Source: Promethearchaeota archaeon
GTDB lineage: Archaea > Asgardarchaeota > Lokiarchaeia > Sigyniarchaeales > SOKP01
Length of the DNA stretch: 64,000 nucleotides
Assembly: GCA_029838195.1 (NCBI GenBank)
Contig: JALGVJ010000017.1
Span: 64,001-128,000, forward strand
Direction of reading: 5' to 3'
Within the stretch, counting starts at the first letter, position 1; every line of letters starts with the position of its first letter. A model generated the notes under the pieces. It was not told the origin of the DNA. It made no database searches and saw nothing but the letters and a program-made list of their open reading frames with translations. Both the position numbers and the translations under genes were made by a program. This document shows positions 1 to 64,000 of the stretch, piece after piece.

Positions 1-32
1 AAAGATCTATCATTAAATTATTAACCGATTTT

Positions 33-947
33 TTATTTCTTCAAGCCTAGCATTTCCCGTGCCTCATCAGGTGTAGCAGGCTCTCGCCCTAACTCCTTGG
101 CTAAGCGTACCATGCGCTTCACTAATTGAGCATTACTTTCCACGGGTTGGCCTTTCGCATAATGTAATGTATCCTCTAAGCCTGTCCGGATATTTCCTCC
201 CATGCACATCGCAATAGTCGTTAATCGCAAGTTATATTTCCCAATCGTGACCACTTGCCATGTAGAACCCTCTGGAATCTGTTCTAACAAGTGCATCAAG
301 TTCGCAACGGTCGCAGGAGCACCTCCTTTAATCCCTAATACTATAGAAAAGTGGAGGGGAGGGTCTAAAGCTCGCATTTCGACCAAATCCATGACATTTT
401 CAATGTGTCCCGTATCATAAACTTCAATTTCTATTCCGCATCCTTTTGCCTTACATTTTTTCACGAATTTCTTGTTAAAATCAATGGGATTTTCAAAAGT
501 ATGATTACCATATCTTGTTCGGAATTCAAAAGTTCCTGCATTTATCGTATACATGTCAGGAACAGGTTCAATGTTCAAAAGATTTAAACGTTCCTTGAGG
601 GTGGGCATGACAACTGCTTGACCATATTTTTTTCCCTTACTACTTGTTTTTACTCCATAGGCAATCCGCGCTCCGATACCATTCCCAATCTGGGTAATAA
701 TGGGACACTTTTCTTGAATTAATCTGACAGCCTTATTATAAACGTTTAGATCTGCGGTATTTTGTCCATCCTCTCCCCTTACGTGGATGTGACAAATTGC
801 AGCTCCCGCATTATAACAAGCTAAAGCATCTTCCGCTTGCTCTTCTGGCGTTATAGGAATATTTGGATTTGCCCATTTTCCTTGAATTCCTCCCGTAATT
901 GCCGCCGTAATAATTACTTTTTCATCCGTCAATAAATTTGGTTTCAT
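33..947 (-). CDS. kce: Beta-keto acid cleavage enzyme family (3-keto-5-aminohexanoate cleavage enzyme-like, DUF849)
   Basis: IITAAITG start, Zn-binding HIHVR, GGNIRTGLEDT and C-terminal GREPATPDEAREMLGL motifs typical of BKACE. Confidence 0.9.
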   Translation of the reverse strand: MKPNLLTDEKVIITAAITGGIQGKWANPNIPITPEEQAEDALACYNAGAAICHIHVRGEDGQNTADLNVYNKAVRLIQEKCPIITQIGNGIGARIAYGVKTSSKGKKYGQAVVMPTLKERLNLLNIEPVPDMYTINAGTFEFRTRYGNHTFENPIDFNKKFVKKCKAKGCGIEIEVYDTGHIENVMDLVEMRALDPPLHFSIVLGIKGGAPATVANLMHLLEQIPEGSTWQVVTIGKYNLRLTTIAMCMGGNIRTGLEDTLHYAKGQPVESNAQLVKRMVRLAKELGREPATPDEAREMLGLKK

Positions 948-1201
948 TCCTTTTCACCTCATGGCTATAAAATTAAATTACTGGCGTTGATCATACTTAG
1001 ATTTTATTTTAAACTTCATTTATAGTTTTTGAATTTTTTTTTATCTACAAATAATTATTCTGCTTTTTGGTGTTTTTATCTCGTATTATAAACATAAGTC
1101 GAATATCTTAAATGGTGGATTAAAATCGAAAGAGATAAATTATTTTTTTAATTTACTTCAGTATTAAAACAGTATTTGAATAGATAGGAAACATTTTTCC
1201 C

Positions 1202-2137
1202 ATGGCAGATGTGAATTATATTTTTCTTCTTTCATTATTCATCATTGCCTTGGGATATTTTCTCAAAAGGATTAACGTTATTCCCGAAGAAAACGGAAAA
1301 GCTATTGCTAAGGTCATATTTAACGTCACGCTCCCCGCCGTGATCTTAAAAGTTACGAGAACCATTGTATTTAGTGCGTCCTTAATCCTTTTACCCTTGA
1401 TAAACATCTTATATGGTATAGCAATGGCTTTAATAGGTCTTTTAGTATTTAAAAACTATCCTAAAAAATTGAAAGGGCTTTTAGTGATGACGATGGTTGG
1501 ATTTAACGTGGCTCATTTTTCTTTTCCCTTGATCGATGGAATTTATGGCCAAGAAGGCATGCAATATATCGCTCTCATTGACGCCGGAAATGCATTCACG
1601 ATTTTTGTGGTTTGTTATATTTTTGGTTCTCTTTTTTCTCATGATTCGGACTCGAATGAGGCTAAAATTGATGTAAAAAAGCTTCTTTTACAATTAGGAA
1701 AATCAGCGCCCTTAATGACTTATATTATTGCGCTTATTTTAAATTTTTCAAACGCACAATTGCCCATATTCATTCTGGACTTAATAGATATTTTATATCG
1801 GGCAAATACGCCTTTATCATTATTGTTGTTAGGAATTTACTTGAATTTTAAATTTAAAAAATCGGAATGGTATAATATTCTTAAAATCCTTTTTCTTAGA
1901 TACATGTTTGGGCTTCTGTTAGGCTTATTTTTATTTTTTACTATACCTTCTACACAATTCCTTCATTTAACGCGCTTAATCCTTACCATCTCTCTCATCC
2001 TTCCCGTAGGGCTGGCGGTCATTCCCTTTTCCGTAGAGTTTGAGTATGATCAGGAATTAACCACGATGATTACGAATTTAACCATAATCATTAGTTATGC
2101 ACTCATTTGGGTTTTAATTCTTCTTTTAGATGGATGA
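1202..2137 (+). CDS. AEC (auxin efflux carrier/malate permease) family transporter
   Basis: About 10 hydrophobic segments; FNVTLPA, NVAHFSFP and NTPLSLLLLG motifs. Confidence 0.85.
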   Translation: MADVNYIFLLSLFIIALGYFLKRINVIPEENGKAIAKVIFNVTLPAVILKVTRTIVFSASLILLPLINILYGIAMALIGLLVFKNYPKKLKGLLVMTMVGFNVAHFSFPLIDGIYGQEGMQYIALIDAGNAFTIFVVCYIFGSLFSHDSDSNEAKIDVKKLLLQLGKSAPLMTYIIALILNFSNAQLPIFILDLIDILYRANTPLSLLLLGIYLNFKFKKSEWYNILKILFLRYMFGLLLGLFLFFTIPSTQFLHLTRLILTISLILPVGLAVIPFSVEFEYDQELTTMITNLTIIISYALIWVLILLLDG

Positions 2138-2359
2138 GTTAGAAAAAGGGTTTTTCAAGATTTTCTTTTGGCGTTCACTTTTTTAGAAAAATAGTAAATA
2201 ATTATTATTATTATTTTAAAAATCACGCAGTTCTCTCAATGGGACATCTCCTCATCAAAAATAGATTTAAATATTCATTAATTAACTGAAATTTGTTAAA
2301 AAAAATGCAGAGAAAAAAAAAAAGAAGTTTAAATTTATTGCGAGTAATTTTTTTAGTTT

Positions 2360-3091
2360 TTATAATTCAGAACCACATGTACTGCAAAATTTTTGACTTG
2401 CTGTAATGGGACTGCCACAATGGGGGCAAAATTTAGCTGTTGGTTCTGGTGCTGGTGGTTGTGGGGTTGTAGGGGCTGTTGGAGCAACAGTGGGTTGGGG
2501 TGCTGATATATATTGCTGCGTTCCCATTTGCTGTAGATTTTTTAATGAGGATAATTTAAAATAGCCTACTAGTTCCAAAATAGCTCCGATGAAACTTAAA
2601 ATTACTGTTAAATAGAGAATGGCTGCATATTTCATATATTTCGAGCCATCAATGGCATCTTTTCCTATATTTGGGGGAAACATGGAAGTATTTTGAAGGA
2701 AAAAATCATTGCATCGCGACCATGCTTGAATTCGGAAGATAGCAGCTATGATTTGTATGATAATTCCTAAAATAATTAACACGATTAGACTGATGTTAAA
2801 AAGAATCACGCCAATGATATTTAATAAAAACGCATAAAGGATTTTGGAACGAAATTCAAGAAGGAGTCTATTATTCAATGCATATCCTATTTCTTTAATG
2901 TCTCCGAGAGCTAATAAGAAAATGATGAGGATGAGAATTTGAAGGACCAAGTTGATAATACTCATCGCAAAAATGAAAATCGCTAGTAATCCAAATATGA
3001 ACGATAAAATGGAGAGAACAGCTAAATACAACATTTTAGTTCCGAATAACGAAAAGCGGAGTGAAACATTCGTTTGAGCCAATCTGATCAC
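2360..3091 (-). CDS. Membrane protein (DUF973/DUF996-like) with Pro/Thr linker and C-terminal zinc ribbon
   Basis: Multiple TM helices, then APQPTVAPTAPTTPQPPAPEP, then FCPHCG-x7-FCSTCG; GTG start. Confidence 0.75.
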   Translation of the reverse strand: MIRLAQTNVSLRFSLFGTKMLYLAVLSILSFIFGLLAIFIFAMSIINLVLQILILIIFLLALGDIKEIGYALNNRLLLEFRSKILYAFLLNIIGVILFNISLIVLIILGIIIQIIAAIFRIQAWSRCNDFFLQNTSMFPPNIGKDAIDGSKYMKYAAILYLTVILSFIGAILELVGYFKLSSLKNLQQMGTQQYISAPQPTVAPTAPTTPQPPAPEPTAKFCPHCGSPITASQKFCSTCGSEL

Positions 3092-3312
3092 TTATTTAAT
3101 AGAATTAATTAATACTATAATGCCAAATTTATTTTAAATATTTTTGTAAATTTTAGATTTAAATAAAAAAAATGTAAATAATTTCTAATGGATTGAATTC
3201 TTAAAAGGAGATTATAGTATTGGTAAACAAAAGAGAAAAATAATTATCGTGAACAATTAAGGATGAAATTTGGTTAAAAAATGGGGTGATAATTTATTTT
3301 AGGGAACTTAAT

Positions 3313-4272
3313 TTAAGCGATTTCTTCAAAATCTTGGGATTGTTCCCTCATAATCAAGATTATTGAAAAAATAACGATTAGAGTTCCTATTAACGTAAAG
3401 ATGGTTAGCTCTTCTCCCAGGTAAAAGAAGGCTAAAAATGCAGAAATAATAGGAGTAGGAGAAAATAACATGGTTGCTCGAGAAAAACGCATGTAAGATA
3501 AGGTTTTATACCAACAATAAAGCCCGCACCCATGAACCACTCCAATAGAAATAAAGAAAAATAGATTGTACAATTCGAATAATAAGAAGATATTCTGAGC
3601 GGGAAAAAATAAAAAATAGGTGGGAAAAAGCACGAAAAATGCCAGTAAACTTCTAATAAATACAATATAAAGAGGTGAAACTTCTTGATTTTCTATTATT
3701 GGTTTGGTTTGAACATGCGCTAATGTCCATAAAGCACTAATTCCTAGAAGAATTAAAATACCCATGTTCAGCTCAAAATTTTCAACATTTCCTCCAGTTA
3801 TTACGATGATCAACCCAAGTAAGAGAAGTAGAGAAAAAATTACTTGATTACGGTTAATTTTTTCTTTTAAAATAATAAATCCAAAAAAAAGGGCTATTAA
3901 AATTCGAGCTTTAGAGACAACGGCTCCAATAGTGGCACCTACCAAATCAAATCCAAAATAAAAAAAAATGCGGCCAAAACCAAACACCGCTCCCAAATAC
4001 AGAAAAAATATAAAATTCTTTCTTATGAGACCTTGATTAAATTTTTTTTCTTTAATCTTATTTGATTTAATAAGATTATTTTTCTTGGTTCTATTTTTTT
4101 CCATGAGAATGAAAGGTAAAAAAAATAACGTGGAAAAAAGGGTTGCCATAGTCGCAAAAATGTAGGAATCGAGAATGGTAGGTCGGGCTAAGAGTATTAT
4201 CGGTTGTAGGCCTACTAAAAATAAACCTAGCATTCCATATAAAAAACCACGCTTTAAGTTTTCTTCTAACAA
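3313..4272 (-). CDS. DMT/EamA family transporter
   Basis: Two EamA-like repeats ending FGFIILKEKI and LAFFYLGEELT; about 10 TMs. Confidence 0.88.
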   Translation of the reverse strand: MLEENLKRGFLYGMLGLFLVGLQPIILLARPTILDSYIFATMATLFSTLFFLPFILMEKNRTKKNNLIKSNKIKEKKFNQGLIRKNFIFFLYLGAVFGFGRIFFYFGFDLVGATIGAVVSKARILIALFFGFIILKEKINRNQVIFSLLLLLGLIIVITGGNVENFELNMGILILLGISALWTLAHVQTKPIIENQEVSPLYIVFIRSLLAFFVLFPTYFLFFPAQNIFLLFELYNLFFFISIGVVHGCGLYCWYKTLSYMRFSRATMLFSPTPIISAFLAFFYLGEELTIFTLIGTLIVIFSIILIMREQSQDFEEIA

Positions 4273-4321
4273 TTTTATTATATTATTAATTTAATGGAAG
4301 AATTGTTTTAAATGAATGATT

Positions 4322-4681
4322 TTACTCTTTCTTAATTATCTTTTCCCATAAACCGGGTAAGAGTTTCATGAACTGGTAATCTTTAGCGTTTTTAATTATT
4401 ATTTGAGAAACTTTTTCTAAAATTTCCACATAATCATCAGGATCTTCCAAAATAGTTAGAACAAGAATTATATATAGTTTCTCTTTAGGTCCAGAATAAT
4501 ATGAGATGATATTTACATTATCGTCCGTGAAAGCCGTTATGCCCTCTTTGGAGGCATATTCATGGATATCGTAAATGCGCAACATGACTCTCTGATCAAG
4601 GAGAACTTTCTCAGGATATTTTATTACTAATTCCGCTCCTGATCTAACATTCCACTCCATGATTACTAATCCATGAGGCAT
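4322..4681 (-). CDS. Small longin/uDENN-like domain protein (Asgard-type)
   Basis: MPHGLVIMEWNVRSGAELVIKYP N-terminus and beta-beta-alpha-beta-beta-beta-alpha pattern resemble Asgard longin/uDENN-like proteins. Confidence 0.6.
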   Translation of the reverse strand: MPHGLVIMEWNVRSGAELVIKYPEKVLLDQRVMLRIYDIHEYASKEGITAFTDDNVNIISYYSGPKEKLYIILVLTILEDPDDYVEILEKVSQIIIKNAKDYQFMKLLPGLWEKIIKKE

Positions 4682-4784
4682 GATATCTTAATAAAATGTT
4701 TTTATCTTATTGTTATTCGAATGAAATTTAAGGAATAAAAATTCATTTGATTAAATTAATTTACTAAATGTAAATCATCAGAAA

Positions 4785-5627
4785 TCATTTGAAATTTTTA
4801 TTTAACCAGTTAATTAATTGATTCCAACTATTTTCTGGAAATTCAGCGTGTTTCGCACCTTTAATTATCATGAATTCTTTATTTTTAACGGGTATCTCTT
4901 CATAAAATTCCCTTGCCGCGTCAATTTCAAAAATCTCATCTTGATCCCCTAATCCCACTAATACTGGGATATCCACATTCTCCGGAAATGTTACTTCTTT
5001 TGCATTAAGAATGCGCATGAAACGCAAGGTATAGTTAAAATTTCTTAATGGATCGTCTAAACCGGTGATTCCATCACGATAATACGTGATTACAGGTTTG
5101 CTTGGAAAAATCAAGGAACTAAAAAGAATTTTCAATGTTTTTAAAAGACCGGGTTTTTTATAGACCCCTTCCCTTACTTTCCTTGCCCCACTTAGCAAGA
5201 TTAATCCATCAATTTTTTCCATGCAATTATTTAATGCGATAGCCGCTGAAATTACACCCAGACTATGGCCTAAAATTGTTAATTTTTCTTTTTGTTCTTT
5301 TATAAAGGAGATGACTTCGCATAAATCTTTTATTAATCGCTCTTTACTCGGATAATCTCCCCGAATGCCATCTGATAGCCCATGGCCCCTTAAATCCAAA
5401 CCAAAAACAGAATATCCCGCTTTAGTTAAGGGCTTTGAGAGTACCTCTCCATATAACTCGCTATATGCGGTTATTCCATGAAAGATGAGAATTCCGATTT
5501 TTGACTCACTTGTGGGCTTCCATTCTCTAATGAATAAAGTAATTTCGTCCGAAGTCGTAAAAAGATGATGAGGTTCTTTAAATTTTTCTCTTAATTCTTG
5601 AATGTTCATTTTTACAATTGGATACAT
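4785..5627 (-). CDS. Alpha/beta hydrolase, monoacylglycerol lipase/lysophospholipase family
   Basis: IFHG, DLRGHGLS, nucleophile GHSLG, GDQD and GAKH triad motifs. Confidence 0.9.
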   Translation of the reverse strand: MYPIVKMNIQELREKFKEPHHLFTTSDEITLFIREWKPTSESKIGILIFHGITAYSELYGEVLSKPLTKAGYSVFGLDLRGHGLSDGIRGDYPSKERLIKDLCEVISFIKEQKEKLTILGHSLGVISAAIALNNCMEKIDGLILLSGARKVREGVYKKPGLLKTLKILFSSLIFPSKPVITYYRDGITGLDDPLRNFNYTLRFMRILNAKEVTFPENVDIPVLVGLGDQDEIFEIDAAREFYEEIPVKNKEFMIIKGAKHAEFPENSWNQLINWLNKNFK

Positions 5628-5791
5628 GGTTTTTCTTTCTATTAATAATTAACTTAAGCATCAAAATTTTTAAAATCTTTCTTTCTGGGAAATAGGTGAG
5701 TGTTTTTTTAACGTGTTTAACAACTAAAAATAATACACATGAGAATTTTATAGTATTAAATTAAGGAGAGATGTAAAAAAATAAAAAATTT

Positions 5792-7528
5792 TCAAGAAAA
5801 GATATCTTCGCCCTTCCAAATTTTTCTTAAAAAATGGGCGGCTAATTTAGGCTGCCGTTCTCTCGTGAAGACCCCTTTATAATTGAAACCTCCAACCCTT
5901 ATAATTCCTTGCGGTGTTTTAAAATCTGTTAAGTTCCATACGTGTTCTCCTTGAATATAGGGCTTTTCTCTTATCAATTTGATATATTTTTTAAGAAATT
6001 CTACCTGATATTCTTCAGTAAACATTTCAGGAGGCTGGGAATGATACCCGGGAATGGTATCTGCACCAAATTCAGATAAAATTATAGGTTTTTTATATTT
6101 TTCGTAAATTTCATCCAACTCAGAAGAGAGATACTTTATTCCCTCATCAATCTGACCTGGTTGCGTGTACCATCCATTGTATCGATTCACGCACGCAACT
6201 TCACAGAATTCAAATGTTTGCTCCCCTTTTCCGATCATGCTCACTAGCGTAACGGGACGAGTAGGATCTAATTGTTTTACTTTATCATGAAGTGTCTTAA
6301 AAAATTCTTTAGCTTTCGTGCTCCTATTTGGCTCATTTGCCAAGCTCCACATTATTACACTGGGATGATTCCTGTCTCTTTTAACTAATTCTTCCACGTA
6401 TTGTAAACATATAGAGAGGTGCTTGTCAATTACATTTTTTTCAAATGTCAATCCCACGGCGGGGGTTTCATCGATCACCAAAAACCCCAATTTGTCTGCT
6501 AAATCCATCATTTGTTCTGAATAGGGATAATGAGATGTTCTAAATGAATTGGCACCGATCCATTTCATTAAAGAATAATCTTTGATGATTAAAGGAGCAA
6601 GAAAGCTACGTCCCACCACGGGAAAATCTTCGTGCCTTCCAAAGCCTTTCAAGTAAATTGGCTTCCCATTCAGCAATAAATTATCTCCTTTAACCTCAAA
6701 CGTTCTAATTCCCACGTTTAATGAGTACGAATCCCATATTTTTTCTTGTTTCAGTAGCTCAACACGTAAAAAATAAAGATGGGGTGTTTCGGGAGACCAA
6801 AATTTAGCATTAGGAATTTTCAGAATAGCTTTAGTTTGAGTTCCTTCCATGGAGACTTTTTCCGTGATTTCCTTTCCAAAACCGGTTATTATAAACCGAG
6901 CTTCATTGAATCCTTCTTCAAGAGTTTCCATCGAAACCGTTGCGACACCCGTGCCATTTTCAATTGAGGGAATGACAAAAATATCTTTAATTCCTCCTTC
7001 GGGCATACAATATAATAAAACGGGTCTTTGAATGCCACAGAAGGGAAAAAAATCGTAATTTGTTCCGGGATAGTTTTGCCTCACCCCTCCGGGAGGAACT
7101 TGAGTTCGAGAAAGAGTGTTATCTACCCTCAAGACCAGGAGATTTTCTGCTTTCTTTATCTTTGCCGTTATCTCGAATTCAAAGGGTAAATGCCCACCTT
7201 CATGTGCCCCTATTTTTTCACCATTCAGCCAAACATCCGCTAGATAATTAACGGATCCAAAACGTAAGAACACGTGATTTCCATTCAACCAGCCCCTTGG
7301 CATGTCAAATTTGGTTTGATACCATGCGGGTCCCATGAAGTCTCGGTAATTCGAAAATTGATCATTCCAGCTTCCGGGCACGGCTATGGGTTCAGTATTT
7401 TCTATTCCTTTGTTCCAATTCTCATTTAATCCTATATTATTAGGATCTGGTTTAAAATCCCAAAAGCCAGATAAATCTATAAATTGACGATATTGATTTC
7501 TTTGCGGATATAACATGGCTTTTTCCAT
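5792..7528 (-). CDS. uidA: Beta-glucuronidase (GH2)
   Basis: NSFRTSHYPY, acid/base WSLANEP, nucleophile SEFGAD and the GUS-specific N-x-KG motif (NYKG). Confidence 0.93.
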   Translation of the reverse strand: MEKAMLYPQRNQYRQFIDLSGFWDFKPDPNNIGLNENWNKGIENTEPIAVPGSWNDQFSNYRDFMGPAWYQTKFDMPRGWLNGNHVFLRFGSVNYLADVWLNGEKIGAHEGGHLPFEFEITAKIKKAENLLVLRVDNTLSRTQVPPGGVRQNYPGTNYDFFPFCGIQRPVLLYCMPEGGIKDIFVIPSIENGTGVATVSMETLEEGFNEARFIITGFGKEITEKVSMEGTQTKAILKIPNAKFWSPETPHLYFLRVELLKQEKIWDSYSLNVGIRTFEVKGDNLLLNGKPIYLKGFGRHEDFPVVGRSFLAPLIIKDYSLMKWIGANSFRTSHYPYSEQMMDLADKLGFLVIDETPAVGLTFEKNVIDKHLSICLQYVEELVKRDRNHPSVIMWSLANEPNRSTKAKEFFKTLHDKVKQLDPTRPVTLVSMIGKGEQTFEFCEVACVNRYNGWYTQPGQIDEGIKYLSSELDEIYEKYKKPIILSEFGADTIPGYHSQPPEMFTEEYQVEFLKKYIKLIREKPYIQGEHVWNLTDFKTPQGIIRVGGFNYKGVFTRERQPKLAAHFLRKIWKGEDIFS

Positions 7529-7814
7529 CTTATTGTTTATTCAATAGAGTCAATAATATATTTTTTGAACTAAATTAATTTTTTATTGCTTGAATTGAAT
7601 AATAACGCTAATTATTAAAAATTTAATTTTTGTAAACCCTTAATCGTAAACTTTAGAAATTGGCATTACGAGAAAATTTCACTCTTGGTTCTTAGACCCT
7701 AAAAAGGATGAAAAATTTTCTTTTTGAATTTTATTCCTTCCTTAAAGTACTTATTTTTTAATAACTTGAACAATTATAATTCTAAAGATTAATAGATTAA
7801 AATGGAAAAATTCA

Positions 7815-9281
7815 ATGCTATTTCATCAGAAAACGAATGATAATAAAAAGGATCCCTATGAAGAATACCAAGTCCTCTGTGGAATAGAAGAAGAATTTCT
7901 CATCATCGATGAAGATGGTATTTTAAAAGAAGCAGCGGATGAGATCATGATGAAGGCAGCGGAACTCTTGGAACAAAATCAAGACCTCTTAAATGCCCTT
8001 AGACTCAAAATCAGGAGTTTAGATGCGGAACCGAATCCCTCCCAGATTGAATATGTTACACTTCCGTTGGAACCCCGATTCATTAAAGAGGCGGTACAAG
8101 CAGGACGGCAATTATTAATTCGGGCAGCGAAAGAAATTGATGCTAAAATTGTAGCTCAAAGTCTACATCCAATTCAGAGCGATCCCCATCCTATTGTTGG
8201 CACGCATGTCAATGTTTCCGTTCAAAAAAAGGGACACATCATGAAAGCAGAAGAATTGGAAGCCGTCCATAATTATTTATGGAATTATTTACCGGAACTT
8301 ATCGGAATTAGTGCGAATTCTCCCATTTATAAAGGAAACCTCACGAACATAGCAAGTAATAGGTGTGCGAATAGCACCGTTCTAAAAAAAAATGGTTTTG
8401 CTACCATACAAGTGCCTAAAAATCGACCTGCCTTAGTTCCCATGAGGTATTATGGACGAATGAGATATCAATTAAAGATTGGTTCGGGAGAAGATGAGTT
8501 TTCTAAGAAGGTCATTACGAATAGTAGAGGAGATAGACTGGTAGATATAACTCCACGAGGGCCATTCACGAACATTAGCAACGATAAAGATGAAACACCT
8601 TCCAGAAATCGGGTAGAAGTTAGAATCATTGACGTACAACAAGACATTCAAGACCTATTAGATATTGCATATCTTTGCTGCATTTCGGGATTACATGCTA
8701 TTTATTTAAGTTCCACTGGTATTATCAAGAGAGATCCCTTCCATGACGTGAATCTAAATAATGCGATTGCTCATGGTCATCACTTAAAACTAAAACGCCC
8801 CAAAGGAATAGAAGAAACACTAGAAGATAGTTTAATTCGGTGGTTGGAAGATACCTTTAAATACCAATCCTATTTAGGCATTGAAATAAAAAATTTGCCT
8901 TCGATTAAACTTCAAAAAGAATATCTACAGAAAGATTTAAGTGTGAAATTCCAAACAAGAAAAATCGAAAAATTTCGACAACAAGGGAGAACTCAGGCTC
9001 TTATAGAATTAGTAGAACCCAGAACAGTTCAGGATCAGAGAGGGAATCAATACAGGGTGCAAAGAAATACCCGAATTGAAGGAACTTTAACAGCACGATA
9101 TCAATTAAAATATCAAGAAAACCAAGAAGGTTTGGTGACTAATTTTACTAACATATCGGTAGTTAATTATTTAAACGTCCAAGGCATTTACATTCCTTTA
9201 AAAAAGAATGATCGCGTCATTAAAGTATATACGGAAACAGAATCCCTTTTAGATAGATTATTTGGCAATTTTGGATTCTAA
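7815..9281 (+). CDS. Glutamate--cysteine ligase family 2 (GCS2)-like carboxylate-amine ligase with C-terminal extension
   Basis: GIEEEF, SQIEY, GTHVNVS, SANSP and RVEVRIID motifs of the GS/GCS2 fold. Confidence 0.82.
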   Translation: MLFHQKTNDNKKDPYEEYQVLCGIEEEFLIIDEDGILKEAADEIMMKAAELLEQNQDLLNALRLKIRSLDAEPNPSQIEYVTLPLEPRFIKEAVQAGRQLLIRAAKEIDAKIVAQSLHPIQSDPHPIVGTHVNVSVQKKGHIMKAEELEAVHNYLWNYLPELIGISANSPIYKGNLTNIASNRCANSTVLKKNGFATIQVPKNRPALVPMRYYGRMRYQLKIGSGEDEFSKKVITNSRGDRLVDITPRGPFTNISNDKDETPSRNRVEVRIIDVQQDIQDLLDIAYLCCISGLHAIYLSSTGIIKRDPFHDVNLNNAIAHGHHLKLKRPKGIEETLEDSLIRWLEDTFKYQSYLGIEIKNLPSIKLQKEYLQKDLSVKFQTRKIEKFRQQGRTQALIELVEPRTVQDQRGNQYRVQRNTRIEGTLTARYQLKYQENQEGLVTNFTNISVVNYLNVQGIYIPLKKNDRVIKVYTETESLLDRLFGNFGF

Positions 9282-9357
9282 CTCCTTCATTCACCATTTA
9301 ATTTACGGCATAAAACATGGTATGATTTTTTTATAAATAACAGAAAAGAATAGCAGC

Positions 9358-10284
9358 ATGAAAGAAGAGAGAAAAAATAATAATAGAGAGCGAAGATCAA
9401 GAGATAATGGAGAAAATGATGCTAACAATCTCATTAATGAGACTGAAAACCATATAAATGAAGACGAGGCGAAAGAGAAAAATAGCAACCAGACCCACCT
9501 CACTCAAGAAAAAGAAGCACCAAAAGATGAAACCCAAGAAATAGAGAAAGAAAAAGTAAAAGAATCTCACATTAAAAAATACAAAATCGGTATCATAGAC
9601 AATTATCCCTTGGGCTTTTCTACCGATAGAATCGCTCGGTTTGAAACAATTCTTCAAAACATGATTGCAGATATTTCCGTGGAAACTATTCATTATAGTC
9701 AATTGAATCCGGACCAATTACAAGATTTTACGGGGCTCATTCTTTCAGGCTCTTCGTATAACGTGTCAGAGTTTTATTTTAATCCCAGATTAAAAAAAAG
9801 ATTTAAGCCGGAAATAGATCTCATTTTAAATCAAGAAGAAATTCCCATACTTGGTGTCTGTTTTGGACATCAACTCATTGCTTATGCCTACGGCATTCAA
9901 ATCTGCAGGATGGGAAGAGGCAGGGGCGATTGCATTATTTTTATAAGATTAAATCGAGTAGACGAGATCATCAACAAGAAAAATATCGCCGTAAACGTGA
10001 ATCATCGTGATTTTATTTCACCCAATAATTGCAATCTTTTAAAAAATTTTAAGATACTCGCAACCTCTCGCACTTGGGAATACCATATTGTCCAATACAT
10101 GAAACACCGAAAAAAGCCTTTGTATTCTGTTCAGTTCCATCCCGAAACTCATCACGCATACTTTTTTCACCCTAATCTCTTTGATGAAAAAATTGTATCA
10201 AAAACCAGAATGCAAGGAGAAAATATCATTGAAAATTTTGTATGGAGCTGTATTTATCGCAAAAATTCAAAAATTCAAAATTAA
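9358..10284 (+). CDS. Class I glutamine amidotransferase / gamma-glutamyl hydrolase-like protein with charged low-complexity N-terminus
   Basis: LILSGS, PILGVCFGHQ (catalytic Cys) and VQFHPE (His-Glu); about 70 aa E/K/N-rich N-terminal tail. Confidence 0.85.
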   Translation: MKEERKNNNRERRSRDNGENDANNLINETENHINEDEAKEKNSNQTHLTQEKEAPKDETQEIEKEKVKESHIKKYKIGIIDNYPLGFSTDRIARFETILQNMIADISVETIHYSQLNPDQLQDFTGLILSGSSYNVSEFYFNPRLKKRFKPEIDLILNQEEIPILGVCFGHQLIAYAYGIQICRMGRGRGDCIIFIRLNRVDEIINKKNIAVNVNHRDFISPNNCNLLKNFKILATSRTWEYHIVQYMKHRKKPLYSVQFHPETHHAYFFHPNLFDEKIVSKTRMQGENIIENFVWSCIYRKNSKIQN

Positions 10285-10386
10285 CTCCTTTTACTTTCGT
10301 TCTTCTTTCATTAAAAGCTATTGGGCCAGTAATCTCTTTTCTTTTAAACCAATTTATTCAGAAAGAAAAAAAAAATTAAATTTAGT

Positions 10387-11808
10387 TTATAATCCCATCT
10401 CTTTTAATTTTTGCTTATTTTCTTTTGTTTTTTCCGCTGTTAAGTCATAATATTTTGCAAATACTATTATACCGATGAATAGAAAAATCGCCGGAATTAT
10501 TGCTGCTTGCATGCGAATGCCAAAAAGCGCTAAGGGTGTCTGTGATTCTATATTCGGATCAAAACCAGTTAACACGTGAGCAAGGGCAAAAATTATCGCC
10601 TGCGTGATGATTGAAAATCGCTGGAAAAACGTATTTGCCCCCATGTAAACAGATTCTTGATGCATACCTGTTTTAATGACCGTCTCATCGAGTGTATCGG
10701 AAAGAACAGGAAATCTAGGTGTTTTAAAGGCAGAAACGCCAATACCAAACAAGAACGCACAGATGAGAAACGTGATCGGATCCCAAAAAAATATTAGCGT
10801 TAGAAGTGTAAGTAAAAAAATAGTGGAGCCGATGATAGCCACTTTTTTATTATCGTTTATTTTTCGCATCAATTTTAAGAAGAGTGGCACCGAAGCAATT
10901 GAACCAATTATAGTGAGAGCAAGTAACGGAGTTGCAAAAGACGCAGGAGCTCTGATCGTGTATTTTACAAAATAATGGATTGACGCAAGCACGCAATTGA
11001 ATACTACATCACCTAAAAATGTTAGAAATACGAAAAGCATGAAATTCTTTTGTTTCACGGCCTTTTTCATCACGCTAAAAAAGCCTTCCTTCTCCTTGTG
11101 CATGTCCACGATTACATACCGATTTATCATGTTTTTCGTTTCTCTGATGCCGGGAATGGCTAACACAAAAAACACTAGTGCTAGCAAGGCGATTATTAAT
11201 CCCATGAATGAATATGAAGAGATATCACCATATGTTATTAATAACGGAGGAATGATTCCGCCTATTGCCGTTCCACACATCCCTAACGCCCAACCAAGAC
11301 TTCCCGTCTTTCTTCTCTCATCATCCGAGCGAAATTTGTCCGCAAAAAGAGAAAAATGATTATTTTGAAACATGGAATAAAAAGTATCGAAGCAACACGT
11401 CCAAATCACCATCCAAATAAATATTAGAAGCGTGTTTTCCGCAGGATTCGTAAAGGGTGGTGTCAAAATAAAGTACATGGAAAAAACCCAAGGAATAGCG
11501 GCAATAACCATCCATGGAAATCTTTTGCCCCAGCGCTTCCAAAGCCGATTAGGTTTATCGAATAAATAGCCAAGCAAGGGATCGTTTATCGAATTCCATA
11601 AGGAATAAATTACGTAGGCAATCGTAATGAACCACACGTATAATCCTATTTCTGTCTCATAAAAGAAGAATACGTACGTTCCAAACATGACGTTGTATAT
11701 TTCTATTAGAGAATTTCCAAAGCAATAAGAGACAACGGTCTTATTCGAGTGTTTCTCAACTGTATGTTCAATTCCCTTGGAATCCGGTTTTAAATTATTA
11801 GCATTCAT
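10387..11808 (-). CDS. MFS transporter, GPH (MelB/UidB-like) family
   Basis: WNSINDPLLG and WGKRFPW motifs; 12 TMs. Confidence 0.9.
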   Translation of the reverse strand: MNANNLKPDSKGIEHTVEKHSNKTVVSYCFGNSLIEIYNVMFGTYVFFFYETEIGLYVWFITIAYVIYSLWNSINDPLLGYLFDKPNRLWKRWGKRFPWMVIAAIPWVFSMYFILTPPFTNPAENTLLIFIWMVIWTCCFDTFYSMFQNNHFSLFADKFRSDDERRKTGSLGWALGMCGTAIGGIIPPLLITYGDISSYSFMGLIIALLALVFFVLAIPGIRETKNMINRYVIVDMHKEKEGFFSVMKKAVKQKNFMLFVFLTFLGDVVFNCVLASIHYFVKYTIRAPASFATPLLALTIIGSIASVPLFLKLMRKINDNKKVAIIGSTIFLLTLLTLIFFWDPITFLICAFLFGIGVSAFKTPRFPVLSDTLDETVIKTGMHQESVYMGANTFFQRFSIITQAIIFALAHVLTGFDPNIESQTPLALFGIRMQAAIIPAIFLFIGIIVFAKYYDLTAEKTKENKQKLKEMGL

Positions 11809-12494
11809 AATTCAAGATTGATACAAGTTATAATTAGAGTTAATAATGAAGAGATTATTAATAATAGATTTATTTTAATGTTATTTAAAGATTGCATGAG
11901 ACACCATAGTCGACACTAGTTAGCAAAAAAATAGGATAAACGTGGACATTCTAAAAATTATTATCAATTCCACTTGATAAATTTAAAAAATGCATGGTCC
12001 CGTGATATTTATTTAGAAAGCGTCCTTTCTCCTCTATTAAAACAAAAAGAGAAAGAGAAAACCATTTCTGATTAGCTCTCGAGGTGAGTATGGGGAAAAA
12101 GGCTTTCATTAAGTATTAGAAAAGAAAGGTAAGGGAATGAAAACATGAGGACTTCCCTCAAATGGGGAAAAGGAATCCCAATTCGGGATGAAAATAAACA
12201 TGGGAACGACCCGGTAAGAAAAAAAAAGATTGATCTTCGGATCAACGCCCGTTTCTCTAACGACGGGATGATGGGACAATTTGTCCAAATTTATAGTTAG
12301 AGAACAAGTTCTGTGGTCTTTTTCCTTTATATTTAATAATAATAGAAAAAAAAAAAATGTAGAATTTAATGATTTAATAGAAAAAGAAAATGAAAAAAAC
12401 GAATTCTTTATTTAACGGGCCTGATTAAATAAGGAGGGTAGTTAATATTCAATTGGAGGGGTAAAAAAAGAAATTAAAAAAAACTTATGATTTA

Positions 12495-14033
12495 TTAAGT
12501 TGGCAATTCGATTTTAACACCACAATAATGACAAAAGCGAGCTCCTTTTTTTAACGTGCTACCGCAGTAAATACATGTTTTAGAGCCGGGAGGTGTAATT
12601 AAATCGGGCTTGGTTAAACCACGTCCCTCAAACTTCTTTCCACAATTTGTACAGAAATAAGCACTCGCGGGGACTATAGTTCCGCATCGCGGGCATGTTT
12701 TTTCTACGGGTGTTTCAGCTAATTCGGGTTTTTCTAGTTTTTCAAGAAGTTCTTTTACTGGTTGAGACCTCTTATAAGGGTTAATTGAGGGTGGCTCAGG
12801 AGCGCTTGCTTGCAAAACCTTTTTCTGATTCTTCCGAGCAATTGAAACACCAATGAAAATAATTGCCAAGATTACACCAAAAATGATAATAATCGATAAG
12901 AGGGTGGCCCATTGTTCAGCAGGGGATATCGTGGTTTCATAAGTGATATCAAACGTTATTTCTGTTTGTTCATCAAGAGAATTCATGGGATCAAGGTAAA
13001 TGAAAAAGTACCAATCCCCATCTCTGGGGACTGTAAATGTTTGCTGAGGGATTTCTTGCACCGCTTCTTGATAAAAACTTGTAGCGGAAAAATCTGGAAC
13101 GTTTTTGGCTTCATATTCAATGATAAAATCGAGAGAAGTAATAGAATACCTTTCATTATACCACACGATATAATAATCTTTTGATTCGGGCGTGAGATAC
13201 GTGCCCTTGCCACTTCGGACGGTGGTTAAGGAGACATCAAAATCAGGGCTTTCATCTTCATTCCAATCGCTTAATTGTTGGCCATCTGCAATGAAGAAAT
13301 CAAGCGGATTTGAGGCACTAAATTGATAACGAATAATAGACCCACCTCTCAGAAAAAAGGAATAATACACGTAATGGTTCATCTCTAATTCTAAGGAATA
13401 TTCTTCTCGTCCGCTTTCTGTAATGCGGGGCAAGTTTTCAAAAGGTTGATCCCATATTGCAAAAGTTATTAAGCTCCCGGATGATTGAACAGAAAAGGTT
13501 ATTGTATCCCCCGCTTTCAATTTTTCATATTCATACCAATACTCATCGAAATATAATGTTTCGGTGGATCTATAATTTATCGTGGATTTAAAGCCACTTT
13601 CTCCCGCAGGAATTAGTGCCACAACGGTGATGATCGGAATGAAAATAAATGCGACTAAGATGATTAAGATCAAAAATCCTAAGAGCAAAGCAGGCGAGTA
13701 ATACCATGGACGATACCACCAGCCAGTCCACCACGGAGAATGCCACCATCTCCAATACCACGGACGATGGTACCACCAAGAAGGTCTATATCCTCGCCAA
13801 TAATACCGTCTATGAGGACGGTAATAAACATGCCGATAAGGTCCAAGAGGTCTCCTATCAACTATTCTTTTAGCTCCCGTGCGTCCGAAGGGAGTTCCGC
13901 TAGGATGAGGAGTTCCCATTCGAAATCCTGTAGGGCCTCCTCGAATTCCTCCCCCTCGAAATCCTCCAATATTAGTTCCTCTAAACCCTCCTCCTATACT
14001 TCTAAAACTACGATCTCCTCCCCCTCGTGGCAT
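12495..14033 (-). CDS. Two-TM membrane protein: RGG-rich N-terminus, beta-sandwich (GOLD-like) ectodomain, C-terminal double zinc ribbons
   Basis: GGGFRG/RGGG repeats, R/W/Y-rich stretch, TM, beta-rich region, TM, then CPRC..FCTNC and CIYC..FCHYC. Confidence 0.75.
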   Translation of the reverse strand: MPRGGGDRSFRSIGGGFRGTNIGGFRGGGIRGGPTGFRMGTPHPSGTPFGRTGAKRIVDRRPLGPYRHVYYRPHRRYYWRGYRPSWWYHRPWYWRWWHSPWWTGWWYRPWYYSPALLLGFLILIILVAFIFIPIITVVALIPAGESGFKSTINYRSTETLYFDEYWYEYEKLKAGDTITFSVQSSGSLITFAIWDQPFENLPRITESGREEYSLELEMNHYVYYSFFLRGGSIIRYQFSASNPLDFFIADGQQLSDWNEDESPDFDVSLTTVRSGKGTYLTPESKDYYIVWYNERYSITSLDFIIEYEAKNVPDFSATSFYQEAVQEIPQQTFTVPRDGDWYFFIYLDPMNSLDEQTEITFDITYETTISPAEQWATLLSIIIIFGVILAIIFIGVSIARKNQKKVLQASAPEPPSINPYKRSQPVKELLEKLEKPELAETPVEKTCPRCGTIVPASAYFCTNCGKKFEGRGLTKPDLITPPGSKTCIYCGSTLKKGARFCHYCGVKIELPT

Positions 14034-14035
14034 GC

Positions 14036-15046
14036 TTAATCATTCACCTCATGAGTGGTTAAATTTGTTTCTTTTCCCCGGAATATATAATTACGGAAAA
14101 TGGATACGATAATGAGGACCATGGACGCTATTGAAAAAGTTAATCCAAGAAGGTCAATGGAGATAACCTCACTTAAATTATAGATATTAAAAATCATGCC
14201 AAAGAATACCCATTCTAAAACCAAAAACAAGAGAAAAATGAGGGGTATTATGATTCGAATCGTTTGTGCAGCAATGATGTTTCTAGCATCCGAATAACTA
14301 GCATATATTATAGTAAATACGTTGAGGATTCCAAATATAATGGCTAAAATGCTTATTAAATCTAAAAATAACCAAGCAATTCCCTTCGAACTAATTAGAG
14401 AAGAATATTCGATTAAAAGATCGTTTCCCCTTGCTTCAAAAGGAAAAAATCTTAAAATTCCTCCACGTATGCTTGCACTTCCTAACTTGCTAAGAGTAGA
14501 TGCTTGATCAGCGTAAAAAAATCCATACATCCCGATCATTGGAAAGATCACGCCAAGGAGGAGAGCGAGCATAGCACAAATGCTTGCGAGCCAAAACTCT
14601 GCTAATTTTGGGTTTTCCACGGGGATCATTCCGATATCATCAAACGTCTCATCGGGAATGAATGACCAGCAATCTTGAATCGTGCATACTCCCTTAAGTT
14701 CCCCGCTTTCTACCACGGGTACGACGTTTACATGTAATTTTTGCATTCTCATGAAGGCCTCTTCCACGGATGTATCAAGATTAACCGGTTCAATTACATA
14801 CATCACATTTACCACTTTTTCTGTCTTGCAATCAATTCCTTCCGCAACGACATTTTGTACTATATCAAAATCAGCAATTACCCCTAACACTTTCTTTGAT
14901 TTAGAATCCAAGACCACGAGATCAGGTACACTAAGTTCCTTCATTTTTTTAGCAGCTTCATGGACGGTCGCTGTTGATTCAATAATGCCATATTCATCCT
15001 CAATAACCAGATTTTTTACCAGAAATTTCTTTTTAAGTCCATTCAT
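14036..15046 (-). CDS. CBS-domain pair fused to a 4-TM membrane domain
   Basis: ATVHEAAKKM..VLGVIADFDIV and SVEEAFMRM..VPVVESGELKGVCT CBS repeats; 2 bp gap to the downstream gene suggests an operon. Confidence 0.85.
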   Translation of the reverse strand: MNGLKKKFLVKNLVIEDEYGIIESTATVHEAAKKMKELSVPDLVVLDSKSKKVLGVIADFDIVQNVVAEGIDCKTEKVVNVMYVIEPVNLDTSVEEAFMRMQKLHVNVVPVVESGELKGVCTIQDCWSFIPDETFDDIGMIPVENPKLAEFWLASICAMLALLLGVIFPMIGMYGFFYADQASTLSKLGSASIRGGILRFFPFEARGNDLLIEYSSLISSKGIAWLFLDLISILAIIFGILNVFTIIYASYSDARNIIAAQTIRIIIPLIFLLFLVLEWVFFGMIFNIYNLSEVISIDLLGLTFSIASMVLIIVSIFRNYIFRGKETNLTTHEVND

Positions 15047-15650
15047 TATTAAATTTCGCTCTTAATTGTTATTTAATATAGTAGAAATCAAAACATGTTA
15101 TCATGAAGTTGGAAAATATTTCTAAAGATAATAAGGTATCTTAGGAATAAAATTATTATTGTTGGAAATTAAGAATTGATAAAATAAATCGAAAAAAATG
15201 GGGGTTGACTTAAAATTTAACCGGATACTTTCCATGTTTTTCGGTAGCTTCAAGGCGTTATATTGCTCCTCAAATTCATCCATAACATCAAACGACGTGC
15301 GAGGCGGAGCTCCTAACACTTCATAACATATTTTTCCATCCATCGTGATGATGTGTGTCAGAACTTGATTGGGCTCTTCTCTATTTAAAGTAATCCTCCT
15401 CTTTCCATACTATTTATGAAAATAAATAATCTTCCATTAATCTTAAGCGTTCATTTTTAAATTTACGTTTATTACCAAAAAGAAGAAAGAAATTTTAGAG
15501 TGAAATTACGTGCTATATTTAAGATTTAAAATAAATCCCTTGAAAACGTTAAATTTTAAATTAGCTTGAAAAATGCTAACCGTTAATATCAGTTAAAAAA
15601 ATATAAATGATATATCGTTCTTTACTATTAGTGATACCGAGAGGATCGAT

Positions 15651-16058
15651 TTGAAACGCTCAGATGATTGGTTAAAACAAGCTAAAAAAGATATCTTGCA
15701 TTCCAAAGAAAGTCTCAAAATTCAGCACCATGAATGGGCTGTCTTTGCGGCTCAACAAGGAGCAGAAAAAGCCATCAAGGCTTTATTTCATGAAATTGGA
15801 GCAGATGCCAGAGGACACTCGTTATTTTTCCTTTTAAAAAAATTACCGCAAAATTTTCATGTTTCGGATAAAATAATGAATAGCGCTAAAAGTTTAGATA
15901 AACATTATATTACTTCTCGATATCCAAATAGTTTTGCTTCAGGAGCTCCTGAAGATTATTATACTAAAGAAGAGGCTGAAGAGGCAATTAAAAATGGAGA
16001 AGAAATATTCAAATTCTGTGAGCGTCAAATATCCTCCCTCCGGGAAGGAACTTCTTAA
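15651..16058 (+). CDS. HEPN domain protein (toxin-like partner of an HEPN-MNT pair)
   Basis: DWLKQAKKD, AAQQGAEKAIKA, GHSL and YITSRYP motifs. Confidence 0.9.
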   Translation: MKRSDDWLKQAKKDILHSKESLKIQHHEWAVFAAQQGAEKAIKALFHEIGADARGHSLFFLLKKLPQNFHVSDKIMNSAKSLDKHYITSRYPNSFASGAPEDYYTKEEAEEAIKNGEEIFKFCERQISSLREGTS

Positions 16059-16365
16059 ATTACTTAAAAATAATGCCGAAAACTTAGGAAAAATTATTCC
16101 TAATATAAAGAAAATAATTCTTTTTGGTTCCTTTGCGAGATTAAAACCTCATGCTAATAGTGATGTCGATTTACTTTTCATTATCGATAAAAGATTCCCT
16201 AATGATTTTGAAATAATTTATGAATTCTTATACGATTTATCTCTAAATTATGAATGGGCACCCCTAATTCTTGATGTAAATCATTTTAAAAAATTACAAG
16301 AAGAAAAAGGATTTTTTATAAGAGAGATACTTGAAGAGGGAATTATCATTTATTCTGAATTATGA
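15994..16365 (+). CDS. Minimal nucleotidyltransferase (MNT) antitoxin
   Basis: IILFGSFAR..SDVDLL motif; likely start at ATG 15994, overlapping the HEPN gene. Confidence 0.88.
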   Translation: MEKKYSNSVSVKYPPSGKELLKLLKNNAENLGKIIPNIKKIILFGSFARLKPHANSDVDLLFIIDKRFPNDFEIIYEFLYDLSLNYEWAPLILDVNHFKKLQEEKGFFIREILEEGIIIYSEL

Positions 16366-16421
16366 ATTTAACTCTTTCTAATAAAAATTTGTAAAGAAAA
16401 TAAAAAAAATTCTTGGAATTT

Positions 16422-17294
16422 TTACTTTTCTAATAACTCTCTAATTTTTTTGACGATTTCTTTGAATGCCTTTGCGGACGCACTATCAGGATTCTTGATT
16501 ACAAACGGTAGACCCTGGTCTCCTTGTTCACTCACTTCCACTTCGAACGGAATCTTTCCCAATAACCTCACGTTAAAATCCCTTGAGGCCTTTTCAGCTC
16601 CTCCCGGCGGATATAAATCAATATATTTACCACAATGCGGACAATTAAAACCTGACATGTTCTCTATTATGCCTAGAATATTTCTCTCCATGATTTGCGC
16701 CATCCTGATCGTTTTGCGAGCATCCATTAGCGAAACTTCTTGAGGAGTAGTAACTACAATGACATTTTCATCGGGAATTAATTGGAGGATGTCTAAGGTC
16801 TCATCCGAAGTTCCCGGAGGCAGATCAAAGACTATATAATCCAATTCGCCCCAAACGGCATCTCCTAAAAACTGTCGCACGGCACCCATTTTCATGGGCC
16901 CTCTCCAAATAACAGGTTCATCGGTACTCATTGTTAAAAAAGCCATGCTTAAAACTTTCAAATTGAGCGGCCCTAATACGGGATAAAATTTCTTGGCGTC
17001 GGGGTCCACTCGTGGTTTCAATTCCGTGCTCACGCCTAACATTTTTGTCACGTTAGGCCCCGTAATATCCACATCAAGAATACCAACTCTCAATCCAACA
17101 CTGGCCAAGCTCATGGCTAAATTTACAGCCACGGTTGTTTTTCCTACTCCGCCTTTTCCGCTAATTACAACGAGTTTGTGCTTAATCTTAGCCATGTTTT
17201 CTTGAATGCTTTTCATTCTTTCATCAATTTGTTCTTTTTTTCCTTCCTCGACCGTTTTCTTTAGATCAATGTCAGGAATTTCATCATTTGTCAT
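16422..17294 (-). CDS. mrp: Mrp/ApbC/NBP35 Fe-S cluster carrier ATPase
   Basis: SGKGGVGKT, DVDITGP, VIWRGP, DLPPGTSD and ENMS..CPHC motifs. Confidence 0.95.
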   Translation of the reverse strand: MTNDEIPDIDLKKTVEEGKKEQIDERMKSIQENMAKIKHKLVVISGKGGVGKTTVAVNLAMSLASVGLRVGILDVDITGPNVTKMLGVSTELKPRVDPDAKKFYPVLGPLNLKVLSMAFLTMSTDEPVIWRGPMKMGAVRQFLGDAVWGELDYIVFDLPPGTSDETLDILQLIPDENVIVVTTPQEVSLMDARKTIRMAQIMERNILGIIENMSGFNCPHCGKYIDLYPPGGAEKASRDFNVRLLGKIPFEVEVSEQGDQGLPFVIKNPDSASAKAFKEIVKKIRELLEK

Positions 17295-17625
17295 TATTCA
17301 TCAGCCTTTTATTTTTTATTTTTAGTTCATATTTTATTTTTTTTTCCTTTCTCAAGTAAAATTTAAATAAATAAAGTTCTAAAACTAATGGATTATAAAT
17401 TATTCAAATAAAAAGAATTCCCGTTATAACTATTAAATGTTTGTAGGTTTTTGATTTTAAAAATCAATTACTCTAAAATTGAATAATCATTCAAATTATA
17501 AAAAGTTTAGAAAAATAGAATCGGAAATAATTACATTGAAATGCATTTACTTAATAAAAAGATGATATAAAAAATAAGATTTAACGAGAAATATAGTAGC
17601 GTTCTAAAAGAGTTAAGTCAAAGCA

Positions 17626-17922
17626 CTTTATAAGTCCAATTTAATTTTTAAAATTTTAAGGGAGTTAAAAGCGGGAAAATATCAAATACAAGAAATTGAA
17701 ATTGCAGAAAAAATTAGTATTAAAATATTAAATCTGAAGAAATTTAAAAAAGATTTCAATAGTTTGAAAAATGTTGAGCATGTAGGAAATATTTATAGAT
17801 TAAATGAAATAGGAGATATCAATATAATAGAATTGAAAATGAGTGAATCTAAAAAAGGAAGAGGAAAATTAGCGAATTTTAGTCAAAAACTCTTAATAAT
17901 TATAAATTGTTTACTCAAATAA
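17626..17922 (+). pseudogene. Start-less ORF remnant (about 95 codons), mostly deleted in copy 2 of the duplication
   Basis: Open frame NLIFKILRELKAGKYQIQEIEIAEK...IINCLLK* directly preceded by a stop, with no start codon at its 5' end. Confidence 0.4.
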
Positions 17923-18093
17923 TATAATATCTTGGTGAAGTGAATTTAGGACAATAAATAATTTCCAAGACCAAATTTAGAGAGAATTTAAATAGGTATA
18001 AAAATTATCCAGATGGAATTGAATAAAGGACCAAAAAATCAAAAAATAAGCAATAAAGGGGGTTATTAAAAAAAATAAATCAATTTTGAATTA

Positions 18094-19539
18094 TTAAATT
18101 TTCAACCTATTGAGTTCAGCTTTATTTTTTAATACCACATCCTGAGTTAAAGGAAAAAACTTCCAAAAAATCAAGGTAGCCACGAGTAAAATTGTTCCAG
18201 GAATAACTCCTTCAAGTAAACGAATACCTAAAAGAACTAAATCCATGTTAGGAACCACGGCAGCCATTTTTTCATAGGTATCATAGCCTGCAACGAACCC
18301 TGTAAGATTATGGACGATAGCGAAAATTAATTCATCAATATTGCCGGTAAGACGATTAAGCATTGCTGTAATTCCAATGAGAATGGCCTTTTGATTGGTT
18401 TTCAGCTTTGCGGCGAAATCATCCACTACTGATGGGAATAATATGGTAAACAAGAAAGTATTTACACCTCCAGAGGCAATTCCGAGTATGAATGCCATGA
18501 TCATGAGATCAAATAGTCCTTGAAAAAAAGTCAATGGAAACAACGCAATACTATATGTTAAACCTCCAACTACAAATGCTTTTTTGTTGTCGTTTACTTT
18601 CCTAATGAATTTAAGCCAAAAAGGAACCGATATTAAAGTTCCTAAGAGATTTAAACCTAAAATAAGAATATATGCATCCGAACTCTCTTGTAGAACAAAA
18701 GTTATTACATACACCAAATTTGGTACGATCAAGGCTAATGTAACCCCATAGGCTACACCATATATGAAATATACTATGAAACTTCTCAATGTTATAATTC
18801 CTTTTAATGCCTCAAAAAAACTAATGTCTTTTTTTTCAATTTCAGGAGAAAAATATCTTTCAATCATTATTTCATCTTCACGATTGCCGGGAAGGCTTAA
18901 AATAGCAAATATCAGACAAAATATTGCAACAACTGTACCCATGATTTGATAGCTAGCTTTCTTATCTCCGGGAATTATATCAATAAAAAGAGCGGGTAAT
19001 ACAATGCCAAATATTACTGAAGAAATATCGAGCGGAACATAATATTTTGTGAAAATACGACGTTCTTCTTCCGTTCGAAATTTATCCGGTCGAATTGTAT
19101 TTATATTAATACCCACGAGCGTGCCAAAGGTGTCATAAACAAATAATGACATTAATAACCACCAAAAAGCGGGCCAAGGATTTGAAGAAACATCGAGATC
19201 AGGGATAGAAAAGAGCAAATAAATAGAAAAGCACCAAGGGACGATACCTACAACAATCCATGGAAATCGTCTCCCCCATTTTCTCGTGAATCGCATGTTT
19301 CTGTCAATCAGAAAACCAAAGAGCGGGTCGTTTACTGCGTTGTATACCATGAATATACTCGATGCGAGAAAAATAAACAAAATATTTAAACCGACAATAA
19401 CTTCGTAATAAAAAAGGTAAAATCCCGACATGACAGCGCCTAATGTTGAAGAGGAAACTTGAGAAAGAGCATTTGAAAGAAAGGTCCATCTTGAATGTCT
19501 TGTTTCAGAAGATTCTTCAAAAGTAATATTTTCATTCAT
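18094..19539 (-). CDS. MFS transporter, GPH family (copy 1)
   Basis: YNAVNDPLFG and WGRRFPW motifs; 12 TMs. Confidence 0.9.
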   Translation of the reverse strand: MNENITFEESSETRHSRWTFLSNALSQVSSSTLGAVMSGFYLFYYEVIVGLNILFIFLASSIFMVYNAVNDPLFGFLIDRNMRFTRKWGRRFPWIVVGIVPWCFSIYLLFSIPDLDVSSNPWPAFWWLLMSLFVYDTFGTLVGININTIRPDKFRTEEERRIFTKYYVPLDISSVIFGIVLPALFIDIIPGDKKASYQIMGTVVAIFCLIFAILSLPGNREDEIMIERYFSPEIEKKDISFFEALKGIITLRSFIVYFIYGVAYGVTLALIVPNLVYVITFVLQESSDAYILILGLNLLGTLISVPFWLKFIRKVNDNKKAFVVGGLTYSIALFPLTFFQGLFDLMIMAFILGIASGGVNTFLFTILFPSVVDDFAAKLKTNQKAILIGITAMLNRLTGNIDELIFAIVHNLTGFVAGYDTYEKMAAVVPNMDLVLLGIRLLEGVIPGTILLVATLIFWKFFPLTQDVVLKNKAELNRLKI

Positions 19540-19712
19540 TTTTGATTTACATGTTTGTTTTAAAAAAATTAGTTGTAATAATATTTAAATCTTAGTAACC
19601 ATTGATTTTTCTAACATCAAATTTTATCATTTGCATTAGTTTTTAAAACCAAGAAATTAATTAAAAAAAAATCTTTAAAACCAAATAATAACTAAAAAAA
19701 AAAAGAAAAATA

Positions 19713-20894
19713 ATGAAAGCGGATAAGGCTGAAATCGAATTTTTATTCAAACAAATGCTTAAAGAGCAAGAGGAAAAAGCTCCTACAGATAAAATTTATC
19801 AGAAAGACATGGAGGATGTTGGAATATTTAAAGTTCAGTGGAAGATATGCGGAATTTTAGGATATCAAATATATGAAAAGGATAAAATAAGCTACAAATT
19901 CGGAGAAACTTTAGAAGAACCTGATGTTACTCTTGTTATTAGAGATAAAGAGTTAGCAGCTCGATTTCTAAAGGGAGAAGTTTTTGATTTTGATATTCTT
20001 CCGGGGTACAAAAAGGAGTATAAAATAAATTATACGGAAGGTAAGAAAATAGTCGAAACGAAAGAAGGAAGGAGAAGAGTTCCCGCCATTTCAAAACCTT
20101 TTGTAGTAGCTCGATTTAATAGAGATAAAAACTATCATCCTTATATCTTATCAAAATTACCCGTTTTTCGAAAACTTGTTGTTGAAACCCGTGTGAATCC
20201 TGATGACATTGGCTATTACATTCCAATCAATCAATCTCTTGGAACTTATGAAAATCAAACTTTACCCATGAAAATTATTAGGAATTTTATTGAAAAAGCG
20301 AGTAATATATTAATACTAAACCAGTGTGGGTGCAGAAAATACAATGGGTGTAAAGATTACGATATAAAAATAGGATGCATTTACATGGGAGATGATATTA
20401 AAAATATCGAACTTATTGAAGGTAAACATCATTTAGCAACAAAAGAAGAAGCTTTAGAACATGTACAACGAGCCGTTGATAATGGTCTAATTCCACTAAT
20501 AGGAAGGGCAATGGATGAAGCTGTGGGATTTGGTGTGGAAGATACGGGACATTTTATGGGAATGTGTTTCTGTTGTCCTTGTTGTTGTACTAATGTAAGA
20601 AATACGAAATATGGAACAAAGTATATTAATTTTTTCCGTAAAATAGAAGGTCTTGAGATTTCGGTGGATCCAGACCTTTGCACGGCATGTGAAACGTGTT
20701 TGGAATCATGTGTTTTTGATGCATTGAAAATAGATGATATAGCTATAATTGATGAGGAAAAATGCATGGGATGTGGTCGCTGTGAAACGGCATGTCCTAA
20801 TGGTGCTATTTCACTAAAGATTACTGATCCACGGGATATTGATGAATTAATTGAAAAAATCGAATCTCATGTTGATGTGACTCCATCTAGTTAA
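19713..20894 (+). CDS. Fe-S protein: SCP2-like N-terminal domain, CFCCPCCC motif, 2x[4Fe-4S] ferredoxin domain (copy 1)
   Basis: CGCR..GC..GC, MCFCCPCCC, CTACETCLESC and CMGCGRCETACP motifs. Confidence 0.82.
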   Translation: MKADKAEIEFLFKQMLKEQEEKAPTDKIYQKDMEDVGIFKVQWKICGILGYQIYEKDKISYKFGETLEEPDVTLVIRDKELAARFLKGEVFDFDILPGYKKEYKINYTEGKKIVETKEGRRRVPAISKPFVVARFNRDKNYHPYILSKLPVFRKLVVETRVNPDDIGYYIPINQSLGTYENQTLPMKIIRNFIEKASNILILNQCGCRKYNGCKDYDIKIGCIYMGDDIKNIELIEGKHHLATKEEALEHVQRAVDNGLIPLIGRAMDEAVGFGVEDTGHFMGMCFCCPCCCTNVRNTKYGTKYINFFRKIEGLEISVDPDLCTACETCLESCVFDALKIDDIAIIDEEKCMGCGRCETACPNGAISLKITDPRDIDELIEKIESHVDVTPSS

Positions 20895-21427
20895 AATTTA
20901 TATTAAATTTCAAAAAAATCTTTAAAGAATCGTCATCAAATAGAAAGGACTTCAATTTGGGCTCTATATAGAGCCAAAAATAAGAAAATTACATTATTTT
21001 GAAAATCTCGGGAAGTAGCTCGGAAATAATTATATTGAAATGGATTTATTTAATAATGAGATGAAATAAAAAATAAGATTTGACACGAAATGTAGTAGCG
21101 TTCTAAAAGGGTTAAGTCAAAGCACTTTACAAGTCAAATTTATTAATTTTTAAAATCTTGAGGAGGTTAAAACCGAGAAAACATGAAAGACAAGAAATTG
21201 AAAATGCTCTTACTGACACTATAAATTGTTTAACTCAAATAATATATAATATCTTGATGAAGTGAATTTAGGAGGGGGAGGGCAAAAAATAATTCCCAAG
21301 ACCAAATTTTGAGAGAATTTAAATAGGTATAAAAATTATCCAGACGAATTGAATAAAAATTCAAAAAATCAAAAAATAAGCAATAAAAAGGGTTATTAAA
21401 AAAAAAAGAAAAATCAATTTTGAATTA

Positions 21428-22873
21428 TTATATTTTCAACCTATTGAGTTCAGCTTTATTTTTTAATATCACATCCTGAGTTAACGGAAAAAACTTCCAA
21501 AAAATCAAGGTAGCCGCGAGTAAAATGGTTCCGGGAATGACTCCTTCAAGTAAGCGAATGCCCAAAAGAACTAAATTCATATCAGGAACCACGGCAGCCA
21601 ATTTATCATAAGTATCATAGCCCTCAACGAATCCTGTAAGATTATGGACGATAGCGAAAATTAATTCATCAATATTGCCGGTAAGACGATTAAGCATTGT
21701 CGTAATTCCGATGAGAATGGCCTTTTGGTTGGTCTTCAGCTTTACGGCGAAATCATCCACTACGGATGGGAACAATATGGTAAACAAGAAAGTATTTGTA
21801 CCTCCACTGGCAATTCCGAGTATGAATGCCATGATCATGAGATCAAATAGTCCTTGAAAAAAAGTTAATGGAAATAACGCAAAACTATACGTAAGACCAG
21901 CAATTACAAATGCCTTTTTGTTGTCGTTTACTTTCTTAATAAATTTAAGCCAAAAAGGAACCGATATTAAAGTCCCTAAGAGATTTAAGCCTAAAATAAG
22001 AATATATGCATCCGAACTCTCTTGTAGAACAAAAGTTATTACATACATCAAATTTGGTATGATCAAGGCCAATGAAACCCCATAGGCTACACCGTATATG
22101 AAATATACTATGAAACTTCTCAATGTTATAATTCTTTTTAATGTCTCAAAAAAACTAATGCCTTTTTTTTCAATTTCAGGAGAAAAATATCTTTCAATCA
22201 TTACTTCATCTTCACGATTGCCGGGAAGGCTTAAAATAGCAAATATCAGACAGAATATCGCAACAACTGTACCCATGATTTGATAGCTAGCTTTCTTATC
22301 TCCGGGAATCACGTTAATAAAAAGTGCGGGTAATACAATGCCAAATATTATTGAAGAAATATCGAGCGGAACATAATATTTTGTGAAAATACGGCGTTCT
22401 TCTTCCGTTCGAAATTTATCCGGTCGAATTGTGTTTACATTAATACCCACGAGCGTGCCAAAGGTGTCATAAACAAATAATGACATTAATAACCACAAAA
22501 AAGCAGGCCAAGGATTTGAAGAAACATCGAAATCAGGGACAGAAAAGAGCAAATAAATAGAAAAGCACCATGGGACAATACCGATAACAATCCAAGGGAA
22601 ACGTCTCCCGTATTTTCTCGTGAATCGCATGTTTCTGTCAATCAGAAAACCAAAAAGCGGGTCGTTTACTGCGTTATATACGACGAAGATCGTCGAAGCA
22701 AGAAAAATCAACAAAATATTTAAACCTACAATAACTTGGTAATAAAAAAGGTAAAATCCCGACATGACAGCGCTTAATGTTGAAGAAGAAACCTGAGAAA
22801 GAGCGTTTGAAAGGAAGATCCATCTTGAATGTCTTGTTTCAGAAGATTCTTCAAAAGTACTATTTTCATTCAT
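21428..22873 (-). CDS. MFS transporter, GPH family (copy 2)
   Basis: Same length (481 aa) as, and near-identical to, 18094-19539. Confidence 0.9.
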   Translation of the reverse strand: MNENSTFEESSETRHSRWIFLSNALSQVSSSTLSAVMSGFYLFYYQVIVGLNILLIFLASTIFVVYNAVNDPLFGFLIDRNMRFTRKYGRRFPWIVIGIVPWCFSIYLLFSVPDFDVSSNPWPAFLWLLMSLFVYDTFGTLVGINVNTIRPDKFRTEEERRIFTKYYVPLDISSIIFGIVLPALFINVIPGDKKASYQIMGTVVAIFCLIFAILSLPGNREDEVMIERYFSPEIEKKGISFFETLKRIITLRSFIVYFIYGVAYGVSLALIIPNLMYVITFVLQESSDAYILILGLNLLGTLISVPFWLKFIKKVNDNKKAFVIAGLTYSFALFPLTFFQGLFDLMIMAFILGIASGGTNTFLFTILFPSVVDDFAVKLKTNQKAILIGITTMLNRLTGNIDELIFAIVHNLTGFVEGYDTYDKLAAVVPDMNLVLLGIRLLEGVIPGTILLAATLIFWKFFPLTQDVILKNKAELNRLKI

Positions 22874-23019
22874 TTTTGATTTGATTTACAAGTTTGTTTT
22901 TAAAAAAATTAGTTGTAATAATATTTAAATCTTATTAAAGATTGATTTTTCTAATATATAACATTTATTTGCATTAGTTTTTAAACCTAAGCAATAACTG
23001 AAAAAAAAAATGAGAAATA

Positions 23020-24201
23020 ATGAAGGAAAATAAAGCTGAAATCGAAATTTTATTTAAACAAATGCTTAAAGAGCAAGAGGAAAAAGCTCCGAACGATAAA
23101 ATTTATCAGAAAGACATGGAGGATGTTGGAATATTTAAAGTTCAGTGGAAGATATGCGGAATTTTAGGATATCAAATATATGAAAAGGATAAAATAAGCT
23201 ACAAGTTCGGAGAAACTTTAGAAGAGCCTGATGTTACTCTTGTTATTAGAGATAAAGAGTTAGCGGCTCGATTTCTAAAGGGAGACGTTTTTGATTTTGA
23301 TATTCTTCCGGGGTATAAAAAGGAGTATAAAATACATTACACGGAAGGTAAGAAAGTAGTCGAAACGAAAGAAGGAAAGAAAAGAGTTCCCGCCATTTCA
23401 AAACCTTTTGTAGTAGCTCGATTTAATAGAGATAAAAATTATCATCCTTATATCTTATCAAAATTACCCGTTTTTCGAAAACTTGTTGTTGAAACCCGTG
23501 TTAGTGAACATGATGTTGGCTATTACATTCCAATCAATCAATCTCTTGGAACTTATGAAAATCAAACTTTACCCGTGAAAATCATTAAGAATTTTATTGA
23601 AAAAGCGAGTAATATAATAATATTAGATTACTGTCCATGCAGAAAATATTATGGGTGTAAAGATTACGATATAAATATCGGATGCGTTTATATGGGAGAT
23701 GATACCAAAAAAATCGAACTTATTGAAGGTAAACATCATTTAGCAACAAAAGAAGAAGCTTTAGAACATGTACAACGAGCCGTTGATAATGGTTTAATTC
23801 CACTAATAGGAAGGGCAATGGATGAAGCTGTGGGATTTGGTGTGGAAGATACGGGACATTTCATGTCCATGTGTTTCTGTTGCCCTTGTTGTTGCACGAA
23901 CGTGAGGAATACGCAATATGGAACAAAGTATATTAATTTTTTCCGTAAAATGGAAGGTCTTGAGATTTCGGTGGATCCAGACCTTTGCACGGCATGCGAA
24001 ACGTGTTTAGACTCATGTGTTTTTGGTGCATTGAGCGTAGACGATATAGCCATGATTAACGAGGAAAAATGCATTGGATGTGGTCGCTGTGAGAAGGCAT
24101 GTCCAAATGATGCCATTTCATTAAAGATTACTGATCCACATGAAATTGATGAATTAATTAAAATAATCGAATCTCATGTTGATGTGACACCATCTAGTTA
24201 A
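23020..24201 (+). CDS. Fe-S protein with SCP2-like N-terminus (copy 2)
   Basis: Same length (393 aa) as, and near-identical to, 19713-20894. Confidence 0.82.
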   Translation: MKENKAEIEILFKQMLKEQEEKAPNDKIYQKDMEDVGIFKVQWKICGILGYQIYEKDKISYKFGETLEEPDVTLVIRDKELAARFLKGDVFDFDILPGYKKEYKIHYTEGKKVVETKEGKKRVPAISKPFVVARFNRDKNYHPYILSKLPVFRKLVVETRVSEHDVGYYIPINQSLGTYENQTLPVKIIKNFIEKASNIIILDYCPCRKYYGCKDYDINIGCVYMGDDTKKIELIEGKHHLATKEEALEHVQRAVDNGLIPLIGRAMDEAVGFGVEDTGHFMSMCFCCPCCCTNVRNTQYGTKYINFFRKMEGLEISVDPDLCTACETCLDSCVFGALSVDDIAMINEEKCIGCGRCEKACPNDAISLKITDPHEIDELIKIIESHVDVTPSS

Positions 24202-24456
24202 AATTTATATTAAATTTCAAAAAAATCTTTGAAGAATCCTCATCAAATAGAAAAGACTTCAATTTGGGCTCTATATAGTGCCAAAAATAAGAAAATTACC
24301 TTATTTTGAAGATCTCGGGAAATAGTTAATGAAAATTTTTTCTTTTTCCTTTTTTTCATTTTAAAATAGCTTTTTATTTTCCCTTGTTTTTAAAATTGAT
24401 TTATATCGTATTTCTAAGCAGTAATGAGATTTATACGGCATTAAACTCGGAAAAAA

Positions 24457-26481
24457 CTATATTGAGATGCGTTTTTTGCTCAATTTTGGCTTGCTGATGA
24501 GGAATCCGCATTTAGGACAAATCAGATACATGCGAAATTCTTTCATACTGGTAAAAAAACTTGCGCCAAGGATGCCAGCGGGAAGAGTAAAAAGAGATAC
24601 GCCCAAGAAAGCAAAACTAATGGTCGCTAACCGACCTGCTGTAGTTATGGGATATACATCTCCAAATCCCGTGGTGGTGAACGTGGTAACTCCAAACCAA
24701 ATCGTGGAAGGAATGCTTCGAAATTTTTCGGGTTGAGCGTCCTTTTCCAAGTGGTAAATTATGGTAGAGGCGCAGATGAGAAATATCACGCATAACAGAA
24801 TTGTAGTAAAAAATTCTTTTTTTGAATATTTGATGATAACTCCGATTATATCAAAAACAGCAAGAAAATGGCCAATTTGAAATATCACGAACATTCTCAA
24901 TGCTAATAAGACCGGAATTCCTGAGGGAAATGCATTGAACAAGAATATCGTAAGATAGAGAGAGATGAGGAAAATAAGGTCCGTGATTCCCATGAAGCTT
25001 TTAATGTAATTTAATCTCCCCTGAATCTTATCGTGAAATTTCTCTTCTTCAGCTGCAACGATACTCCAAACTCTCAGAAGGAATTCAACGGTAAAAACGA
25101 TTGCTGAAAGCATTAGAACCGTAAAAATTACGGTGCGATTTTCTTGGTAAAGAATGGGATTTGTTTCTGCCATTATGATGAGGATATTAAACGTGATGAA
25201 AGTTGCGAAAAATACGAAGATTACTACTTGTAAAATAGTATGAGGATATCTAAATTCAAGATTTTCATAAATAAACCGTTGGCGGGAGAATTGAGCGTCA
25301 TGAGTGTAGTATACATCTTGTTTTTTTACTTCTTCAAGTACTTTTTTTAAGTATTTTGGTTTTCTACCCCTAGATCGTGCAAAAACTTCTCTTAATAATT
25401 CGCTTCTTTCGATGACATGTTGACAATTTGGGCATTTTTCTAATAAGGGATTTCTCGCTTGAATTTCATCCACGAATCCCGAGCCTATAACGCTAGCAGG
25501 CAATAAGAACACTGTAATGCCAATAACGGAAATGACTGATGAAACAATCTTGCCCATCGTAGTAATAGGTGTAATTTCACCGTACCCTATAGTAAATAGA
25601 TTTATAGCAGTAAACCACATGGAACTAAATAGATTCGTAAAGACTTCCGGTTGAGCATCGTGTTCTGTAAGAAACATTAAAATCGACCCCAGGAACATTA
25701 ATAATAAAGAGAGAATGAAGGTAATCAAGAGTTCTTCCTTTTTCTCTTTAATAACCGTCCATATTATATCGAATGATTGGGAATATCGCACGAGCTTGAA
25801 GAATACGATTAAGTGAAAGATTCTAACGAATCCTCGGTATTCACTGGTCAAGGGTATGATTAAACCAAGAATGATGGCGATAATACTTGAGAGATCTACT
25901 AGAGGAAGAAAGTTACTCATGTAGCGCAAGCGCTTATAAGGCATTCCATCATATTTAGGATTAAGATCGCACGTCCATAACCTTAACAAAAATTCCACGC
26001 TAAGGATGATTGCGGCAATTATTTCAATAATAATCAAGACGTCGCGATAATCTTTTTGGATATAATCAACGGTTTCAAATATGATGGTCATGCCGCTTGC
26101 GATGGAAATTATAATGATTAAAAGAGAGAGTGCGGTTGAATATATATTAGCAAACTTTTGCGTGGTTAAAGCTGAATGTGTTTTTACTTTAATTTTCTTT
26201 GAAAATTTAAGAAAATCCTTAGTTCGCTTTTCATGAGCTCTTTTTCGAATTGAGATTGATGCAGTAATCTTATTCACGTATTTTTGTTTTTTATCGGGTA
26301 AAGTCAACTCGGTCAAGTTTGTTTTTTCTGTGTCTATATTTATTTCTTCTTTTTTCCCTTTTACAAGAATTCCTTGCTCCTCTTTTAGCTTATTCAAGGC
26401 ATCTTGATGGAATTTACTATTGATATGACGGGCAGAAGTAGGATCTTTCAGTTCCTTTCCACAAATCTCACATTTAGGCAA
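24457..26481 (-). CDS. Tandem 2x6TM potassium channel with N-terminal C2H2 zinc finger
   Basis: Two complete S1-S6 repeats (VEFLLRLW/VEFLLRVW in S2; EHDAQPE/EKDAQPE turret; filters TIGYG and TTGFG; LLPASVIG/TLPAGILG in S6); TTG start. Confidence 0.9.
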   Translation of the reverse strand: MPKCEICGKELKDPTSARHINSKFHQDALNKLKEEQGILVKGKKEEINIDTEKTNLTELTLPDKKQKYVNKITASISIRKRAHEKRTKDFLKFSKKIKVKTHSALTTQKFANIYSTALSLLIIIISIASGMTIIFETVDYIQKDYRDVLIIIEIIAAIILSVEFLLRLWTCDLNPKYDGMPYKRLRYMSNFLPLVDLSSIIAIILGLIIPLTSEYRGFVRIFHLIVFFKLVRYSQSFDIIWTVIKEKKEELLITFILSLLLMFLGSILMFLTEHDAQPEVFTNLFSSMWFTAINLFTIGYGEITPITTMGKIVSSVISVIGITVFLLPASVIGSGFVDEIQARNPLLEKCPNCQHVIERSELLREVFARSRGRKPKYLKKVLEEVKKQDVYYTHDAQFSRQRFIYENLEFRYPHTILQVVIFVFFATFITFNILIIMAETNPILYQENRTVIFTVLMLSAIVFTVEFLLRVWSIVAAEEEKFHDKIQGRLNYIKSFMGITDLIFLISLYLTIFLFNAFPSGIPVLLALRMFVIFQIGHFLAVFDIIGVIIKYSKKEFFTTILLCVIFLICASTIIYHLEKDAQPEKFRSIPSTIWFGVTTFTTTGFGDVYPITTAGRLATISFAFLGVSLFTLPAGILGASFFTSMKEFRMYLICPKCGFLISKPKLSKKRISI

Positions 26482-26924
26482 AATATATCCTCATGAAGCT
26501 TTAAACTTAACATTTTAATGATATAAATTTTATTTAAATTTTTCAAATCCGTGAAATTTAGAACGGAGAAATAAAAATTTAACATTAGATATCTTGAAAT
26601 TTGAAAAAAAGTATTGTTAAAATGAATATTTTTCAACTTAACAAGGAATGTAATCGTCTCTTTTTTTGATTGAATGGGTCTTTTATACCATTAAAATGCT
26701 TATTATCTTTAAAATGAAAAAAGATTAATTTAAATTGAGAAAAATATGATAGGCTTAGTGAAATTGGTTTTCTCATAAAAAGCTCTATTTAAGATAAATT
26801 ATTATAGATAACAAGGTTACTTTATCCTTTAGAAATAAAATGAATATGTCAATTAAAGCAAGTAATATTTTTACCGTTATGCTAAGAGCCCAAAAAAAAA
26901 AAATTTGAGGAGGTATCTTATCAA

Positions 26925-27464
26925 ATGAAAAAAGATAATAGAAAATATCAGTCGAATCTTGATTTTAAACTAATGACATTTTTTTTCAAGATTCGGGATT
27001 TATTTAGAGATCCCATGGAAAAAGTTAAAAATGCAGAAATAAAACCAGGCAATGTTGTAGTGGATTATGGATGTGGCCCTGGGAGTCATGCTGTTGCAGC
27101 GGCACAAATTGTTGGCTCCTCGGGAAAAGTCCATGCTATTGATATTCATCCATTAGCGCTTCAAAAAGTGAAAAAAAAAGCAGAAAAAAAAGGATTGGAC
27201 AATATTGAGACAATTAAAACTGATTGCAAAATTCAATTAGAAGATAATTCAATTGATATCATCACGTGTTTTGATGTCATTCATGAGCTAGACGATTTAA
27301 CGGAGCATTTAAAAGAATTTCATAGAATCTTAAAATTAAATGCATTATTAGCTGTAGATGACCATCATCTTAGTGAGTCGGATATCGTTTCACTAATCAC
27401 TCAAAATAACTGGTTTGAATTCATTAAATCTAACCAAAATGTCTATATTTTTAAAAAAATCTAA
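26925..27464 (+). CDS. Class I SAM-dependent methyltransferase
   Basis: VVDYGCGPG motif I, HAIDIH and FHRILK motifs. Confidence 0.9.
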   Translation: MKKDNRKYQSNLDFKLMTFFFKIRDLFRDPMEKVKNAEIKPGNVVVDYGCGPGSHAVAAAQIVGSSGKVHAIDIHPLALQKVKKKAEKKGLDNIETIKTDCKIQLEDNSIDIITCFDVIHELDDLTEHLKEFHRILKLNALLAVDDHHLSESDIVSLITQNNWFEFIKSNQNVYIFKKI

Positions 27465-27857
27465 ACCTTTTATGAGCGACAAAAAAGCAATAGGTTAAAA
27501 TCAGTTTCTTTTTATCTTTAATACGAGCACATGCGAAAATTGTATTAGTAAAACATGGGATGCATGAACTTAGTGATATTTTCATAATAAAAATGAAACA
27601 CGGTTAGTTTGGACTTTCTATCGAAAAATTTTTTCAAGATCAAGGGAATTTAGGTTTATCTATATCAACTATAACCGGATCTTTTTAAATATAATTAATC
27701 GAAAAGATTTACCCGGAATTTTTTCTATTTTTGCCTTTTTTAAGGAATAAGAGAATTATCCCTAATAAATTTGACAATAAAAATTGGTCCCTTTAAATTT
27801 CATATAAAATGATATACAAGGTAAAAATAAGTAGTCCGCAAGAAAAAATAAAAATAA

Positions 27858-28376
27858 GTGGTTAAAAAAAGCATGTTATCAGAAGAAATAAAAGAAAACG
27901 AGAAGATCAAAATTCAAGAACGCTTTATTAATCCTTTAGGAACGATAATTGGGGGGACAGTTATCATAATGCTTGGATTATTTTTGATGTACACCAATTT
28001 ATCCCCTTATATATTGACGCATGATCAGGTATTTTTAACGGTCTTGAAATATTTTGGGTTAATAATTGCTTTACAAGGAGGAATTGATGTAATTCGAGGG
28101 ATTATAGGAAATAATTTGGTTAGCTTTCATCAATTCTTGAAAGTTATAAAAGGAATAATATCGTTAAGTTCTATTGGATTACTGGTTATACTCTATAACA
28201 ATCCAAGCTCGATTCCATTTTACAACCATGATGAGCTTTCTAATACATTGATTCTTATTCAATCTCCCTTCGAAATGAAATGGATTCAATTAGCCCTCGT
28301 GATATTAATTGCGTTGGTAATTCTCGGTGCCCTTTCAGATATTTATAAAGCGGGAAAGTTGGAAAAATACAAATAA
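27858..28376 (+). CDS. Hypothetical 4-TM membrane protein
   Basis: Four hydrophobic segments; GTG start; no family recognised. Confidence 0.65.
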   Translation: MVKKSMLSEEIKENEKIKIQERFINPLGTIIGGTVIIMLGLFLMYTNLSPYILTHDQVFLTVLKYFGLIIALQGGIDVIRGIIGNNLVSFHQFLKVIKGIISLSSIGLLVILYNNPSSIPFYNHDELSNTLILIQSPFEMKWIQLALVILIALVILGALSDIYKAGKLEKYK

Positions 28377-28524
28377 GATTTCTTTTTCTTTTTTTATCAA
28401 ATTTGTTTTTTTCTTTCTCTTTTTTGAATTATAAGATTACTTTCTCTCGGTCTAAATAATTTCAATCAATTTTTTAAATATCTTTAGAGTTGATTCTTTT
28501 AGGCAAATTCACGAATTAAATTAC

Positions 28525-28773
28525 TTGTTGAATTCAAATTTGAAATTCTATCGCATTTTCCTTCAGTTACCATCATGAAACTTAAAATTTGAGGTTCTAC
28601 ACGTGATATTTTACTTCTAATTCATCAAAAAAACTCATTAATCTTTCGAAATTTCTGCATTCAAGTTGTTCCACTGCATTAATTCCTTTCATTCCATCAT
28701 GGGTCATCTAATTTTTAATCAAGAGTTCTTTCAACTCTTCTTTTTCTAATATTGTGACTTGTCCACCTTCCAT
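28525..28773 (-). pseudogene. DUF6125-family remnant
   Basis: MEGGQVTILEKEELKELLIKN*MTHDGM matches the (C/N)WMTHDGMW motif with TGG changed to TAG; followed by deletions and stops. Confidence 0.55.
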
Positions 28774-28985
28774 TAATTTCTAATTTACTTTTATCAAACC
28801 TTGTTAATTGATCCTTTATCAGAAATAAAATCATGTAATAACGCAAATTACTATTTTTTAATGTTTAAAACTTGGAGAAAATTTAAAAGTGTTGTTTATT
28901 CATTTTTTAGTAAATATCGCTCATTTACAATTTATTACCCCCTTAATTTATATCAAGAATTAAATTCTTTGGTGTTTGACTTTTA

Positions 28986-29504
28986 ATGGTGTTTAATCAT
29001 GAATCTCTAAAAATAATTCCCATAACTGAAAAATATTATGAAGAAAATCTTAATTTATTAAACTCTGTTATCATAGAATCGGATTTCTTGGCCCGCAACA
29101 CCCTTCTTACTTTTCAAGATACCATGAATTTTTTCAAAACCATTCTACCTCTTCCAGGAATGCTATATTTAATTGCCCTTTATCACGATACTCTTATAGG
29201 ACACGTTTCTTGCATCCCTCGAAGTGAAGAAAAATTGAGTCATGTTGCAAATATTGGATATATCGTCCATGCAAATTATCGTAAAAAAGGGGTTGGCTCA
29301 TGTCTGATGGAAGAATTAATAAAAAGGGTAAAAGAAAAGAATGTCATTAAGATTCTTATGGCGGAAGTAGCAATTGAAAACGTCGCCAGCATTAAATTAT
29401 TAGAAAAATTTCAGTTCAAAAAATCAGGACAAATCGTAAAGGGCATGTTAAAAAAACCAGGAGCTTTTTTGGATATTCTCTTGTATGCAAAATACTTATT
29501 TTAA
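28986..29504 (+). CDS. GNAT family N-acetyltransferase
   Basis: VHANYRKKGVGS acetyl-CoA loop; ENVASIKLLEKFQF. Confidence 0.9.
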   Translation: MVFNHESLKIIPITEKYYEENLNLLNSVIIESDFLARNTLLTFQDTMNFFKTILPLPGMLYLIALYHDTLIGHVSCIPRSEEKLSHVANIGYIVHANYRKKGVGSCLMEELIKRVKEKNVIKILMAEVAIENVASIKLLEKFQFKKSGQIVKGMLKKPGAFLDILLYAKYLF

Positions 29505-29713
29505 TTCAATTAAATAATTTTGTTTTAAATCCGTATTTATCTTTTTTTTTTATCATCACGGGCAAGAGAAGAAAATCCAAAATCGTTTAACGGAGTATTT
29601 TTTTCCAACACGAAATATCTGAGAAATAAACATTAAATTTTTAAATTAGAAATATTTCTATTTATTTAAAACATTAATGAATAATTATTCAAAACAAGAA
29701 AGGTAGATTAAAA

Positions 29714-30169
29714 ATGGTTATTGTAGCAGTGCCTTCTTTTGGACAAGGAGGTTTAAATGAATTTTTACATCCCCGATTTGGACGATGTGATAGTTTTACA
29801 TTTGTAACAATAGAAAATAATGATATTACATCTGTTAAATCAGTTCCGAATCATGCTGCTGATGCCATGGGTGGTGCTGGAATTCAAGCTGCCCAAATTA
29901 TTGGAAATCATGGTGCTACTGATGTTATTGTTGGATTTTTAGGACCTAATGCTTCCCAAGCATTAGCTTCTTTAAATCTAAACTTGTATCAAGCTCCTCA
30001 ACAACAAATCACCGTTAAAGATGCAATAGATCTATTCATTCAAGGAAAATTATCCAGAATGGAGGGTTCTAATGTAGGCGCTCATTATGGCATGGGTGGC
30101 GGCGGTGGTGGACGAGGCTATGGTGGAGGAGGTATGGGAAGTGGTCGTGGGCGTAGACAACAATTTTAA
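29714..30169 (+). CDS. NifB/NifX-family (COG1433) protein with Gly/Arg-rich tail
   Basis: HPRFGRC, GGAGIQAAQ and GPNA motifs; GGGGGGRGYGGGGMGSGRGRR tail. Confidence 0.9.
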   Translation: MVIVAVPSFGQGGLNEFLHPRFGRCDSFTFVTIENNDITSVKSVPNHAADAMGGAGIQAAQIIGNHGATDVIVGFLGPNASQALASLNLNLYQAPQQQITVKDAIDLFIQGKLSRMEGSNVGAHYGMGGGGGGRGYGGGGMGSGRGRRQQF

Positions 30170-30208
30170 CTCAGAATTTTTAATAAAAAATTTCTAAGTT
30201 GGTTATTC

Positions 30209-31114
30209 ATGGCCAAACCTAAAATAATCTGCGTAACTGGGGGCAAAGGTGGTACTGGAAAAACTCTTTGTGCTGTAAATCTTGCGGTCATGTTTAAAAA
30301 AAAAGGATACAATGTACTTTTAATCGATGGAGATTCGGAGAATCCTAACACGTATTTATTATTAGGTGGGAAGCTTGAGAATAAAAAGGAAGTGCTTTTT
30401 TTTACTCCAAAGATTATTGAAGAGAAATGTTCAAAATGTGGCCTTTGCGCGGAAAACTGTGTTCCCCATGCTTTATTACATATTAAAGATAGTATACCCA
30501 TTCTCATGAATGTTTTGTGTTCTGGATGTAAACTATGTTATAAAATTTGTCCCACTAAGGCCATTGAACCGGATTACAAGGTACTTGGATGGACTTATTC
30601 TACGATGGTTAAGGGATTATCATTAATTGTAGGAGAATTAAAACCGGGAGAAGCTCGATCCGCATCAATTGTAGAAACAATGATAGAACTTTTGGATACT
30701 ATTATAGAGATGGAGCCGGACAAACATGATATAATTATTTTAGATACAGCTCCGGGTGCTCATTGTGATGTAGAAGCATTAATTAAGAGAGCAGATTACG
30801 TGATTCCCGTTACAGAGCCAACTCCTTTTGGTAAAACAGATCTAATCAGAATTATAGAATTAATAGATTTATTAGGGAAAGAATATCGCGTAATTGTTAA
30901 TAGGTCATCATTGTTAGGATTTAAAGATAAATTTTTGAGTGATTTGAGGGAAAATAATATTCCAATATTGGGAGACATACCTTTAGACGATGAAATAGTG
31001 GAATCATATTGTCAAGGTATACCTTTAATGGACAATTCAAATCATTGGCAAGGTGCGGGGTATCGAGCCTTTCAAACTATTTACAAAAATTTAATAGAAT
31101 GGATAAGAAATTGA
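30209..31114 (+). CDS. MinD/ParA-type P-loop ATPase with inserted 2x[4Fe-4S] domain (COG1149)
   Basis: GGKGGTGKT, CSKCGLCAENC, CSGCKLCYKICP, DTAPG..C and VTEPTPFG motifs. Confidence 0.9.
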   Translation: MAKPKIICVTGGKGGTGKTLCAVNLAVMFKKKGYNVLLIDGDSENPNTYLLLGGKLENKKEVLFFTPKIIEEKCSKCGLCAENCVPHALLHIKDSIPILMNVLCSGCKLCYKICPTKAIEPDYKVLGWTYSTMVKGLSLIVGELKPGEARSASIVETMIELLDTIIEMEPDKHDIIILDTAPGAHCDVEALIKRADYVIPVTEPTPFGKTDLIRIIELIDLLGKEYRVIVNRSSLLGFKDKFLSDLRENNIPILGDIPLDDEIVESYCQGIPLMDNSNHWQGAGYRAFQTIYKNLIEWIRN

Positions 31115-31138
31115 GAAATACGTTAGTGAGCGAAAAAC

Positions 31139-32083
31139 ATGAAAAATGCAAAAAATTCTAAAAAATGGGTTGGCGTGCTTTCTGGAAAAGGCGGAGTTGG
31201 GAAAACGTCGCTTGCAGCATCATTGGCGAGCCTTGCTAATGAAGATCATTCACTAAACGTGGCGGTATTAGACTGCGATGTGGACGCTCCAAATCTTGCA
31301 ATCATCATGCCCCCTCGCACGGAAAATGAAGTAAAAACTAAAGAAGTATTTGCAACAATGAAAGCAGAATTCTTAGAAATGAAATGTACCCATTGCAAGC
31401 AATGTATTGAAGCACATTTTTGCGAATTCAATGCTTTAACTTGGAACGAAGAAAAGGAGATTCCTGAAATCGATTATTTAGCGTGTGAGGGATGTTCTGC
31501 TTGCAAGGTGTTATGTCCGGAACATGCTTTTGAATTACATGTTGTTAAAAGTGGGGAAATAATATCGTATATATCAAAGGCAAAAGGGATTCCTTTAGTT
31601 TATGGAAAAACTAAATTGGGGAGTACTACTTCAGGGAAGTTGGTATCTGATTTAAAAAATTTTGTAAAGGAAATGGAAAGTATTAAAAATTGCGATTTAC
31701 TTCTCGTAGATGGTCCACCGGGTATTGGATGTCCTGTAATTGCAACGGTTTCAGGTTTAGATTATGTAATAACGATTACAGAGCCTACTCCATCAGGGCT
31801 TCATGATCTCTTACGAGCCATAGAAGTCGTGCAACAGTTTAACATCCCTTTTGGGATCGTGATAAACAAACATGATATTCAGAGTTCATTTCAACAAAGA
31901 TTTCAAGATTTCATTAAAGAAACGGGGCACGTGGTTATTGGAGGGATTCCTTTTGATTTATCCGTGCCCGAAGCAATGTCTTTTTCCATACCGGTTGTTG
32001 ATTATGCTCCAAATTCTCCTGCTAGTAGAGCTATTCGGGAAATTTACACCAAATTAAAAGTAATATTGTGGAATAGCTCTTAG
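31139..32083 (+). CDS. MinD/ParA-type P-loop ATPase with inserted 4Fe-4S domain (COG1149), second paralog
   Basis: SGKGGVGKT, DCDVDAPNL, CEGCSACKVLCP, DGPPGIGCP and TEPTPSGLHD motifs. Confidence 0.9.
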   Translation: MKNAKNSKKWVGVLSGKGGVGKTSLAASLASLANEDHSLNVAVLDCDVDAPNLAIIMPPRTENEVKTKEVFATMKAEFLEMKCTHCKQCIEAHFCEFNALTWNEEKEIPEIDYLACEGCSACKVLCPEHAFELHVVKSGEIISYISKAKGIPLVYGKTKLGSTTSGKLVSDLKNFVKEMESIKNCDLLLVDGPPGIGCPVIATVSGLDYVITITEPTPSGLHDLLRAIEVVQQFNIPFGIVINKHDIQSSFQQRFQDFIKETGHVVIGGIPFDLSVPEAMSFSIPVVDYAPNSPASRAIREIYTKLKVILWNSS

Positions 32084-32118
32084 AAAACACTTCCTTTATT
32101 TTCTTTTTCTAATTTATT

Positions 32119-33555
32119 CTACTTTACGTGATTTGTACTTTCCTTCCTTGCTTTGGTTATCACGTGCTCCAAATCTTTTTTAATATCGGGATCTAAATAA
32201 GGTTGTTCATATTGCTCTAAAAAGAGGGATTTCATTTCTGCGCATTCTTTTTCCACATCGAATCCACCTTTTTCTTTCCACGCGGGATAATCTTCTCTAT
32301 TTAAGAGGTGTGGACTCCACAATTCTTTCCGATAATTTTTAAGTGTATGCATGGTTTCCAGGAAAGACCCTCTTGGACCTACTTTTTTAATCACATCGAG
32401 AGCAAGGGAATTTTCATTAATTATCAAATCGCGGTCAAGGTTTTTCACGTAGGAAATTATTTCAGATTGTAAAAGGAGTATATCGAGGGAGGCTGCTTGA
32501 TCCATGCCGCAGATTCCAAGATGGCCAAAAATATCCGCTTTGGCTAATAGACCCATGGAGAGAGTGATTCCAATTTCCAATCCAGCTTGGGCATCTACTC
32601 TTTTAGAATCCGTTAGTCCCGCATTGATATAAACGGGAAATCCGTAGAATTTTCCCATTTCTGTCATTGCTACACTAAAAAGAGCTTGTTCGGGCCCTCC
32701 AAATATGATTTGAACGGAACGCATGTCAAATGCATGGCAAATTCCCCCATAACAAATGGGCAAACCCGGTTTGATGAGTTGAGTGATGCAAATTCCCGAT
32801 AAGATCTCAGCATTCTCTTGAGCTAAAGTTCCTGCAATTGTGCACGGAGCGGACATGCCCATTTGAGCCATGGGGCCTACTTGTACAGGCATGTTTAATT
32901 TAGCAGTTTCAAATAACAAGTCAATCCCATTAAAAGGAAAGCTAAGCGGGCTCACGGGTTCGAATAATGGCTGAAATAATGGATATTTTCTTGCTTTTTC
33001 CTCATCACCTCGAAGCGTGATTAAAAAGTCCATTAAAAATTTGGTGGAAAGACGGTCAAAAAACCAAAAAGTAATGGGTTTTTCTGTATATTGAATCATT
33101 TCATTCGCAACCTCTATAGCTCTCCATTGAATGGGAATTTCTTGAGGATCAGCCATGGCACCCGGAATCGTGATTTGGTCCAAGATTTCTCCAAATTTAG
33201 CTGCTATGATGACATCGTTGAGAGTAGCATATCTTCTATCCTCGCCTATATTATCAAGCCAAAATGCTTGTCCGCTAGAAGTATTAAAATTTCTCCTTCC
33301 CGTTCCAAATTCGGCTTTTTTAGATAGATTTCGCCCATGCAGAAAAAATTTTTTTCCCGCTTTTGAAATTAACTCTTTGACAATTGCGGGTGGAATTTTC
33401 ACTAAGCGTTCCTTATTATCAACGATCGCACCAATATCAGCAAATCGAGATAACACTTTTTCATGTGGAACGTGAATGCCTATTCTTTCCAAAATCAATA
33501 AAGATGCTTCATGAATTTTTTCAATGTCATTTTTGGACAATAGAGAAATGTTCAT
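32119..33555 (-). CDS. mttB: MttB-superfamily corrinoid methyltransferase, non-pyrrolysine type
   Basis: IHEASLLILERIG, PVSPL, APCTIAGTLAQENAE and DSKRVDAQAG motifs; no in-frame TAG. Confidence 0.9.
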   Translation of the reverse strand: MNISLLSKNDIEKIHEASLLILERIGIHVPHEKVLSRFADIGAIVDNKERLVKIPPAIVKELISKAGKKFFLHGRNLSKKAEFGTGRRNFNTSSGQAFWLDNIGEDRRYATLNDVIIAAKFGEILDQITIPGAMADPQEIPIQWRAIEVANEMIQYTEKPITFWFFDRLSTKFLMDFLITLRGDEEKARKYPLFQPLFEPVSPLSFPFNGIDLLFETAKLNMPVQVGPMAQMGMSAPCTIAGTLAQENAEILSGICITQLIKPGLPICYGGICHAFDMRSVQIIFGGPEQALFSVAMTEMGKFYGFPVYINAGLTDSKRVDAQAGLEIGITLSMGLLAKADIFGHLGICGMDQAASLDILLLQSEIISYVKNLDRDLIINENSLALDVIKKVGPRGSFLETMHTLKNYRKELWSPHLLNREDYPAWKEKGGFDVEKECAEMKSLFLEQYEQPYLDPDIKKDLEHVITKARKESTNHVK

Positions 33556-33845
33556 TCAAATCCCTCAAACTAACGGTTTTATTCCATAATTTAATCACAA
33601 ATTTAATTTTTTTAATGAAAAGAATTTCAAAAAATAGAATAATTAATAGATTATTTTAGTAAAGAATAAATTTTTCTTCTTTTCTATCATGATTTATAAT
33701 CTTATCATTTTAAAAGTATCTATCAATACCATTCATGGGAAAGTGAAGAAAATAATTGCAATGTGATATTTTATCTCGTATAGAATGAATAATGAAAATT
33801 ATGGTAGTAAAATAGAGGTGAATCATCATTCCCGTTACGAATTTC

Positions 33846-34316
33846 ATGGATCTCTACAAATATTTACCTAAAACGAATTGTAAAAAGTGCGGACAACCCA
33901 CGTGCATGGCCTTCGCTTTAGCCCTGCTTCAGGGGAAGGTAAAAGTAGATGATTGTACACCTTTAGTTGAAGAGGCAAAATATAAAAAGCAATATGATAT
34001 TTTAAAAGAGTTAATCGGTAAAGAAGAAGGACAAGAAAAGCAGTTACATATAGAAATCGATGAAGACAAGTGTGACGGCTGTGGAATTTGCGTAACGGCT
34101 TGTCCCGTGAACGCTCGTTATTGTCCACCCACTTTAAGCGGAAAGGCTCCTGATTATCCTCCGGATAAACATCAATTGTTCGAAGTAAAAAATGGTAAAT
34201 GTCAATTGTTAAATTTGGAACATTGTAGGCGTTTAGAGGCGGAAGGACGTGAAAGGGAATGTCACGTGTGCGAAATTTATTGTCCACGAGAAGCCATAAA
34301 AATTCTTTATATTTGA
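33846..34316 (+). CDS. fwdG: FwdG-like ferredoxin with N-terminal Fe-S (PF04060-type) domain
   Basis: LPKTNCKKCGQPTCMAFA..C, CDGCGICVTACPVN and CHVCEIYCP motifs; first gene of the fwd-like operon. Confidence 0.72.
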   Translation: MDLYKYLPKTNCKKCGQPTCMAFALALLQGKVKVDDCTPLVEEAKYKKQYDILKELIGKEEGQEKQLHIEIDEDKCDGCGICVTACPVNARYCPPTLSGKAPDYPPDKHQLFEVKNGKCQLLNLEHCRRLEAEGRERECHVCEIYCPREAIKILYI

Positions 34317-34360
34317 ATTTTTTTTTAATTAGAATGAATGGATTAATTTAAGGTATAAAA

Positions 34361-35668
34361 ATGAAGTATGTAGTTTGTTCTGGTTGTTCTTTACTCTGTT
34401 CTGATATTATAGTTAGAACCGGTGGTTTATTCATTGATGAGGTTTATGGGGCATGTGAACGAGGAAAAGAACGATTTGATTCAGTAACAGCAAAAAATCG
34501 AATTACACATCCTCAGATTAGAAAGAATGGAAAATTAGAAAAGGCAACTTGGGAAGAGGCTTTAAATAAAACGATTGAAATGATTCGCACTTCAAAAAAA
34601 CCCCTTCTTTATGGATTTTCCACGGTTACATGTGAGGCACAGCTAAAAGGAATGGAATTAGCTCAAAAAATAAACGGGTTTATTGATTCTAATTCAAGTA
34701 TTTGTCTAGGGAAGACTCTTAAAATTGCTCGTGATACAGGACTAACTTTTACGACTTTATCCGAGGCAATTAATAAAGCGGATTTATTGGTTTTTTGGGG
34801 ATTTAATCCGGCAGAATCCATCCCTCGTCTTTTGAATAAAGTAGTTTTTTCACGAGGTAGATTTAGAATGACGGGGAGAGAAATTAAAACGGTTGTCATC
34901 ATTGACCCCATAAAGATAGCTTCATTTGGAATTTTCCAAATAAGGGATATTAGCTTGCAAATCAAGCCCAACGCAGATGCAGAATTAATTAATACCATTA
35001 AAGCAGCTTTAGAAACCGGAGGTGAATTGCCACTTGAGGGTGCTGCGGGAATAGATAACGCCGAGCTCAAAAGGTTTTATCTCAATTTGACGGAAGCAGA
35101 AAATGGTATTATATTTATCGGGCAAGGCCTCTTAAATCCATTGGCAAAAATCAATTTGATTGAGGAATTGTTGAAACTAGTTAACATGTTAAATAAGAAC
35201 CAAAAAAGGGGAAGAATTTCTATAATTCCTGTAGGAGGGCATTATAACATGTTAGGATTTAACCATGTAGCATTGTCGTTTTCGGGCAAATCTCATTCGA
35301 TTAAATTTCAAGATAATAAAGCAACCGATGAGGAACCCACCCTTATTTCCACGATTCAAAAAGGAGATTTTGATTTCTCCTTGATTGTTGGAACAGACCC
35401 TATCTCTCATCTCCCTCATTCTCTTAGCTCTAAAATGGCAGCAAAACCTTTAGTAGTAATTGACAATAAATTTTCAGCAACGACTCATCTTGCCGATATT
35501 GTTCTTCCAAGTGCCATATCCGGCGTCGAGTCTGCCGGACTCGCATTCCGATTAGATAATGTTCCTATTGAATTAAAAAAAATAGTAAATCCTCCTTCTA
35601 ATGTAAGAAGTGATGTGGAAATATTGACAGATATTTTAACTAGATTAACTACTCCAGGAGGAAGGTGA
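34361..35668 (+). CDS. fwdB: Formylmethanofuran dehydrogenase subunit B-like (divergent)
   Basis: CSGCSLLCSD..C Fe-S motif, PLLYGFS..CEAQ, ADLLVFWGFNP, GHYN and FRLDNVP motifs. Confidence 0.88.
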   Translation: MKYVVCSGCSLLCSDIIVRTGGLFIDEVYGACERGKERFDSVTAKNRITHPQIRKNGKLEKATWEEALNKTIEMIRTSKKPLLYGFSTVTCEAQLKGMELAQKINGFIDSNSSICLGKTLKIARDTGLTFTTLSEAINKADLLVFWGFNPAESIPRLLNKVVFSRGRFRMTGREIKTVVIIDPIKIASFGIFQIRDISLQIKPNADAELINTIKAALETGGELPLEGAAGIDNAELKRFYLNLTEAENGIIFIGQGLLNPLAKINLIEELLKLVNMLNKNQKRGRISIIPVGGHYNMLGFNHVALSFSGKSHSIKFQDNKATDEEPTLISTIQKGDFDFSLIVGTDPISHLPHSLSSKMAAKPLVVIDNKFSATTHLADIVLPSAISGVESAGLAFRLDNVPIELKKIVNPPSNVRSDVEILTDILTRLTTPGGR

Positions 35669-35675
35669 ATCTTTC

Positions 35676-36062
35676 ATGGAAATGCTCGTAAATACAGCAA
35701 GATTAATCAGGCATGATCAAGCAACGGAGCATGCTTTTGGAGATTACGAAACATTAAAAAAAAAAGTAGCTATTGCATTCATGAATCCAAATACCATAAA
35801 GCAATTAAACGTGAAAAACCATTCTAACGTAAAAATTATTAGTGAACATGGCTCCGTCGTGCTAACAGCGAAAGAAGAGGATTCCATTCCTGAAGGAATC
35901 GTTACTATTCCCGTTTCCCTATGGGCTAATCAAATAACAGGAATTATTGAAGACGAGTTAATATATAAAAATCTTAAAGCTAAAATTGAGCCTACCACGG
36001 AACCCGTACCATCATTTGAAGATTTAATAAGTAAATTAAAAGGAGCGAAAGAAGAGGTGTAA
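35676..36062 (+). CDS. fwdD: Formylmethanofuran dehydrogenase subunit D-like (molybdopterin dinucleotide-binding)
   Basis: NTARLIRHDQ, FMNP, SEHGSVV and IPVSLWAN motifs. Confidence 0.85.
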   Translation: MEMLVNTARLIRHDQATEHAFGDYETLKKKVAIAFMNPNTIKQLNVKNHSNVKIISEHGSVVLTAKEEDSIPEGIVTIPVSLWANQITGIIEDELIYKNLKAKIEPTTEPVPSFEDLISKLKGAKEEV

Positions 36063-36067
36063 ATAAC

Positions 36068-37735
36068 TTGATACGACTGGAAATCAAGAATGGTCTCGTG
36101 TTTGATCCCATGAATAACATCGAAGGAGAAATAAAAGATATTCTCATCGAGAATGGAAAAATCGTAGAAAAATTTTCTGCTGAAACTGATGTGAAAATTC
36201 TAAATGCTAAGGGAAAAACGATCATTCCTTCTGCCGTTGAAATCCATTGTCATGTAGCATCGCAGCAAACAAATTGGACCCGGTTATTAGGCTCCAACAA
36301 CCCGAGTTTCATGAAGTATTGGCAAGGATTAACTCTCAAAAAAATTGCTCGTGATTACTTAAAACATGGCTACACTTTTATCACGGAAGCAAATGTTTTT
36401 CCTTCTTTAGCCAAGCAAACGTTATTTAATTTCCAACATATACCCGTTTTGGATAAAGCTTTTCTGTTAAATGTGAGCAATTTATGGCCCTTAGAGCTGG
36501 AATTTCAAAAAGGAAAAATTGAAGAGATGATTATTTTCCTCTCAGATCTTTTAGAAAAAACACGTGGATTTGGATTTAAGGCGTATAATCCGTTCGAAAA
36601 TGAAAATTGGAATTTTAATTTTCTACGAGAAGATTTATTGAAACAAGGACGATTATATAATTTCCGCCCAATAGAGGTTTATCTGAATCTTTTACAAGCA
36701 AATGAAAGACTGAACTTGCCTCATTCTCTTCACGTGCACGTGGAAGGATATGAAACTCTAACGGGCAAAAAAAATCTTAATGTACTGCTTGATCATGTTA
36801 AATCCTTAGCATTAGAGCGGAAAAATAATGAAAGTAATGAGCTTGCACGAGATCACCTTTTACATATTGCTCATGGCGCTCTTTACAATGTAGACGGCGA
36901 TAACTCTAATTTAATAAATGCCGTAAATCAATCTCAGGATTTAGATTTAGATTTGGGAATGATAGGTTTTAATGAAATTAATCCGGTAATGACTTCGGAT
37001 AGGCGATTAATAAACCTACTTGAAAAAGAAAACCAGATGCCCGTGATTAAATCTGCGGTTGAAGAAGAGGGAGATCAATTTTGTACTTTAAGAACTTTTT
37101 CAAAAACAACTGAACTTCACTCGATCTTCTTCGTGAATGCCATTGATTTAGCTCTCAACATTCAAAACAAATGGCAAGTTCAATTTTCTGTTAATTATCC
37201 TAATCACGGGGATGTTAATGATATTCCTACTTTAATAGGTATTCTCATGAGTGCGGATGTAAGAAAAAAATTCTTAGAAAAACTTCATCCAATTCTTAGC
37301 GAGGAAAAATTTAGCAATATACATGATAAAGAATTTAATTTCAATGAAATCGTTATCCTTACCCGCGCAAGCCCTGCAAAATCTCTTGGAATTGGAAAGA
37401 TAAAAGGAAATCTTGGTGTTGGAGCGGATGGAGATGTAAACATCTTAGATATTGATGTAAATGAACTCAATCTTCCAAAAGAGATTAATATTTTACAAAA
37501 AGCACTTTCAAGCGTGCATCAAGTAATCAAAGCAGGCATGATTGTTAAAGAGCAAGATAATTTTAATTTAACTCCCCAAGGACACATTTTTCACGCTCAT
37601 GGCGATCGCATAGAACTCAAGGATACGGAATTATTAATGAAGGCAAAAAAAGATTATTATAAGAAATATTCTTCCATTTTTTATGAATCTTTAACTTGTA
37701 CTTTAAATCCAAAGATACTAAGAAAAATCGGTTAG
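36068..37735 (+). CDS. fwdA: Formylmethanofuran dehydrogenase subunit A-like amidohydrolase (divergent)
   Basis: IKNGLVFDPMN, EIHCH, KAYNP, LPHSLHVH and TRASPAKSLG..KGNLGVGADGD motifs. Confidence 0.85.
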   Translation: MIRLEIKNGLVFDPMNNIEGEIKDILIENGKIVEKFSAETDVKILNAKGKTIIPSAVEIHCHVASQQTNWTRLLGSNNPSFMKYWQGLTLKKIARDYLKHGYTFITEANVFPSLAKQTLFNFQHIPVLDKAFLLNVSNLWPLELEFQKGKIEEMIIFLSDLLEKTRGFGFKAYNPFENENWNFNFLREDLLKQGRLYNFRPIEVYLNLLQANERLNLPHSLHVHVEGYETLTGKKNLNVLLDHVKSLALERKNNESNELARDHLLHIAHGALYNVDGDNSNLINAVNQSQDLDLDLGMIGFNEINPVMTSDRRLINLLEKENQMPVIKSAVEEEGDQFCTLRTFSKTTELHSIFFVNAIDLALNIQNKWQVQFSVNYPNHGDVNDIPTLIGILMSADVRKKFLEKLHPILSEEKFSNIHDKEFNFNEIVILTRASPAKSLGIGKIKGNLGVGADGDVNILDIDVNELNLPKEINILQKALSSVHQVIKAGMIVKEQDNFNLTPQGHIFHAHGDRIELKDTELLMKAKKDYYKKYSSIFYESLTCTLNPKILRKIG

Positions 37736-37740
37736 TCATG

Positions 37741-37910
37741 TTTCCTTCTTTTTTTTTAAATTTTTCTCTTAATTCAAGAGCTTTTTTTAAAAAACACTCA
37801 ATTCCGTGAATAATTTCATTAATCATGGACTTTATTAGTTTAATAATTTTTTATTCTAATAAAATTGAAAAATGCTTCGAAGATTTACCTTGAGAAAAAA
37901 ATTTTCGAAA
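37741..37910 (+). repeat. About 170 bp direct repeat, copy 1 (copy 2 at about 39596-39770)
   Basis: tttccttc...aattcaagagctttttttaaaaaacactcaattccgtgaataat...ttcgaagatttacc.tgagaaaaaaattttcg.aaa is present in both places. Confidence 0.92.
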
Positions 37911-38172
37911 CTATAAAATATGCCATGTCAAATTCAAATCCTTTTTTTCTTAACAAGGTTGAAATTGCCGTTACCTGGGAATGATCTCTTCCCGTGATTA
38001 GCACTAAAGGAACATTAGTGGTAAAAGAAACGTGATTGATGCTGGAATTAAATGCATTGAAAAAATTAGAGAGCGAAACAACATTATCCTCATCGAATTC
38101 GATAGAAAAATCATTTAAAGGATTATAATAAAGGGTGTTATCAATATCCAAAATAATTAATTTTTCTTTCAT
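37885..38172 (-). pseudogene. 3'-truncated HAD-superfamily hydrolase
   Basis: Motif I LDIDNTL and motif II ITGR present; the ORF runs into the repeat before motifs III/IV. Confidence 0.6.
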
Positions 38173-38436
38173 GGCAATATCCTCGAAATTTTATTGAAAT
38201 ATATGATTTAAATGAAAAAGTTCCCTCTTATAAATAATTTGGGAGAGGTAAATTAATAATTTCATCCATGGTACTAAAATTACAATATCTATAGCTTGAT
38301 TCTTCCACCTGAAGAAACTATACATAATCTCTTATTATTCCGGAGAAGTAGTTATCCTTGAAAATGGAGAATTCTGCGCTAAATTACCTACCTTGAAATT
38401 TTTAAAGAATGATAAAAATGCAAAAACACGCATGTT

Positions 38437-38859
38437 TTACTCCTTGATGATGGGAAAAATAGCATTACCCGGACAATTTTTAAAACACTTCAAACACTTG
38501 AAGCATTTCGACAAGGATTTAGCTCTAAACTTCACGTATTCTTGCCCCTTTTCATCTCTTTCAAGAAAAAATAATCCCTGGAAGCAAAAATCATCTTTTA
38601 AACATTTATAACATTTTAGACATCTCTCCTCATCGATGGTAAATCCTTCTAGCTTGCCTTCTTCAATAGAAATTACCTCAATGGCGCCATGTTCGCAAAC
38701 ATCAACACATTTCAAACATCCTTCACATTTCTCATAATTAACGTATCGCATTGAATTCTTAAAAAAAATTGCTTTAGGAGAACAGCTATACATGCAACGC
38801 TGACATCTCACGCATAAATTTGGATTAATGCTTATGGGAAATAGTTTTTCTGCTTTCAT
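38437..38859 (-). CDS. Polyferredoxin (four [4Fe-4S] motifs)
   Basis: CVRCQRCMYSC, CEGCLKCVDVC, CLKCYKC..FC and CFKCLKCFKNCP motifs. Confidence 0.88.
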   Translation of the reverse strand: MKAEKLFPISINPNLCVRCQRCMYSCSPKAIFFKNSMRYVNYEKCEGCLKCVDVCEHGAIEVISIEEGKLEGFTIDEERCLKCYKCLKDDFCFQGLFFLERDEKGQEYVKFRAKSLSKCFKCLKCFKNCPGNAIFPIIKE

Positions 38860-39219
38860 GATGAATAATCCCTTGTTTAAAAGATTATACTTCTAATAAA
38901 AAGAATTAAGTAAATAAGAAAATTTTCTCTCTCATAAAATGTTATTTTTTATTTTTTTTATATATTTGAAACAAATTTATTATATTTTATTAGTACTTAA
39001 TAGTTATAAGTATTAAAATTAGAGATAAAAATTAAAAAAAATTTTATTTTTATTGAGTTATTTTTAAGATTTTCAATTAATTCTTTGGATCTTTTTGGGT
39101 GTTAAATCATAAAATTGCTGAAAAATTAATAAACCGAGAATCATTACTATCATGGATATTACTGCTAAATGAGCGTGAATGCCCCATTCTATCAGAAGTG
39201 TCTTCGCGAGTATATTTTT

Positions 39220-39682
39220 TGCGAAAATAGCCAAATCCATAAAATCTTTCAAAATTTTTCTTTTTCTAATAATAAAAGGTGTTTATAATTACATTTCCAT
39301 CATGAAGATATCTAAAACCTCCGGCATTTTAGTTTATCTCGGGATAATAATCATTCAAGAATTTTGGATTTCCCTCGTCTTGCCTAACACGTAAATATCC
39401 AAAATTTGATGCCACTCCTACTATTCGATCATTTTCTATTAGGAACATGTGCTCATTAGGTATCGAAATTCATTCATTCACGGGTGAGATGGCTTTAGAA
39501 TCTTCAAATTGATTGCAAATATATCAATATCCCGGTAATCAAAATTTATCTTTAATCCATCTTCCAAAATAATCTGAACCATAATCATAATCAGGTTTCC
39601 TTCTTTTTTTTAAAATTTTCTTCTTAATTCAAGAGCTTTTTTTAAAAAACACTCAATTCCGTGAATAATTTTATTAATCATG
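39220..39682 (-). pseudogene. N-terminal remnant of a large glycoside hydrolase/phosphorylase-like gene
   Basis: Fragments KPDYDYGSDYFGRWIKDKF, ENDRIVGVASNFGYLRVRQDEGNPKFLNDY and FERFYGFGYFRKK, interrupted by stops and frameshifts; family assignment is from memory. Confidence 0.5.
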
Positions 39683-39770
39683 GACTTCATTACTTTTTTA
39701 ATAATACTTTTATTCGAATAAAATTGAAAAATACTTCGAAGATTTACCATGAGAAAAAAATTTTCGGAAA
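39596..39770 (+). repeat. About 170 bp direct repeat, copy 2 (includes the start codon of the BI-1 gene)
   Basis: Aligns with 37741-37910. Confidence 0.92.
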
Positions 39771-40465
39771 TAAGAGAGAATTTCAGCTCCAGAACTAATA
39801 AAACCATGAATCGTGTTCTTCTAGGACTATTTTGGTCATTAGGGTGGATGGCAATAACCACATATGGCCTTGGCAAAATTTTAATTGGCTCTTGGCTTCC
39901 CGCTTATTCTCCCGTTTTTAAAGATATTTTTATTATTAATTGGTGGATTCCTATTTTGATCTTATTCCCCATCATCCTCGTTCTGGGTTTTGCGTGTCAT
40001 TTTTCTACTTCTACACATCCCATTGTTCAGATTATCCTACTAACGCTCTACTCCATTTTCAATGGCATGTTCATTAGCCCCATAACCGCCCTTGCCATGA
40101 CTTTAGGAATAAATATCGCAGTAGCATTAGGATTAACGGCAGGCATCTCTCTGATTGCCGGATTTATTGGATGGATAAAAAAAGACATGTCTTCTTGGAA
40201 AAATTGGCTATTGGGCATTTTAATTTGCGGAATTATTGCTTCCTTAATAAATCTTTTCATTCCCACCACCGGCTTTACTCTCCTCGTTTCTATTCTGGTA
40301 ATTATCATTTTTATTCCTCTAATCATGTATGATATCAATCAGATTAAATATAATTTAGAAGAAGATAAATGGATTCGTGGTGTCATTGAATTATTCCTCG
40401 ATTTCGTGAATATTTTCATTCGCATTCTTTATATTTTAATATTATTGGCACTCGGGGAAGATTGA
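39749..40465 (+). CDS. Bax inhibitor-1/YccA family membrane protein
   Basis: About 7 TMs; MYDINQI and LFLDFVNIF di-aspartate motifs. Confidence 0.9.
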   Translation: MRKKFSEIRENFSSRTNKTMNRVLLGLFWSLGWMAITTYGLGKILIGSWLPAYSPVFKDIFIINWWIPILILFPIILVLGFACHFSTSTHPIVQIILLTLYSIFNGMFISPITALAMTLGINIAVALGLTAGISLIAGFIGWIKKDMSSWKNWLLGILICGIIASLINLFIPTTGFTLLVSILVIIIFIPLIMYDINQIKYNLEEDKWIRGVIELFLDFVNIFIRILYILILLALGED

Positions 40466-40721
40466 TAATGCTCGGTGATATGGATTTCTATTAATGAGAG
40501 AATTATTTTTACATTTGATTCCTATCTTGATCTTACACCCTCTTTTTTTTTTATAAAGATTTTCTCAATATTCCATGACTGAAAAATTAAAAAGTTTAAA
40601 TCGTGGAAGATATTCTTAAAATATAAAAAATTAATCGTTATTTCTATTTTTAGTGCAAAAACTAAATTATCCTTCTTTAAATTTAAATAAAAGATTAATA
40701 AGTAAACGTGATTAATGTCTC

Positions 40722-41765
40722 ATGGGAAAACAAATCGAAATTACTAAACCAAGCAATCTTTTTAATGAAGATGGCTCCCTCGTCCAAACAGGCTGGGCAC
40801 GAAAACCCATCTTAAAATATAATAAAGAATGGATCGGTAAATCCTGGTGGCGTATCAAAGAATGGGATCATTATTCTGTATTAAACAAAGAATTTGGTTT
40901 TCAACTCACCATCGGTGATATTGGGTATTTGACGCAAATGAGCTATGTTTGGCTTGACTTCAAGAATAAAATGAGAGATGGAAAGGGGATTTTTAAATTC
41001 TTTACGAAATCAAAGCTATTACCTCTGAGCTCCCTGGAAGATAGCGTTATCGAGTTTCCTACTAAAAAATTCAAGGCAAAAATTGTCAAGGAAAAAAATA
41101 AACGGATTTTATCCATTGAAGATCCTACGTTCATGAAGGGGAAGGGCATCGAAGGTGCAATTACTCTTGAAGATAAACCAGAATGGGATAATACCGTTGT
41201 TGTTACGGGATATAATGAAGATCCCCGTTTGTTTTATTACAACCATAAAATCAACATGATGCCCGCGACGGGCACGCTTAAAATTGGTAAAGACATCTAT
41301 GAATTCACGCCCGATAGATCTTTCGGATTAATGGATTGGGGGCGAGGAATATGGCCATACAGGACGCATTGGCTTTGGGGTTCAGCGTGTGGAATGGTGG
41401 AAGGCGTTCCTTTAGCTTTTAACATCGGTTATGGTTTTGGTGCCGTGGGAAGTGAGCCAAATGCAACCCACACGGAAAACATCGTATTTTACAACGGTAA
41501 AGCGCATAAATTAGATGAAGTAACGTTTCATCATGAAAATAGGGATCCTACAAAACCTTGGAAATTTACAAGCAATGATAACAGGTTTACCATGACGTTA
41601 GAACCTCTCCTTCCTCATCGGGAGAAAATAAATTTTGGAATTATTTATTCGGATTCTTCTTTACTTCATGGGTTGTATTCAGGGGAAATCATTCTAGATG
41701 ATGGAAAGAAAATAGTAGTGAAAGATTTATTGGGTCATGCGGAAGATATTTACTGGCGATGGTAA
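40722..41765 (+). CDS. DUF2804 family protein
   Basis: GWARKP, RIKEWD, FYYNHK, MDWGRGIW and TEN..GKAHKL motifs. Confidence 0.85.
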   Translation: MGKQIEITKPSNLFNEDGSLVQTGWARKPILKYNKEWIGKSWWRIKEWDHYSVLNKEFGFQLTIGDIGYLTQMSYVWLDFKNKMRDGKGIFKFFTKSKLLPLSSLEDSVIEFPTKKFKAKIVKEKNKRILSIEDPTFMKGKGIEGAITLEDKPEWDNTVVVTGYNEDPRLFYYNHKINMMPATGTLKIGKDIYEFTPDRSFGLMDWGRGIWPYRTHWLWGSACGMVEGVPLAFNIGYGFGAVGSEPNATHTENIVFYNGKAHKLDEVTFHHENRDPTKPWKFTSNDNRFTMTLEPLLPHREKINFGIIYSDSSLLHGLYSGEIILDDGKKIVVKDLLGHAEDIYWRW

Positions 41766-42103
41766 TCAAATATAATTTTTTTCGTTTTTTTTACTTATCA
41801 TATCTCATCTCGTTCGCTTACTTTTAATTAGTGTGTATGCCCTGCTCGAGTACCATTTTAATTCATGCTTCAAAATTGATTAAAAAGTACAATTTTTATT
41901 AATTTACATCCTTCTCTTTTTCTTTTTTATTGCTCGAATAATACTCCTTTTATAAATAAAAATAAAAATAAAAATAATTTTGATAACTAGTCGGCGATTG
42001 ATAAATTTATCAAGAACTCCTTGTAATCACTATTTTAAAAAATAAACTAAAACAAGAACTGAAAAAAAAGGAGATTCTTTAATAGTAATCTAATTTTTTT
42101 AGC

Positions 42104-42841
42104 TCATGCTGCTTCTTTAACTATCAACTTAGCTAGTTTTGGAGGCATGGTCCACCCGATATAGAAGATAATCGAGGAGATTAGCAAGATTAACCGCGTG
42201 ATAAATAAGGTTAAGGCTATTAAAGAAATTACGGAATCTAGAATTGCTCCAATTCCGAAAAATAAGAATGCAAGTAAAATTAATTTTGCCTTCCATTGAA
42301 TGACTCGATTGGGAGATTGCATGGATTTTCTTATGAAAATAAGGATAGTAAGCAAGTTTATCGCGATGGTAATCAAGACATAAGAAGCAACGATAAGCTT
42401 AGTTTCACTATCAAATTTTGATACCCGAATGGCTAATAAAGAAGGATCTGTAACCAGGTAATAGAAAAAAATGATAATATACGCAATATTAAAGGCTAAA
42501 TAAATTAATAATATTTTCCATTTGGAATACGGGTATACTAAAAGCGCAAATGAATACATCCATAATAAAGAAGCGATTGGAATCAGACCAAAACTAATGA
42601 AAATGTAGAATGTATCTGATACGTCCACGTTAAAAACTAAAATGGTAATGAAAGCAATTGCTGAACCCCACCAAGGAGAAAATAGAAAAATTAACATTAG
42701 ACCTACCGTTACCAGTTCAATTTGCTTATATGAAAAATATTTCGATACAATTCGAAATCCCAACAAGAAATTTACCGTGAGGGTTAATAATTCAAATGTT
42801 CCGTAAAATAACTCAAGAGATGTAAAACTTTCAATTCCCAT
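42104..42841 (-). CDS. 7TM membrane protein of unknown function (paralog 1)
   Basis: Seven hydrophobic helices; SPWW, S.NRVIQWKAK and YIGWTMP motifs. Confidence 0.8.
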   Translation of the reverse strand: MGIESFTSLELFYGTFELLTLTVNFLLGFRIVSKYFSYKQIELVTVGLMLIFLFSPWWGSAIAFITILVFNVDVSDTFYIFISFGLIPIASLLWMYSFALLVYPYSKWKILLIYLAFNIAYIIIFFYYLVTDPSLLAIRVSKFDSETKLIVASYVLITIAINLLTILIFIRKSMQSPNRVIQWKAKLILLAFLFFGIGAILDSVISLIALTLFITRLILLISSIIFYIGWTMPPKLAKLIVKEAA

Positions 42842-43484
42842 ATCCTAACCTCAATTTTATTAAACATGATTTCATGATATTTAAGATGTTTTAATGCAAA
42901 TTTAAATGTTTCTATCTAAATCGATGATAAAAATTAAAAAATCCTTTCTTTTCATTGGTTATTTTATATAAAAATGGAGTAGTCTTCAATTTATCATGCA
43001 AGGCAAAAGAGAACCCCTTATCCATGGCTTCAAGATTTACATGTAAGAGAACTTGGTTTCATGCATCTTACTTTGTAATTATAGGAATAAAAATTAAAAA
43101 AAATAAAAAACTGAAAGAAGAATGAATATACAAAAGATATCTATTGGCGATGGTAATATTTTTTTAACCTTTTTTTCCTTTTCTTTTCATTTTTTCGTTC
43201 ATTTTTCTTTTGTTAATTCTTGCTCATGTTAATCTGAACTTGGGAAATATCTTGAATATCTTAATCCTTTTCTGGTTTTCATTTTTTAATGGTTAAAAAG
43301 ACTTCCGGTTCAGCTTTATAATAATAATAAAAAACCGTGCTTTCTTAATTTAAGTGCTTTTCCTTTTCTCAAACATTCTTTTAAACCCAATAAAGAAAAT
43401 AAGTTAAAGAATTATCCAAATTCACGACTTTCAAGCATGCATGGTGCTTATTTGAATGTTAACTGAAATTAATCGGATTTTTCT

Positions 43485-44222
43485 TCAAGCTTCCTCCTTA
43501 CTCAACAACTTGGCCACTCTTGGAGGCATGATCCATCCAATATAGGAAATGACGGAAGAAATCATCAAAATTAGTCGCGTGAAAAATAATGTAGGGGGTG
43601 TTAAAGAAACGACAGAATCAAGGACCGCTCCGATCACAAAAATGACAAGTGCGAGAAAAATTAATTTCCCTTTCCATTGGATTGTTTTGTCGGGGGAAAG
43701 CATGGATTTTCTCATGAAAATAAATGTTGTTATTAGAGAGATTGCTAACGTGATCATGACATACGATGTCACCACGAGTTCGGTTTCACTATCGATTTTC
43801 GATACTCGAATGACTAATAGAGAAGAATTCGTTATCAAGTAGTAGAAAAAAATAATGACATATGCGAAATTAAAAACCAAATAAATTAAGAAAAGTTTCC
43901 ACTTGGAATGGGGGTATACCAAAAGTGCAAACGAGTACATCCATAATAAAGAAGCGATTGGAATTAACCCATAACTTATGATGATGTAAAATGTATCTGA
44001 TACGTCCACGTTAAAAACTAAAATGGTAATGAATGAAATTGCTGAGCCCCACCATGCAGAATATAAAAAAATTAACATGAGCCCTACAGTTATCAATTCT
44101 TTTCTTTTAATGGTACGATATTTCAATATAATTCGAATCCCCAACAAGAAATTCACCGTTAACATTGCCAATCCAAAACCCCCTTGAAACAATTCAAAAG
44201 AAGTAAAACTCTCAACTCCCAT
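43485..44222 (-). CDS. 7TM membrane protein of unknown function (paralog 2)
   Basis: Same length (245 aa) as, and collinear with, 42104-42841. Confidence 0.8.
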   Translation of the reverse strand: MGVESFTSFELFQGGFGLAMLTVNFLLGIRIILKYRTIKRKELITVGLMLIFLYSAWWGSAISFITILVFNVDVSDTFYIIISYGLIPIASLLWMYSFALLVYPHSKWKLFLIYLVFNFAYVIIFFYYLITNSSLLVIRVSKIDSETELVVTSYVMITLAISLITTFIFMRKSMLSPDKTIQWKGKLIFLALVIFVIGAVLDSVVSLTPPTLFFTRLILMISSVISYIGWIMPPRVAKLLSKEEA

Positions 44223-44526
44223 TTTTTAACCCTTGTTAATTGTATTAGATATAATTTATATAGTAATCATCATGGGGACACGCTAATTTAAATATTACCA
44301 TCTAAATCCATTTAAAATTTTTAAATTTCTTTTTCTTTCCCCATTGTATTTATCATTAACTTAGAATTTCCAATCCACCATTCAAATCATGAAACAATTA
44401 TCGATCGATAAAACAAGACGCTTAACTCAAATGAGAGCGCTATTTCAAACTTTTTCCAAGTAATAAAAGAATAAAAGGTAAAAAATTAAGGATTAAAAAA
44501 AAATAAAGAAAATCATAAAGTATTAT

Positions 44527-45972
44527 CTAAAGATCTAAGCCCATTTCTTTCAATTTTCGCTTGTTTTCTTGAACTAATTCAGGCGTAATGTCATACCATT
44601 TCCAGAAAATAAAAATCGTCACGAGAACAATAAACGCCGGAATGAGAGCAGCATGCATGCGAATTCCAAGAAGTGCCAGCTCTGGAGTGGGACTCACGGC
44701 TACTAATTCTGAATAGCTCGATACGCCCTCCACGAACCCCGTTAAATTATGAATGACAGCAAATACAAGTGCCTGTGCAACCGTGCTCAAGCGAATGAAA
44801 AATGCATTAATGCCGTAATATATTGCCGGTTGACGCTTGCCCGTGCGAACACTTAGATCATCAATTACATCCGCCATGGCTGGCGGATCCACATACCACT
44901 GCCCTCCAAGACCAATGCCGAATAAGAATAACGCAATTATGAAAAATATGAAGCTATTGGCGAAGAAAATGGGCAAAAACGTTATGACCATGGCAAATCC
45001 CGCATAGATGGAAATTTTTTTGTTATTATTCATCTTCTGAGCGAAAAAATTCCAGAGTGGAACCGAAACAAAAGCACCAACTAGCATTAATGCCATTAAA
45101 ATGCTAAGCGCTGAAGCTTGTTCCTGAATAACGAATGTTACCATGTAGGGCGCTGAAGCCGACAAAAAGGCAACAGCACATTGATAACCGAAAAAGAAGA
45201 TCACTTTCGTCATAAAGCGCCGATCGGTAATGGATTGACGGGCAATACTGAAAAAATTTTCCATTTCACTTTTTTCTGCGAGTTGTTTTTGTTCTTCATA
45301 TCGTTTTCGCATTACTTTATTTTCCCACGTTCCGGGAATCATTAATACAAACAGGCACATGGCAACGGCAACGGAGAGCCAAGCAGAATACCGGTAAGAT
45401 TCAGGAACTCCCGTCGTTATGAACAAAGGGGCAAAAATAGAACCCGCAACAATACCTGCCATGCCAATAATCGTTCCAATCCCTGTGCACGTTCTTCTTT
45501 CCTCTAAAGTAGTGAATTTATCCGGGTAGATGGCGACAGCATTAATATTCCAGAGCGTGAATAAAGTATCATATAGGCAAATCATGATGAGGAGCCACAA
45601 AAAGACAAGCCATTGATCATCGACGGGATCCCATTCAAGAGGGACAAGAAATACAGCCAAATAGGAAAAGAGCCAGGGAATGGCACCAAATAAGATCCAA
45701 GGAAATCTTCGCCCTAATTTTCGTTCCCACGGCATGTGAATTCGTTCTAGGATGTATCCAATCAAGGGATCATTAATAGCATTCCATACGGAGAAAATGA
45801 TAAAGGCCAAGGCAACAAGTCCGACATTTAATCCGATTTCTGCTTCATAAAAGAAAAACGTGAAGAGTCCGAAGGGTCCCGTGATGAATTGGCTAAAGAA
45901 TTGGAAGGTTTGATAGCTTGCCATGATCCATTTTGAATTTTGAGGCGTTGGTTGAATCGCTTTTTCCGTCAT
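44527..45972 (-). CDS. MFS transporter, GPH family
   Basis: WNAINDPLIG and LGRRFPW motifs; probable start ATG 45972 (MTEKA). Confidence 0.9.
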   Translation of the reverse strand: MTEKAIQPTPQNSKWIMASYQTFQFFSQFITGPFGLFTFFFYEAEIGLNVGLVALAFIIFSVWNAINDPLIGYILERIHMPWERKLGRRFPWILFGAIPWLFSYLAVFLVPLEWDPVDDQWLVFLWLLIMICLYDTLFTLWNINAVAIYPDKFTTLEERRTCTGIGTIIGMAGIVAGSIFAPLFITTGVPESYRYSAWLSVAVAMCLFVLMIPGTWENKVMRKRYEEQKQLAEKSEMENFFSIARQSITDRRFMTKVIFFFGYQCAVAFLSASAPYMVTFVIQEQASALSILMALMLVGAFVSVPLWNFFAQKMNNNKKISIYAGFAMVITFLPIFFANSFIFFIIALFLFGIGLGGQWYVDPPAMADVIDDLSVRTGKRQPAIYYGINAFFIRLSTVAQALVFAVIHNLTGFVEGVSSYSELVAVSPTPELALLGIRMHAALIPAFIVLVTIFIFWKWYDITPELVQENKRKLKEMGLDL

Positions 45973-46195
45973 TTTTAATACACTTTTAATTGAGAATAGT
46001 TTAATTATTCCTTTAATTTTCAATTTTTATTTCAAAAAAAAAACCATGTTCCAAAAAGATAAATTTTAATATTTCATTTCGTTTGAGAAATTAACCATTA
46101 TAAAAAAAGGATATAGATTTTTAGAAATCTAAAAGTTACTAACAAAGATGATGAGTAAATAGTAGGGCAACTTTCGAAAATAAAGGAGGTGAATC

Positions 46196-46654
46196 ATGGT
46201 AAGGGAAGAAAACACGATTGTAAAAATAAAATTAAAAAATGGCTTCATTTTTTCGAGTGAATTGAATCATGAGCAGGTAAAACAGCTTGTTATTGATGAA
46301 ACCATTGAAAAGGAAGGCAGAGCGCGAGGCCCGGATGCTGCAGAATTATTGGGGCTCGCTATTTTATCTTGTTTGAGCGCCAGTTTTTTATTTTGTTTAC
46401 AGAAAAAAAATCTCACCGTGGACGATTTAGAAACAACAGCAGAAATATCGTTTAAGAAAAATGAGAAAGGATATGTAAGAGTAAAGGCAATTGATGTTAA
46501 ATTAATTCCTAAAAGTACAGATCCGTCCGTATTGCGCAGAATAGAGCAATGCAAGAGAGAAGTGAAAAGTGGACACATGTTTTTTGAAGAAACGTGCATT
46601 ATCACCTCCTCGGTAAGAGAAGGAATAAAGGTGACCGTGGACATGGGTTCATGA
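46196..46654 (+). CDS. osmC: OsmC/Ohr family protein
   Basis: DE..GP...LL..CL..S motif and second Cys in FEETCIITSSV; GGAGGTGA SD upstream. Confidence 0.85.
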   Translation: MVREENTIVKIKLKNGFIFSSELNHEQVKQLVIDETIEKEGRARGPDAAELLGLAILSCLSASFLFCLQKKNLTVDDLETTAEISFKKNEKGYVRVKAIDVKLIPKSTDPSVLRRIEQCKREVKSGHMFFEETCIITSSVREGIKVTVDMGS

Positions 46655-46754
46655 AACCTTACATTTTTAAGAAAAAATTTTCATTAAAATGCATGACTCA
46701 AGTCATTTGAGATGGATTCATACTCATATAAGAATAAAATAGATAATATAAAAC
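46483..46754 (+). repeat. About 260 bp direct repeat, left copy (osmC 3' end plus downstream intergenic)
   Basis: 46501-46750 aligns without gaps to 62001-62250 (offset 15500). Confidence 0.95.
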
Positions 46755-48059
46755 GGGCCAACGGGTTATATTTTCAAGAATCCGGAATCAAGATATTCAG
46801 ATTATAAATCCTCTCAAAATCCAAATGATATTAGAGATTATGGTGCCGTTAATGCCTATTATGATAGTGATATACTCACTCAAGAAATTATCGGAGAAAA
46901 TACTGAAGCTATTAATAAAGCTATACAGCGAGGAAGCTTGTTGGGGAAGGTTGTCTTGATTCCCGAAGGAGATTACGTTTGCGGAACAATTAAGCTTCAG
47001 GGCAATCTAATTTTAAAGATTAAAGGAAATCTGATTGGAAGTCGTGATAGGAACGATTATTCTCCGAAGAATTTTCTTATTGGTGAAAATATCAGCAATC
47101 TCGTTATTGAAGGAGAAGGAGGTAAGATAATGGGCGAAGGAGAGTATTTCTGGAACAATCCTATACTAAAGCCTCTCGAATCAAATCCAGAAATTTCTGA
47201 TATTAGAATGCTTCAATTAAACCACTTTCTAGCAAAACGGGAAAAAAAAGATAACAGACCCTCTCCCTTTATTAGAATCACTGGAAGTAAAGACATTTTG
47301 ATCAGAAATCTAATAATAGAAAACTCCCCTGGCTGGACTTTAAGCTTTGAATTATTTAACAATGGTAAAATAAGAGACCTAATAATTCACAATAACATCC
47401 GAGGGGGTAATGTGAATGGCATAGATATCGTCGGAACCAGTAATGTAAATATTAATAATGTATTGGTTTCCACGGCAGATGATGGTATAGTGCTTAAAAA
47501 TCCCACCTCTGTTCCTATGAGTAACATTAAGATTAGAAATGCCAGGATCTCCACAACAGCTAACGGATTTAAGATAATGACTGAAACGTATTCAGATATT
47601 AACGACGTGTCCTTCACGGATAGTGAGATAATTACAACCGAATTTTTCCCCGGGGCGATTTCTGGTGTTGCTATTGAATCGGTTGATGGAAGTCATGTGA
47701 GTAATATTAAAGTGGACAATATCATAATGAATGGAGTTCTGGGCCCATTATTCATTCGCTTAGGGAATCGCAATAAATATGATACTAAGGATTTAATGAG
47801 TAGAATCGATAATATAAGAATAAGTAATATTTATTGCTATAATTGTCAATTACCAAGTATAATTAGTGGAGTTATGGACAAAGACTCGGAACTCACGATA
47901 ACCAATGTCCTTATAAACAATTTTGATATGCAATATCTCGATAATAAAGAATTTCTCATACTTCTCCCATCGGTTCCTGAAAATCCAGCGGTTTATCAAA
48001 AGGTCAATATTATTCCAAGGGCGGTCAATACCCGTGAAATGATTGTTATAGAAGGATGA
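46752..48059 (+). pseudogene. 5'-truncated GH28 (polygalacturonase-like) glycoside hydrolase
   Basis: Frame stays open upstream of TTG 46938 (DIRDYGA...ENTEAINKAI) back to the repeat edge with no ATG; NTDG motif reads NVNG, KIGTE reads KIMTE; C-terminus appears internally deleted. Confidence 0.72.
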
Positions 48060-48060
48060 A

Positions 48061-48350
48061 TAAATTTCCAAATCTTTCAAATCCTGTGAGGGATATTTCA
48101 TCAAATAGAACCTTGATGTTCATTGGAACCATAGATTACAATCTCTCCAGATATCATATCTTGTGCATATGAAATTATCTCTTTTATATTCTCTCTGGAT
48201 ATGGTGGAAAGATTTTAAAGAATTTCCTTAAAGTCTTTTCCTTCTTTATCCAATCCAAAATATCCATAACTAGAACCCTAATTCCCTTAATAACTGGAGC
48301 TCCACCACATACCTCTGGGTCCCTAATAATACTTACATATTTACCTAATT
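48061..48350 (-). pseudogene. Decayed DUF433 antitoxin plus the start of a DUF5615 PIN-like toxin
   Basis: IIRDPEVCGGAPVIKGIRVLV, frameshift and stop, then ISRENIKEIISYA; overlapping ATG at 48123 reads MNIKVLFDE before a frameshift. Confidence 0.65.
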
Positions 48351-48397
48351 TAATCACACTGACTTTATATTTTAAAGATTGTTGAATTTTAAATCCA

Positions 48398-49158
48398 CTA
48401 ATTGCTAGATGTATTATTAATAAAAAAAAGGTATCCAATCAGAGAATTGCCGAAACTGAGAGAAATATCCCGGCACCATTGACTAGAAAATGGCATACAA
48501 TTCCAGGCCAGATATTTTTCAATTTCTGAGCAACATGGGGTATAATTTGGCATGTAATTAACATGAAGGGAATGGCATACCATTTAAACATGTGAAAGCA
48601 AGCCCATAAACAACCATGGAGCAATCAAATAAATCTTCCAAAAGCCACTTCTTGACGTGGTAAGATATATGACCGCCACCATAATTCTTCTCCAAAAATG
48701 TTTAAGGATAAAGTTACCAATGTCATCCATAATATAGGTTCCTCATCCGTATACAACTCAGGTAGAGGGAAATTAGTTATCTCATATAACAATCCCGCTA
48801 TAAAATTAAAAAGTAGAGATAGAATCCCAAAAATTAATGCCGCAATAATAGTTATTATCCAACCTTTAGCAGAAAGGTTCGAGAGGCGCATGCGCTTACA
48901 GAAGTTACTCCAAGCCCAAAGATTTCCTTCTCACTTATATCCTACAATAGCAGCAACAAATAAGCCTCCAGTGAGAAGGGATACTGAAAAAGAATATAAA
49001 CCATAATCCGAAAATCCTGCATTCCGTAATATTGGCCATAACCACCAATTACTCCACATGGCAACTAACATTGGAATTCCAAATAAAAGAAGAGAACTTA
49101 ATAATCCTATTGGTTTGAGCTCTCTTTATTGATTAATTTGTAATATTTATTGAGTCAT
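48398..49158 (-). pseudogene. CPBP (CAAX protease/Abi) family intramembrane protease pseudogene
   Basis: GEELWWR, FH and H motifs in one frame broken by two TAA and two TGA stops. Confidence 0.8.
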
Positions 49159-49249
49159 ATTTTATAGTGGATCTGAAAGATTCTTATATAATTTGGAGAC
49201 CAATTTTTTAAGCTCATAGATGACTTTCCTTAAGGAACGATATTTAAAG

Positions 49250-51070
49250 TTAGAAAGATATTTTAAGTTTTTGAATGTCCTTATAGATATCAGGTGTGAG
49301 GGCTTCATAATTATCTCTTTCTGGTAAGAGTACAAATAAAGGATCTTCATGAATATATAAATCGAAACTATCTTTTTTAAGAGAAGATTTCTTGAGTTTA
49401 AAAGTAGATGTGATTTCCAAATCCTTTCTAAATCTTAAGAATAAGGGAATTGCATAACTTGCGAGGTTTTTATTCAAGTGTTCCTTAAAATGATTAAAAT
49501 CAAATTCTTCAAGGTCCGTTTTTAAAACTAAAGTTGCCATTCCTGCTCGTCCATCTGTACCTGGAATTTTCACTCCATATACGCATGAAAATAATACCTC
49601 ATCACATGCATTAAGAATCCCCTCTACTTCAGTAGTAGAAATATTGTGTCCCTTCCAGCGAAAGGTATCTCCTATACGATCCACGAATAAGACGTGATTA
49701 CATCCTTGATCAAGAACAATATCTCCCGTATTTACATACGCATCTCCTTTCTTAAAAGCATTGCGTATGAGTTTACTTTCAGTGTCTTTTTTATTTAGAT
49801 AACCTAAAAATGCAAGCTTATCTGCTTTTGCATTGAATAACAATAGACCCGGTTCATCTTTATCGACCTTTACCAAGAATCCTTCTTCGTCCCTGATAAG
49901 CTCATCATTTTCTGTATCATATTTAACCAATACATAAGGTTTATTACAATATCCAGAGGTTTTATCAAAATTAAAAAAATTGAAGAATCCTCCTCCCAAT
50001 TCGGTGGCAGCATAGTACTCTCCTATAGTTTCAATGGCAAATCTGTCCTTGAATTCATTCCAGATCTCGGGACGTAATCCATTTCCTAAGACAACTCGCA
50101 CTTGATTATCCTTATCCTCTGGGGTTTGCGGAGCATTTACTAAATAACGACATACCTCTCCCACGTAGTTGAAACAAGTAGCCTCATACTTGCGGATATC
50201 ATTCCAAAAATTAATAATGCTAAATCGCCTAGCAAGGGCAAAAGTACAACCTATATTAAGAGGAGGAGCCCAACCACTTATAAGAGGATTAGAATGAAAC
50301 AATGGAAGGGGACAATATAATGTATCTTCTGGTTCTAAATTTGCTATTAACTTTCCAAACAATAGTCCTCCACAGACTATTCTCTGATGAGGGATGGGGA
50401 CTGCTTTTGGTAAACCCGTGGTGCCCGAGGTAAACACATAAGCAAACGTATCAAAAGTCTTGATATTTGCTGTCGTTGGTGGATTTTCCGCTGGGAATGG
50501 CTCCACTTTTTTCATAAGATCTATAAATCCTTCTGGTAATGGAACTTTTCCCTGATCTCTTACAAACAATAAAATTTGTTCCTTGGTCAATCCCATGCTT
50601 GGTTTAACCGCTTCGAATGCTTCATAACAGGTTTCGTCAATTATTATAATTTTTGAAGGAGAAATCGTAAGAGAGTGTATTAGCGCTTCTCCCTGAAAAT
50701 CAGAATTGATAAGGGAAGAAATGACACCGATTTTCGCAAGAGCACTCAAAATAAATAGCAGTTCAAGACGATTTTTCATTAATACCACAGCAACATCCTT
50801 CTTTTTAAGCCCGATGGAGATAAAATAATGAGCATAACGATTAACGCATTCATTGAATTCCTTATAGGTTAATTTTTCATCCTCAAACTTCACTGCAATT
50901 ATGTCTGAAAATTCTCTAGCATTTCTTTCTATTAACGTTCCAATGGACATCTTATTTTCCTTCATTCTAGTCATTATTTCTCGAAGGATGTAGTCATTTT
51001 CAGCATAAAAGTTCCTTAATTTTCTTCGAAATGTTTTCCTGTCAATCTTTAGTTTTATCGATTCTGACAT
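49250..51070 (-). CDS. Long-chain acyl-CoA synthetase, FATP/SLC27 (Fat1-like) family
   Basis: YVFTSGTTGLPKA, YVGEVCRYL, GNGLR and FVDRIGDTFRWKGHNISTTEVE (FATP signature). Confidence 0.93.
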   Translation of the reverse strand: MSESIKLKIDRKTFRRKLRNFYAENDYILREIMTRMKENKMSIGTLIERNAREFSDIIAVKFEDEKLTYKEFNECVNRYAHYFISIGLKKKDVAVVLMKNRLELLFILSALAKIGVISSLINSDFQGEALIHSLTISPSKIIIIDETCYEAFEAVKPSMGLTKEQILLFVRDQGKVPLPEGFIDLMKKVEPFPAENPPTTANIKTFDTFAYVFTSGTTGLPKAVPIPHQRIVCGGLLFGKLIANLEPEDTLYCPLPLFHSNPLISGWAPPLNIGCTFALARRFSIINFWNDIRKYEATCFNYVGEVCRYLVNAPQTPEDKDNQVRVVLGNGLRPEIWNEFKDRFAIETIGEYYAATELGGGFFNFFNFDKTSGYCNKPYVLVKYDTENDELIRDEEGFLVKVDKDEPGLLLFNAKADKLAFLGYLNKKDTESKLIRNAFKKGDAYVNTGDIVLDQGCNHVLFVDRIGDTFRWKGHNISTTEVEGILNACDEVLFSCVYGVKIPGTDGRAGMATLVLKTDLEEFDFNHFKEHLNKNLASYAIPLFLRFRKDLEITSTFKLKKSSLKKDSFDLYIHEDPLFVLLPERDNYEALTPDIYKDIQKLKISF

Positions 51071-51109
51071 AATTTAGTAATTTAAGACATTCTTAAAAAA
51101 TCTTGCTCA

Positions 51110-51133
51110 GTGGTTATCACTGGTGACAATAAC
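51110..51133. promoter_or_regulatory. Putative operator: two GTGATAATCAC-like sites
   Basis: GTGGTTATCAC-TG-GTGACAATAAC in the divergent ligase/regulator intergenic region. Confidence 0.55.
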
Positions 51134-51199
51134 TTTAAATGATGTGGCAGATAATAATTAAGTATTGATTCTTATAAGAATTATTAACAATTAGAGAAG

Positions 51200-51898
51200 A
51201 TGGCTAGTAAAAAATCTTATAAGAAACTTAAACCCGAGGAATGGAAAAATGAAATCCTTGAATTTTTAGAGAATAATCCATCGGGATTTACTATCACCGA
51301 CATTGCTGAAGAGATAAATTCTACACGTACTACTGTTTCAAAATATCTTTCCTTACTGGAGCAAGAGAAAAAAGTATTATCCAAGGAAATTGGCGTTTAT
51401 AAACTCTATTTCAGTGCGGAACGGAGATTTATGGCATTAAATCTTTTTCAAGCTTACTATAAATCACTATTAATGGGCATAAAGGATAAGTTTTCAGATA
51501 AACAAGATTTTAAAGAAATCGGGTATCAAATTTGCGACAACCTTTTTGATTTCTTCTATAACCAATTTCCAAAGAGTATAAGAGATCAAATAAAGAGCTT
51601 TAAAGATTTCTTAAAATTCTTTGGAAAAGTCTATCCCGAATTGGACTTCATTTATTCGGATAATTTGACCATACAAGAAAATGTTAATCTTGAAAATGAA
51701 GAGGCCATTTACCAGTTTAAGAACATTGGAATTTTAGACTTTCCACTTGATTTGGAATACCATTTTTATATCATTTCGGGAATGATTGAGAGAAGTCTAA
51801 CAAAAATCTTTAAAAAAGGGGGAAAAAGAATATATTCTGACATTCAATCCATCGACAAAAAGAATAAAATAGTCACTCTTACAATACAACGTAAGTAG
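51200..51898 (+). CDS. Winged-HTH transcription regulator with C-terminal V4R/Bet3-like domain
   Basis: TITDIAEEINSTRTTVSKYL..GVYKLYF HTH; C-terminal KEIGYQI...IISGMIE pattern. Confidence 0.8.
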   Translation: MASKKSYKKLKPEEWKNEILEFLENNPSGFTITDIAEEINSTRTTVSKYLSLLEQEKKVLSKEIGVYKLYFSAERRFMALNLFQAYYKSLLMGIKDKFSDKQDFKEIGYQICDNLFDFFYNQFPKSIRDQIKSFKDFLKFFGKVYPELDFIYSDNLTIQENVNLENEEAIYQFKNIGILDFPLDLEYHFYIISGMIERSLTKIFKKGGKRIYSDIQSIDKKNKIVTLTIQRK

Positions 51899-52019
51899 GT
51901 TATATAATTTTATTTAATTTTAAAGAACCTATCAAGTGTATTTCATAAATACATCTTTATATATCTTCTTTTATTCTACCAAATATAGGATTAGGTAAAA
52001 ACATTAAAATATACTTTTT

Positions 52020-52969
52020 TGCTTCAATCATCAAACCAAGATACTAAAAGATTGTAGATTCTGAAAATAAAATCAATTCTAGGCTTGATGTAATTAAATC
52101 TACGGAATCATCCCCTAAACGCTTTGATATTCCGCTAGAAGCCCTTTCTTATTTCGAACGAGGTTTTAAGCCATCCTTTTTTAATAAAAAAGTACTGCCT
52201 TATACAATGCGTAGCATGAGAGAGATTAGAAAATCCTTTAAATCAATTAAAAAAACCCTTTAAATCCAAAAACTTCCGTTAATCCAGAATTTATTAGATC
52301 ATTTGAAGAATTTTGTTATAGAATTGGAGCTAGTGCAATCGGATATACCAAAATTCCTCCTGAATTTTTGTTTAAAGACAAGGGAGTAATCTTTGATAAT
52401 GCTATTGTATTTGCTATGGAAATGGATAAAGATAAAATCGCAAAGGCATCCGGTTTAGATGCATTAATCGAAGTTCAAAAAACATATCGAGATTTAGGGA
52501 GGATTGTAAATTCTGCAGCAGAATTTTTACGTAATTGCGGTTATGCCGCTCAAGCCAGTCGTCCTTTGGGAGGAGTTATATTGTATCCCCGATTGGCAAG
52601 ATTGGCAAATCTAGGCTGGCAAGGAAGCCATGGCATGTTGATTACACCTCAATATGGTCCTAGAGTTCGTTTAGCAGCGGTTTTCACGAGCATCTCAAAT
52701 ATACATCTCTCTAGAAACAATACACATGCCTGGATCGAGTCGTATTGTAAAATATGTGGCATTTATATAAAAAAATGTCCTGTAAATGCCATATATTCAG
52801 AACCAATTAAAAAAGATAACGGAGTTATTACACATATAGATGTAAATAAGTGCTTTCCCTATTTCCTGAAAATTATGGATGTTCTGTTTGCATGGATCGT
52901 TGTCAATTCAACCGAATTGGTTATAACAAATTAAAGGCACGCATGATGGAAATAAATAAAAAAAATTAA
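52020..52969 (+). pseudogene. QueG/reductive-dehalogenase-like Fe-S protein pseudogene
   Basis: ANLGWQG..LITPQYGPRVRLAAVFT; first cluster motif CKICGIY has lost a Cys; frameshifts near 52260 and 52868 put CSVCMDRC in another frame. Confidence 0.75.
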
Positions 52970-53156
52970 ATTTTTTTTTATTATGATCATTAAGATCAGT
53001 TTAAATCTTCTTCTTTTAATAAAGATTATAAGTAAAAATTCAAATTACAATTATTCAAAAAAATGAAATTTTAACAAATAAAAAACTTTATTCTGATTTG
53101 AAATAATACCAATTTTATTCTATTAGATAAAAAAATAAGGGAAAGTAACGATATAT

Positions 53157-54674
53157 TTAGGTCAAGGCTATTCTTTTCGGATATATGCTCTGGGCTTGAA
53201 GATTCTCGTGGAGTAGACGTTCAATCATTTGATTACGTAATTTCGGTTTAGATTCCCATAAATTCTGTAATTCATTAGGATCATCTTTTCTATCAAACAA
53301 ATCTCCATAACCATTTAATCCCGCATAGACAGTTAATTTATGTTTTTCAGTGATTAAATGCCTTAAACGCACATTTATACCAAAATTAAACAATTCTTCA
53401 TCATGTTCAACCAAACATGCTTCCCTAATAGTTTCTTGTGAATCTTGTAAAATCGGTGTCATATCACGCCCTTGCATTCCATAAGGCTGTTCTTTTCGCT
53501 TAATTCCCACCAGCTCCAAAATAGTTTTTGGAATGTCGATTGAGCTAACTAAAGAATCCGTGTGAGTTCCCTTAGTCATTCCGGGCACTTTCCATATTAA
53601 AGGAACTCTTAAAATTCCATCAAAAGGACAAGGTCCTTTTAAAATTAATCCATGGTCACCCATCATGTCCCCATGATCACTGGTATAAATTACCATAGTG
53701 TTTTTATCCAATCCAAATTTTTCCAATGCCGCTAAGATCTGACCCACTCCATAATCCACCATTGCAACTGATCCATAAGTTCTAGCTATGAATTCCTTAA
53801 CCACCTTCTCCGGCTCAGTCCGTAATACCATTCCCCGAAAAAAGGCATTGTCCAAAAGATCTCCCAAAAAAGGATGATTTTTTAAATTTTCTTGATCCTT
53901 ATAACTTTCGGGAAGTTCAATCTTATTTGGGTCATACATATCCCAGTACTTGCCAGGCGGACTGACAGGGTGATGCGGATCTGGAAAAGAACAATGGAGA
54001 TAAAATGGTTTGTCTCCATGCTCACCGTTGACGTGATCTTTCAGATAGGATATAGTTCGTTCGGTTATATAGGTTGTAGGATATAGTTCCTCCGGTATGG
54101 GTGATTCACAATGCGTTTTGTTAAAAAATGCTTTTGCTCTTTTCCTAATAATGGGTAAATATTGTGGTGCCCTTTCTTCTAGCCAATCAAGATAATGCCC
54201 ACAACAAACATCTCCATGGCCCAAAACCATCTCAACATCTTCAAACCCATAATAAGGACGGGGAAGATTCTTGTCCATTTTATATCGCCATTTTTCGGAG
54301 AACCAATGATTAACGCTCTCGTAAGAATAGGCGGATTTTTCAAATTTTTGAGCCCAAAATTGTAAGTGCATCTTTCCAATAGCATGAGTATGATATCCAT
54401 TATTATATAAAATTTGTGAAATAGTAGGCACGTTCTCCGGCAAGTTAATGCCATTACTCCTTACGCCGTGCATGTTTGGATATAATCCTGTTAGCAAGCT
54501 TGCTCTGTTTGGAGAGCATATAGGATTAGCACAATAAGCTGAAGTAAAATGCACTCCTTGATCTGCTAATTTGTCCAGATTGGGAGTCTTCAAGACAGAA
54601 TTTCCCGCACAACTCATGTGGTCAGCTCGATGCTGATCCGTCATGATAAATAACACGTTCATTTTCTCGCTCAT
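53157..54674 (-). CDS. Formylglycine-dependent sulfatase (Cys type)
   Basis: TDQHR, CSPNR (CxPxR), GKMH, DPHHP and SDHG..GDHG..KG motifs. Confidence 0.93.
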   Translation of the reverse strand: MSEKMNVLFIMTDQHRADHMSCAGNSVLKTPNLDKLADQGVHFTSAYCANPICSPNRASLLTGLYPNMHGVRSNGINLPENVPTISQILYNNGYHTHAIGKMHLQFWAQKFEKSAYSYESVNHWFSEKWRYKMDKNLPRPYYGFEDVEMVLGHGDVCCGHYLDWLEERAPQYLPIIRKRAKAFFNKTHCESPIPEELYPTTYITERTISYLKDHVNGEHGDKPFYLHCSFPDPHHPVSPPGKYWDMYDPNKIELPESYKDQENLKNHPFLGDLLDNAFFRGMVLRTEPEKVVKEFIARTYGSVAMVDYGVGQILAALEKFGLDKNTMVIYTSDHGDMMGDHGLILKGPCPFDGILRVPLIWKVPGMTKGTHTDSLVSSIDIPKTILELVGIKRKEQPYGMQGRDMTPILQDSQETIREACLVEHDEELFNFGINVRLRHLITEKHKLTVYAGLNGYGDLFDRKDDPNELQNLWESKPKLRNQMIERLLHENLQAQSIYPKRIALT

Positions 54675-54694
54675 TTTTAGTTAAGCACCTTTTT

Positions 54695-55798
54695 TCAATT
54701 CCGCTTTCTTTTTTTTAAACCACGTTTATAGTTATAATCATACAATCGCATGTGTTTCGGATCCATAGATTGAAACACTTTTTCTGCTTCCTCAGGAGGT
54801 AAAATTAATATTTCTCCATTTTCTTTTTGAATTACGCAGCCAGAGTTCGTTAGGATTTTATAATTTTTAGCCGTTTCTTTGGGATCTCCAAAGCAAATAT
54901 TACTGCAGTTTCCACATGAGATTTGAATATCATAACCAAGATCAACTGATACGTTAAATCCTTTGGAGCCATCGGGAATCTGTGGCCATTTTCCTTTTGT
55001 CATAGAAGAATGTACTAACAATCGAGTTACCTCATCCTCATCTTCGGGATATTCAAATCTGCCGGGACTCCACGTAGAAAACTTTCCGCTGTGATGCAAG
55101 CCAGTTAATCCCATACATCCAATGATACACCTTCTAATATCAATGCGTTTCGCATAAGAATATTCACGTCCTCCCATCTTAAAGGTAAAAGCCTCTTTAT
55201 CAGAAAACATTTTCAGAGGACAGACCCGTGCGCATAATTTGCAATCATTACAAAATGATTCTTCTTCGGGGATGGGGTCCGACGGTTCCAGTACCGCATC
55301 TGTCACCACTGCTCCTAATAGAATAGTAGTACCATAGTCTTTAATTCCGACATTGCCACTCCATCCAAATGAGCCGACACCAGATGCCACGGCCACATAA
55401 CGGAGGCATAATTCTGGTACAACTTTTAATCTCCAACCCGGAATATCTTCCCTAAATTTATTATTCGGGAAGAATGCCGCCCCTTTAAACCCCTTTTTTT
55501 GTAGCAATACAACCAATTCTTTTTCTATTCTCCAAATCCGTATATATAGGTCAAACATATGTTTTTCAAAATTAGACCTACCATTCGGTAATTTCTTAGC
55601 TAAATAAGCTCTAATGAGTTTTTTGTCTAAAGGCATGGCGAAGCTAATAGCTGATTTAGCTTCGGGCAGCTTATAGGTTATATCCGTGATATCCGGAACT
55701 CCCGCAAGAGTTTGCTGATTAGCAAAACCAACTCTAATTGCACCTCTTTCACGTAAAAATTGTTCTATTTCCTTGTTTAAACTAATGGTTCTCACCAA
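54695..55798 (-). CDS. QueG/reductive dehalogenase-like cobalamin-Fe-S protein
   Basis: AVASGVGSFGWSG..YG..LGAVVTD, CNDCKLCARVCP and C..CGNCSNIC motifs; no TAT signal. Confidence 0.8.
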   Translation of the reverse strand: MVRTISLNKEIEQFLRERGAIRVGFANQQTLAGVPDITDITYKLPEAKSAISFAMPLDKKLIRAYLAKKLPNGRSNFEKHMFDLYIRIWRIEKELVVLLQKKGFKGAAFFPNNKFREDIPGWRLKVVPELCLRYVAVASGVGSFGWSGNVGIKDYGTTILLGAVVTDAVLEPSDPIPEEESFCNDCKLCARVCPLKMFSDKEAFTFKMGGREYSYAKRIDIRRCIIGCMGLTGLHHSGKFSTWSPGRFEYPEDEDEVTRLLVHSSMTKGKWPQIPDGSKGFNVSVDLGYDIQISCGNCSNICFGDPKETAKNYKILTNSGCVIQKENGEILILPPEEAEKVFQSMDPKHMRLYDYNYKRGLKKRKRN

Positions 55799-55891
55799 TT
55801 CTATAATTTTACCTTGAAGTTTAAATTAAAGATTATTATTATAGAGATTAAATATATATAGGAATCGAATCTATTTATAAATTAATGTTTG

Positions 55892-55915
55892 GAGATTATC
55901 ACCAGTGAATAAGGA
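55892..55915. promoter_or_regulatory. Putative operator (GTGATAATCAC-like)
   Basis: GAGATTATCAC-CA-GTGAATAAG between the divergent QueG-like genes. Confidence 0.5.
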
Positions 55916-55930
55916 AATATAGAATTTAAA

Positions 55931-57079
55931 ATGACTGAAAATAACTCTATTTCATTAGAAGATCAAATCAAGAGTTTAGCACTAAAAGAAGGAGCAGATT
56001 TAGTTGGAATTTGTGAAGCTGCTCCGCTAAGCAATAAGATTTTTTCAGATGCGAGTTTTTTACTAAAAGATGCTCAATCTATTATAAGCATCGCGATATC
56101 TCAAGACCAAAAAAGCATTGAAAAATATCTTTCAAAGCAAGATCGAGCAGATTTTTGCATTAAGGCTGATGAGATTACACAAAAATTACGAGCGATTGGT
56201 GAGAAAATTAAGATCTTATTAGAACAAGAAGGATTTAATGCTTTTAACTGCAATATTAACTTCGATTATAGAAATGCCAATCGCAATCCGACAACCTATA
56301 AAGCATTGGATACCCTTGTTTCCCTCATAGACAAGGAAAAATCGGGTGCGGAATTATCTCATAGTGAGAAGAAAACCTTGAGTGCATTAAAGAAGATGCT
56401 TAAAATCGGGATAAGAAAAAATCCCATTGATTTTGTTCCTGAATTCTCTCACCGTTGTGCTGCTGAAGCTGCAGGATTAGGAAGAATAGGGTGGAGCGGA
56501 AATTTGATAACGGAAAAATATGGGGCACGAGTCATGCTGACTTCCGTGATAACGAATGCCACACTCATGCCGGATAAACCCTTAGAAAAAAATCCTTGTC
56601 TAATGTGCAAATTATGCGAAAAAGCATGTCAAGGAGGTTTTTTTGATAAAAAGGAAGAAGAGTGCATTCAAATTGCTAATATGGAAGAGAAAATTGGTAA
56701 AAGAAAATCTTATTCATATTGTGCGGTGATTTGTGGGGGATTTATTGGTCAAAATCGATTTAAAGAGTGGAGCACCTGGAGCCCTTATCGATTTAAAAGT
56801 TATGGTCTTGAAACCATCGATCAATTACCCAATGATGATTCTGTCGATGATATTTACTTGGATATTATGGAAAGGGCGATTCTAGAAGGTGGTAGGAAAG
56901 CTCAAAATGTCTTGAAATTAAATAGAACAATTCTGGTAGGATTACATAACAAGCCAAAAGAAGATTGGATCCCTACGTGTGCCAATTGCCAAATCATCTG
57001 CGGTCCCACCATGCAAGAAAAGAAGAAAAGCCTTAATTTACTCATAAATGGGGGCAATATTGAAGATGGAGATATATGA
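55931..57079 (+). CDS. QueG/reductive dehalogenase-like cobalamin-Fe-S protein
   Basis: HRCAAEAAGLGRIGWSGNLITEKYGARVML, CLMCKLCEKAC and CANCQIIC motifs. Confidence 0.8.
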   Translation: MTENNSISLEDQIKSLALKEGADLVGICEAAPLSNKIFSDASFLLKDAQSIISIAISQDQKSIEKYLSKQDRADFCIKADEITQKLRAIGEKIKILLEQEGFNAFNCNINFDYRNANRNPTTYKALDTLVSLIDKEKSGAELSHSEKKTLSALKKMLKIGIRKNPIDFVPEFSHRCAAEAAGLGRIGWSGNLITEKYGARVMLTSVITNATLMPDKPLEKNPCLMCKLCEKACQGGFFDKKEEECIQIANMEEKIGKRKSYSYCAVICGGFIGQNRFKEWSTWSPYRFKSYGLETIDQLPNDDSVDDIYLDIMERAILEGGRKAQNVLKLNRTILVGLHNKPKEDWIPTCANCQIICGPTMQEKKKSLNLLINGGNIEDGDI

Positions 57080-57206
57080 TTTAATTTATAGCGTAATCTT
57101 GAAGTTAATCATAAAATCACATGTCGCTATTCCCTGGTTGGTATCTATTCGAAAAATTTAAAAATTATTTATTAGTAATAATCTTTAAAAATTAAAAAGT
57201 GATCAA

Positions 57207-58499
57207 ATGTCAGGGCGAGAAGGCAGTTCAAAAAAATTGACAAGGTCTTATTTTCTTTATATGGTATTTATTCTAATTCTGGTCCAGGTTTTAGATTCCT
57301 ATACTACTTCCTTTCCTACACTCATTCCCTCTCGTATCATAGAAGAATTTTTATCCGGATATCCTGAAAACATTGCTTTATCCTTATTTACACTCAGTAC
57401 GGGGATAGGTACTATGGGCATGTACATTTGTGCATTGAACACGTATTTTTCTGATAAATTTGGAAGGAAAGTGATGCTAGTTGTAACGATTTTCGGAATG
57501 GCTGGAATCCTTTTTTTAATGAATTTCAGTACCAGCATTATAGATTTCACGATATATTTATTTTTTCTATGGTTCTTCACACGGTCGGATATATGGATGA
57601 TTTTTATCAGTGAAGAGGCCCCGAAAGAGAAGCGAGCTTTCTGGATGCAAGTTATTTTAATTGGAGGAACCGTGGGTGCTATCCTTGGTCCTATATTGCG
57701 TTCTGTATACATAACTGAGACGTCCTCAAATTGGAGAGGTCTTACCTATTTTCCGATTGTCTTTGGAGTCATTTTAGGAGTAATCGCTTTACTGACGCTA
57801 AAAGAACCGAAAATCTTTCAAGAAGATGTGGGAAACAAGTTATCCGGCGGAACTTCAATTTCTTTAAGAAAAAATGTGAAATCCTTGCTAAAAGCCCCGA
57901 ATAAAAAAGAATTAATTGCCCTCTTAATAATGAGTTTTGTTTTAGGAACTAATTCCATCTTTAGAAATTTAATGGAGCCTTATATCTTTGGGGAAGGAAT
58001 TTTAAATGAAGTACAAATTAGTTTAGTAATTCTCGGAGCCACTCTTGCTGTTTATATAGCATTTCTCTTGATTGGTGTCCTTGCAGACAGAATTGGCAGG
58101 ATTCCGCTTCTATATCTTGGTTCAGTTTTAGTACCCATTTCACAAGTTTTATTTGTTATCGGGAGCACGATCCCTGAAATTGCTTTATTTAGCGGATTAT
58201 TGTTCGGAGGACTTTCAGCCTTAGGGTATTGGTTGTCATGGATTGTAGTTTCCATGGTGATTCTGGAAGTCGTCCCCACGGACTCCAGAGGGACAGGAGC
58301 GGGCCTAAAATCTCTTTTCGGGGCAGCAGGAATAACTTTAGGTTTCTTTTTTACGAGCTTGTTTACCTATTTATTTGGACTAGGTTTGGCCGTTATCATC
58401 ATTAGCTTATCTGTTGGTTTAAACATTCCGTTAATTTATTTCTACGTAAAAGAAACTAAAGGAACGGATCTAAGAGATGTTTATGGACTAAAATTTTAA
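57207..58499 (+). CDS. MFS transporter
   Basis: SDKFGRK and ADRIGR motif A, EEAPKEKR and EVVPTDSRG..KETKG motifs; 12 TMs. Confidence 0.9.
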   Translation: MSGREGSSKKLTRSYFLYMVFILILVQVLDSYTTSFPTLIPSRIIEEFLSGYPENIALSLFTLSTGIGTMGMYICALNTYFSDKFGRKVMLVVTIFGMAGILFLMNFSTSIIDFTIYLFFLWFFTRSDIWMIFISEEAPKEKRAFWMQVILIGGTVGAILGPILRSVYITETSSNWRGLTYFPIVFGVILGVIALLTLKEPKIFQEDVGNKLSGGTSISLRKNVKSLLKAPNKKELIALLIMSFVLGTNSIFRNLMEPYIFGEGILNEVQISLVILGATLAVYIAFLLIGVLADRIGRIPLLYLGSVLVPISQVLFVIGSTIPEIALFSGLLFGGLSALGYWLSWIVVSMVILEVVPTDSRGTGAGLKSLFGAAGITLGFFFTSLFTYLFGLGLAVIIISLSVGLNIPLIYFYVKETKGTDLRDVYGLKF

Positions 58500-58557
58500 T
58501 TATAAAAATTTTTTTTTTAATTGAGAAATGGGAGTCTATTTTTAATTGACGGATAAA

Positions 58558-58806
58558 TTACATTTTTAAAAATATTGATACAATATCACCGTCCGTTAAA
58601 GGCTGGTCCCCATCTCTAAATTTCTGACCAGGATGTTTTGCCGTATCTCCCCATATCATTGCGAAACGGAATTGATTTATAAAATCCTTGTGCAAGCGCT
58701 TGCAAAGCGATTTGAGAGTGTCTCCCTCACGCATTATAATTGGCTCTTTCATATCAGCTTCCTCTTTGGGTGGTTTTAAATACATTTTTATTAAGTTCAG
58801 TTTAGG
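58558..58806 (-). pseudogene. Isolated C-terminal TGS domain of a DRG-family GTPase
   Basis: LNLIKMYLKPP..ADMKEP..LHKDF..FRFAMIWG..AKHPGQK..L.DGDIV; no G domain upstream. Confidence 0.75.
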
Positions 58807-58945
58807 TCCAAATCAACAACCCATCCCCGCAACTGTTAAAGAAGTTAAAGAAGTTGTAGTATTAGATTTTTCAAAAGGGATATTCTTATTAGTTTTATAA
58901 AGTAAGAATAAATGTTAATTAATCGCATTTTCAGTGAATCTTAAA

Positions 58946-60451
58946 TTAGTTATAAGCACAGCGTTCTGGGTATTTAGGTTGAAGTTTAATGATTTCTCTA
59001 AGAAGTTGGTTGGTTAATTGGTTTTTTAATTCTTTATTCTCCCCCCATAAATTATTAACTTCTTGGGGTTCATTTTCATAGTCATAGATATCTCCAAAAG
59101 TATCCAAACCATCATATATGGACAAACGATGTTGTTCGGTTATCAAGGTTCGAACCCGGAATCTTTTGTCCTTCCAAATCTCTTCATCGTGTTCTATTAA
59201 TACCTTGTCCCGCACCTTTTTATTCGGATTTTTTAAGATTGATGAAACATCCTCTCCTTGCATTCGTTTGAGGTATTTTTTCTTACCTAATCCTAATAGG
59301 TTCAAGATGGTAACTGGTAAGTCCACGGTACTTATTAGGGAATTAGAAATTCCCGTGTGGGTTAACCCGGGTATTTTCCATAATAAAGGCATATTAATCA
59401 CGCTCCGATAATGAGCAGGACCCTTTAAAACTAAACCATGATCGCCACAATAATCTCCATGATCGCTTGTATAAATTACCATCGTGTTTTTTGAAAGCCC
59501 TGTTTTTTCCAAGGCGTTTAAAATTTTTCCTACCGCATCATCAATCATGGCAATGGAACCATAAGTATAGGCCGTAAATTTTTTTGCTGTTTGCTCATCC
59601 ACTTTCTGAGGAAGAAGATGGACAAACCGAGAATCTTTTAAATGTTCTCCTAAAAAGGGATGATTTAACAAGTTCTCAGCATCTTCAAAATTATCTGGAA
59701 GCTTAATATCTTCGGGATTGTACAAGATCCTATACTTGCCGGGAGGACAAACGGGATGATGTGGGTCATTAAAAGAGCAATGCAAAAAGAAAGGTTTATC
59801 CCCATTATTGCCCTCAGCATATCCTTCGAGGTATTCAACCGTCCGATCGGCAATATAAGAAGTCGGATATAATTCTTCTGATAGGTCTGTATCATATGTC
59901 AAATCATTTATTACTCGTATATTTTTTTTCAACCATTCGACAAATTGAGGATCTCTCTCTTTTATCCATTCAATATAATGACCAGTACAAACCACTCCAT
60001 GCCCCGTGGTAAGCGCAGAACACTCTTCAAATCCATAATATGGATTCGGAAAATTTTTAGAATTTAATGTACCGTACAACCATTCAAAAAGATTTTCATA
60101 TGATATAACCCCTTTCTTTTGAGGATTTGCATAAAAATTAAAATGCATTTTCCCCACACTACAAGTGTGATATCCGTTTTCTCTTAAGATTTCCGAGAGA
60201 GTTGGAATGGTTGGATCCAAATTAATTCCATTTGAGCGTGTTTTGTGAACACTTGGATACATCCCGGTAAAGAAACTCGCTCTATTAGGCATGCAAATAG
60301 GAGTGGCACTAAAATATTTAGTAAAAATCATACCATCCTTGGCAATACTGTCAATATTTGGCGTCTTTAAAAAAGAGTGCCCTCTGCAACTTAAATGATC
60401 AGCACGCTGCTGGTCTGTTATTATGAATAACACGTTCATTTTCTCGCTCAT
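58946..60451 (-). CDS. Formylglycine-dependent sulfatase (Cys type), paralog
   Basis: TDQQR, CMPNR, GKMH, DPHHP and SDHG..GDHG..KG motifs. Confidence 0.93.
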   Translation of the reverse strand: MSEKMNVLFIITDQQRADHLSCRGHSFLKTPNIDSIAKDGMIFTKYFSATPICMPNRASFFTGMYPSVHKTRSNGINLDPTIPTLSEILRENGYHTCSVGKMHFNFYANPQKKGVISYENLFEWLYGTLNSKNFPNPYYGFEECSALTTGHGVVCTGHYIEWIKERDPQFVEWLKKNIRVINDLTYDTDLSEELYPTSYIADRTVEYLEGYAEGNNGDKPFFLHCSFNDPHHPVCPPGKYRILYNPEDIKLPDNFEDAENLLNHPFLGEHLKDSRFVHLLPQKVDEQTAKKFTAYTYGSIAMIDDAVGKILNALEKTGLSKNTMVIYTSDHGDYCGDHGLVLKGPAHYRSVINMPLLWKIPGLTHTGISNSLISTVDLPVTILNLLGLGKKKYLKRMQGEDVSSILKNPNKKVRDKVLIEHDEEIWKDKRFRVRTLITEQHRLSIYDGLDTFGDIYDYENEPQEVNNLWGENKELKNQLTNQLLREIIKLQPKYPERCAYN

Positions 60452-60552
60452 TTTTATTAGGAAAATTGTTTTCTATTCTTTTTACATTTAAAGGAGAATA
60501 TGAAATTCTTGTCAATTAGAAAACTTCATAATTAATAAGTTTTTATACGGTA

Positions 60553-60619
60553 GTGATAATCATCATTAGCATAACACGAAAAATATGATGGTTAAGACTC
60601 TATTATATGTGATAATCAC
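60553..60619. promoter_or_regulatory. Putative operator sites GTGATAATCAT (60553-60563) and GTGATAATCAC (60609-60619)
   Basis: Located in the divergent sulfatase/regulator intergenic region; the second site is a perfect 5-1-5 palindrome. Confidence 0.55.
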
Positions 60620-60680
60620 CATTATTTTTTAGAAATAGAAGATCTCCATATAAATGGAATTGTACTAAATAGGTATTATC

Positions 60681-61370
60681 TTGACTAGTTCAACAGAAAA
60701 AAAAGGGAAAGGAACCAATTGGAAAAAAGAAATCCTTGAATTTCTTAACAAGAATCCTTCAGGATATACCATCACAGATATTGCAAAAGGAATTAAATCC
60801 ACCCGGATTACTGTCTCGAAGTATCTTTCCTTGCTGAAGAATGAGAAAAAGGTGATCTCCAAAGATATTGGCGTATACAAACTTTATTTTAGCAAAGATA
60901 GAAAGTTTATCGACTTGGGATTGGTTCGGTCTTTCTACAAAGCTTTTTTAAGCGGAATAAAATCTAAAATAACTCGTGTACAAGAATATAAGGAGTTAGG
61001 CCATTTTATTTCTGATTCCATGTTTAAATACATCATTGAAGTGTATCCCGAAAGTTTGAGAAAACAAATCACATCGTTCAAGGATTTCTTGCAATTCTTT
61101 AGCAAAATGTATCCATATCATGACTTTCTTTATACTAATGACCTGATTATAGAGGAGAATTTGGACCTTGCGAATGAAAAGGGTGTTTACAAGTTAAGTA
61201 ATGTTGAAATTCTCGATATATCGGACAATTTCAAACTTCATTTTTACATATTATCAGGAATTTTTGAACACACGCTTTCCAAGATTTTTAGACGGAAACC
61301 AATTGTCTGTAATATTGAAAAGATTGATAAAAAAAAGAAAGAAGTCGTGATCTCGCTACAACGAAAGTAA
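60681..61370 (+). CDS. Winged-HTH regulator with V4R/Bet3-like domain (paralog of 51200-51898)
   Basis: WKKEILEFLNKNPSGYTITDIA..STRITVSKYL..GVYKLYF; collinear with the first regulator. Confidence 0.8.
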   Translation: MTSSTEKKGKGTNWKKEILEFLNKNPSGYTITDIAKGIKSTRITVSKYLSLLKNEKKVISKDIGVYKLYFSKDRKFIDLGLVRSFYKAFLSGIKSKITRVQEYKELGHFISDSMFKYIIEVYPESLRKQITSFKDFLQFFSKMYPYHDFLYTNDLIIEENLDLANEKGVYKLSNVEILDISDNFKLHFYILSGIFEHTLSKIFRRKPIVCNIEKIDKKKKEVVISLQRK

Positions 61371-61993
61371 TTAATTTCTAATTAAATCAAAAAGAATCTT
61401 AATGGTAAGTTTTAGCCCTAAATTTATTATATTATAAAAAAAGATTCCACATCCTTTTTATAATGAAGGCTGGAACTCTGTCCTATAATATCTGATATTT
61501 GGACATTATCTCCTTCTAAAAGGCTAAGGAGCAATAAGAATTATAATGTTTGGAATCCAATATATTTTCTTTTTAAAAAATCTTTTTTTAGTCTATTTCA
61601 ATTTTGAATATGGAAAAATCATAGTTTTTCTAAAATTCCCATTATGAACATCACTACTTCTTTTGTCTGTCAATAAAATTTCGGTTTTTAATCTTTTACA
61701 TAATGATTACAGAGAAAAAAACTTAAATAAAATTTTCTTACAAGAAGCGAAATGCTTATCAGAATTCCCATAATACTGGAAATGAAAAAAGGAATTAAAG
61801 AAAAAATTCCTTGCGAACTAAAGTTCGCTTCTAATCACTAAAATTTTTTCCTTTAATTATAAGATGGATTATATCAAGGGAAAAAAAAAATAAAAAATAA
61901 AATTTATTTGGTGATTGAAGCTTAAATTAGATTATAAAATTATATTCACTCTAGATCTTCTAACTCCTCTTGCATGAGTCCAAGAACTTCTCC

Positions 61994-62254
61994 AAAGGCA
62001 ATTAATTCCTAAAAGTACAGATCCGTCCGTATTGCGAAGAATAGAGCAATGAAAAAGAGAAATGAAAAAGAGACACATGTTTTTTGAAGAAACGTGCATT
62101 ATTACCTCTTCGGTAAGAGAAGGAATAAAGTTGAACGTGGACATGGGTTCATGAAACCTTACATTTTTAAGAAAAAATTTTCATTAAAATACATGACTCA
62201 TGTCATTTGAGATAAGTTCATGCTCATATAAGAATTAAATAGATAATATAAAAA
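61994..62254 (+). repeat. About 260 bp direct repeat, right copy (decayed osmC 3' fragment)
   Basis: Matches 46483-46754; has TGC changed to TGA at the first Cys codon and an 11 bp deletion near its 5' edge. Confidence 0.95.
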
Positions 62255-62271
62255 CATGCCGAAGAGGATTC

Positions 62272-62859
62272 ATGTCGGAATATAACGGAGAAAATACTTT
62301 TATTGAATGCCTCTGGATATTAGATAGCCGTTCGGGAATCTGTATCTTTGAGCAAAATTATGTTGATATCACGAAAGATAACGTGTCGGTCGATATCATT
62401 TCAAGTTTTTTTTCTGCCATCTTAAGCATAGCAAGAGAATCGTTTGTCGACCAGATTCAATATATCAAGTTTTCAAAACGAAAAATTTTCTTCAAATTTC
62501 ATGAAGATCTTTTATTCATTATTTCGGTAAAAGATACACCACGAGGTAATGACTTTTGGGTTCAAAAAACCATTCAACAGATAGCTGAACAATTTATCGC
62601 AAAATACAAACCTCAATTAATGAATTTTGATGGAAATATCTCCCAATTTAATGGGTTTTCAGACGATTTGGAAAAAATCGTGAGAGAAAAACCCTTACCC
62701 TTGAGAATCCTGCAAGTAGAGCAACTAAAAGAAGGTTTCAAGAAGTTCATTTCCTTTCAAATTAAATTATATAAAAAACGAAAAAAGGCTTTCGAGAAAA
62801 TCATCGAGCAAATTAAAAAGGATTTCATGGATAATTATCGGTATTTAAATAAACTATAA
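62272..62859 (+). CDS. Longin-like domain protein with basic C-terminal helix (Asgard-type)
   Basis: LWILDSRSGICIFEQ, IISSFFSAILS, IQYIKF and F..KY..FDGNISQF pattern. Confidence 0.65.
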   Translation: MSEYNGENTFIECLWILDSRSGICIFEQNYVDITKDNVSVDIISSFFSAILSIARESFVDQIQYIKFSKRKIFFKFHEDLLFIISVKDTPRGNDFWVQKTIQQIAEQFIAKYKPQLMNFDGNISQFNGFSDDLEKIVREKPLPLRILQVEQLKEGFKKFISFQIKLYKKRKKAFEKIIEQIKKDFMDNYRYLNKL

Positions 62860-63025
62860 ATTATGCCTTAATTTCGCTTTTTTCCTTTTTTTTCTTTGAA
62901 TGAGCCCAACCTTCTTTATTTATTAATACATGGTAATGAGTTAACTATATTAAGAATCACATCACGTTTAATAATTATATGTGCTTTTTGTATCTAATAC
63001 AATTATAAAAATAAATGAAAAAATC

Positions 63026-64000
63026 ATGGCAGAAGATAAAGAATTAAAACGTGGGCTGAACTTGCCCATGGCTATTTTCATAATCATTGGAATGGTGATA
63101 GGTTCAAGCATCTGGATTTCTCCTGCAGCATGGCTGTCGAGAACCGGACCTGCTATTTTTATCTCTTATCTTATCGCCGTCATTCCTGCAATATTCGTGG
63201 CATACATCGCTGCATATATTGGGGCGGCGCTACCGGTTGCGGGGGGTACCTACATGATTAACTCACGCTTATTCAAGAGTAGTTTCCTGGGATTTTTAAG
63301 CGTTTGGTTAGTTATTTTAGCAGTAAGTGCTGCTTTAGCCTTTTTATCCGCGACTTTCGCTGTATTTCTCTCAGAAATCCTTCTAATTGCCGAGGAATCT
63401 AAAATGGCATTCGTGATTGGAGTAGGAGTTATTGTGTTGGTTGCTTTTTACATTCTGAACTTTTTTAAAGTGGAAATCACCGGGCTCGTGGAAATGATCA
63501 TCACGATTTTTGGAGATATCTTGGTAATGTTGATTTTTATTTTTGCTGCCATCCCTGCGTTTAAAGTCAAGAATTTTCAACCGCTCATGCCCTTAGGATT
63601 TAGTCCTGTATTGTTTGCCGCTTTAACTTTTTATTTTTCGTACACTGGTTTCACTCTTATCATCGACGTAGCCGGGGAGGTAAAAAAACCTCAGAGAAAC
63701 ATTCCTTTAGCTCTTTTAATAAGCATACCTCTCTTGACTATTCTTTATACCTTGCAAGCCCTGATGGTAGCGGGACTGCAGCCTTATGATCAACCGGTAG
63801 GAACGGTGACGGAAATCATCTTAACGGGAGGATTACTTCCTCAAGGCACCATTATTTTCATTACGATTCTTATTGCCATTGCAATCGCCTCGACCTTGCA
63901 TCCCTTATATTTGGCATTCTCCCGTGATCTCTTAATGGCAGGAAGAGATCAGTTATTTCCGGCTAAATTAGCTAAAGTACATGAAAGATTCAAAACACCC
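63026..64000 (+). CDS. APC-family amino acid permease (runs off the window end)
   Basis: MAEDKELKRGL..GMVIGSSI, LPVAGGTY, AGEVKKPQRNIPLA and GRDQLFP..VHERFKTP motifs; absent from the ORF track because there is no stop in the window. Confidence 0.9.
   Translation, partial: MAEDKELKRGLNLPMAIFIIIGMVIGSSIWISPAAWLSRTGPAIFISYLIAVIPAIFVAYIAAYIGAALPVAGGTYMINSRLFKSSFLGFLSVWLVILAVSAALAFLSATFAVFLSEILLIAEESKMAFVIGVGVIVLVAFYILNFFKVEITGLVEMIITIFGDILVMLIFIFAAIPAFKVKNFQPLMPLGFSPVLFAALTFYFSYTGFTLIIDVAGEVKKPQRNIPLALLISIPLLTILYTLQALMVAGLQPYDQPVGTVTEIILTGGLLPQGTIIFITILIAIAIASTLHPLYLAFSRDLLMAGRDQLFPAKLAKVHERFKTP

Follow-up and report, generated by a model that had tools for sequence, protein, structure and literature searches.

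A single-chain two-repeat K+ channel with GYG and GFG filters encoded in an Asgard archaeal genome

The window analysed here, a stretch of 64,000 nucleotides taken whole, carries at 24457-26481 on its reverse strand a frame of 674 codons with zero internal stops. The TTG start codon is preceded by GAGGA 6 nt upstream and is supported by three homologues that have ATG at the equivalent residue (MPKC.., MVKC.., MPIC..). The neighbouring genes encode an MFS transporter, an Fe-S protein, a methyltransferase, a GNAT protein and NifB/ParA-like proteins; this neighbourhood contains no channel-related partner and no operon. The features of the encoded protein are collected in Table 1.

Table 1. Features of the two-repeat channel gene, in window coordinates
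Feature	Position	Strand	Basis or remark
Whole CDS, two-repeat (2x6TM) K+ channel, 674 aa	24457..26481	-	start TTG, stop 24457-24459
C2H2-like finger, N-terminal (C4, C7, H19, H25; CxxC-x11-H-x5-H)	26392..26481	-	alignment, pLDDT ~89
Long basic helix ahead of S1, residues 63-106	26164..26295	-	AF2; 22 K/R in residues 31-111
Repeat I, S1-S6 + pore helix + knuckle, residues 112-362	25396..26148	-	Pfam, AF2
S4 of repeat I: R216, R220, H223, K229, R232	25786..25836	-	alignment
Selectivity filter I, TIGYG, residues 297-301	25579..25593	-	invariant in 21 aligned members
S6-I hinge LPASVIGSGF	25474..25503	-	aligned to KCNQ5 S6 LPAGILGSGF
Knuckle I, CPNC, residues 350-353, beta-hairpin directly after S6	25423..25434	-	alignment (C350, C353 invariant), AF2
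Inter-repeat cytoplasmic linker, residues 363-414; basic patch 369-380, two short helices	25240..25395	-	alignment, AF2
Repeat II, S1-S6 + pore helix + knuckle, residues 415-667	24481..25239	-	Pfam, AF2
S4 of repeat II, degenerate: R529, Q532 (K in most homologues), H538 (invariant)	24868..24909	-	alignment
Selectivity filter II, TTGFG, residues 603-607	24661..24675	-	alignment
S6-II hinge LPAGILGASF	24556..24585	-	aligned to KCNQ5 S6 LPAGILGSGF
Knuckle II, CPKCG (CPKC = 655-658), beta-hairpin after S6	24505..24519 (CPKC 24508-24519)	-	alignment (C655, C658 invariant), AF2

A sequence-only reading of the locus had proposed that one 674-aa ORF holds two full S1-S6 repeats, and the open frame, the Pfam matches and the AF2 model all confirm this. 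In a Pfam search Ion_trans and Ion_trans_2 each match in two stretches (E 4e-37 and 1e-25): Ion_trans (PF00520) scores 128.1 bits against a cut-off of 25 and Ion_trans_2 (PF07885) 89.9 bits against a cut-off of 22.5, and the T-x-G-[YF]-G signature occurs twice. The AF2 monomer (pLDDT 79.3, pTM 0.66) has 12 TM helices and 2 pore helices, the numbers that the same reading had expected. In both Pfam and AF2 an S1-S4 unit precedes each pore, and a helical S4-S5 linker is predicted in repeat I. The two repeats align to each other with 29% identity (E 4e-31), their knuckles lying within the alignment, and the chain ends 16 residues past the second knuckle. At the other end, the finger pattern is found in only four of the 21 aligned family members, and zf-met, zf-C2H2_jaz and similar models match it at E 0.03-0.15, under the Pfam cut-offs. 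An NCBIfam search of the whole protein gave no family-level match, the MVP-type and Kch models falling far under their cut-offs.

The protein belongs to a family of more than 40 collinear two-repeat homologues with 34-67% identity to it. They come from independent NCBI, JGI, ENA and Logan assemblies, on contigs of up to 1.28 Mb, under record names such as Promethearchaeota and Hermodarchaeota. Thirty-three are close relatives, and P0121-P0129, P0131 and P0133 are more distant. The ESM Atlas holds no two-repeat cluster, only single-repeat clusters (scores 0.85-0.88). Across 21 aligned sequences 97 columns are invariant, and both filters and the four knuckle cysteines are invariant or nearly so. 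Both filters had been located exactly, and their GYG/GFG asymmetry proves to be conserved across the core of the two-repeat family. CPxC follows the filter by 53 residues in repeat I and by 52 in repeat II, a distance fixed at 52-53 in the family; the basic patch of the linker is conserved in part of it. Among 400 species genomes of the phylum, the gene is present in 17, one copy each, all in two families of one order. Since it is absent from the other 383, it is not essential to the lineage.

From which channels are the two repeats derived? Outside the two-repeat family, the closest matches to each repeat (33-39% identity) are prokaryotic single-repeat 6TM K+ channels of about 270-277 aa that have no family name and carry one terminal CPxC, mostly CPHCG. 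Their records are mostly bacterial and are annotated as 'ion transporter' or 'voltage-gated potassium channel'; members were found in Desulfovibrio, Binatia, Pyrinomonadaceae, Nitrospina, Lachnospiraceae and Methanotrichaceae. They share with the Asgard repeats the S1-S6 layout, a GYG-type filter, an LPxG..G.GF hinge in S6 and one knuckle about 52 residues past the filter, and they are KCNQ-like, with an LPAGILGSGF hinge. Among the 97 top single-repeat matches (median 277 aa), 68 have CPxC at 49-68 residues past the filter; on a looser count 75 have the motif, and none has a second knuckle. These channels have one repeat per chain, so that four identical chains are expected to assemble, whereas the Asgard protein contains two diverged, fused repeats with unequal S4 charge and GYG/GFG filters. 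Both of its repeats carry the family's knuckle, and it is a fused derivative of this CPxC-tailed family, not an ordinary member. Three records considered as bacterial two-repeat channels (P0148, P0190 and P0197) were rejected: their two or three 'stretches' are extra S1-S4 domains beside a single pore.

The CxxC knuckle that had been noted after each repeat (CPNC, CPKC) is present in both; the fusion did not add these motifs, which were inherited from the large single-repeat parent family. Each S6 leads directly into a single CPxC(G) knuckle. A metal site needs four ligands and one knuckle supplies only two, from which we infer that the four knuckles present in a dimer join two by two, giving two Cys4 sites (Zn or Fe) just below the gate; such sites could keep the assembly together or make gating responsive to metal or redox state. 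A broader version of this proposal is that every S6 is followed by one half of a metal site, the CPxC(G) knuckle, and that four such knuckles, in the Asgard channel and its single-repeat parents alike, come together between repeats or subunits to make two Cys4 centres (Zn or Fe) immediately beneath the bundle crossing. This is a tentative idea, and the odds are somewhat against it; alternatively, the knuckles might be linked by disulfides or bind a partner protein, or each might take up metal with the help of other ligands. If the half-site proposal is true, 6TM K+ channels would have a collar, hitherto undescribed, through which metal or redox state acts on assembly or gating, and the two-repeat fusion would fix which knuckles may pair. 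The half-site knuckles might thus represent an undescribed metal-binding module in a large, uncharacterised family of prokaryotic K+ channels.

The two voltage-sensor regions have fared differently. The two S4 stretches quoted in the sequence-only reading do occur in the protein. Both S4 helices had been read as depleted of charge, which holds for repeat II (R529, Q532, H538) but not for repeat I, where R216, R220, H223, K229 and R232 remain. In a HMMER alignment, four of these five match the R2, R3, R5 and R6 register of KCNQ5; the R4 position is occupied by the uncharged V226. K229 and R232 are invariant in the two-repeat family, and the partner residues of repeat I, E163 and R167 in S2 and D196 in S3, are conserved. 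The suggestion of a probably weakly or non-voltage-gated channel was therefore too strong, given an S4-I with four basic residues and a histidine, plus E163, R167 and D196. One competent and one degenerate sensor is the better reading. Whether S4-I senses voltage is nevertheless uncertain, because there is no charge at R4.

Could both sensors be vestigial? The protein would then be a voltage-independent leak or a ligand-gated K+ channel, opened mainly through the CPxC collar (by metal or redox state) or through the basic linker. S4-II retains only R529 and H538 in this protein, S4-I has a histidine where most homologues have arginine in addition to its uncharged R4 position, invariant knuckles lie directly under S6, and part of the family keeps the basic patch in the linker; all of this would suit such a channel. 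However, repeat I shows little or no variation at K229, R232, E163, R167 and D196, which is hard to explain if the sensor is vestigial, and S4-I and KCNQ5 have similar numbers of basic residues in the alignment. A leak or ligand-gated channel is thus unlikely, though it is the alternative that best survives the comparison. 

In the favoured reading, with one competent and one degenerate sensor per chain, repeat I is a plausible voltage sensor, in which the S4 residues R216, R220, H223, K229 and R232 would work with E163 and R167 of S2 and D196 of S3. Repeat II, having lost most of its S4 charge, is probably a passive or regulatory scaffold. Because the sensor of repeat I is plausible and the S4 of repeat II mostly uncharged, the channel would be driven by two sensors instead of four.

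How would such a chain form a pore? A genome scan found two Ion_trans matches, both inside the 24457-26481 ORF. In this genome (96.6% complete, 7.9% contamination), no other match to Ion_trans_2, TrkH, KdpA or K_trans (Kup) was found, although at this completeness and contamination further K+ systems may have been missed. Because the genome is without another Ion_trans gene, a dimer would be the sole source of four P-loops, in keeping with the dimeric channel proposed from the sequence. A dimer prediction with two copies of a partial chain (residues 236-674) scored 0.12 against a mark of 0.42, a value that weighs neither for nor against binding. Two chains would form a pseudo-tetramer in the order I-II-I'-II', as in a two-pore channel (TPC), in whose pore the filter strands, two GYG and two GFG, would sit diagonally. 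The protein is probably a homodimeric, K+-selective pseudo-tetramer of the TPC style with one working type of sensor; its selectivity, gating and metal sites are deduced from the features described above. As the gene encodes the sole K+ pore found in a genome of this completeness, which has no TrkH, KdpA or Kup, it is probably the main K+ pathway of the cell.

The origin of the two repeats was addressed with a quick C20 tree and a more careful LG+G4 tree of 62 rows, in which the bootstrap is not fully settled; both trees were built without the published tandem Kv-like sequences of oomycetes and dinoflagellates. All first repeats group together (support 96* and 98/96* in the two trees), and so do all second repeats (89 and 93/69). 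The two groups are sisters; united, they exclude every other sequence (95/85*) and lie within the prokaryotic single-repeat channels. Thecamonas and the other eukaryotes sampled have their multi-repeat K+ channels in separate clades (99-100*). Since the repeat clades are sisters and the eukaryotic multi-repeat K+ channels lie elsewhere, the trees point to one event, separate from that of the eukaryotic channels sampled: a bacterial-type, KCNQ-like single-repeat gene with a CPxC tail would have been tandemly duplicated and fused once, at the root of a clade within a single order of the phylum. The sequence-only reading had likewise favoured an independent intragenic duplication.

That reading had also thought it conceivable that the gene is ancestral to TPC or four-repeat channels. 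As a prokaryotic forerunner of the eukaryotic two- and four-repeat channels (tandem Kv-like, TPC, Cav/Nav), the gene would have a fitting host in an Asgard archaeon and a fitting TPC-like architecture, the whole chain aligning to TPC2/TPC3 and to Cav repeats; its closest solved sequence relatives, moreover, are eukaryotic KCNQ channels. However, both trees place the sister repeats among prokaryotic single-repeat channels and apart from the sampled eukaryotic multi-repeat channels, only 17 of the 400 genomes of the phylum have the gene, all of them from two families in a single order, and its kin are Kv/KCNQ and not TPC. Identity to TPC is 12-13%, no TPC occurs in the best 60 of 147 PDB sequence matches, and the KCNQ-like motifs are common to the bacterial single-repeat family. 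An ancestral role is therefore very improbable, and the distribution and trees speak for convergence, not ancestry.

Weaker still, to the point of being barely credible, is the view that two adjacent single-repeat genes were joined by misassembly or sequencing error, or that the gene is a decaying pseudogene: a Methanotrichaceae contig with two adjacent, separate single-repeat genes shows that the unfused state exists in nature, and about 50 nt of the linker (25368-25418) lie outside the Logan contigs listed, but the 674 codons contain zero stops, more than 40 proteins from four sources share the collinear fusion and conserved linker, and the 97 invariant columns leave both repeats clearly constrained. 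The short Logan metagenome contigs (from other runs, of vent and sediment, fragmentary and of low depth) cover 25023-25367 and 25419-25574 with no indels, and no single piece spans the gene. A stop or misassembly at about 25200-25450 in the linker, which would have refuted the fusion, does not show in the covered parts. The fusion is not an assembly artefact: separate assemblies have yielded more than 40 homologues with a collinear linker, which is stronger evidence than the contigs. A single-chain 2x6TM protein with K+-type filters in an Asgard genome is thus supported.

Multi-repeat pore-forming subunits are regarded in reviews and surveys as an invention of eukaryotes. Two-repeat Kv-like channels were reported from eukaryotes (protists) only in a 2020 survey (PMC7576140), and according to a 2026 paper tandem architectures of K+ channels are unknown from prokaryotes and do not occur in bacteria, and prokaryotes have yielded no K2P channels (PMC13715775). 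Within the searchable literature (most subscription journals lie outside it) there is no description of a prokaryotic 2x6TM K+ channel, and the papers covered give this design from eukaryotes alone. The Asgard family shows that the first step, a single duplication and fusion with later divergence of sensors and filters, took place in a prokaryote too, in the archaeal group nearest to eukaryotes. Provided that it dimerises, the protein is a small natural prokaryotic concatemer with a fixed 2:2 arrangement of charged and degenerate sensors and of GYG and GFG strands. Channel biophysicists normally must engineer such 2:2 constructs.

How does the protein compare with known channels? The fold of repeat I is closest to Kv4.2 (Z 15.8, rmsd 2.7 over 243 residues) and that of repeat II to KCNQ1/2 (Z 16-17). 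Foldseek alone matches single repeats only; the alignment across a whole TPC comes only from VIA-align, where the whole-chain model matches TPC2 (Z 15.5, 480 residues, rmsd 9.0), TPC3 (Z 14.9, 446 residues) and also Cav1.1 repeats II-III. By sequence, the best 60 of 147 PDB matches are all K+ channels (Kv, KCNQ, MlotiK1). KCNQ (Kv7) channels are the top PDB sequence matches of both repeats (9j38, 7cr0, 6uzz; E 1e-24 to 1e-26) and match the single-repeat folds at Z 15-17. HMMER alignments to KCNQ5 show the shared S2 motif EF..R.W, GRL between S2 and S3 and the LPAGILGSGF hinge of S6; the KCNQ-type P-A-G hinge and S2/S4 motifs are thus present in the Asgard protein. By contrast, KCNQ channels have one repeat per chain and only 24-28% identity to the Asgard repeats, and their C-terminal region (PF03520: calmodulin-binding helices, coiled coil) has no match at E up to 1 in the 674-aa protein.

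The eukaryotic tandem Kv-like channels described in 2020 (PMC7576140) share the 2x6TM Kv-like design and often have more S4 charge in one repeat. The eukaryotic multi-repeat K+ channels sampled differ in falling into clades apart from the Asgard repeats, and none of them has CPxC knuckles. With K2P channels the Asgard protein would share a dimer in which two chains supply four P-loops. GYG/GFG filter asymmetry is also found in K2P channels. In contrast, these have a 4TM/2P design, without voltage-sensor domains and with an extracellular cap, which is not the design of the Asgard chain. TPC1-3 share with it the 2x6TM chain, unequal voltage sensors and, if the Asgard protein dimerises, the design of a dimeric pseudo-tetramer. 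TPCs conduct Na+/Ca2+ and are without a GYG filter, whereas both Asgard filters are of the K+ type; sequence kinship is lacking as well, and the structures differ by an rmsd of 8-9 A. Judged from sequence, the Asgard two-repeat design is of an origin independent of TPC, within the K+ channel branch.

The channel gene occupies the sole long open reading frame at its locus, and its product has two Ion_trans and two Ion_trans_2 stretches in Pfam, all well over the curated cut-offs. The start codon is TTG, with GAGGA six bases ahead; it was accepted because three homologues have ATG at the equivalent residue of the family alignment, together with a common N-terminal motif. From S1 through the knuckle (the CPxC motif after each S6), the two repeats are 29% identical (E 4e-31). 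An AlphaFold2 monomer model, with a 21-sequence family alignment as input (mean pLDDT 79.3, pTM 0.66), shows S1-S6 and a pore helix two times over, and a short beta-hairpin with CPxC straight after each S6 helix. The sequence-only reading had proposed this single frame with two S1-S6 repeats, filters and knuckles, and had called for a check of the transmembrane layout; Pfam, motif coordinates and the model find every element where it had been placed. The protein begins with a C2H2-like finger (CxxC-x11-H-x5-H), confidently folded in the model and followed by a long basic helix. Only 4 of the 21 family members in the alignment have this finger, and its Pfam likeness to the zf-met and zf-C2H2_jaz types is weak and sub-threshold.

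Features of the channel gene, its surroundings and related loci (window coordinates unless a contig is named; motif coordinates recomputed)
Feature	Motif or size	Residues	Position	Strand
Channel gene	674 codons		24457-26481	(-)
N-terminal C2H2-like finger		1-30	26392-26481	
Filter I	TIGYG	297-301	25579-25593	(-)
Knuckle I	CPNC	350-353		(-)
Filter II	TTGFG	603-607	24661-24675	(-)
Knuckle II	CPKC	655-658		(-)
Divergent gene pair, first copy			18094-20894	
Divergent gene pair, second copy			21428-24201	
Methanotrichaceae single-repeat pair	two ORFs		L033 2998-4696	
Four-repeat channel P0124	1493 aa		L003 160-4641	

Is the two-repeat gene real? A stop or misassembly in the linker was a concern. 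The frame is open, and in four further metagenome runs (hydrothermal vent, sediment) short contigs have no indels relative to the window where they overlap it, most of the linker included, which for practical purposes rules out a misassembly. The family is conserved. A word-indexed search for full-length homologues, also called for earlier, found 33 two-repeat proteins (457-706 aa, 44-65% identity, 66-99% coverage) in NCBI, JGI, ENA and Logan assemblies. Where named, the organisms are Promethearchaeota, Hermodarchaeota, Hodarchaeota or Thorarchaeota, and database records call the proteins merely 'potassium channel family protein' or 'ion transporter'. The gene occurs in 17 of 400 species-representative genomes of the phylum, invariably in single copy: the window's own genome, 15 of 134 others of its family, plus 1 of 14 genomes from another family in its order. 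With the channel as query (E 1e-10), no separate single-repeat relative was found in the remaining 383.

More distant two-repeat members came from an exhaustive HMMER search over 1.84 billion representatives. P0121-P0129 (34-45% identity) keep CPxC after both repeats, while P0131 and P0133 are without knuckles. The contig of P0131 also codes for an Arf/Ras-type small GTPase, as expected of an Asgard archaeal host. The family alignment has 97 invariant columns, including the glycines of both filters, the four knuckle cysteines, K229, R232 and H538.

The filter asymmetry noted from the sequence is confirmed, and the GYG/GFG pair is fixed across the core family of two-repeat homologues. Distant members have mostly GYG/GYG (P0121-P0129 likewise, where a standard filter motif was detected), and one, P0123, has the reversed order. 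GYG/GFG recurs in P0131 and in the eukaryotic two-repeat protein P0118. P0118 comes from a transcriptome and has 972 aa, filters TLGYG and TVGFG, and an inward-rectifier (IRK) Pfam match; with this eukaryotic case, the asymmetry has arisen more than once.

Both S4 helices had been described as depleted of basic residues; this holds for repeat II and not for repeat I, which carries R216, R220, H223, K229 and R232. On the KCNQ5 S4, the last four of these, with V226, take positions 2 to 6, and R216 is additional, one turn before R220. H223 is Arg in most homologues, and E163 and R167 in S2 and D196 in S3 show little or no variation. The corresponding six positions of repeat II are P, L, R529, V, Q532 (Lys in most homologues) and H538. 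This makes the sensor of repeat I plausibly competent and that of repeat II degenerate.

Where did the two repeats come from? Beyond the two-repeat family, the best HMMER matches are proteins of ~260-290 aa with one 6TM repeat. In 68 of 97 such matches a single CPxC, most commonly CPHC, lies 49-68 residues past the filter; a looser count finds exactly one knuckle in 75, typically ~nine residues before the C-terminus, and a second knuckle in none of the 97. A single knuckle offers just two cysteines, and the parent family has no second knuckle, so a putative tetrahedral site would need two knuckles, from adjacent repeats or subunits. Single-repeat CPxC channels come mostly from bacterial genomes (Pyrinomonadaceae, Nitrospina, Lachnospiraceae, Binatia, Desulfovibrio), with a few methanogen examples. 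On one Methanotrichaceae MAG contig, two single-repeat 6TM K+ channel genes are neighbours as distinct ORFs, the first lacking a knuckle and having a degenerate filter (TVGDN), the second with TVGYG and CPHC; this pair may represent the Asgard arrangement in unfused, heteromeric form.

Repeat units were excised from all sequences with the family HMM for two unrooted trees, which left out two-pore channels (TPCs) and published protist tandem channels and sampled eukaryotes through the four-repeat Thecamonas trahens protein and unnamed multi-repeat proteins assumed to be eukaryotic. In a quick LG+C20 tree of 84 units, 16/16 first repeats form one clade (SH-aLRT 96) and 16/16 second repeats another (89); both clades group with two bacterial-type singles. 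First repeats (98/96) and second repeats (93/69) come out as exclusive sisters (95/85) in a careful LG+G4 tree of 62 units. The sampled eukaryotic repeats form their own separate clades with strong support. From the sister repeat clades and the separate eukaryotic ones, it is concluded that a single duplication and fusion took place at the base of the archaeal family, independent of the sampled eukaryotic cases. The duplication had been suggested to be independent or conceivably ancestral; the former agrees with the trees and the latter does not, and the family does not count as evidence that eukaryotic multi-repeat channels originated in Asgard archaea.

Other unusual channels were met in the searches. 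The bacterial proteins P0148 (533 aa), P0197 (586 aa) and P0190 (691 aa) carry one or two additional S1-S4 voltage-sensor-like domains before a normal 6TM unit, with a single pore; the P0148 cluster has 61 members, with records from Pseudomonadota, Oxalobacteraceae, and P0190 cluster records are from Beijerinckiaceae and Methylocystaceae. P0124 is an intronless K+ channel whose four near-identical TIGYG repeats are separated by long linkers rich in Pro, Ala and Ser; its contig has 56-66% GC over the gene. It has a two-repeat relative, P0135 (617 aa), its closest single-repeat relative, P0199, sits on a compact contig that looks prokaryotic, and it is a separate, recent repeat expansion.

In the window's own genome (96.6% complete, 7.9% contamination), no other Ion_trans or Ion_trans_2 protein and no TrkH, KdpA or Kup was matched, which leaves the two-repeat channel as the sole recognisable K+ pathway. 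If other K+ systems are truly absent, the channel would be the main K+ route, probably for uptake driven by the membrane potential. Neighbouring genes give no added pointer to its role. Immediately downstream, a divergent gene pair occurs twice in tandem, each encoding a 481-aa MFS_2 transporter (-) and, on the other strand (+), a 393-aa protein whose C-terminal domain is a 4Fe-4S ferredoxin.

Full-text literature searches turned up no report of a two-repeat 6TM K+ channel from a prokaryote. Tandem Kv-like channels have been reported 'for the first time' from dinoflagellates, oomycetes and chlorarachniophytes (PMC7576140). A two-repeat archaeal channel is of real interest for channel evolution and biophysics. 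Among solved structures, KCNQ5/4/2/1 are the top sequence matches of both repeats (E 1e-24 to 1e-26), above Kv4, Kv1 and MlotiK1. Both repeats share with KCNQ the motifs EF..R.W (S2), GRL (between S2 and S3) and LPAGILGSGF (S6); since these are also present in bacterial and methanogen relatives, the likeness is a trait of the entire prokaryotic family. The protein lacks the KCNQ C-terminal region in the Pfam search. In predicted structure, repeat I resembles Kv4.2 (Z 15.8, rmsd 2.7 A, 243 residues) and repeat II KCNQ1/2 (Z 16-17). As a whole, the predicted chain matches TPC2 (Z 15.5, 480 residues, rmsd 9.0 A), TPC3 (Z 14.9, 446 residues) and Cav1.1 repeats II-III, which suggests that the repeats are placed roughly like those of a TPC subunit, yet at 12-13% identity. 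The channel is TPC-like in layout and a K+ channel by descent.
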